A stretch of DNA of 63,546 bases, the filler included, from Sphaeroforma arctica JP610 (lineage: Eukaryota): NCBI RefSeq assembly GCF_001186125.1. It is 8 parts of 2 records of this genome, joined end to end, with 100 filler letters (N's around TTAATTAATTAA, not from the genome) between each part and the next. Parts side by side here need not be neighbours in the genome. Positions count along the whole stretch, not along the records: positions 19,678 to 29,223 come from NW_014040549.1; 7 more parts are not named here. One strand, given 5' to 3'. Made by a program: the position numbers and the translations under genes. This document shows, piece after piece, positions 1-63,546 of this stretch. The notes beneath the pieces were generated by a model. That model was not told the origin of the DNA. It did not search any database and was given only the letters and a program-made list of their open reading frames with translations. Positions within the stretch are counted from its first letter, which is position 1. Every line of letters starts with the position of its first letter.

Positions 1-1
1 A

Positions 2-33
<32 letters not shown>

Positions 34-3000
34 ATGTGTGTATTATTTTTTTGTGTCTATGGGTGTGTATGTTTGTTTTTAGATCCTTTAGGATTGTCCA
101 CACTGCTCACAAAGTATTTTGACCCTACTAACACCCCATTGAGTCATTAGCGACAAATTCATTCGTACTTGTGCAAAAAACCTGCAATCACATGCTCGCT
201 CATTCGCGGTACCTTATGCTCGCACCGTTACACCCACCCTACATACCTAGCCATAGATATTTGCTTACTATTGCTGTCTCCCACATCTATTCACTTATGT
301 GAATTTTCAAATTTACCCTATTTATCTATAACGCTTCATAAGTGAATATCAACATTTACCACATTTGCCTATAACCCTCGTCCTAGCCCACCCCCCCCCC
401 AAAGCATATCCCGAGGTCTTACGTAGGCTTGGCACACACTGTTGTAATCCTACTTATTCTAGTGACGAAATATACTAATATCTCGTTGAATCATCATTAG
501 ATGGGATAGTCATTTAGTCGTGTGTCAATTGGGGCTACATCCCTCGTAACACCATATACCACCCCGGTCACTAGGCATGGGTCTGATGGTGGTTCCCTAA
601 CGGAATACACTTAATTTTTATTTGGGGGGGGGGGGCAATCGTAGATCTATAGGGATAAATATCATCACCCAGATAGGGGTTTCACCACAAACCTTTCGTA
701 AACTGCCTCTTATTGTAGTAGGGCTATCGTCAGTCTACTCAATCACCGTGTACCATGATGTATACTATTTCATGGGCCGTAATACACTTGCTACTACTAC
801 CTCACCTTAGTCAATCGCATACATTCATCTAATCCGATGCTAACTTTATTGTTCTTACTATGATATCAATTCACATGCAGAATTGCATGGTTTTCCCTCT
901 CGACAGCTACAAATACCTGCTCATTCATTTATTCATTTTTATATTCTTTCTACAAATTTGGAAGTATATTCTGACCCTTTTGCATGTCCGCTTATTTATT
1001 CAAGCCATCTATTAACATACTCTCTCACTCATATGTGCGTATACATTCTCGCACTGTATATACCTAACCGTCGCTCTAGACGCTATGCTTGTTGAACAAT
1101 GAACGTTCCCATACCTTCCCGATACACCACATACATGCTCTCTAATATGGTCTTGAAGATACAAGCTTTCTCATGCATCAGCACCCAATTATCATCATCT
1201 TGTTTGTGTTTTATACAAGTGATTAGTCGAACAGAAAGTACTTGAATGTGCCGAAGAATGCTCTGAAGTTTTGACTGAAATCGACGCCGTTAGTGTAAGT
1301 AAGGCATACAGACACGTTGCAGAGTTTGCCAGAGAGTGTTTTCCAGCCAAATTTGACAAGATTGTCTGAGCAATCGAATTCAGTTTAGAAAAAATGCGTA
1401 AAGCTAATAGCCCATATGTGGTACAGTTATTTTCACTTCCGATGTAATACTTGCAATTGTAGTGCAAGGTGTCATCTGTGGAATCAATACTGTATTCAAA
1501 AGTATACAATTGCTCGGGTATCTATGAGTATCGCTATCCAACTAGGTAAAATCGGAACAGTCAATTGGCATACATATGTAAACTTATATGCATGTTTACA
1601 TATAATCGTATACTCGTATAGAAGTATGGAATTCACACAGCCATTGTGAGTTGAGCTTGCCATTTCATCGTAGCATTGTGTTCTTTCAAGACACATCAAG
1701 AAAGATGTTTATTGATTTCAGAACACGTAACTTGCCAATAAAGTTGTGGTCTGCTGGTTGTCGCTCAGTGTTTGTAGTACGGTAAATTCAAAAATGAGTC
1801 TTCCAGTGGTGCAGATGCAATGGAGTTGTGATTTGTTAGTCGTCGCTTGGTGTTTGCAGTACGGTATATCTATAAAATGTTTTTCCTATGGTTCAAATGC
1901 CGTCAGCTAATTGTGAATTGATATCTTGTTTGACACATTTGTCTGTATAAAAATGGGTGCACACAGGTGTATAGCGTACAAATTGTGCTTGGAGCATGTG
2001 TATCAAGATTTTATGGAAACAACCAGTAGGACGACGTATATTCTGTAGGTCATGTGGACAAAGATACCATGGAAAATAGTAAATTATACATACATTATGC
2101 AGTGAGCTAAGCCAATTTAGTATCAGAGGCTCAGTGTCGAAAGCAAAGGAGCGCACCCCATTTTATGTGAGACACAGTGCAGCTGCATAATGCGAGTCAT
2201 GGTATTTCAATACTGTTTTGATCATCTATGTTATGCTCATCGAATTGCGCGTTAAAATCTGTGCAAATATGTAAATACCTATTTATCTATACTAACATAC
2301 ATAAATACCTATTTATCTATACACGCATACATAAATAGATAGGTGCGTACACGATAGCCGTGTTCATTTATGTATGTGTACACGAAGTACACGTACCAGT
2401 AAGGTTTTGAATGATGTCGCCTTGTCACCTAGCTTCACTTCTTTTCTAGTCTCTAAGAGTCGAATGCGTTTCATACCAGGAACTGGTGAGTGAGCAGTTG
2501 GAACTAAAAGCGGACGCGTTCACCCAATTGGTATTGTTGCGAGTGGAAACATCTACTCTCAAGAAGTACTTACAGGTATGGGTTCGTTTAGTCATGAATA
2601 TGCGATTGAATCGCACGTATATGTGGCAATTGTGACATCCCTGTTGACTACTGGAACATTGCGTCTATGGTTTTACGTGGACCCGGTATTGTCGCACTCA
2701 TGTATAATCTACTTATTTCGCTCACATGTCTTTCAATGTTGAATTCAATGAATTAGTTGCCACGGTGTTTGAGTATTCATTGGCACTCAGTATTAGTCCC
2801 TGTGGCGGGATTGATTTCCGCACTGAACGTGTTTGAGGTCGGTCGTTCGTATTATCAAACACGCCTCTTGCATATTTGAAAACTTAAGCGAAGATTTATG
2901 GATGTGTTTCGAAGTTCTCATGGAATCTCACGGGTACAAACTATCTTGCATGCTCGCTCTATTGTCCTTCACATACCACCTACACTACAGTCCATCGCGC

Positions 3001-3585
3001 GATTGGTTAGATATCAAATGAAAAAATGCGTAAAATGAATTAGCGCCACTGGCGACACATCAAGATATACCCCAGAAGCATATCTATTTGATCCAATGGT
3101 TTGTACATATGTGTTCGCACACTCAGTTGCCGTATTATATATTCAGTGCAGCGCAGACGTGTAAGTTATCGCAAAGAGAGGTTATCAATGTACAGGATTA
3201 TACAGCAGGAGTGCTTTGAAAGTTCATCAATACGCAGTCTTAAGTGCATTTAGGAATTGACATGTGCTCCATGTTTGTGGCAAACCAACAAGAACTTGTG
3301 AAAGAAAGACCATCATGCCTGCGAAGCTCAGACCCTTTCGCTGCGCCTCATTTTTCTTCTTGAGTCCAACTGTCGACATCACCCGGAACACACAGAAACA
3401 AGATATTTATGTATGTGTATTCAGCAACAAACTTCGGATACATACTTCTGCGTAGTATAAAGCACATAAAATGGTGTTCCAAACTGGGATAATACTTCAT
3501 AATTTGATACCCGTGTCTATCAGACAACTGTCAACAGCGAAATGTGGACTCACTTTGTACAACATTGTTTGCATCTGACTGAAAG

Positions 3586-4189
3586 ACTATTGAGGATGAA
3601 ATACAAACACTGGATGCCGAACATGTCAAACTGAAAGCCAGAAGAGCTGCGCAACACCAGGAGCTGTCCACGCAGGTAGGCACCTTGTTAGTACGAGTAA
3701 TATATAGTCAGCATTGTACATTTTCCAAGATACTTAACAATTTTTACGAAGGTGCTACATCGTTTTTAAATGTAGTCTGCGCTCTTACTATACATTGCAT
3801 AGGTGACACTGGCATTGCACTCTCGAGTATATCGAACATACCTCAGTGTTATTGATATCTGCTCATCTGATCAATGCTTGCAAATACTTGTTGCTGTCTT
3901 TGAAGGACGATGATGATATTGATATGAATTGTGTCACTATAGACTTGAATAGACAACACAATTGTATATGATTAGATGATGTTAATAAGAATCGTTTCAC
4001 AATAAACGTGAATAGAAATACAATTGTGTCATCCATGACATTCCACAGGTAGTACGGGCAACTGAGCTGTCGTCTACCATCTGCAGTGAAGAGATGCAAC
4101 AGCGCAAAACGACTTCAATCACAAACCTGCGCTCAGATATCCAGCAACAATCGCATCAGTATAATGCACTTGACCAGTATTTGCAACAG
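3586..4189 (+). CDS. Two putative coding exons (3586-3675, 4049-4189) of an unidentified coiled-coil protein; partial, runs into the first gap
   Basis: AG/GT-bounded, phase-0 compatible open segments TIEDEIQTLDAEHVKLKARRAAQHQELSTQ and VVRATELSSTICSEEMQQRK...QYNALDQYLQQ with GTAGG/GTAAGC donors. No family recognised. Confidence 0.35.
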
Positions 4190-4274
4190 GTAAGCGTATA
4201 TTATGTTCGAAACGAAGATCAGCTAAACGACAGCAGTGACCACGGTTTCAGTATATATATATATATATATATAT

Positions 4275-4374
4275 NNNNNNNNNNNNNNNNNNNNNNNNNN
4301 NNNNNNNNNNNNNNNNNNTTAATTAATTAANNNNNNNNNNNNNNNNNNNNNNNNNNNNNNNNNNNNNNNNNNNN
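4275..4374. other. Artificial contig spacer N44-TTAATTAATTAA-N44 (same at 13616-13715, 19578-19677, 29224-29323, 39809-39908, 53672-53771, 57928-58027)
   Basis: Identical 100-nt structure seven times; the 12-mer puts stops in all six frames. Confidence 0.97.
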
Positions 4375-7344
4375 TGTACATCAAGTTATTATATCACTTA
4401 GCTCCATCGCATACTACTCTCTGTATGGGGCAGTTTAGCACACTGTTTTCTATCCCTGCAATAGACTTAGCATTGTGATAAGTCATGCGGCTTGCAAAAT
4501 TGCAATATCCACAAAGTGTTCATATGCCGTACGTATAAGAACTATCGAAGCACCAAATGCCACCATTTTTTTTTAAACTATGGACGATCATCACCTGCTA
4601 GATATTTGTATTTACTATCTAGTAGTCCAAAATTCATGCTATATCATTGTTCTTATATACCCCTACGTCGTCATTCCGATATTAGATGTTGATTCTGATT
4701 TAGAGCGCCAGTTGTACGGCAATCAGGTGAGTTACCACGAACTGAACTTATTCTGCTCCACTCGCAGTTTTAGAATGTAAAAATATATCCCAGCGATCCT
4801 TCATGGAGTCATCCGTTTTTTTTAAATAAGTAAATTCGTGATATCCGCCTATAACTTTCGGTATCCATTTTGAACGTCAAAGCATCATTCAGTACTCGGT
4901 TCATTGTAATTGATGGATGCAGTTTGAAGAACTTGATTGCTATACTGACTGTCATACAATCTTGGGACTGCATTCGCCAACCGCACTTTAGCTCTCTCTC
5001 TTCCAACTTCTTCATATATTTTCACAGCAGCAGTTGCTGATTGGTGTTTGCTACACTTTACACGCCACAAGTACCAATCGCGTATGTGTATAGTGGCAAG
5101 TAATGCAGAAAATCTCTCAGTTACACATATAGAAGCGTGCATTCAAAGAATATTTGGTGTTGTATTGTCAAGTATACCTGCCTATCGTGAATGTGTAGGC
5201 TGAAGTTTATTGAAAGTGCCGACTACAGATGCACACATTTGTCGACAGATAAATCATACAATATAGTCTCACACGAGTAGCATCAATCTCGTGCATTACT
5301 GCCTTTTCCTTCGAATACGATCACACTAGTTCTTGCTACCAAATACTTAATTATTCCACATTGATCAGCCATTGTGCATTCGAGGTAAGTTGAGTGCAAC
5401 CCCAAATTCGGGCATGAAGGATAATATGTGTTGTCATCTGGTAATGTTGACATCGACCGACCATAGCTCGTGAAAAATCGGGTCAATACGATTGAAATTG
5501 TGTTGTAACTATAACGGCTTATTGTGCGCATATAACACATAATCTACTCGTCTATAATACTGGGCTGTCTCATGTGTATTGTATAACTCTGATATTCCTT
5601 TACCTATTCTGACCGCAGCTTGTTATCAAGCGTGCGCTTGTTAGCTGGAGACGACTGGAGAAGGTGCAAGCTGGCCTGGAGAGGTGGGTTCGGTCACGCA
5701 GTGCAGTGTGAAATTGGGCAAAATATGGGTTGGTTTATGCAAAATGCGGGCTTGCTTATGCAAAATATGTGTACCATCACTGAGTGTACGTGTTCAAATT
5801 TTTGCTTGTGTGTTCAACATTCTAACTGTTTAATGCCAGCGGAGTATAAAATGTGCACTTGTTAATTGGTGATAAATGGAGAAATAACACATATCGTTAG
5901 TTGATTTCATTTTCAACTGCGTGGTTGTGTGACCTTTGAATATGTTGATGCAACATATGTACAGTGCTACATATGCGCCCGTTGATCCCTCTAGGAGGCC
6001 GATTACCATGCAGGTTTTTATGCTTAAGAGCGAAACGGTGATATGCCAATTTCAATATTGTTTTTTAAGTATGGGTGGTAGTTCAAAATGCAAAACTTGT
6101 TGTGTCTGACCATCTAGTCTGCTATGTGCGGGCTGAAGTATATCTTGACAAGGCGCAGGCCGACGAGAAGAGTCTAATATTGTTTTTAACAATTTCTAGC
6201 GTAGATGCTGACAATGTGTTCAGCTGTACTGAGTGCTTGTCGTTATAGCCTTGAGTGTATGTATCGTGCATGGGTCTCTCCGTATCCGACAAATAAAATC
6301 AAAGTGCCTGTCTCTAAGCTAGCGCGTTCAAACTAGAAACATCTAAGAGTTCAAACCCTGACCAATCAAACTCGATGGGATGCATTCCACGACATGTTAT
6401 TCAATCTGTGTAGTGATATTAAAATCTGTAGTGCCATTAAGGTGTGAAATAGCATAATAAACTCGTTTGGCATGAAAATCGGCACCACAGACAAGACAAG
6501 ACTTGTATATGCCCGAGTATATATGCAGTTTCAGCTACAGCACTCCCTATAAGTATACTGTAAACCTTGACTTCTGTGTCCTTGATTTCTGTGCGTTGTA
6601 TAATATGTGCATTGTCAGCTGCAATGCATTCGTATTTGACGCATGTGTATACGTTAGTGCTCGTGTTTTGTCGGATCTACCTACTACACTTGAAAATAAT
6701 ATATTGCGGATATCTATATAGCTCAAATTTTGTTTATCACAGTCTAGACGCTGAGAACAACCAGTACATCGCATCTTCGCTTGTAATGATAAGGTAAATA
6801 ACTTGCGAGGTAATAATTTGACATCGTAGTCTTCTGACTGTCTCGAGAATATAATATTCTCTCAACCTTTGTGCAGTTCGGTGGAACACTTGGCTTGGAG
6901 CTGTGTTTCAGACCGTTTTATTCTCCTCCATATTTTGAAAACGTTAACGGATCGCACACCTTGGACGAGGCGTGTACACATTTAAGGTAGGGTCACTATG
7001 TCCTATATTAAGCCAATTCATTACGAGGACCTGAGGAATCTACAAACCAAGCATAATCATATATATGTCGTTTTGTAACGAGTGTTTTCATCTGTCTGCA
7101 ATTCAGTACCATCTGATATCGTGTCCAGAATTCGTAATACACTTTTTCAGCTGTAAGTGTAGGCATTCATGTCTCTGTTTAATCTAGTACGTTCAATCTA
7201 GTGGCTTGCATATATCTACTCCTACTGACTACTATTGTATTCGTAACTTTGTATACATATTGTGTCGCCACCAGGTTATCATCAAGGTTGCGAAAAAAAT
7301 TGAAAACAATATACTGGTAGAGGACTTTTCGAACGAAACTTTTT

Positions 7345-7431
7345 TCATTTATAGAGGTAAAGGGGAACGCTAGTCATTTATAGAGGTAAATGGGAACGCT
7401 AGTCATTTAAAGAGGTTAAGGGGAGCGCTAG
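7345..7431. repeat. Tandem repeat, about 29 bp x3
   Basis: TCATTTATAGAGGTAAAGGGGAACGCTAG-like unit three times. Confidence 0.85.
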
Positions 7432-9018
7432 ATGTCTAAGCAGAAGCAAATGTTGCCGTAGAAACGTCTCCATGTATATTTTTAAATTGGTCAGCATGCA
7501 AAAACATCCATATATTTAATACGCAAGTGTTTATACCCTAATACTTGTGCGGGATCTACAGGAATGCGGTGCAGTTAGCGAGTCGCAGACTCTCAGCATA
7601 CTCTACGGTTTGAACTGGCTCCTACATAGAGGTGACGATACTTGCCCTCCCTGCCTTGGCCACACCATTCTACCGCTTCTGAAAAATGATATGTAACAAC
7701 CAATGAACAAATAAAATAAATCGTGTGTATTTAAATGAATCATTCAAAGCGTTTGACTCATTGGACTGCATGTAATATAACGAGTATAAAGATATCTTAA
7801 CTTTCAATCGAATACGCATAGAATAGTCAATGGCTGTGGTCCTCACCGAAACACACAACAAAATATCACTTAGCTCCATAGTGGATATGTGTTAGACACT
7901 TAATACTATATGTATAGATGAATACTGGTGGATATAAGCATCGCTTATATGAATGTGGACTGCCAGAACTTGTTCAGTGGATCTTATCGTTGCATGGATA
8001 TACGAAATCCGGACCATTATTAGTTACATTGCGTATATCCACTTCCAAGATTTACCTGAGCGATTGATGTGCAAACACGCGACGACATCACCAAATTAGA
8101 TCCGGCACTTCTTGGCCATCCGTGCGACTTCTAACTCTGGAAATGATTGTCTTGAATTGATAGTCTGGAGAATCCATCTCGATACTCTCTTGATAGATAA
8201 ATGTGAAATCCCAGACCAACGCAGTACTAATCTCTGATGTCGATTAAAGCATATTATGGGCTCCGAAGTCGAATAGATGGCTCAGATGTGATTCGTATGG
8301 ACTGATCCGACTATTTCCTCTGCTTACGTCCAGGCTGTTTGCCTGTTATTTGTGACAAATTGTATAGATTGCAGGTAAGGAAATACAATGTAGAATTGCA
8401 CCGTAACTCGGCCATTTAATGGCTGCACGCCTGTGAAGAATAGCACACGCTACATACCTTCTAGTCAATATTTATAAACATACCTCAGTGACCCCCACCC
8501 AGGTTGTACGCTACGATGACGCCTCTAGTAAACATAATAGCCCCCGATGAAGTAGTATGCAATATATCAAAACATTCAACTTCTACAATTTTTCTCATCC
8601 TGTGCAGAAGGACCGTGTATTGAGCGAAAGGCGGTCTGCTCTGTTGAAATTAACCTCTAACTTCAGGGTGTTCGGCTCACAAAGTGTAACGCAAAGTTTT
8701 TCCTGTAACGTGCCCGTATTTGACTATATTGGTCCCAGGTCGCTCGTATCAACCCCTTCCACTCAGGCCAACTTTTTATTATTTATAGCTAGGTGGCTTG
8801 TTATAAACTTTCATTACTTTATATAAAAGAGTTGATTGATTGTAAAATACTATATAAACCCAAATTACTAACTAACTCTACTTTAAACTTGCAGATGAAA
8901 AAGCCCCAAATCCACCTGGTCTGCATTAGTGGAAGATGGGCCAACTTAGATACTTGTGTTATTAACCTCGAAATGGCAGCATCGCAGGTGTACATATATG
9001 ATAGACTTCGACCCATCT

Positions 9019-9076
9019 CTTGAATATACTGAACCAGTCTTGAATATACTGAACCAGTCTTGAATATGAACCAGTC
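9019..9076. repeat. Tandem repeat, 20 bp x3
   Basis: CTTGAATATACTGAACCAGT twice plus a shortened third copy. Confidence 0.85.
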
Positions 9077-11404
9077 ATCTCTAGTGAATCCTCATACAAA
9101 CAAGTTGTACACCATGTGCAGAAAATATGTCAGCCAGACAGAACAAGGACGACATCGGCATATCACTGCTCTGAAGGAATCTGGCCAATATAGCCAAGCT
9201 AAAGCACTCGTCACTGTCACACTGTGAAGAGAGCTACGTATCACAACGGTACCTATCCTCAAGGTATCACACACTTGAATACTGCTACGACATCTGAAAA
9301 GTCGCTACAAATCCCGATCCAAAAAAAAAGTACGTACTTATCGATGAGTTTTTCATGTATACCCTATGACGGGTATCGCACGAACCAATATGTGCTTGGT
9401 CTCGGCGCATCGAAATATTCCTCTTTGAGTTCTACTGCAAGGTACTACTTTTCAACCCAAGGTATAACAATATATCTTGATTGATGGTCTCTCTCCTGCA
9501 GACATATCTCAGGCCCTTGATGTACATATTATGCCGGTCCTCCCCTTATTAACATTAGATAATGGCGGGGAATCACAAACCCTGAGTCTGTCAACGTAAA
9601 TCTGGTTTCCCAAGTTGCACAGTAGACTATACCTCCTCCTGAGCCGACAAACCAGGATATTGTGTATATGATATGGTACTTAAGAGTAACTTTTCTAACT
9701 GTTGTAGTAGAGGTACTCGAACTGGCTATGTCTCATTAGATTTTACCTAAGGCTGCGAAGAATGTTGTGCTCAAATACATACTGAAGCTGAATACACAGT
9801 AGACAGTCTTAAAACCCAACACCGTTTTCGCATTGGACACGTGGATACTGTGTGTACTAACAAGTGAATAACTGAACAACAGTTTTCCATACCCTGTCGA
9901 AACTGTTGCCTGTGTCACAATTGATGATATATTTAACCGCAGCACCACGGCTTCAGCCAACGACTCTAATCATTGATGGAAGAGCCATTGTTAATTACTT
10001 ACACGCATCAACTAAGCGACTATACACATAGGTTGAGTATGGCTAGTTCCCACTAAAGTTAACCAACAACCATATTACCATGATCAAATACCACGGGACT
10101 CTACCCAACCTAGGTATGGCATATCAGGACTTGACAATAACACGAGGCATTTTTCGCTCAGAATAATCTACAATTTAGTGGATGCTCACATACATGTCCT
10201 GGTGAAAGCATAGTACATGCCATCTATGTCTTGTGGGTTCGACATTAAAATCACCACGAAGCGTAGAGGATATTATATCTACTATACTGTACTTCAACAG
10301 TTATTAAATCAGCCACTAGTATAGAATCACAAGCCTGACGGCTCTATTTCATCTTCCAAATCCCCTTCTGATCCTTTGGTACCCCTATTGATCTAAGCAA
10401 ACCACCACATCATCGCACCATAACTTATGACGAGTTTCATAGCTAAACTACAATCCGAAATGTCAAATAGAAGCACGTCACACTAACTCTTACCTACCAA
10501 CGTAAAATCCAAAGCCTGGACACTGATTCGTCAGATATTTATTTCCTGTGTATCATTTCTTGTTTTTAACCTAGCATCGACTTATTTGCTTCCAACTCTA
10601 GTACGCAAGTACCTCGCTTTGTTTCTCTTGATGGAGATAATGTTGCCACGAATTGGCGTGACGAGGGTTTCGTGGAATGAATGGGAATATTTTTGGAAAC
10701 CTTATCTAGCCAGATGTACAAGAATATATCGTTGTCTCGTTTACAACATATCTATTCGGCTTTTTTTGCTGATAAGGGAAGGAATTGTAATATATATATA
10801 AATTCGTGACATACACGAAAATCCGTTCACAGGGAAAATATAAGCCGCATTACTACATGTATAGAGAAACTGATGCCATAATGGGAACAAGCGATTGATT
10901 CGGGAGAACATCAAAAGGGAGCTTCTTTGCATCAAATTATCAAGTAATATGAAAAGGAGAGGGAAATTTACCTCTTAATGGCCTCGACTGGTCTTGCCGG
11001 TATGTATGGGATTTCAGTGGCGCTTCGAATGAATATAGAACATTTTCGAAATGTGTCTCACAGAATAAATTGATACAAAGTCTGAATTCCATAGTTTAAT
11101 TCGCCCTGTCACGTCCCTGTCACAGATATCATTGCGTCCGTCACAGACGCTGATAACCATCCGACACCCATACAGACGAAACCTCGCCAGTAAAATGTGA
11201 CATGGAAACCAGTGAAAGTATGTTTTTCAGGCTGTATATCTCTGATAATTGAGTTGGTGTAAAGACTATATTTGAGTAACGTAATGATTATATTTATATT
11301 CAAAACTTGTGATTGCTGACACAATTGTACAGTACTTGGTATAAAGACAGGCTCTTCTTATATCGTTGCAGACAAGGTCGAAAACGAACAAAAACTGCAG
11401 TCGA

Positions 11405-11639
11405 TGTAGTCGGAATACACCAGGTAGGTTTACACTTAGGTTTATTACAGGTTATCAGAAGGATCTGATAAACTTTTACCGATTAATAGAATTCGCCCAT
11501 GACTCATCAACTAGAAAGTTATCAATTATAAAATCAGCATATGACTATGATTTTTAAGAATACTAGTAAAAGAACAACGTCTTTCTCCCTTTGGCGGGAG
11601 AACGTTGAGATACAGTAATCTTAACGTGTACTTACGACA
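11405..11639 (+). mobile_element. Family A LTR, probably a 5' LTR
   Basis: TGTAGTCGGAATACACCAGG...GTACTTACGACA; clearly similar to the LTR that follows a PPT at 36703-36956. Confidence 0.85.
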
Positions 11640-11780
11640 TTTTAACTTACCATAGATGTTGTTAATTTATTAGTAATCAAGAAGTAGCTACTATACAGGA
11701 GATAGACAGTAGCTGTCAGATTTTTTTATAGGAATAAGACTAAAAGTGAAAGGGACATCGAATACAATTGGAATATTAAG

Positions 11781-12182
11781 ATGTCGCAACAAAATGTCGA
11801 TATCTTCCAAAATCTACCCGCTGAAGAGGAGGATAACAAGTAAACGAGTAGCGATGCCAGTGCTACTATGCCACCTTTAATGTCGGGGAGACGGAATAGC
11901 CAGCATGATCGCTGGGAACCACACAGGAGCCCCGAGGTGAACAGCAGTAGCTTCAGAATAACCAGATTCGGCATGGCCCGACATCTTGAGCGCTTTGGGT
12001 TTGTCTATCCGGTTAGCCAACGTTACTTGGGCCGCAAGACAAAGGTAGAAACTGACCCCACGGTCGAATCCGAAGAGGAACCTACACAGTCGAATACATC
12101 GAAGGCACAAGAACGACAAGAACGGGCCCAGGAAGATGATATGACGAAGACAAGGGACCAACTAGAAGACGCAGATAAGTAG
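11781..12182 (+). pseudogene. Possible degenerate gag N-terminus downstream of the family A LTR
   Basis: ATG about 140 nt after the LTR (MSQQNVDIFQNLPAEEEDNK*), then hydrophilic ORF 11868-12182. Positional argument only. Confidence 0.3.
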
Positions 12183-12846
12183 AGATGTTTTAGGGAAGGT
12201 TTCGAGGTTGAATGTTGTGGTGTATGAGGTAGTAGAGTGTGCAGTGATGTCGTACAAGTGTCAAGCCTGAACCTGCTAAGAGGGGTACTTAGGAAAGAGG
12301 AGGTTCATTAGAAACTACGGTAGAAAGACTGAGAAGCGTATATGTCTATAACGAGTCAGTTGGTATTACAGAGCTGAGAAGTTGGTAGAGCAAAATGTTG
12401 GGGTTTGCAATATAGTTGGACGTTGAAATATAACATACAAAGATTCACAGTCTTACCCTAGAATAGACACCTTATGATGTGAACACGTTAGTTGATGCCT
12501 AAGATCGAATATAACATGAGGTGTCCATGATACATTTTAAAGCAAATGTTAAGGATAGAATAGGTAGAGTTACGGCTGTCGATACATACTATGAATACAA
12601 CAAGATAGTGAGCATCTGACGCAAAAGGAAACTTAGTAAGTTGGCGAAATCGATAGTCAGAAATTGGCCAACAGGTTACATGCGCATGTAGTGGTGTCCA
12701 TGTACACTACGGGAAATAAGTAAGTTCAAGATATTTGAACCGATAGTTTATAGCCTCAAATGTGAATATATAGGATCACATAGGTTATTTATTACAAGGG
12801 TTACTACGGATGGTGGCAGCGAAATCGAGCCAATTGGGACCCATGA

Positions 12847-13049
12847 TGTAATATGCCGGGCCTAAAATGTACTCTTGAGCAGTACGTAAATTATAAACAT
12901 ACTCTTAATAGAACGAGGAACAAGTTTCCTAAATGTACTTTTAATAGTACGAGGAAATTAAGTTTCCTAAATGTACTCTTAATAGCACGAGGAACTTAAG
13001 TTTCCTAAAATGGTTTCTAATGGTTTTATTGATTAATACCTTTTCCATT
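12847..13049 (+). mobile_element. Family B LTR remnant with internal ~39-bp tandem expansion
   Basis: TGTAATA..GCCGGGCCT start, GTACTCTTAATAG..GGAACTTAAGTTTCCTAAA unit about x3, and ATTAATACCTTTTCCATT end match LTR 32680-32833. Confidence 0.75.
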
Positions 13050-14929
13050 TTGGAAATACTCTTTTTTTAGTGGCATATTTACCTTTTTTTTATGCCAAAT
13101 GTCAAAATGCCTTTATTTCATACCAAATGTAAAATCGCCCTTTTTAAACAAAATAAAAATGGGTTTTTATTAACTTTTATTATTTTAGTACCCAAGCTGA
13201 GAGCCGACGAGCGTGCGTTTGTCGAGACTATCCTGGGCTTTTTTGCGGGTACAAACTGGAGTTTATATTACGAAAGAGTTATTCTGTGCGTACGCGTAGT
13301 TTCAACTGTGCAGATTTAAACCACATCGCACTCAACGTTGCGCTTCAAATAATCTATGGAGTACAGCAGCACCTATCTCACACCTATGCTCTCTTCCTTG
13401 AACTCGGGTACATTAACTAACATTCGTTCTATAAAAACACACATGTATCTAAAATACACATACCTTATTAGTGACTTTTAGGCTACTATATATTTAAATA
13501 TATATATATATATATAAATATATATGTATGTATATATACATATAAATATAAATATATATATATAATATATATTATTATATATATATATATATATATTATT
13601 TGTTATATATTTATTNNNNNNNNNNNNNNNNNNNNNNNNNNNNNNNNNNNNNNNNNNNNTTAATTAATTAANNNNNNNNNNNNNNNNNNNNNNNNNNNNN
13701 NNNNNNNNNNNNNNNATATATATATACGTTTTTGTCACTCCAAGTTTTAGGGTTTTAGGTTTTAGGGGGTAGCTGCGCAGGCTACAGCGCCATACTTGCA
13801 TTCTCTGATTGCACCCTATTTATGTATCTGGATGTTAGTGATACGTATCGTTCGAAGAATATATGCGTGCCCTTGTGATTCGGGATGTGTTACCTTCAAC
13901 TCCATGCCTGCTTATCCTACTGCGCTCGGCGTGTATGTTACAGCTGCTTTATCGGCAAGCGTCTCTTTTAGCGGCCTTGGAGATACTGTGTTTGCAATGG
14001 AGTGTTTGTCCATTATGTTGCAGTACCGTAGCCAATGCCTCGGCTTCGTATACCTGAATCCATCGAGGTTGTTGGTTGTTGATTTCCAAACCTTGTGTCT
14101 CACAAACACACGCATCCAGTCTTGTTCCTACGACGAGGATTGCTTTTATCGATGATGATTTTTTTTGCGCGAAATATTCGGCTTTTTTATCACTACGGCA
14201 AATTGGGTGCCATTCCATAGGGAGTGGTGACACCTAACCCAACCCATTGATTTTCCGCTGCCTTTATCTTACACTCGCGTATTTAAATTGTATATTGTTT
14301 ATATGATATCGTATTGTTCTATGCCCCACCATTGTTTTACTTAAGGTGCCCATTTCTTCTTCGCGCATACATTCAACAACAAATGTAGGTTCTACATACA
14401 AGGCCTGAGTGTAGTTGCTAATGCCGTGCTGGTCTACTTCGCTCTGCTCGGACATGTCGACGCTAAAGGTGTGTCAGCCTGGTTAGGCTTAGGTCCAACG
14501 CAATTTGCAGTGCCATTTCTCCTCCATTGTATACAACCACCAACTATATTCAGTTGTTGGTGTCTTAATCAGTTGTTGGTGTCTTGCTAAGCATATGTAC
14601 ATTGTATTGCAATGTGTACTCTGGACATGCATTCGGCTTGAATTTTGCCCTCATGAACGTATACTCAGACTGCGAAGTGCATTGAGACTATGTGAACTAG
14701 AGTTACGTTGAGTTGCGTGTAGGTGCACACAGTGTTCGATGAGCTTAGGCTGATGTGGACTGTTGGTTAAGTTAAACCCTACTTCTCCATGGGCCCATCT
14801 CCAAGGAGCCTTTGACTGATGACCAATGAAAATCAACCATACACCAAATGCTCACTAACCTCTGTGCAAAAACAACCAACCTTGAATCCGAACTCCGGGA
14901 CCTTAAATCCCAAACCCGTGCACCTATAG

Positions 14930-15916
14930 ATGAAGACACACCCGACACTTTCCGATTTGGCTCCACAAGCCCGCCTGTTCCGCCTGCAAAAAAGACCGCG
15001 GTCACAGGCGCCCAATAGCAGCAGTGAGCCTCCCAGCTACCGCTCAAAAGTGGACAAACCTGCAAAACCGAGCCCTAAAAAACGCCCCACCCCACCAGCT
15101 TCTCAGTCCCAATCGCAGCCGCCAGTACCCGAACACCTTTTGACGAAAGTGGTGGGCCGCCCGATGCCGGACAAAACTCTTCATGAAATGGATGACATAA
15201 CTTCGGTATGGCTCTTCTTCAGAGCAATTTTCCCTAACGGCAAGCCCCCATCCCAATCAGTATTTGAAAAATACTGGCATGCCCAACCAGCCCTCAATCG
15301 CCACCACTTTCTCTGGTATCTTCCGTCTAAATCGGTATCTCAACCAAATCGCCGCGGAAGCTCCACCAGTTTCATCCGCTTTTGTGTTCCTAGTGACTAT
15401 GTCGACCAGGTGAAACGACATGCAGCCCTTACGTGGAAATGGCAGCTTGATGAAAACATCGACCCCCGCTCCCAACAACATCCCGACGCTACGAAAGCAG
15501 TTTTAATTCACTATCTCCGCACCAAGCGGGAGGCTCGCTGCACACATGAACAAGCGCCAAAAATTCTTGCCCGCAGCATGGATGCACTACTGAGCCCACT
15601 TGTCAACTCCACTAACGCAGACATCCTCCAATCTACCGCGGACCGCCTCCAGAAGGCTTACCAAGCAAAGCACGATAAAAACCTCTTCTCACTTAACCCG
15701 CGAATCCCGGTAAACGCTAGAGAATCAGCGCATGCGGAACCCGGACGACTTCATATACCAACGGTCTCCCCGAGACAATCATCCGACACGATGGATAGCA
15801 ATACGCAGCCTCAGCTTTCCACGACGGACTCTTCGACGACAGGCAATGATATAGAAATGGCTGACATCCTCAAAGAGGAGAGCCCAGTAGTATTGACCAA
15901 TGATGAACAATGTTAG
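14930..15916 (+). CDS. Putative LINE ORF1 (328 aa; the real N-terminus may start at 14848 in another frame)
   Basis: Intronless ORF directly upstream of and overlapping an APE-like ORF. An upstream frame gives a coiled-coil-like MLTNLCAKTTNLESELRDLK. Confidence 0.5.
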   Translation: MKTHPTLSDLAPQARLFRLQKRPRSQAPNSSSEPPSYRSKVDKPAKPSPKKRPTPPASQSQSQPPVPEHLLTKVVGRPMPDKTLHEMDDITSVWLFFRAIFPNGKPPSQSVFEKYWHAQPALNRHHFLWYLPSKSVSQPNRRGSSTSFIRFCVPSDYVDQVKRHAALTWKWQLDENIDPRSQQHPDATKAVLIHYLRTKREARCTHEQAPKILARSMDALLSPLVNSTNADILQSTADRLQKAYQAKHDKNLFSLNPRIPVNARESAHAEPGRLHIPTVSPRQSSDTMDSNTQPQLSTTDSSTTGNDIEMADILKEESPVVLTNDEQC

Positions 15917-16134
15917 GCCGAATGAGGATGACGCTCTTCAACCCACAAGGACTCAACATGGACAACGCAGCACATACAGATAAGTGTTTGAACGTTATAT
16001 CGATTTTAAGTCAGGTTGATGTTATGTGTGTGGTTGAAACCTGGCATAACACCACATTTCTTAATCATATACGCTCGAACACACACGACCACTTCTTCCC
16101 ATCAATCTTTCCTGAACTACTACAGCGACTATGA
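15910..16134 (+). pseudogene. Truncated LINE ORF2: AP-endonuclease N-terminus fused in frame to the ORF2 C-terminal peptide
   Basis: TLFNPQGL and VDVMCVVETWH resemble the NxxG and DxxxxQETW motifs of APE domains. The ending DHFFPSIFPELLQRL* matches DHFFSSIFPEPLQRL* in the 53 kb copy. Confidence 0.6.
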
Positions 16135-16426
16135 GAGCCATACCATATGTTCATACATTGTATCATACATACTTGCCATTTTTGAAATAAATAATATTAT
16201 CCCTATTAAGAGTACGTTTATAGTTTTATGTACTGCTTAAGAGTACGTTTATAAAGCATGGTCTAATGTGGAGGCCCGGCTATTACACAGCCCCCACCCA
16301 GCTTTGAGACCCAAGAGAGGCTAGTTGCTCACTCAAGCTGATTTTGGGCCAAAAAGCGAGTAAAAGGAAAACGGGTCGAAATATTAAGTGGCATAACATA
16401 TAGTTAATGTTTCTCAGGCGAAGAAC

Positions 16427-17134
16427 TTAAACGTTCTCGGTTACCGTGTGAGTTTTGGGCTTAGGTCCAGTAGGTCCGTGGTGGTCGACTGGATGTTTCT
16501 TTTGCTTCAATGTATTTAAAACATACGAAGGATGAGCAGTAAAGCTCGGGATAAATGCTGTTGGCGGGTAAGTTTTAACTTCTGCGCCTTCAGACGATGG
16601 AAACATGCTATCTCTCTCAGCTTGTGACTTATGTAGACGTTTACGCCATTTTCGATTAAAGACTTTTAAATAGTCTTGATTGTCAAAAGCGTCTGAAGTT
16701 AATTCAGCAATTGTACCGTCTATAAAGCGAGTACGATAGTATGTATATCCTCCTTTATCCGTTCTCCATAGAATATCTTTAAATTCGGAGCGGTCAAGAG
16801 GGACATTAGAATCATGTCTTCTTGCGAGTACAATCTCTGTAGTTGGAATACGAATTGTGCCTATATTAAGCGCACTAGAGCCATCGGGGCTATTTACCTC
16901 GTACGTTCCACTTTTAGTCTCTGCTACAGAGATTGTATATGGACCTATCCATTTAGATGTAAATACAGTAGCATCGGAATTACGTTGACGGATGTTAACT
17001 CTGTCACCGACCTGATACTCTGCTATCTTCTTGGTAGTATTCCAACGCTTTTGCCTTTTTAAAAAGACTATATTGCCTGTTTCGCGCAAGCAAGGATATA
17101 CAACAGTATAATACGTTGTACCTTTTCTAATCAT
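16427..17134 (-). pseudogene. Integrase C-terminus (GPY/F module) plus divergent chromodomain-like region and tail, frameshifted from the core
   Basis: YQVGDRV...KWIGPYTI; then EFKDILWRTDKGGYTYYRTRFIDG...DAFDNQDYL aligns by eye with the family A chromodomain. Confidence 0.75.
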
Positions 17135-17745
17135 GGTAACTCATGGTGATCAGGTTCGTCCTTGTTAAAGGGTATTTGTAACTCACTATATCTGCCACGA
17201 AAATAGTGAGCGGGTGTAGTTCCTGTAACCGGATCAACACACTCGTTCATTTGTGTTTGTACCCACTTAAGGTGGTACGGCCAATCATCTGCATCATCCA
17301 TTAATGCAGTACGCAAGAAGAACTTAAGTCTTCTATGGCGCGTTTCGTTCGCGCCTTGCGTTTGCGGCTTATATGGCACACCTCTCTTATGGCATATGCC
17401 TGATACGAGTACTAGCGATTCCATTACGTCATCGCAGACCTCACTACCGTTATCAGAACACCTAATACCTGGCCACCAGTGGTCAGCAAAGACTTGGCAA
17501 CATAATTCTGCCACGGTCTGCCTATTCTTACCCTTTAATGGATAGAGCAAGTTAAACCGTGACGCCACATCAAAGAAGTGGCATACGTAACGGTCGCCTG
17601 AGTGCTCGGACGTAGGCAGGTCAACCAGATCAATGATTACCCTGCGCCATGGAACATCTTCGGTCACACACTTAAGTGGTGCGCACCCATAGCGCTTGAT
17701 CTGATTGAGATCACAGTCTGTACATAACTGATATACTTTATCCAC
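17131..17745 (-). pseudogene. Retrotransposon DDE integrase core (rve)
   Basis: CTDC zinc-finger half, PWRRVIIDLV, SDNGSE, PYKPQTQGANE: D-D-E triad present. Confidence 0.9.
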
Positions 17746-18163
17746 TAAAGTTGCCAGCTTAGGGTGCGCTAACCCATTTCGCTTGGCATCTTTAAGTGCT
17801 TCTACTACGTTCTAGTGCTTCAGCTTATGATTTTGGTAAAACTGAACTTCCTGGCTGCAGGCCTCGGGTTTGATTTTTATGTTAGAGTACAGTGGTCCGA
17901 AGGTTGGATAAAGAAGCAATCAAAACTCTAGAACATGAAACAGGCGGTTGATCATTGAACACACTTCGAGACTATCAGCAACTCTTAATTTCTCCTATAG
18001 GCAGAGTAAAAGAAGAACAAAACGAGTACTCATTTACAAAATCAAACCAAACAAAATGATTAGCAATCATTAAGGAGCAAGGTGTATTCGAGCGCAACGA
18101 GATTTCGGGGACCCGCAAGCAGATCTCGGAGACAGCAACATGATTCAATGATAATTAGCTGCT

Positions 18164-19577
18164 TTGGTATCACGAGAGGAGGACGGCGGAAGAAAGTGTG
18201 TACCACAAATAGCTGAGTTCAGACTACTATATAATAGCCGACACTCCTTCAATATGGGACAGCCATTCATCATCAACACAAAGCCATACATCGAAGTCTT
18301 ATCATCAAGATGCCTATGCGTCCAGCACCCCTCAGCCCTCGACGCACTCGTCGCGACGGCAAAGCAACCCAGAGACCCTTGTCAGATTTCGAGCAGACCC
18401 ACCAAGGAGGCACAGCTTCTTCGCGCCAGACAGTATCATCACGTCGAAGAGATGAACAACCGCGATATGAACAGACAGACCAAGACATGCGCCAGGCAGC
18501 AAGCAGGCAACATCAGTTGGGACACGGGTCTCGCCTATCAGCAAGAGAGAGAGCAGATCCAGAAGACAGTGAGGTGCAATTTGTGGTTAGGCATACTAGT
18601 CGTTCAAAGTCTGCTGAACCAGCAGCTGAGCGACACAGGATAGCCAACGTCCGAGGCACCTCGGGCATTCGTTCAGCGGGTGATAGGCCGCATTCATGGC
18701 AGTATTTTCATCGAGCACCTGAACGAAATTACACTCAAAAGTGAACTCGATCGGGGAGTTTCACCAGTGCAAGTCAGGATTCCATCGCAGGCAACAGGGA
18801 TGAGCGACCAGTCCAACGGCATAGCAATATGTCAGGGTGGGCCACGGGCACTCGTCAGCAAAAATCTGACGAAATCAGGAGCCGACAGCTAGAGCAATAT
18901 TTGAGCGACCCATATGGGAATTATCGCAGGGAAGCCGAACGAGAACAACTACGTAGACGATGGGAACTCAGCGGACAGCACCGAGACTTCGCGCGATCGA
19001 AACAGGACATGAGCAAGGCTAGTTACCGACAGTAAGCGCAAGTCTAGTGACGTCGACGACGGTAATATTCATGGGAGCACAACCGACCATACAAAGACGA
19101 ACAGGCTAGGGAGCCAATCACGACACCAGCGCAGTGGAACGAGCATCGCCGAGCCGTGTGTCAACGTCTCGAAGGGAAGATTTTGTTCTTTGTGGAAGAA
19201 CTTTGTCGAGCACAGGGAAACTTCGATGTCCCAAGATGTACATTACTAGCATTCACGATCGATACGCTGAAAGGAGCGTTAAATACTCAATTGGAAGCTA
19301 TCCGGAAGAACAGAGCTCCGGAGCCACAGACATGGCCCGATTGGCCTTTTGACCGTTATCAATTGAGCAGCACGACCGATAGGGACACACGAGGGGCGCT
19401 AGAAGAGGCACTGAAGAACGCCCATATCTCAGGACTAGATGAGTCGTGGATGGTACGTTGGTTCTATAAGGTACTCATACATTTAAGGCAGAAAAGACCA
19501 CAATTGACTATCTCCGTGACAACCATAATCAGTTGAGGGTATATCCGGCGGAACAGGTCATAGACCAAATATGTGAA
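18164..19577 (+). pseudogene. Degenerate gag region related to family A, cut by a gap
   Basis: RDTRGALEEALKNAHISGLDESWMVRWFYKVL (19156-19536) is homologous to RDTRWTLLETFENTQIAGLDKSWSLTWFHKIL at 33440, which lies upstream of protease/RT. The 5' limit is approximate. Confidence 0.65.
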
Positions 19578-21466
19578 NNNNNNNNNNNNNNNNNNNNNNN
19601 NNNNNNNNNNNNNNNNNNNNNTTAATTAATTAANNNNNNNNNNNNNNNNNNNNNNNNNNNNNNNNNNNNNNNNNNNNCACCGAAAACATGCTACTTCCTG
19701 TTCGGGCGGAAATACTGGTTGTATCTGTATCTGTCCAGAGGTATAGTTATATGTGTATATATGTAGGGGCCGAGCTCCCTCTCGAGTCCCTGTAGGCTGA
19801 ACACTGCCATAGTGTATCTGTACCCTTGAAGTGTATTGTTTCTGTTTATGTGTGCGCGTGTCGTTGCTGAGATCCCGAGTGGCATTTCCGATATAAAACT
19901 ATATCACCACAGCAGTATTTGTTGACAATATATGTGCATCCTCTAAACGCAAGCTGGTTGTCATCGAGATCATAGTTGGAATATACATACCTGCTGGGTG
20001 TGAAGTGTGCGAGCGCCGTTGGCGGTCCCTCACATGTTTGGTAGTCGTAGCATGCACATGCACCCTGAACTCAATCGAGATTTGTCCAGATGTGCCAGGG
20101 AATACCTGAAATCCAAATGGTTAACCATCAAGACAAAGGGTACCAAAACCATACGCGACTACCCACGAGCACAAACTACACCGCAGTATATATACCTTAG
20201 CGCATATATCTGCACACACGTCGCAATGGACAACAAAGCGAATACATAGCTTGTGACCTTTCAGTACGCCACTAAAGGGACCTGGCTCGTTCAATATCGT
20301 ATCATAGTTCATATATTGCTGTAGCACTCTGGTTCATCAAAGTTGACACAAACTACACAAGCCCGCATATTTTATTATTATACGCCCCTGCATACGGTTA
20401 ACGTGTGATTTGACCCCTGCCTCTTGAAAGCATGAGGCATATGAGATTATTTTATGTAGAGTCCTGGTTAGTCAGTCTATGTATTGTCCTGGTGCACTAC
20501 TATGGACACTGCACGGTTTATACGTTATGGTAGCGGACATACTTATGAGCATCAGTTGCGATACTGGACTTCAGTGCACCTATTAAATATCAGTCGTGGG
20601 ATGCGAACAATTAAAATCGTTCCTCATAATATCGTGTATATGATTCGATCATCCTGGAGTGGTCACCTGGATCTACCCCGCTCGGGCCCGACGCAGGCAC
20701 TAATGTGTGCGATGCTACACCCTATTTCTGAAAGGGCAGTATTTATGCATAAGCCACAGCGGGTTTACAATGTCCTCGACAGAGGTGTGATTTCCCGGCA
20801 GACGGGCAGTTTCCTTTTTAAAGTCGAGATACTGTACCTACAAGTGGTGTTCTCCGATTAATAGTCGCAACCAATGGCACTCGGCGTCTACGGGGGAATG
20901 GCTTACGTGAACACAGACATGGCCAAGGGCCTGATAGCAGCCCAATACTCGCAGCCGGCTCTCCCCAGGTGTTCACAGGTGTGTGTATATTTGCACTTAC
21001 TGTCCTCGGTTTCTGCGTATCTATTTGCACTTCCTGTCCTCGGTTAGTCTGCCTTCTGGCTGCCATTGCAGTGGGGCTTGATGGCCATCCATCGATCATA
21101 CTCGCGCCGTGCTTCACGTCTGTTAGGCAAAACTGTCTTTCGGAACGAACATCGTGTACAAGTCGCAGTGAACGATGTGTATAGTTACATCCGGGAAATT
21201 GTGAAGTTAGATATGAAGTTCGCGTACCAGCACAGAGACAGTGCCGCTAAAGCTGGTGATGTGTGCCATTCGTGTAAGCAGTGAGAAGTCAGTGTGGTAT
21301 ATTCTCGCCTGAGTGCCCTCTCGCGAGGCATGGTCAACCCATGATCTCCGCACAGTGGGCAATAAGCACAGTTAGCATCTGCGACAGCTAAGGCACCCCC
21401 ACAGCACACAACACAATAATTCACTCGTACACACAATGAATTATGCTCTCATGGACGTGCGCGTAC

Positions 21467-21586
21467 GTAGCTGGACCAAACTTTCTCAGTGTTGATTGGC
21501 GAATTGTAGCTAAACCAAACTTTCCCACCAGTGTTGATTGGTGAATTGTAGCTGAACCAAACCTTCCCAGTGTTGATTGGTGAATT
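21467..21586. repeat. Tandem repeat, about 39-42 bp x3
   Basis: GTAGCT..ACCAAACTTTC..CAGTGTTGATTGGTGAATT unit. Confidence 0.85.
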
Positions 21587-21917
21587 TGTGCTGTGTGTAC
21601 TTGTGTTTAGACTGGTACAACCGAGTAGTATGGATTCCAGTTGATCTGATTGGCCAATGGGATTACTCCAATGGCCGCCCACGCGGCATACACCAACCTG
21701 TAGTTGGCACAAGCAGAATGTCATCAATATGGAGTGGCGAAGCTACAACGCATGGATTGACAGATATAAATGAATGATGCAACATATTCCGGATTATACC
21801 ATGCAGTCGAATGTGGAAAATTATTCGTATGACGGCTTTTGCACTACGCGTCGCTATAGGGCCAGGAATTACTGTGAACAGACCTCCAGCGGGCCGTTTG
21901 ATAGTCATATTGCCCAT

Positions 21918-22016
21918 TGGTCTGTTGTATTGTCTAATGGTCTGTCGTATTGTCTAATGGTCTGTCGTGTTGTCTAATGGACTGTCGTATTGTCTAATGG
22001 TCTGTCGTATTGTCTA
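21918..22016. repeat. Tandem repeat, 20 bp x5
   Basis: TGGTCTGTCGTATTGTCTAA unit. Confidence 0.9.
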
Positions 22017-22377
22017 GAACTGGCCACCAAGCCACTATCTTCTTATGGAGTGCCACATGACTATTAGAGGGACATCGATTACTGCATATGCATCAGCCAA
22101 ACTCGAAGTATATACTTCACTCGCTGCTACTATAACGTTACAACTGTACCACAGACGTGCTACACGTTTCCCGATGGTAATCGTGAACATAGCAGAGTAT
22201 AACAACTGATAAAATACAACAAACTTACACGGGCGAAATTTTCAGATCAACACGGGGTTTTTTTGTAAATACACTAGAGTTTCATTCCGCGGGTGGTATT
22301 AAAGATATCATCGCAGGTGAATGTGGCATGTCCAAAGTCATTCCTTCTGGGAGAGCTTTCATCTTATCTACCTCCCA

Positions 22378-22540
22378 ATAGCATATTTACTCTAGGCTAA
22401 GTAAGGTTTACTAAGCCCATTAGCATATTTATTCTAGGCTAAGAAATGTTTACTAAGCTCATTGGCATATTTATTCTAGGCTAAGATAGGTTTACTAAGC
22501 CCATTGGCATATTTATTCTAGGCTAAGCAAAGTTTACTTA
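22378..22540. repeat. Tandem repeat, about 42 bp x4
   Basis: GCATATTTATTCTAGGCTAAG...GTTTACTAAGCCCATT unit. Confidence 0.9.
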
Positions 22541-22653
22541 GCAAAGTCTACTAGGCTGTAGATGGAAATCTGCAACACTCAGTGCAGCTGACAAATATAA
22601 AGTCGACGTACTCCGATACATATCTGATGGCGTACATTTAACAAATGTATGTT

Positions 22654-23170
22654 CTCATGATACCCCTGTATGCTGGGCTTTGCACGTAGAGAGCGCATTA
22701 GCGTGTTATTGTCTACTCGTAACAAGCAACACGATATGAATAACTACTAGTACTATGTACTCATGCTACCACTGTATGCTGGGCTTTGCTTAGGAAGCGT
22801 ATTAGCCTGTTCTTGTCGAGTCGTAACAAGCAACACGATATGAGTAACTACTAGCACTATATACTCATGTTACCACCGTATGCTGGGTTTTGAGTCTAGA
22901 GTGCGTATTAGACTGTCCTAGTCTGCTCGTAACAAGCAACACGATACAAATAACTGCCAATACTATATTTCACGCTACCACTGTATGCTGGGCTTTGCAC
23001 CTACAGAGCGCATAGGCCTATTCTAGTCTACTAGTAACATTCAACACGGTTTGAATAACTACCAATACTCTATCTTATGCTACCCCTGTATCCTGGGCAT
23101 TGCGCCTAATGAGCGTATTAGCCTGTTCTGATCTATTCCTAACAAGCAACACGATAAATATAAGTAACTA
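22654..23170. repeat. Diverged tandem repeat, about 105 bp x5
   Basis: TGTATGCTGGGCTTTG-like anchor at 22667, 22773, 22877, 22982 and 23087; TAACAAGCAACACGAT recurs. Confidence 0.9.
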
Positions 23171-23277
23171 CTGTTGAGAATAAGTGAGGATTTGGTAATT
23201 TTTGTGAGAAAAAACACATCGTTAACTGTATTATACACTCGCACAAGCGACCCCCCTACTAATTATATATGCATCAA

Positions 23278-23424
23278 CATGACTTTGAGCTATACCCGAG
23301 ATAGGTTAGATACTATACATACATAAGCATGACTTTGAGCTATACCCGAGATAGGTTAGATACTATACATACATAAGCATGACTTTGAGCTATACCTGAG
23401 ATATGTTAGATACTATACATACAT
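23278..23424. repeat. Tandem repeat, 50 bp x3
   Basis: CATGACTTTGAGCTATACCCGAGATAGGTTAGATACTATACATACATAAG unit. Confidence 0.92.
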
Positions 23425-24388
23425 ATGTACACCTAGAAAAGTGCAGTCTGGATTCTAAGGTGCTTTGCGTGCACTTACATACTTTTTCTCAGCCAGCCTT
23501 TATAGATATCTGAACAACATGATATCAAGCGCAGAAAAGCGTATACACATACACACATATTGAAAGCACTAGCAGCTACCACATATACGCAGGTTCTTTA
23601 CCCGACTGATCGTACACATACATATCAAGAATGAGCATGCTATCGTATGGTGAATAGCTCTCAGGCACTCGCAACGCGTTGTATATGGTACAGATGGCTG
23701 AACTTAGCACGTACTATACTGTACTGTGTTGATGGATGCATAGTGGTATACTCTCTGCTCACCACATATATCACTTTCATCTGCTCTCGACTATGCGTGC
23801 ATATCTCTTTGCGTAGTGCGAAATGTATAAACGTGTCAGAACTGCAATATGCACACACCGTACACTTACTTCAACCACAGAGATCTATCGGTTAATTTGT
23901 ATAGGACGACTCTATCCAAACCTATTCATGTCCATCTCACCCACCTATATCATCAGATGAGCCCCATATCAGATCCTTGTGTGATCCTGCCATCTTTCAA
24001 TCTTCCTATGCAGAGCCGCTATGGTTCACCATCTCACAGGTAAGCGAATGTTGGGCCGCGAATGCGATAAGATGAAATAAACTGTATAGTATCCAGGGGA
24101 AAGGGGCGAGGGTATGTTCGTGATACAACCCTTTGTGTATGTCGTGCCACGGATTATATGTGCACATAATGCGGAATATATGTGCACACAATGCGGGTGT
24201 AGCTATGTTGCAATACAGTAACGAATAGGTTATTTTAAGCGATGTGTAGGTTCGGTGACAAATAGTATTTACTATGTACTGGCGGCAAAGCTGTAATGGA
24301 ACCCTGTAAATTCTTTTATTCTAAATATTTTAAAAACTCTATCGTGTTTAAAATTAGGTTTCGTTTGGTTTAAATATCGGATGCGATA

Positions 24389-24552
24389 CGATTGTAGGGT
24401 TTTAAGCCAATGTAGGGTTCATTACGGATTGTAGGGTTTTCGGGTTCATTATGGATTGACGATTGTAGGGTTTTAGGGTTCATTACGGATTGTCGATTGT
24501 AGGGTTTTAGGGTCCATTACGGACTGACGATTGTAGGGTTTTATGGTTCATT
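24389..24552. repeat. Minisatellite with telomere-like core
   Basis: GATTGTAGGGTTTTAGGGTTCATTACG-like units about five times. Confidence 0.8.
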
Positions 24553-25929
24553 TCATTCAATAGCTATGCGCCTGATTGTAATTGTTGCAACCAAAAAAAG
24601 GGATTTCAGTACGTATGACGTATGTACATATTTTAAATACAAATTTACACCGCAGTGACAGCATATTCGAGAGAGAGACAAATAGCTGACGCCTATTTCA
24701 TGAACATTGTGACGCGCTTATACTTTGTACAGCACAATATATAGCTTAAAAAGGGGTCGTTTACCTATTCAGACGGTGCAAGTGGAACATCACGATTGCT
24801 ATATTCATATCATTTTTGTCTATCATCTTGATTCCTGTGCATGTAAAGTGCACAGCGATCCCAACATATACAAAGTCCATTTCTATGTAGTATTCGTGTA
24901 CATCGCACATTATTCGTTTAACGGGGGAACGCTGCCTACTCAAAATTCAAATCAATGAAGACTTCGGGTAAATGGAACGCAGCTATATCTTTCATAGTAG
25001 GGCTGATGACCATATAGCTGTCGTTTGCATAGTCGAAGCCGACAATACTAATATTCCAACTATTCCCGGCTTGTGGTGTTTCCTCAGATACATTGAAAGT
25101 ATTCAAACGGAAGAGAATGTGCGACTATAATTACCTTCATCGATATTAACTTTGTATTCGACACCGGCAGCATACTGCCATTTTGTAAGTTGCCTTCGTG
25201 TACAGCCACTCCGCAATGGGTGCGAATTTGATTTAAGTGTAAGTGATAATTCTATTCATATCTATGACGAGAGAGAGTCGAGAATTGCTTTTTACTTGTT
25301 TGGAATCAGCGTATGATTTTTTTCTATACAAAATACCATGTCTCGTATCTATAATATCACATTTCGACTTCCTCTAAAATATTAGTAAAGATAACACAGT
25401 GGGAGATGTGAAACAGGTAGAGGGGATGGACGAGAGTTGGAGTAGGAGAAGTAGGCTCTCTTCATTGTATACCATAGCGACGATATATTGCTTTTCTAGA
25501 TTGAACAAATTTTTGGATTAATTTACACTATCGAGTAAACGAAATTTCTACGTGTTTTTTATATCCAACCTACTTTATATCATTGGGGTAGTAAGGAAAT
25601 AAATCAAACACCAGCATGCATAAGTTACCGGCTGTGGATGCGCACAACACCATAATTGCCGTGGTCTACGATGTATAATGAAACAACATTCTCATGTCCC
25701 TACAAAGTACATGTTTATTGGGTTGATAATGTTCTCATATAGTTATACTCCGCTTCAGAAAGAAATTCATTCATCAAATACGCATACGCAGCACGGACTG
25801 TGCATGCTTACACTCGTGGCCATATCTATCATAAGACCCTACAAAAAATGGATATTGTAGGATGTGTATCAGCTTAATTTCAACTATAAATTTGTCATGC
25901 CCGCGCATGAGTGTTTACTTCTATAGTGG

Positions 25930-26160
25930 TGTAGTAAGTAGTCGAGGATAAATGTATCTCAACGTACTCCCCTCGTACAAGGGGAGACGTTGTTCATTTA
26001 TTTAACTAAATCCTGTGACTATCATTTTGTCACGTGTTTTCCATTGTTCAGTTTTAACCTGATTGGATAAACCCGGTTCAAAATGTAGTCACTAATAAAA
26101 ACCCAAATATTAAATAAACCCTAATCCTAAATAACCCCTATCAGGGACTTCCTGACCACA
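25930..26160 (-). mobile_element. 3' LTR of the methyltransferase-bearing element (PPT at about 26162-26169)
   Basis: TG..CA termini directly after a G-tract; the 3' part (CAACGTCT...ACGTTGAGATACA...TACTTACTACA) matches the other family A LTRs. Confidence 0.8.
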
Positions 26161-26231
26161 ATCCCCCCCAAGCTGAAACACTATGAGTGTGCGAGCTTAA
26201 AAGATTGAAGGAATGCCCTGAAAGCGGTTGC

Positions 26232-26329
26232 GTGCTGGCATTTCTCCTTAGAGAGCTAGAGCATTGTGCTGGCATTTCTCCTCAGAGAGCTAGAGCATTG
26301 TGCTGGCATTTAACCTCCGAGAGCTAGAG
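26232..26329 (-). repeat. Family A 3' UTR tandem repeat, about 34 bp x3 (also at 36521-36619, +)
   Basis: CTCTAGCTCTC..AGG..AAATGCCAGCAC unit in both family A copies. Confidence 0.8.
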
Positions 26330-26436
26330 GGCTCGGTTATTTGTTCACCACTCGAGCTGGTGACTAAACGATAAGTACACGTAACTTAAAACTATCTATT
26401 AACTAAAAAAACAAAACAAAAAACTTTTTTTTCTAA

Positions 26437-26682
26437 CTATAACTGGTCTCTTCGGCGTTTCCGAGCGCGTGTCTGCGTATCCTTATGATATGCCACAATG
26501 TCATTAGCGTCGTCAAAGGCCTCGGCCGTTTTCCAGGTCGGCACCCCCTCACGCCAACGTACCAGGTATTCGAGCTTTCCTGTAACATTATTTGTCCTAT
26601 GTTTGATGATGTGACGGAATGCTGACCCGCCTTCTTGCCAAAGATCATCGTTCAACGGTAGATCTGTACTGCGGTGAACCAA
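26437..26682 (-). pseudogene. Integrase C-terminal chromodomain
   Basis: FRHIIKHR...GKLEYLVRWREGVPTW..AEAF matches the chromodomain pattern I..hR....eYLVkW....TW. Confidence 0.8.
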
Positions 26683-26769
26683 CCGTAGTAACTCAACCCG
26701 TACCGACTTCCCCTTAAACTCCTGGGGAGTGGACCCATCTCTATGTGTAAGGTCATAACCTTGACCGTT

Positions 26770-27890
26770 TCAGCCTTTAACTACATACGGGCCAAACAGT
26801 GGGTGCATGGCTTTGGAAGTTCGGCCCTCCAATTTTACCATTACTACATCGCCTGCATCAAAGTGGACTAAGTCATGGGCGTGTAGCCGGTCAAACGTTT
26901 TCGTCAATTTATCCGTATAAGTTGTAGTGATCTTATGCAGCGTAGGCAAAATTGTATCCTGGAGCTGGTCCAACCGTTGTGCCCACGTGTCATTAGTAAC
27001 CAGTTGTTGTTCTGGGACGTCATCGGTGAAGTCCGCAAACGGCACGTGTCGACGGCCGAAATAAACACTAAACGGCGCGCTCTTGTGCCGTCGGGAGATT
27101 CGGAAGTTCTGGTACAGCATTGTGAAAGGTAAACGTTCGTCCCATGCTTGGGGTACTGCCTCACAGACGATGCGTATCGACCGTGTTATCTCCTTGTGCC
27201 GACGTTCCGTTGCCCCCAACACCTGTGGTCTATAAGGTGGTGATACATTGTAAAGTATACTCACTTCCTTTACAATGAGGGCGACCATGTTGCTCGTAAA
27301 CTCATTACCCATGTCAGTATCTTGCGAGGGAATCCATGTTCGCCAAAGATTGACATCAGTATCCGCGCGGTGGTTTCCTTAGTCTTATCGGGTGTAGCAC
27401 GTAAGATCGAATAGCCGGAAGCCACATCTAACACATGGAGGACAAATTTATTCTGTCGTGTGGACGTGACCGGCATTGTAATATAATTCACCTGGATGTG
27501 ATCCCACGGGTGCCTTGCGTCAATGCTCATCATCGGATGGAAACCTTTACGTAGTGTATCTTGGCCCAAACACTGTCCACATTGTCGCTTAATCTCTGTT
27601 GCCAGTTCTAATGCCCCCGGCCAGACGTGCCCGTTCTGGTGTAACTGTTGGACCGTATCGGCAGCGCCGTGGTGGCCTTGCTCGTGCTGCGCCTGTGTGA
27701 GTTGTGTACGTCGTTGTTGCTTCATTTGTGTGGTATTCGCAAAGGCCGGTTGTGCCGCATCACTAGTTAATGCCACTGAGATCTCTCGTGACGTATCCAA
27801 ACATTGATAGTGTGGTGTGTATCGAGGTTCGGCATAGCCCAACCGTTGTGTAAAGCTCTCGGCTAGCTGGAAACCTGACGGCTGCCCCAC
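26770..27890 (-). pseudogene. Integrase (HHCC zinc finger, rve core, GPY motif), frameshifted near 27310
   Basis: HEQGH...CGQC; PWDHIQVNY; FGEHGFPRKILT/DMGNEF; PYRPQVLGATERRH; FGPYVV. Confidence 0.92.
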
Positions 27891-27898
27891 TCGTGCAA

Positions 27899-28290
27899 TT
27901 ACTGTGTGGCCCCATGGAGTCTTCTCACAGGCATACTTTGCATACTTAAAAATGTATGCGGGGTCCGTGGTACTAATACTGGTTCGGCTTGCAACAATGA
28001 TTTGAACAGGTCAAACCATGTGGCTCGAGGAGTCCAGGGTAGACACACTGTTGCTGTAGCCCCGTCTGCTTTGATCTTCCGAAGCATGCGGTGTATCAAC
28101 TTCCACGGCGGGTTCATCCACCCGTCGACTAACGCCCAGTCATGATCAAACGCGCCGTTGCGTTCGTTCTTTGCCCAAAACCTAGGAAGCTGTGTATTGC
28201 GGGGTGCTGCGAACACATCGATGTTGTTATGTCCAAAGATACGTTGTGCTTGTTCGAAGTAGCTGGTAAATAATTGCCAACAGTCTGCAT
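27899..28290 (-). CDS. DNA amino-methyltransferase domain (phage Dam/DIRS MT-like, probably N6-adenine) within pol
   Basis: DCWQL...FG..NIDVFAAPRNTQLPRF...GAFDHDW...WMNPPWKLIHRMLRKI...TVCLPW..RATWF: SAM-binding DxFA motif and catalytic NPPW motif. Confidence 0.88.
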
Positions 28291-29107
28291 ATAGGAACTC
28301 TGGCACGTCTGTTTCCGCAGTCCCTTCATGTATGCGACTCAGCATATTCGGTATGACATTCTTCTCCCCAGGTATATGTGAGATTGTGAAGTTGAAGGGC
28401 GCTATGATATGGTGCCACCTCTGTAGCATGGGATTTAGTTTCAGTTGGGTGTTCATATATACTAATGCCTTGTGATCCGTAAACACCGCGAAGCGTTGTC
28501 CGTCGAGATAGTCGCGGAAGTGCGTCAAACCGTAAACCAACGCCAGGAGTTCCTTCATCGGTGTTGCATAGTTCTGTTGAGCCTGATTGAGGGTCTTGCT
28601 GAAGAACATTAGGTAGTGCTTCTTGCCCTCCACCCACTGAAACAGTGCTCCTCCTAGTCCGTAGTCACTCGCATCCGTCTCGAGGTTGAAGGGGACGTCA
28701 TCCACCGGGAAGTGTAGTGCGACCGCGTTGACTGTTGCGTCCTTCATTGCTTTCCACGCGTCCGAATGTCGTTGTTCCCACCGCTCTCTAATTAGTTCAT
28801 TCGGCTTCAGCTTGCAAAATTCCCGTAGGGGCGCTACCACGTGTGCGAAATTGGGTAAGTGTTCGTACAAGAACTTAGCTAACCCCAACGCGGAGGCAAT
28901 GTTCTTGTACCGCTGATGTATTGGCCAGTTGAGTAGTTTCCCCTGCTTCCCAAAGTCGACGTCAATCCCTGCCGCCGAACCCTTCTTGCCTAGTATCATA
29001 ACATCTGCAATTACGAAGTGGCACTTCGCCGGATTCAGTTTGAAACTGTGGTACGTCAGTCTTCTGATCACATCCTTTACTGTAACGATGTGCTCGTCGC
29101 AATACAT
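28291..29107 (-). CDS. Reverse transcriptase C-terminus and Ty3/gypsy RNase H (ORF 27899-29107)
   Basis: [38 protein letters not shown]...[21 protein letters not shown]. Confidence 0.95.
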
Positions 29108-29604
29108 ATATATATGTATATATATATGTATATATATATATACATATATATGTATATATATTTGTATATATTTATATACATATATATATACATATATATA
29201 TGTATTGCGACGAGCACATCTATNNNNNNNNNNNNNNNNNNNNNNNNNNNNNNNNNNNNNNNNNNNNTTAATTAATTAANNNNNNNNNNNNNNNNNNNNN
29301 NNNNNNNNNNNNNNNNNNNNNNNTAAATTTAAAGTTACTCCTTCAAGAGGTGTGTACAGTAGGTACCTGTATATGTATTCATCTATATCCACGTATGTGT
29401 TTTAGTTGTCGGACGATACTGTTACATAGATAATTACGCGTATGTGAAGATATGAAGTAGAGGTGCATATAACATTGTACACGTATATGGGGTGTGAGAA
29501 GACATGATGCACGTCAGCCATCGTGTATACGCGTACATACAAATATACTTATGTTTGCGTATAGTGAACACATAAACGCATGTGTGTCGTTTTATACACG
29601 TGGT

Positions 29605-30177
29605 AGTAAAATACCAACATAAAAGAGTTGGTCTAGTTCTATTAATAGACCTTTATTTAATTCCCAACTTTATGTATATCTGAATACTTCGGTAGCGAGA
29701 TGGCTCAACCGAATATAGGTTTCTAGGGACTATTAACGTTACCTAGTTGATCCTCCGATCAGCCAACCAGATGTGCCAGTCTGATGAAGGCTAAGTCGGT
29801 AATTCTTGATAAGTGGCATGTTATTGGTTAAGACAATAACTAAGGACATCAAGAGTTTTTATTTCTTTTATTTTTCTAAAGATAGGATTTTATGAGTCTC
29901 TCAGATTCGCCCCAACGAAACATACCAAAGTTTCTAATAGAGCGACAACGAAGCACTAAATAGAATCCCTTCGGCGGAAACAGTACCGAGAGGATTATAT
30001 ATAGGCAATGTCTCAGCCTCACAATTCCTCAGAGTATTGCTGTTTTCACGAGGCATACCTAACTTTACTAAATGTCTTATTTCGTTTATTTACTTTGATA
30101 TTTTCACGGTACTTAGAATTTACCGACGTGTTTATTTATTCTAAGGCGTTAATATCGCCTTGAGAGACTGAATCTTA
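29605..30177 (+). repeat. About 570-bp direct repeat, copy 1 (family B 5' leader)
   Basis: Highly similar to 32869-33437; lies upstream of gag. Confidence 0.9.
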
Positions 30178-30306
30178 TACATTTTAAAGTTAGCAAAGGT
30201 ATTAATTACTTAGACTATTTAAGCGCAAAGGTAGATTAACTACCACAAAATTATTCTTGTCCAAGCTAGTCCTTAAGAGAACAGCTAGCAGTCATAAGTT
30301 AAGATT

Positions 30307-31167
30307 ATGACCAAGAAAGACAATACTCCTTCTAAGAAGCGTAGAGCTGAAAAGAAGAGGATGGATAGGGACGCCGCTACTGCAGCCGCATTTAACGCGA
30401 CCGCAGAAGAGGACAATCAATCCGTAACCGAAATTATTGCTACTGGTATTAATAACCAGAACAATACAACAGAGAAGGGTGAAGACACTCCATTAAGAGA
30501 GAAGTCCCCTTAAGTAAAAGCCCGCGGGCCAACTATTGCGTCTGCTTCGAAGCTTACGTTCACGAAGCCAAGAAGCCACGCGAAAGGATCGGTTAAGACG
30601 ATCCCTACTAAACCTGATGAGAACACTCAGAAGGATCTAACTCCAATTACGGAGAAAGGAGACAACCAGCTTAAGGGAGAGGATGAGAAGGAAAGCTCAG
30701 AGAGCCGACCCGAATCAGAACCAAACCAGCCATCGCACATAAGTAAGTTGATCGATGAGAACACTGAGCTTAAGAATCAGTTAGCCGCTATTAAGAAGCG
30801 AATGGCCTCGCAGGAGAAGGCGGTTGTTAAGAAACCGCGGGAGCACACCGATCACGGGTACGTATCCAGGCAGACCTCAAACGATAGACCCCAACATACA
30901 CGTGCTCGCGACTCCACTCTATCCACGCGACCCAATAAACGGGCACGCGCAGGAGCGAAGGACATGGAACCTCCATTTAAGGAGATTAAGAAATGTTCCG
31001 ACGCACAGTGTGGGTACGACATGTACCAATTAACCCTTAACGGTTATTGGGATGGCAGACATGCATCCACCTGTACACACTTTCTTATTAAGTGCGACAA
31101 GTGTGAGAAGACCAATGGCTATCACACTAAGTCTTGTGACAAAAAGCCCAACATTAAGTTGGAGTGA
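30307..31167 (+). pseudogene. Family B gag with one internal stop (30511-30513) and C-terminal Cys/His motifs
   Basis: ORFs 30307-30513 and 30748-31167 are in the same frame; CDKCEKTNGYHTKSC; directly precedes the protease. Confidence 0.7.
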
Positions 31168-32545
31168 AGGTACTACAAGGTACAATCATTACACAGACAA
31201 TACAACGACTCTTTAGATGAGCGTGTAATAATCCCTGTCTATTGCAATGGAAATAAAATACTTGCGTTGATTGACTCTGGTTCAGAAATATCATGTATAT
31301 CAGATCGCTTTGCATTAATGAAAGATATCGAAAGGAGAACACAAACAACTCACCTCATTTTAGGTGATGATAAAACTGCTAAGTGTGATACCATGGCCAC
31401 AGATGTTAAAATATCCTTGGCCGATGATAGGAATATCACTACCCAAGCTGTGATAGTTAAGATGTCACAGAAGTACGACATTATAGTCGGAATGAGCGAT
31501 TTACTCACTCTAGGTATAACCGTAACTGGTCTACCAAATAACATAGATCCATTAAAGGATCGATCAGACGATAACTGTCTGAATCCATATAAGCCCCCGT
31601 CAGACACAGTCAAGGCATTAATACCTGACTTTGCGAACAAAATCATGGATCTGATTCTAGCTAATAGGAAGATAAAGATCGCAGATTGGGCAAAATTCCG
31701 CTTTAACGACGGATATGTCAGCCTTGACTTAACCAAGGTAGACTTTACACAGTTAAAGTGTCCCTCAAGGAAATATGTATCCTGGAGACACGAGGCTGTG
31801 GTAAAAGAACAAGTTGAGAATTGGCTAGCAGATGGAGTGATAGAAATTAACTATCAACAGACGCCAGTTAACCTGGCGCTGCTAGCCGTATACCAACATG
31901 ACTCTGACGGATCGTTTAAGAAAGTCAGAGTATGTTTAAATATGAGTCCAATAAATAAATTTTTGCCGACTCATAGCTTTCACTTACCTCGTATTGACGA
32001 GCTACTGCGAAGGATGGAAGGTGCTACAGTATTTACAACTATAGACCTTACACAAGGATACCATCAAATGACATGGTCATCTTTTCCAAGACTAAGGGCG
32101 AACACGCCGCATTAGTCAGACGAGTCCATAAGAGACTCAACGAGCAAAACTTCAAGATTAACGAGAAGAAATGCCACTAAGCAATGAGCGAAATACAGCA
32201 CTTAGGCTACCATATATCTGGGGAAGGTATTAAAATCGACCACGGTAAGGTAGAACACCTGTTAGATTGGCGAACACCAACTACAGGAAGAGGTGTTAAC
32301 AGCATGTGTGGGGTTGTAAACTTCTTTTCAGATGGAGTACCACACTTGGCTGATTACCTTAAACCTTTTGGACACTTAAGATGTCATAAAGGCAAACTAG
32401 GAGACTTGTGGACTAAAGAGTGTGATGATGCGTTTAAAGCGCTCAAACACGCAGTCCAACAAGCCCCAGTTATACAAGGTCCAGTCGATGGCGTGCCGTT
32501 TGAAATAGCAACGGACGCCTCCGACTTAGCCTTAGGAGGAGTTAT
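31168..32545 (+). pseudogene. Family B pol: aspartic protease, RT (YxDD region deleted), RNase H start
   Basis: ALIDSGSEIS; KKVRVCL; LPRIDELL; FTTIDLTQGYHQ; HLGYHIS; IATDASDLALGG. Confidence 0.92.
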
Positions 32546-32679
32546 CCGCCTGAGAAGCATTAACTATATGTTATGCTACTTAATGTTTTCGACCCGTTTT
32601 TACTTTCTCGCTTTTTGACCCATAAATAGCCTGAGTGAGCAACTTGCTTCTCCTGGGTCTCAAACTGGGGGGGGGGGGC

Positions 32680-32833
32680 TGTGTAATAGCTGGGCCTCCA
32701 CATTAGACTCTATGTTATAAACGTACTCTTAAGCAGTACGTATTCTAAAAACGTACTCTTAATAGTACAAGGAACTTAAGTTTCCTAAATGGTTTTTAAT
32801 GGTTTTATTAATTAATACCTTTTCCATTATACA
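32680..32833 (+). mobile_element. Family B LTR (about 154 bp) preceded by a poly-G PPT
   Basis: G-run then TGTGTAAT...ATTATACA (imperfect terminal inverted repeat); same start as the minus-strand copy at 16289. Confidence 0.82.
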
Positions 32834-32868
32834 TATCAGATATTTGGACAAAGCCATTAAAAGGCCCC

Positions 32869-33437
32869 AGTAAAATACCAAACATAAGAGTTGGTCTAGT
32901 TCTATTATTTGAACTATATTTACTTTCCAACTTTATGTATATCTGAATACTTCGGTAGCGAGATGGCTCAACCGAATGTAGGTTTCTAGGGACTATTAAC
33001 GTTACCTAGTTGATCCTCCGATCAGCCAACCAGATGTGCCAATTTAATGAAGGCTAAATCGGTAATTCTTGATAAGTGGCAATTTATTGGTTGAGACAAT
33101 AACTAAGGACATCAATAGGATTTTTTCTTCTTCTTCTAAAGATAGGATTTTAAGAGTCTCTCAGATTCGCCCCAACGAAACATACCAAAGTTTCTAATAG
33201 AGCGACAACGAAGCACTAAATAAAATCCCTTCGGCGGAAACAGTACTGAGAGAATTATATATAGGCAATGTCTCAGCCTCACAATCCCTCAGAGTATTGC
33301 TGTTTTCACGAGGCAAACCCAACTTTACTAAATGTCTTATTTCGTTTATTTACATTGATATTTTCACGGTACTTAGAATTCACCTACGCGTTTATTTACT
33401 CCAAGGCGTTAATATCGCCTTAATAGACCGAATCTTA
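32869..33437 (+). repeat. About 570-bp direct repeat, copy 2 (family B leader following the LTR)
   Basis: Highly similar to 29605-30177. Confidence 0.9.
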
Positions 33438-33439
33438 CA

Positions 33440-36400
33440 ATGGAACGTGACACGAGATGGACACTTCTTGAGACCTTTGAGAATACACAAATCGCCGGGT
33501 TGGACAAGAGTTGGAGCCTTACATGGTTCCATAAAATATTATCTTACTTCAAAGCAGAGAAATCAACGCTGGACTATATACGCGACAACTTTGAACGGTT
33601 GAAGATGTGGACTCCACAATTACAACCCAAACAGATCTGCTCGCATGAGACGCAAGCCACAGTCGGCCCCGCGTTTCGCAAGCTGGCCAAGGGCCACAGT
33701 AAGAGCATGCACAGCCCCATCATGGAACAAATGACGCAGCTCGTGGGGGTGGGGCACGCGAACGGTGCCAAACTAATGCAGACTTTCAACAGAACTTATT
33801 AAGCCACTATATCGTACAATTGTTAGAGGAAGCACTCAATGGACGTACGTACGAACGCACTCGTCAATTACACCCGAAATGTCAATTAATGAAGACACAC
33901 GAGCTCCTGCAATTGTTGAGTCCCGACATTCAAGACACCCAGCAGCGTACTATGGCGCGTCTTCAGAACCGAACTAACAGGGAGAGACTTAAGACCAACG
34001 GGGCTCGTGACTATACTAACAGCCGTCCCAACCCTCAGACAGTGCGAAGACAGTCGCAGCATTGGGCACAGCGGCCCCAAACGACAACACCTACGATATG
34101 TGCCGGCTGTCAATCACAAGCACCACCGGGTATACGACATATTCCACGATGTCATCATTTTCGTGCAGCGCAGCCAGGGGTGACAATGGTCGGGCACGCC
34201 AATACGACCAGACCCGTCAGCCGCGAGATATACAACCTGCACACAGACCGGCAGCAACCCCGACCTCGGGACAAGGGTAGAACAATCCCCCGACACGGAA
34301 TTCACTACCACGCGACCAGCCTCTCATGTACAGGTGAACGCGATAACGCAGGATGTTAGTTTCGTACGACCACTAGAAGCAACCGAAGTACACATAAACA
34401 CAATACTCACAGAAAATTTTAATCACGCGACACCGGAACCAGACCATAACCACGGAGCATGGGAGTCGGTCACCGAACTCCAGTGAGATGTGAGGGTGTC
34501 TGAGACCGATATGAGCTTGACCTTTGTCAATACGATCAGTGCAGTTATGGCGATACAGGACCCATTGCTCTTACTTGATAGCCGAGTCTATATTCACGTA
34601 CAGGTCAAGGAGCGCACGTTCAAAGCGTTGATAAACACGGGGGCGAACAGAAGTTGAATATCACAGACATCCGCAACCCTCCTGGGCCGGCCAATAACTC
34701 CAGCACCACCTGGGTCATTCATCTACTTAGCTGACAAGACGGTACGAACTCTTCGACTGGGGACGACGGGAGTGTTACCCATTCGATATGGAACCAAAAT
34801 TATCGACGGATTACTTGCACCAATGAATATACTTGTGGGCATGGACATCATAGTGGATCAGAAAGGTTGGGCATATACAGAACTTGATGAGCTTCTCGAA
34901 CCCATCCCACGCCGACAAGCATCGAATACGACGGAGCCTGCCGATGCACACCAGCGGCTAGTACTAGACTTAGAGGCGAATGCGATGATTGTCCACAACG
35001 CGAGATGTCGTCTTGAAGGGAGTGAAGTCACCATTCCAGTTACACATGAACAGGCTATGCACATGCGTAGGTCTACGCGCAGCTTCGTATCCGACCAATG
35101 GCCACCCTGTGTCGACGAGCAATTGCGGAAGTGGTTGGCGGATCTAGAGAAGACAAAATGTACCACGCCTACGAAAGTGAACCTCTATCTTCTAGCGGTC
35201 CCGATGCTCGATGTGGAAGGAAACGTAAAGAAGGTGAGAGTGTGCTTAGACATGCGCGCCGTAAACGCGTTTATCCCTGGTGACCAGTTTATTCCAAAGG
35301 TCAAAGAACGTATATCTCGGCTAAAGAGTAAGAAGTACTACACAACTTTGAATATCACTGCAGTATACCATAGGCTGCCGATCCATCCAGACTCACAATA
35401 CTTTTGCAGTTTCACGCATGAGCGTTATCAGTACTCGTTCACATCAGCACCTTTCGGACTCCATGTACTCACGCAGCAGTTCTAACGTACACTGAGCACG
35501 TTACTCGACGGACTACCGGTCCATCACTAGCGACGATTATGACGAACATATTAAGACGGTGCATAAATTTATCCAATGCTTAACTTACCATAGCTTTAAG
35601 CTCAACCCCGCCAAGTGCCACTTTGCTATCGCCGAAGTTATGATCCTAGGGAAGAAGGTGTCTGCGCAAGGCATCGACATTGACCATGAGAAACAAGCAA
35701 AGCTACTCGACTGGCCTACCCCAACTACGGTACAATCACATAGCTTCTGCCTTAGGTTTGGTGACTACCTCCATGAGCATCTCCCCAACTTAGCGGACAC
35801 GGTCGCACCCTTACGAGAATTTTGCAATTTAAAACTGAAGAAGGAGTTATTAGCTTTGGTGTTTGGGCTTATACATTTCAGGGAACACCTTGATGGGCAA
35901 CGTTTTGCAGTCTTTACATATCACAAGGCCCTAGTGTATTTGAACACTCAGCTTAAACTTAATCCGATGTCACAGAGATGGCACCATATCATCGCACCGT
36001 TCAACTTCATACCAGGGAAGTCGAACGTGTTAACAGACATGTTGAGCAATAGTGATGGTGCGGTCTGAGGGTAGAATGACTAAGGCGATGCAGCCGCAGT
36101 TTGGACCACATGGGGTTAAGGCTAGAGTCCGTCAGCGATATGAGTTGGCTAATAGGGACGGCTCCGCCCATCCAGAATTCAAAGACAAACCAGTACGTGT
36201 TGAACTCCTCCGCTTAGTACATCGCAGCACAGACTCACCACCTAATGATGAGTTGTGGGCGGAAAGCGAAGTTGAGTTTCGCCATATTAGTACACCCCGT
36301 ACGAATGATGATACTGGGAAGATGGAATACTTGGTGAAATGGCGCAAAGGAGACCCTACGTGGGAAACAGCGGATGCATTTAACGATGCCAACGACATAG

Positions 36401-36956
36401 TGGGCTACCATAAGGCCTCGCAGACACGGTCACGTAAACGCCAAGGTACACAACTCTAATACTTTATACTAGAGTTTATCTACTAGATACGACGGTGCGC
36501 TCGAGCCGTGTACTTCGAGCCCTCTAGCTCTCAGATATTAAATGCCAGCACACTGCTCTAGCTCTCAGAGGAAAGATGCCAGCACCTTGCTCTAGTTCTC
36601 AGATGATAAATGCCAGCAACCAACTTTATATGTGTATTCCTTCTATGATCTCTAAACCTGGCACACTACTGTTTTGTAGTGCTTCAGCTTTTTTGGGGGG
36701 GATGTTGAGGTCGGAATACACCAGGTAGGGTCAAACTTAGGTATATTAGAGTTTATCAGAAGGATCTGATAAACTTAGTTTTACCGATTAATAGAATCGG
36801 CACATGACTCATCAATTAGAAAGTCATCGATTATAAAATCGGCACATGACTCATTAATTAGAGGAGTCAGTGATTTTTAAAATTGCTATTAAAAAAATAA
36901 CGTCTCGCTCGAGGAAGAACGTTGAGATACAAATACCGTAGCGTGTACTCACGACA
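33440..36956 (+). mobile_element. Second family A Ty3/gypsy copy, decayed: partial gag, protease, RT, partial RH, integrase tail/chromodomain, PPT, LTR
   Basis: [51 protein letters not shown]. Protein segments are close to those of the 26-29 kb copy. Deleted from the end of RH to the GPY region. Confidence 0.9.
36703..36956 (+). mobile_element. Family A 3' LTR
   Basis: Follows GGGGGGGA; TG...ACGACA; similar to 11405-11639. Confidence 0.85.
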
Positions 36957-37126
36957 TCGATTTCGTTTCAAGAAGCCAATGCTTTTATCGTACGCATACA
37001 CGAACAGGACTTGACAGAAATGTATTGGCATGCATATAGTTCAAGCCTTCAGTACCTTTTGCAATACAGGTTCGTGAATTTGAACGCAAAGTTGAATTCA
37101 TAGAGATGCTACAGTATGAGAATCCG

Positions 37127-39786
37127 CTACAGGTTTACCGCAATTGTGGTGGGCTTAAACATACACGTCAAGCTGAGCGGGGCGGGTGCGTACACCGCGC
37201 CACCCTTCGTATGCATCCAAACTAGCGAGATTACTCGTCTGAACAGATGCGTGATGTACAAAGCAGAAGAATATCGTCGGGGAGGGAGGTTCTCGTTTAC
37301 GATCACACTTGCGTACGGATGCGAACACACGAGCTAACCCACACGCGCCACCAACATTGTATCCTCGGGTTCGTTATCGACTTTTTGCGCAGAACCTTCC
37401 TCCGGGACTAGGACATGCAAATTACTGTCCTAAAGATCATTAAACACCTGCACCATCCAACACGGGTCCCCTTAGACAATCTGGCGGGGCTACTATACGA
37501 CGTATGTCGGGTACAAGCATTTCGACGAGTGCGTCGCAAGCGTCAGGAAACAACTTCTGCCTTCACGTTAGCTTAATAGACAAGATTCGAACTCGCAATC
37601 TTTCCGGTTTTACGCTCGTCCCACGAATAGTCCTCAACCAGCTGTCGCATAGCGACCGCCGCCCCTGCCGACGCATGGCCCACTTTCCTGCGCCGAGGAC
37701 TAATATATATTTTTCTCTTCCGCGGCGCCACTGGCGAGCCACCTCGACCCAGGCCAATTATAGTCTCCACCCCTTGGCACAGGGACATTCGTGTCATTGA
37801 GCCACTACTACCGATTAAGCATTTGTAGCACCACAATCATGCTATTGTTCGCCCACATCAGCACCCATTCGGGGTCTCTGAGCTGATCGATGCCAATCAG
37901 CACATCACACCCCATTATTTTTTTGCGGGACCACATGGAACTGCTCTTTCGCAAGGGAAAGCTATCCTGATTCACCAGCAGGTGGGCTTCCAACCGCCTA
38001 TGCGATACCAAATGGGAAGGATCCAGGTTTCCCATACCATCCAATCCGCTCAACTGCGGCCCGTCATACGGCTCATCAGCTATCCGCCGCAGCGAATCAC
38101 TCGTAATGAGGCTATACATGCTACCAGAATCGACATTCGGCCACACTATATTTGTCGTCAGCAGCATGGGGACCCCCGTGCCCTTGTAATTGCGTCCGTT
38201 GTCTTTCCTTGACCCCTTCAGTGAGTTACACTGATCTGGCGTATGCACACTTGTCTTGCACAAGTAGCACCAAAGCTGGCACTCAGGCCCCTGACTTCTA
38301 TTACTCTCATTCTCTCTACCCCGAGACAACGAACGTGAACGGGACTGTTCGCGAGAATCGCGACTCCAGTCGACTCGCGCCTATCCCTACCTTGCCATCG
38401 GTTTCACTCGTCCTTATTAGCATCCCCTCTATCCGAGTTGTACCCTCGGTCTCCCGAATAAGGGTTCCACTCATTCCCTTAATGCCAATTGCCCCACTTC
38501 GACCTGTCGAGGTTTGCATCACAGTACAGAATCACTACCGCCATAGAGCCTTAGTCACGCGCTGATTCCACTCTCCGTGTCCTTGTGGCGAAGGCGGGAG
38601 CTGCACCCCACCACGAAGCAGACACTTCTTGCTTTTCTGGATCGTATACACATACGCTCTCCGCTTAGCCGATGTCCAACATTTAAAAGCAGCTGGGTAC
38701 CGATACCCTTTGGACAAGGCGTGTCAAACGGGTTCAAGTTCGGCTTTGCCCTATCACCTTTCAGCTGCTGCTGCTGCTACGGCTGACGGCTACCGCCTGT
38801 CAAACCCTGCGCACCCGAGCCAGGGTACGTCAGGATTATTCCATTGCATTGTACGTATATATTACGTGGCAATATCAAAACTTATAGATCGTCCTCAATA
38901 CCGTATAGGCAACGTTGCCGGTTGGAGGATATTCAAGGACATTGTTCAAGAATTTTAGTACAATCTCACGCTGGGAGAGAAGGCAGCGCTCAATCTTCCC
39001 ATCCAATATTGCCAAGATAGTATGGTTTTGCTCGCGACAGTTGGCGTACCGCGTGCAAAAACGATTTACTTCCGCCGCAAGAAAGTCCCGCGCCGCCGCT
39101 CCAGCAATCTCCGCTGCTCTTAAGTCAACCACTTTCGTCTTTACTACCTCCACTACTGGTTTAACCACCTCAGCCCCTCCCAAGTTAGACAAATATTGAG
39201 CACGTAAAACCTGCTCCAACTGACGCATAGTCGCCGTCTTCTTCACTGCCCATGCCACCCGCTTCGCCTCCTTCCTCTTCTCTGCCACGGTCTTCGGTCC
39301 TCTTTTCTTCAGGCCCTGCATCTCCACAACATCGTCACTAGTCTCACTAACTGCCCTGGCCATGCCCCCACCTACCATAGATGGCTGGGTTTCCTTGCGG
39401 CTTATATAACTCCACAACTGGAGTTATATCCTGGTAAGCCGTTAAACGCTCCTGCATTGCCAACATGTACTCAGCTGCAGGTGCTGCAAGTTCCGTATCC
39501 ACAGCCTCATCACTAGTCTCACTAACTACCCTGGCCACGCCCCCACCTACCACAGATGGCTGGGTTTCCTGCGGCTCATCTAACTCCACAACTGGAGTTC
39601 TATACTGATAAGCCGTTAAACGCTTATGCATTGCCAACATGTACTCAGCTACAGACGCTGAAAGTTCCGTCTCCACAGGCTCATCAGTAGTCTCACTAAC
39701 TACCCTGGACATGCCTCCACCTACCACAGATGGCTGGGTTTCTTCCGGCTCATTTCTAACTCCACTACTGGAGTTATATCCTGGTA
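37127..39786 (-). mobile_element. Family C degenerate retroelement (gag with CCHC, aspartic protease, possible RT trace)
   Basis: CYLCKTSVHTPDQC (CX2CX4HX4C), VDSGSMYSLI and DVLIGID in ORF 37808-38329. Downstream similarity is weak. Confidence 0.7.
39330..39786 (-). repeat. About 174-bp tandem repeat (about 2.6 copies) encoding a 58-aa unit
   Basis: ETQPSVVGGG..RVVSET.DE recurs three times in minus-strand translations. Confidence 0.88.
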
Positions 39787-40977
39787 AGAACGCACTGAGT
39801 CGGAGACANNNNNNNNNNNNNNNNNNNNNNNNNNNNNNNNNNNNNNNNNNNNTTAATTAATTAANNNNNNNNNNNNNNNNNNNNNNNNNNNNNNNNNNNN
39901 NNNNNNNNGTTCTCCGACTAGTGCGTTCTATATATATATATATACATATTACGACTAAGCTGACTTTGTCATTCTGAAAGCCTATGGTGGTGGGTTTATG
40001 CAAATTAATACTTCTCTCTTCGACCGTATACCAATAACCTCTGTGTAGTCCTGTCAGTACATCTGCTCAGAGGAAATTCTTGCTATATATTTTCCATGTG
40101 TATCCAGATATCAATATTCATCGAAATGACTAGCCTATTTTGTCAACCGCAACAATACTAATTTTCCTATCAAGGAACTTGAGTCACGAACAGGTCATAA
40201 CTGTATTGTACCGCCAACTAAGAAAATATCAGATATCGACCTGCGGCGGGAAGTTAGTCAGTAGCATACAGCCCGTGTTTAATTCAAAGCGTTGACAGAA
40301 GTGGTCCTAAATACGTTTATCACGCTCGAAAGTCACATCGCACAGCAATAAACGGTCTTAGCGAAGCGCTGCTGTAAAAATACTGGCTGAACGACGAATG
40401 GCGCAAGGCGATCCATAGTAGTCCGCCCACATTTCTGATTGCCGCTCTAGCAAATGTAGTAAGAAGCGACAGACCAGAAAGCTCTTCCGTGGGTTTGTCG
40501 CCAAGCCAATTGCTATTAACACTGGCACACTACGAAGCTCATTTTCCATTCTGGGCATATTTCCACCGCGTATATTATTGCCATCTCATCTCGCAACAAA
40601 TCTATTGTTATACACGCGTGATATTGTCAGTGCCTATCACCACCCACAACTTCACTAACAATATCAGCATAATTCTATATGGACCTGTTCCCCTTGCCTT
40701 ACGTGGCCCATTCAGTTGCACATATGATTACATTGCACACAAACTGGGAATTGATTCCCTTCTAATAGATTCAAATATCGTTCTAACACCTCATCCTTTA
40801 GCACTCTAGCTAATGAAGTACGAGCTCCGCAGAGTACAGTCATGTGAATACATAATATCATTCTTGTCGACAACCACTATTTTTAATTTATAAATGCCAT
40901 GCAGCACGAAGTGTATTTACCGGGGTAGTAAATATTTACATATTGTTTGTTCAGACCTAACATAAAAACAAAAAAAA

Positions 40978-41049
40978 TTGCCCATCGGGGAATCGAACCC
41001 CGCCCTCATGCGTGAAAAGCATATATCCTAGCCGATAGACGAATGGGCG
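40978..41049 (-). tRNA. trnE-UUC: tRNA-Glu (TTC), atypical
   Basis: Cloverleaf GCCCAT/ATGGGC, anticodon arm TATGC-TTTTCAC-GCATG, T arm CGGGG-TTCGATT-CCCCG; followed by an oligo-T Pol III terminator. Confidence 0.85.
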
Positions 41050-41991
41050 ATGTTTCATGTTCGATATTTGCGTATATATATATTGTGATTTCAACTAATT
41101 GATGCACACTGTAAGTTATTTTTGAAAATATATCGCTTGGACGAGCACATAGCCTTCTGTTTCAGAAGGCTATTTATGGGACGAGCCACATTTTTACATT
41201 ATCTCGTGCACATACAATTTAGAGAGATCAATTTAGAGAGATACTTATATTTTTTTCAACACAGTACAAATTTGAACAGCTTTTGGCAGTCAATCTCTTG
41301 TCATAACGCCGCTTATCTGAGACATTTTAACTAACAAATTTTGACTTCGGACCACTTGCCAATTTCTCTACCGCAATTTTTGGGTTGTATTTTATAATTT
41401 TTTTTGAATGGTATAAATGGGAACATTCAGAACTTTTTGAATGTTCGCGTATGTATTTGCTATACTCTCTATGCATACTTTAGATCATTCTCCGAATGGG
41501 GAAAAAAAGGAAAAAAGGAAAAGAGGAAACCTGCCTTATTAAGCCATACAAATCAAATTCATCGTTCCTTCCCGAACCTTGCGTAGTTCTAAAGGGTTAC
41601 CAGGCTTCCAATTTAATATCAATGCTTTAATATCAATATTTCAATACAACGATAAGGATATACGCGACTTCAGAAACGACTTCGAGTGGTCATTTATGCA
41701 AACCTCTGGATATAATTTACACCTAAACAGTAATAAAAAAATGAAGTCCTGGTATAATGATGAGTGACAAAACCGATTGAACTTGCTTGGTTCCTGTCGT
41801 TTTTTAACCTTCAAAAATACCCTATATGCCCTTTCTCGACAAATTTGAACAGCTCCTATGTATTTCCCCATTCAAATTGCGCCTCCCTGTATTTGTCGCG
41901 AAAGATATGCTTCGTGATATTGGCAGTATAATTTATGAATCTAGTAGCAGTGAAAGAAATAATCATATTCGACATATATTATGTCTCGTAT

Positions 41992-42063
41992 AGCCCATTC
42001 GTCTATCGGCTAGGATATATGCTTTTCACGCATGAGGGCGGGGTTCGATTCCCCGATGGGCAA
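41992..42063 (+). tRNA. trnE-UUC: tRNA-Glu (TTC), atypical, second copy
   Basis: 70-nt body identical to the minus-strand copy; TTTT shortly downstream. Confidence 0.85.
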
Positions 42064-42280
42064 GTATTTTATGCTTGGCTATTTGAACAAGTTAGACGAC
42101 ACATTTTCGAGCCTTGATTTGCCCCGATGGACTGTGGCCATATTCAATTTCCTAATTTCCCAATTCTTTAAGGCCAATTTCGAGGAACGGGTGACCATAT
42201 CCTATTTAACTCCGTTCTTGAGGTGTAGTACAAGCAGAGATCAAGTAATCAAAAGCGGACTCTGTTCATGATATAAAACA

Positions 42281-42368
42281 AGTCCATCGGGGCAAATCAA
42301 GGCTCGAAAATGTGTCGTCTAATTTGTTCAGACAGCCAAACATAAAATATTTGCCCATCGGGGAATCT
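42281..42368 (-). repeat. Inverted duplication of the tRNA 3' end plus flank (of about 42046-42134)
   Basis: Reverse complement of GATTCCCCGATGGGCAA...GCCTTGATTTGCCCCGATGGACT. Confidence 0.85.
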
Positions 42369-42675
42369 GAATAGCTATAGCTATATATATATATATGTTT
42401 CAAATTAAAATAGGCGCTACAGTCGCCACCTCCATCATTGCACGTGTCGCTCACGACCACAAAAAAAGTTATGATTGGTCGCGACAACGACACTACTTTA
42501 TTGAATGAACTCTCACTCTCATAGTGTCCGAGAAGCCCCCCAAAACCGATATATTCAGCTTCAGCCTTCAGATCGTTGTCCATGCTGGCACGGGCATGGC
42601 ATAGTATGTTTACTTGACCAGCTTAAATAGCATCTTACATGCTCATGAACTGCCAAATCGGACCCATATACAGCA

Positions 42676-45600
42676 CTATTCGAGCGCACTTAGAATCAGA
42701 TACACAGCCCAGGCTCCGGGGTCAGGAATACCCTTGAGATCGTGTGTGTCTCCCAAGTACGCGGCCCGACCATCGGTAGCGGTTGACATTTCTTTTGTCG
42801 ATTCCGCTCCAGCTTTTGCTGCCTGTAAGTGTGCGCGTGCGGATTACGCAAATATTGGGGTTGAAAACTTGTGTGGTATTGGCTGAAGGGTATGGGCTCT
42901 CATAGTGAATAGCGCAGAAGTGATGAACCGCATGTCCTTTTTAGAATTGAGCATACGGTGCTGTGAGATTTAGATGTTATACAAATGTGATCATAGATGA
43001 AAACATGATCCTCTCCACACATGTATACTCATCCACTTTTTTCAGCTAGCATTAACCGTGATACAACAAGCACATGTTCACCGCAGAGGCACCACACCAC
43101 TCGTGCACTATCTCCATATTCAAAACTGCATGCAAGATGTATTATTCACGAACCTTAGCCATGCCATTGATTCCTTCCGAAGCGGCCTCAGACGCAGGGA
43201 CGAGGGCATCCACCAGTGTGCGAGACCCCACCTTTGCCCGACCGTGTTTTGTGATGCTATCGCAACCAGCTGCGAAATAGGAATATATACTTGTCAATAC
43301 AAATGGTTGGATATGATACAAGCATACACTTTATTGTTTAACTGTATTTAGCTACATTGTTCTGGGATTGTCATGTTTTAATCCCAAAAAATATCAATAC
43401 ACCAAATTTAACGAAGATAGACATCACAACCACCGTACATCCATTGTGCGCGTCCTAAATTCGACTGGCTAAAATGACATCCCTGCAATTTCACTTACAC
43501 AATACAAACCTCAAGTGTCCTAAGATCATGCTTGTGAGCGGTGAGAACGCATATAAACTATGTTCTAAAACGATACCTAGAAGATAGCGTGAACATGAAT
43601 ACCTTGAAACCCTGTGGCGAGTGCACCATCCGATCCATTCTCCTGAATAGCTGCAGCAGCAGCACTGAAGAAAATAGCAGACAGCACTCCAATCGTACCA
43701 CCCACAGATCGACTTATGGTTGTTGCTACACCCTGATTACGTTGCCAAAGTGAATGAGTACACTATAGCCTTTCGCGTACTTATAAAGCTTTTATAAGAA
43801 TTAACTGATACAAGGATAGCGGTATATATTGTACAAAAATACAAATATTTGTAGCTCAATGCAGTTTCTTGATACGAACTGGATTGCATTTGCATTGGAT
43901 GTTTTATGTATATACATGCAGACGTACTATCTATATGAAGTGGTCAAAATTCACGCCGGCTCTTGTGTGTGAAGTGCTGTAGAATAACTTTAACTTGGCA
44001 TGGAATTAGCAGAAACAAACTGTCATGCCATCATATAGCAAATGTAAATTCATTGCATGTAATATATTCATAATATTACATATAATTGTATTGAAGTAGA
44101 ACGCAATGTATTAAAAAAAAACAAACTATACATATACATACATACACGCCAGAATACCAATATTCACTACATACGTTACACAAAGCCGCCGGACCGTCCA
44201 AATACGAGTCCAAATCCTTGAGAACTGCTTTTGCACCTTTGCTGATACTTTCGCCACAATCTCCATCTCCGCACTGTCGAAGTGATAACACATGTGTGAG
44301 AACGTTTGCCAGTTAACAAGCTCCTGATACAGTCTTCGAAACATATTTTACCTGACTAGTAACATTAAAATTATGGATTGTTAAATTAGGATTTGTGTGC
44401 CACTATCATCACGTGATGTCGATCGGGAGATATGGTGTAATAGCTGGGGAGGAAAAGTCAGCAAAATATCCATGACACAAGTCAAATAGGCTCGTTACGA
44501 CCAAAGAAAAAACGAAGCACATACCATTCCAGACACACTGCGACGCGAGTTTTCGCCACTTGCATCTGATCCGAAAGTCACTAACAGAGACCCAAAAACT
44601 AATTACATTTGTCCATAATTTGAGCATTACCAACACACTGGCTCCCTTTGCGTGTTTCACCTAACATTCATCTAGTGCGAAAGTCGATAAGAGGGGCCTA
44701 GAGTCTAATTACATCTGACAACAATTTAAAGTACATAAATATATGTATATATAAATATATATAACTGCAAATTTTTAAAGGTATTTATGTGCACTTACGA
44801 TTGTATCCCACTTTGTGAGCTGGGCCTCGTTCTCGATCAAGCTGTGCATAGCACGCTCTATCTTCGCCTTAATGTCGCTGTTGAGCTTATCTGCTGACGA
44901 ATTCTCCGCCGCAAACTCGGACGCCTTGTGTTCGTGCAGTGCCTTCGCGTTGGAGCTTTGGAATTTCTTATACTGTCGGACTGTGCGTAGCGCAAAATAA
45001 TTAATTTCGGTAACGAATCGGAATGTTATAGTAGATATATATATATAACATTTAAGCACCCAAAATAACCTTACCCTTTTTCGGGGTTGACTGATTCTGC
45101 CGTCACACAAGTCCAGCTTAATGTCTAATGTGCTCAAAACTATGAGAGGACAACAAGTCCGGCATATTTGTTTAGTGATTTGTCTGTCATAGCTACATGA
45201 TATACAGACGTACCACCAAATACATAAGTGCTAACTAAATAGAAGTACACACACGAGCTATCCACTCCTTGACTTAGCTTCAAGTGCTTGCGCTCGCAGA
45301 GCGAGTTGATACAGAAGATACACCTATCGAGACAAGCAACTAGCACGGCCTCTACCATTTGTGACAACTGGGAAAAAAAACACTCGGGGAGTTCACCTAG
45401 CTTTAGATACACACATACCATTGGATGTGAACAGATACAAACAATATTAGACATACCAGGTACCCATCCAACGGCATTCGTTTCAGCTTCTAGCGCTTTC
45501 GTCCACGTGGGATCACAGATACGCAGTAAACTGATACTAAAGCCACACATATCCAGACTGGTGACTAGCGCACCCTCTACCACGTGACTGACAGAAATAG

Positions 45601-48600
45601 AGGCGTCCGTTAGCTGCCTCGATACCTCACCGAAAAGATATGTCATCTCTACGCGCGACACTGACCCCAAATTGTTGATCAGCAGGCAGAAATCCTAAGA
45701 ATAGTGAAGGTATGTACACACGTTATCTTGATCGCAAATCATTAACTCGGGAGTTTGAATTTAGAACACAATTTCAAAAGAGACTCACACATCTAAATAA
45801 ATCACAAAATACTATTTAGATTTAACAGACGTACAAATTTAGTAGTACAACTCAGCAGAGAAAACGAACTCAATTACAGATTGTTAATCCATACCAATAA
45901 AGACCGTAAAGAAAATCCCAGATGATATGGCTTGTAAATATATAGTGGTAATTATGAAGAATATGCTAATTATTATTCCTCAATACTTCAGCAGCCTCGC
46001 TACACCGCTCACTAATTCCTTTGCTGTAGCTCAAAGTACCACAACATAACATATCGTAATAAAATATAGAACAACAAACAGACACAAGCGGACATCGACA
46101 CCACACATACCAAAAATAAAACGTACATACGCCGCCAAGTAACATGGGAATGAGCAAAGAACACCGTCAGTACCATGCTTCTTGACCACCTTTTTCAGTA
46201 GCGACTGGAGCAGACCAGATCAAAATCTGGATCTCGTGTTCAGCATAGGGATAAACAATCAAAGGTACTATCATAATTGGGGTTTGACTACCGACCCATG
46301 TTCACAAACGTACATGTATAAGCGTATCCGCAACGAAACAACATACGTCCTTGCTATCGCCTACTACTTTCAATAGCGGCGTCAGCATACGCGCCACTAT
46401 ATCCTTGGCTGATTCTAAATCGACTGTCTCTCTCCCGGCTTCGCCATGAATACCAAGACCTACAACAAGAAATCAATTCCAATAAGGGACATAGATTTTG
46501 TGTAAATATACACGCACAATTTACGTTCGTGTCTCGCAGTCTAGGCTAACATTCATATACTGGACGTTCATAAAATACAACATACCAACCCAACTATTTG
46601 ATGCAATATATTGAGGCATGTTCAAACACATAATCGATCGGAACTACGAAGCAAAACGTTAAACAATATTACATTTACTAATATGTGCATGAATACCTAC
46701 CGAGTTCGTACACATTGCCATCTAAGCGTTCGTCTCTTGTATCACGCCCAGGGATGGTGCAGGTGGTTAAGGCAGCACCAATGGACCGAACTGAATTGGC
46801 AGCTTTTTCCGCATTCGCTTTCACTTCATCGAGAGAAGCTGTCACAGGTGTACAATGAATTTTCGCGTGAAAAAGTGTTGCAGTTCTAAACATCAACTAC
46901 AAACGCATCTCATATAAGATGACTGGATGGCCGGGAGCGACCTACCAAAGTTGTGTACGTGTGAGCGATGCACAATGACTACAGTCGATACGATTATGAG
47001 CGACGATGGACATAATTAATAACCACAGTCGGTAGCGCTGGGTCTGACCACAGATGACTTCCTTCAGATACAGCTACATACTCGCGTCCATAAGTCATAC
47101 CAACAACCACAGGCCTATCACATATGATCGACAAATTATAAGTTCACACTACAACCTTACTAGTTCGACATCATTTAGATAGGCATACATATAAAAAACA
47201 GGTACATTCGTACATCCATACCTCCTGTGGCTGCGTAGTAGGATGCCACCTTGTGCACCAAACATGTGCCAGCGATACCACGTGGTTGCGGCACACCGTC
47301 TAACGCCACATCGTCTTCAACAGTCACCACCTGCGCAAAGTGGTCAGTTAAGTTATCAACCTGGTACATAATATATAAGTGCAGTGAACTAGAGCGGAAC
47401 ACTGTACTGGTGTGTATCACTATTACACAACAGCTATTAAAAGACTCAGCATTTTGATGTTCTGTTTATTTGATTGAAATATTCGTTACATGCTTGTATT
47501 TCAACTCTTTTTCTTTCCTGTCAATCTGGCGTACACTGTAGGCATACATACGAACCCTACTCTACACATGGGGTCAAGAAAAAAACAAAACAAGATGGAC
47601 TATTGCCAATAAAAGCATAAGATAAGCCTGCCCTTATTTTTAGTGCGGAATCGTACTGATTAAACATCTGAAGCACGTAGGATATGCTAGCATCGCATCG
47701 AAGTGAGACACGCCTTTTTACACGATTCCTGCCCTATATAGCAACAAGTTTAATTTAACCGATACTAATATTTCTGCACACACCTCTACTTTTTTCTGGT
47801 ATAAAGCACGGGCTCGCTCAGCGGCCAAACCAAAGTTCAGACGGTCGCCAGTGTAGTTCTTGACAATCAGCAAGCACCCTGATTTTATGTGATTTATTGA
47901 ATATACACGCACCTAATTAGCCTATAACCATGCAACTCTAATTTTCTGTAGTGTCGATTAACTGACCTGCAAACGCCATACATATGAAATACGTTTGGAA
48001 AGTTCTGCTCCGGAATTTTACAACCAGCTTGTAATTAAAATGGGACGTATATGTACAAAAATGTCTTTGTTATCAATTTGTGCACCTTGAGTTCATTACA
48101 ACCAGCACGCACACACATGCACACATGGAATGCCATAACAAAGAAATTGCAATAAATCCTGCACATGCAGATCGAGGGTCTCATTTTCGATAGGTATATA
48201 CTGAAGCGCATGTGGTGGTGACGTAAACAGAATTTTCATTAGCGTGCTATCACTTGTGAGGTTTGGATATACTCTGTCAGACCTGTGGCCATAGATTGAC
48301 AATCAGCACGTATATTTTGATAGACGCAAGAACGTACATCAATATTCGTCTCTATTCTTGGGTATACATCAAGATGCTCATTTTGTACCTCGCCAGTACA
48401 CATGGAAACTAATTGACTTGTACGTCGACTTCATCTGCAACCATTTGGAAAATCAACTGCAAGACTGCTAACACGTTTGTATGCGAAAGCATAATCGAGC
48501 ACAAATACAGTATCTTCAACTGTACACATTGAATTCGTATACATCATCACTCTGGTACGGATATTTGCTTTGCCACTCTATCACACCAATAATATTTTCA

Positions 48601-50135
48601 TGAGCAATACACATTCGATGAGACTTGTGCATACATACATTCGCACTAGTGTATGACAATACATACCTCCCTCCCCAGTCACCGCCAATATGGCCTGTAA
48701 CACAGCCTCCACAGTCGGCGATGCAAAGACTGTGAGCATAGATGAAAGAGCGGTTGTCAGAAAGTGTAGGTACAGAATTCATTTAGTCCACGGATAAAAA
48801 CAAATTTAAGAAATCGCTCGATGCAATACCCTTAAGGAGTGTAAAGGTAATGACTATCTCAGTACATATACCGGTTATACACGTATGATATGTAGGAAAT
48901 TATCGAATCATTTGATTGTCCACCTTCGTGTTGGTTTAGTGTTCTATGATAAAAATCTAATGATCGATGCTAGCATGAGTGATGATATACTTTATCCTTT
49001 GACTTTCTCATCGCAGCACCCCACCGTTCTATCGAAATCGAGCATATTCATAGACAAAAAAAACATCATTCAAGTTCATAAACTCGAGGGTTTCCAGAGC
49101 TGATGTTGTGGTTTTGCGACACTACTGTCAGTTATTCCCGTACTACGAAATATATATGGAGAGAATGAAAATATACAAGTAATGTCAATATATTGTGCCA
49201 AACATACATTATTCATCATCCGACAATGTAAAGAATCGACTGAATCAAGCTTGAACCACCACAGGGGCTCACTTAATTGTTCCCCACACAGATGTAACTC
49301 TCTCCACTTCTCCCCACACAGGTATGAGTCGCCGCAGCCAACTGAGACTACAATCACACTTCACCAGATATACCCACGAGACAACCCTGAACCACGGTTG
49401 CCACAATGTGCCAATAACCTTCCAACTATACAAGTGGGAATATACTCGAATGATACAAAGTGAAACAGACCGTCGCCGCATACAGCCGCGGTGAGGAGAG
49501 ATGTGCCAACAAAGCCGGCGTGCGCAGGTTCGTGCCCTGATCCTCCACCGGAGATGATTGAGACCTTTCCGCAGTCTATTACCTCCTTCTGATAGTCACT
49601 CCTGAAGATGTGAATATACATACGCATGTGTTATTTGCAATATATGTATATAAATATTGCTCGCAGGTACACATACAAACTGCACGTATCACACACAAAT
49701 AAACACAGTGCTGCAGTCACACAAGAATATCCACACAGATGTAGCCGCACGTGTACGGTCTGTAGGTGTTTTGCAACAGTACGCACAAATTGATATGTCG
49801 TATACAATACGCTCAAAACTATCGCATCATTTGCTATATTCGAAGGATACCTCGAGACCACCTTACAGCTGCACTACAATGTATAAAAGTCATCTACCTA
49901 TATTCGAGGTTATATGATCCTAATCATATCTCTATTAAAAGTAGAATGGTACTATAGATCTATTGGCATCATTTTTAGTCATAGCATCAACGAAATACCT
50001 TAAAACAACCCTTACAGCCTGTTCATAACCAGCTAAGCGTGTCAACTGGCCGCTCGAAAGTTCTATGAGTCCATCAATAGCGCCTTCCACCAGTTCCTGT
50101 CCTGGTGCATTCACAAACGACTTTGCTAAAGACAT
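42676..50135 (-). CDS. TKFC: Dihydroxyacetone kinase / triokinase-FMN cyclase (DAK1+DAK2 domains), about 13 exons
   Basis: Exons encode [107 protein letters not shown] and GRAAY...PDPGA..ALE*, with GT-AG introns. Confidence 0.95.

Positions 50136-63546: not shown

What the first reader, a model, noticed from the sequence alone, without database searches (positions are those of the whole stretch)
25930..29107. Gypsy/chromovirus-type LTR retrotransposon with a DNA amino-methyltransferase (Dam-like) between RNase H and integrase
Seen: ORF 27899-29107 runs without a stop from RT through RNase H into a domain with IDVFAA (about 28205-28222) and WMNPPW (about 28103-28120). A single frameshift near 27940 restores KYACEKTPWGHTVIARV, which reads straight into the HHCC-DDE integrase. 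GPY, chromodomain, PPT and a TG..CA LTR follow on the same contig. Established: a phage Dam-like methylase after RNase H is a hallmark of DIRS1-like elements, which integrate with a tyrosine recombinase; canonical Ty3/gypsy pol is PR-RT-RH-INT with no methylase. Inference: this lineage captured the methylase as part of its polyprotein, combining a DNA-mark writer with a chromatin reader. It could methylate its own cDNA or insertion site, for example to mimic host marks or evade restriction or silencing. The NPPW and DxFA motifs look intact although this copy's integrase is decayed. NPPW enzymes can make 6mA or 4mC. I cannot confirm that the architecture is unreported.
Basis: partly seen in the sequence, partly recalled or inferred. 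Interest (0 to 1): 0.92.

Follow-up and report, generated by a model that had tools for sequence, protein, structure and literature searches.

The report
Dead methyltransferase-carrying gypsy retrotransposon copy
This is a broken copy of a gypsy-type jumping gene whose enzyme chain holds a domain predicted to be an adenine methyltransferase between RNase H and integrase; the arrangement is real and conserved across copies, but this kind of element was described in a 2026 preprint, likely from the same group of protists.

Summary
The architecture is real: RT end, RNase H, a Dam-like domain (Pfam PF05869, above cut-off), integrase, GPY, a divergent chromodomain, PPT and a 208-bp TG..CA LTR. RT/RNase H groups with LTR elements, away from DIRS-like ones (100/100). 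Identical contigs from several studies argue against misassembly, and differences between copies in the methyltransferase region are mostly silent (26 of 36; 10.7 expected).

It is not new. A May 2026 bioRxiv preprint describes 'DAM-LTRs', including an ichthyosporean lineage (Sphaeroforma, Abeoforma). The closest named relatives of this domain come from those two genera. The scan also found this class in other genomes.

This copy is dead. One frameshift cuts the methyltransferase's conserved C-terminal motif, a second lies inside integrase, a catalytic Asp reads Asn, a stop precedes the chromodomain, and the 5' half is missing.

Two small additions: (1) this element and an Abeoforma DAM-LTR carry a divergent chromodomain, although the preprint says that lineage has none; it lacks two of three methyl-lysine cage aromatics. 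(2) The closest solved fold is PCIF1/CAPAM, not T4 Dam, so the substrate may be RNA or the RNA:DNA hybrid.

The parts
25953..26160 (-). 3' LTR, 208 bp, TG...CA
   Evidence: Ends in CGTTGAGATACA like the LTRs ending at 36931 and 11614. Contigs of other copies match 25934-26160 and diverge outside it.
26163..26169 (-). Polypurine tract (G7) two bases before the LTR
   Evidence: Sequence. A G7 run also precedes the LTR of the second copy, at 36695.
26440..26769 (-). Integrase tail with a divergent chromodomain (core about 26482-26619); first and third cage aromatics absent by alignment
   Evidence: Pfam Chromo E 0.0066, below cut-off. 26 of 27 PDB hits at E<=10 are chromodomain proteins. ESM Atlas 0.93 to Chromo clusters. 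Local profile iE 4.4e-6.
26770..26772 (-). Premature stop between GPY and the chromodomain, private to this copy among the contigs laid
   Evidence: All contigs covering 26770 in the 4 runs laid differ there.
26773..27318 (-). Integrase core C-terminal part (second D, E) and GPY motif
   Evidence: 37% identical to P0032 978-1155, E 2e-39; motif places.
27312..27887 (-). Linker, HHCC zinc finger and integrase core N-terminal part; first catalytic D reads N; frame change near 27312-27318
   Evidence: Integrase_H2C2 E 0.0015 and rve E 0.0017, both below cut-off.
27888..27944 (-). C-terminal motif of the methyltransferase (KYACEKTPWGHTVIARV), out of frame with the rest of the domain in this copy
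   Evidence: Matches GxTPWxxTxxxRI/V, which follows TFL in LTR-type relatives. Related contigs carry a one-base indel at 27945.
27945..28300 (-). Dam-like (PF05869) N6-adenine methyltransferase-type domain; DVFAA 28205-28219, NPPW 28103-28114
   Evidence: AlphaFold2 model pLDDT 91.8. Best solved match PCIF1, Z 9.1, rmsd 2.4, 118 aligned.
28337..29098 (-). RT C-terminal part (after YxDD) and gypsy-type RNase H
   Evidence: 43% identical to P0032; tree.
29099..29323 (.). (TA)n microsatellite with an inverted repeat of the RT end, then an assembly gap; the 5' half of the element (5' LTR, gag, protease, RT start) is missing here

Best explanation
This is a dead, 5'-truncated copy of a multi-copy Ty3/gypsy DAM-LTR retrotransposon family, likely from an ichthyosporean protist such as Sphaeroforma, whose intact members likely use the Dam-like domain to put N6-methyladenine on their own nucleic acid during reverse transcription. 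Shown here: the domain order, the gypsy-type RT/RNase H, many related copies, and silent-biased divergence in the methyltransferase region. Inferred: intact members make one polyprotein PR-RT-RH-MT-IN-chromodomain, as P0032, P0039 and P0055 do. The SAM-dependent domain would sit in the particle beside RT and methylate adenines on the RNA:DNA hybrid or nascent cDNA. After integration the host enzyme AMT1 would maintain the mark at ApT, so that the new copy looks like an active gene and stays transcribed. The cage-less chromodomain would help integrase hold chromatin without reading methyl-lysine in the HP1 manner. Identity as a DAM-LTR: about 0.92. The confidence given is for the methylation mechanism.
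For: Domain order and Dam hit above cut-off. 8 of 30 scanned relatives have RT-RNaseH-Dam-integrase in one open frame by Pfam, 3 of them with Chromo. The RT/RH tree splits the query plus LTR elements from 20 DIRS-like rows at 100/100. Identical contigs bridge the MT-IN junction in runs of several studies, and diverged contigs (about 80-89% alike) bridge it too. 26 of 36 scored differences are silent against 10.7 +/- 2.7 expected, reached in 0 of 20,000 simulations. DxFA and NPPW are kept. The closest relative is Sphaeroforma arctica SARC_07150 at 66%, then Abeoforma. The preprint reports more 6mA and more expression on DAM-LTRs than on other LTRs in S. arctica and A. whisleri, and proposes this model. 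[quoted passage not shown]
Against: No activity is shown for any retroelement Dam, and the preprint's E. coli assay was negative. 6mA on DAM-LTRs could come from host AMT1 after transcription. Iyer et al. 2016 call DIRS-type domains likely inactive (passage). A deep contig of a related subfamily lacks 25 nt over the NPPW motif in X2 and X17, and another copy in this window lacks the domain and most of integrase, so defective copies are common. The host taxon rests on protein relatives only. The Dam tree does not resolve the query's link to the Abeoforma elements (AU test p 0.63, not rejected, not shown, group chosen after seeing the tree).
Confidence: 0.45

Rival explanations
1. The domain is a PCIF1-like RNA methyltransferase. 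It marks the element's own genomic RNA (cap-adjacent or internal adenosine) or its primer tRNA to aid stability, translation, packaging or reverse transcription, and DNA 6mA on these elements is a by-product of their transcription.
For: PCIF1/CAPAM is the best match in three searches: PDB profile search, weak E 0.83; Foldseek ranks 1-5 and 7, E about 0.2, probability 0.85-0.96; VIA-align Z 9.1, the only one of 48,161 chains at Z>=8, against 6.9 for T4 Dam. Iyer et al. place DIRS methyltransferases in the PCIF1 clade. The negative E. coli DNA assay fits.
Against: A shared fold shows no substrate. The domain is about 140 aa and lacks the extra domains that make PCIF1 482-494 aa. Pfam groups it with phage DNA methylases. 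The preprint's tree derives it from prokaryotic Dam.
Confidence: 0.25
2. The domain is kept as a non-catalytic nucleic-acid- or SAM-binding module, or as a structural spacer between RNase H and integrase.
For: No activity was detected in E. coli. Iyer et al. judged DIRS copies likely inactive. Earlier scan notes report Rozella elements that keep the domain but lost the motif (not checked here).
Against: The query keeps DxFA and NPPW, and D, F, A and PP are conserved in at least 90% of 58 aligned relatives.
Confidence: 0.18
3. The domain methylates host DNA at the insertion site in trans, guided by the chromodomain reading a histone mark, or it makes 4mC.
For: The methyltransferase adjoins integrase in Pol and could stay joined to it. 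A chromodomain is present. NPP(Y/F/W) enzymes can make 4mC (recalled).
Against: The cage aromatics at HP1 positions 24 and 48 are missing by alignment, as in group II chromodomains, whose ligand is unclear (passages). The preprint reports 6mA, and I saw no 4mC data in its main text.
Confidence: 0.1
4. The domain is a DIRS fragment nested in an ordinary gypsy copy, or a misassembly.
For: The element ends at a microsatellite and an assembly gap. Most of the 150 listed relatives of the domain look DIRS-like.
Against: A 2,094-nt contig is identical across RT-RH-MT-IN (X2; it may be the assembly's own source), and 702-nt identical contigs in other studies bridge MT-IN. Diverged copies carry the same junctions. 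Intact polyproteins of the same order exist. RT/RH is not DIRS-like.
Confidence: 0.02

Closest known systems
DAM-LTR retrotransposons, Ichthyosporean lineage (Fernandez-Moreno et al., bioRxiv 10.64898/2026.05.21.726589; whole main text read, supplements not seen)
   Same: Ty3/gypsy RT and integrase with a PF05869 Dam domain that keeps NPP. The closest named relatives of the domain are from S. arctica (66%) and A. whisleri (39-42%), two of the three species named for that lineage.
   Different: The preprint says this lineage lacks chromodomains. This element, its sister copy and A. whisleri P0042 have a divergent one that falls below Pfam's cut-off. I could not check whether this very family is in their tables.
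Chlorophyta DAM-chromovirus-like clade (same preprint)
   Different: Green-algal hosts. No named chlorophyte sequence was among the 20 proteins I looked up, so a link was not tested. The chromodomain here lacks two cage aromatics.
DIRS1-like retrotransposons (Piednoel et al. 2011, PMC3266345; passages read)
   Same: RT-RH-MT order and a homologous MT domain.
   Different: DDE integrase, PPT and a TG..CA LTR in place of a tyrosine recombinase and inverted repeats; RT/RH falls outside the DIRS-like group.
PCIF1/CAPAM cap-specific m6Am methyltransferase (PDB 6IRX and related)
   Same: Closest solved fold (Z 9.1, rmsd 2.4, 118 aligned); the FAS motif region aligns with DxFA.
   Different: 14% identity; only the small catalytic core is shared; the substrate of the retroelement domain is untested.
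Group II chromodomains of plant chromoviruses (Novikov et al. 2012, PMC3350952; passages read)
   Same: The first and third cage aromatics are missing, the central Trp is kept.
   Different: The paper reports group II from plants only. Here it is likely a separate loss; shared descent was not tested.

Membership tests
DAM-LTR retrotransposon | Pfam Dam (PF05869) domain, E below 1e-5 | tested here: met
   E 1e-6, 29 bits against cut-off 28.1
DAM-LTR retrotransposon | RT groups with LTR (Ty3/gypsy) elements, not DIRS | tested here: met
   100/100 split from 20 DIRS-like rows on the RT C-terminus plus RNase H. DIRS labels are mine, by a recalled RNase H motif and a terminal Dam; no named reference RTs were included.
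DAM-LTR retrotransposon | DDE integrase, PPT and LTR in the same element | tested here: met
   integrase is broken in this copy
DAM-LTR retrotransposon | Asn-Pro-Pro catalytic triplet followed by an aromatic residue | tested here: met
   NPPW at 28103-28114
DAM-LTR retrotransposon | Raised 6mA on insertions; AMT1 in the host | not testable with these tools
   No genome is held for this window and no methylation data are available
Ichthyosporean DAM-LTR lineage | Dam domain in one clade with the Sphaeroforma, Abeoforma and Pirum elements | tested here: inconclusive
   Sister to S. arctica SARC_07150 at 100/95; the link to Abeoforma rows is unresolved and not rejected (p-AU 0.63)
Ichthyosporean DAM-LTR lineage | No chromodomain (as the preprint describes it) | tested here: not met
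   A divergent chromodomain is present. It is also in Abeoforma P0042, so the published description likely reflects a detection threshold.
Chromovirus | Chromodomain after GPY at the integrase C-terminus | tested here: met
Chromovirus | RT inside the chromovirus clade | not tested
   No named chromovirus RTs were at hand, and most of RT is missing in this copy
Group I (methyl-lysine-reading) chromodomain | Three cage aromatics (HP1 Y24, W45, Y48) | tested here: not met
   Only the Trp is kept in both window copies, by alignment to CBX7 and P0039
DIRS1-like element | Tyrosine recombinase and inverted terminal repeats; DIRS-type RT | tested here: not met
   Integrase and an LTR follow the domain, no recombinase hit among the element's ORFs, RT/RH outside the DIRS-like group
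EpiLTR (Dam + DNMT + chromodomain) | Cytosine DNMT appended to pol | tested here: not met
   Pol ends at 26437 after the chromodomain, 270 nt before the PPT, and no DNMT hit was found

The most novel reading that the evidence does not exclude
The 'Dam' of DAM-LTRs is a minimal PCIF1-like enzyme that works inside the retroelement particle on the element's RNA or RNA:DNA hybrid and not on double-stranded DNA, which would explain the failed E. coli assay. In ichthyosporeans it is paired with an overlooked cage-less chromodomain that steers insertion by something other than methyl-lysine.
Probability: 0.25. Interest if true: 0.65.

Novelty: new member of a known kind. Interest (0 to 1): 0.3.

Why it matters
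As an architecture it adds little, since DAM-LTRs are in print and likely in this host group. It offers two testable refinements to that recent class: ichthyosporean members have a chromodomain that standard thresholds miss, and the fold points to PCIF1, which suggests which substrates to assay after the negative result on double-stranded DNA. The silent-biased divergence is independent support that the domain matters to the element.

Tried and rejected
- No whole genome is held for this window, so there is no copy count, no AMT1 search and no dN/dS over full-length copies.
- The word-index search for longer proteins with the methyltransferase region found nothing (0 of 46 candidates). The full HMMER search then found 1,710 relatives, so that blank meant nothing.
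- The single-sequence fold was poor (pLDDT 50) and was not used.
- The first RT/RH tree held only one DIRS-like row because of a wrong motif filter and was discarded (redone).
- The Dam tree is poorly resolved (11 of 45 inner branches starred). It does not show the donor or the number of captures.
- A PDB profile search gave nothing significant (best E 0.83), and Foldseek had no match at E<=0.001.
- No RNA holder listed. Runs guessed to be RNA hold the stretch, but their type is a guess and says nothing on expression.
- No CpG or ApT depletion stands out in the element; uninformative.
- No earlier scan note matches this sequence or genome.
- Pfam was not run on the second copy's tail (one search failed); a local profile was used.
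- The host taxon was not confirmed from host genes.
- Five literature searches found the preprint as the only listed paper on LTR elements with this domain. The words PCIF1, CAPAM and copia do not occur in its main text.
Full report
Observation. The window is eukaryotic: intron-broken host genes for Dak1, a mitochondrial carrier and emp24 lie in it. The frame 27899-29107 on the minus strand is open. Pfam finds RT_RNaseH (E 4.5e-31) and Dam PF05869 (E 1e-6, 29 bits, cut-off 28.1, residues 274-365) but no RVT_1, because the ORF starts in a (TA)n microsatellite beside an assembly gap and holds only the part of RT after YxDD. DVFAA is at 28205-28219 and NPPW at 28103-28114. Downstream lie an HHCC finger and integrase core (both below Pfam cut-off; 32-37% identical to P0032), GPY at 26785-26793, a chromodomain-like tail, a G7 PPT and a 208-bp LTR at 25953-26160, whose end matches two other LTRs in the window.

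State of this copy. In LTR-type relatives the methyltransferase continues after TFL with a GxTPWxxTxxxRI/V segment. Here that segment is in the next frame, so the frame change near 27945 cuts the methyltransferase itself. A second frame change lies near 27312-27318, the first integrase Asp reads Asn, and a stop at 26770-26772 separates GPY from the chromodomain.

Not a misassembly or a single nested fragment. Of 24 runs listed, 18 hold half or more of the sampled words. In the 4 runs, a 2,094-nt contig matches 26964-29057 without a difference (X2, possibly the source of the assembly), and 702-nt identical contigs in X3 and X11, from other studies, bridge the methyltransferase-integrase junction. 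Diverged contigs bridge it as well: X2 record 13 (217 differences over 27862-29084) and X17 record 2 (102 differences and one gap over 27862-28378). Related contigs carry a one-base indel at 27945. I scored the 36 differences between 27949 and 28334 among the 40 rows shown (70 more were not shown; the tool keeps the best supported). 26 are silent, against 10.7 +/- 2.7 expected and reached in 0 of 20,000 simulations. This is a rough sign of purifying selection, not a dN/dS.

Relatives. A full HMMER search found 1,710 proteins at E<=0.001. I scanned 29 of the 150 listed (the top 21 and 8 long ones) plus P0025 with Pfam. 8 of these 30 have RT-RNaseH-Dam-integrase in one frame and 3 also have Chromo. 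Of 20 proteins looked up, 4 carry an organism name: the top hit is Sphaeroforma arctica SARC_07150 (66% identity) and three are Abeoforma whisleri. The host is therefore likely Sphaeroforma or a close ichthyosporean; this is an inference. In an RT/RNase H tree of 41 rows the query falls with LTR elements, apart from 20 DIRS-like rows at 100/100 (20 of the 47 rows that passed my recalled motif filter; the tool warned of long branches and an unsettled bootstrap). The Dam tree joins the query to SARC_07150 (100/95) and is otherwise weak. A clade with the Abeoforma elements is not rejected and not shown.

Known already. Fernandez-Moreno et al. (bioRxiv 10.64898/2026.05.21.726589; whole main text read; supplements not seen, and they may list this family) define DAM-LTRs in five lineages, one of them in Pirum, Abeoforma and S. 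arctica and one with chromodomains in green algae. They report more 6mA and more expression on DAM-LTRs in S. arctica and A. whisleri, no activity in Dam-deficient E. coli, and a model in which the enzyme marks RNA-DNA intermediates and host AMT1 maintains the mark. Earlier scan notes found the class in other genomes; I had the preprint before reading them.

Refinement 1, the chromodomain. The preprint says the ichthyosporean lineage lacks chromodomains. The tail here scores only E 0.0066 in Pfam, but 26 of 27 PDB hits at E<=10 are chromodomain proteins (best E 7.5e-4), the ESM Atlas gives 0.93 with 187 shared features, and a profile from three Pfam-verified retroelement chromodomains finds it at iE 4.4e-6 among 179 sequences. 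The Abeoforma DAM-LTR P0042 scores 0.94 in the Atlas and iE 2.6e-4. Each test is modest, but they agree. By alignment only the central Trp of the three cage aromatics is kept, as in group II chromodomains (PMC3350952, passages), so reading methyl-lysine in the HP1 manner is unlikely.

Refinement 2, the fold. A model from 58 aligned sequences has pLDDT 91.8. Its best solved match is the cap-specific adenosine methyltransferase PCIF1/CAPAM (Z 9.1, rmsd 2.4, 118 aligned; the only chain of 48,161 at Z>=8), ahead of T4 Dam (Z 6.9). Foldseek ranks PCIF1 first, without significance. Iyer et al. 2016 placed DIRS methyltransferases in the PCIF1 clade and thought them inactive (PMC4738411, passages), so the link is not new, though the preprint's main text does not mention it. 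PCIF1 prefers ssRNA, then RNA/DNA hybrid, ssDNA and dsDNA (PMC9178792, abstract). This fits activity on reverse-transcription intermediates or on RNA, and could explain the negative E. coli test.

Mechanism. Most likely (0.45), intact members carry the enzyme into the particle, mark adenines on their own hybrid or cDNA, and rely on host AMT1 to keep the new copy in active-gene chromatin. Rivals are RNA methylation (0.25), a non-catalytic role (0.18), marking of the target site guided by the chromodomain or 4mC (0.10), and an artefact (0.02). Against the main reading: no activity has been shown, and defective derivatives are common. A deep contig lacking 25 nt over NPPW appears in X2 and X17, while X6 holds the same subfamily's variants over that place without a gap.

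Verdict. A real, well-supported but decayed member of a class described in 2026, with two modest refinements. Interest 0.3.

Noticed in passing
window 34517-36931 (+): Second copy of the same family (63-76% amino-acid identity in RT/RH, 67% in the tail) with protease-RT-RH joined almost directly to GPY-chromodomain, PPT and LTR. An internal deletion removed the methyltransferase and most of integrase.
   Followed up: partly
window 16541-17829 (-) and 31312-32546 (+): Fragments of a second gypsy family, 49-63% identical to P0043, which is itself an RT-RH-Dam-integrase polyprotein. Likely a second DAM-LTR family in this genome; its Dam part is not in the window.
   Followed up: partly
window 10510-10700 (+): Decayed stretch with DLFASN..QVPRF, weakly matching the Dam profile (iE 1.5e-4 in a six-frame scan); possibly an old DIRS-type remnant.
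   Followed up: partly
window 11405-11614 (+): LTR like that of the second copy, without a PPT before it; a solo or 5' LTR.
   Followed up: no
protein P0048 (JGI/IMG, 522 aa): A Dam domain with NPPF followed by RVT_2, the Ty1/copia reverse transcriptase (E 2e-65). The word copia is absent from the preprint's main text, though its Chloro-Ochrophyta clade has Dam between integrase and RT. One short contig only.
   Followed up: partly
proteins P0059 and P0146: Long polyproteins with Dam before RT; P0059 has protease, an Exo_endo_phos domain, Dam, RT, RNase H and integrase in that order.
   Followed up: no
window 28106-28130 (runs X2 and X17): The deepest related contig in these two runs lacks 25 nt over the NPPW motif and has further small deletions near the RNase H end; possibly an amplified defective derivative.
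   Followed up: partly
window 21884-24552: Several short tandem arrays (units of 20, 42, 105, 50 and 34 nt) downstream of the element.
   Followed up: no
window 45143-47465, 55452-55736, 62504-63284 (-): Host gene exons: Dak1, mitochondrial carrier, emp24/GOLD.
   Followed up: no
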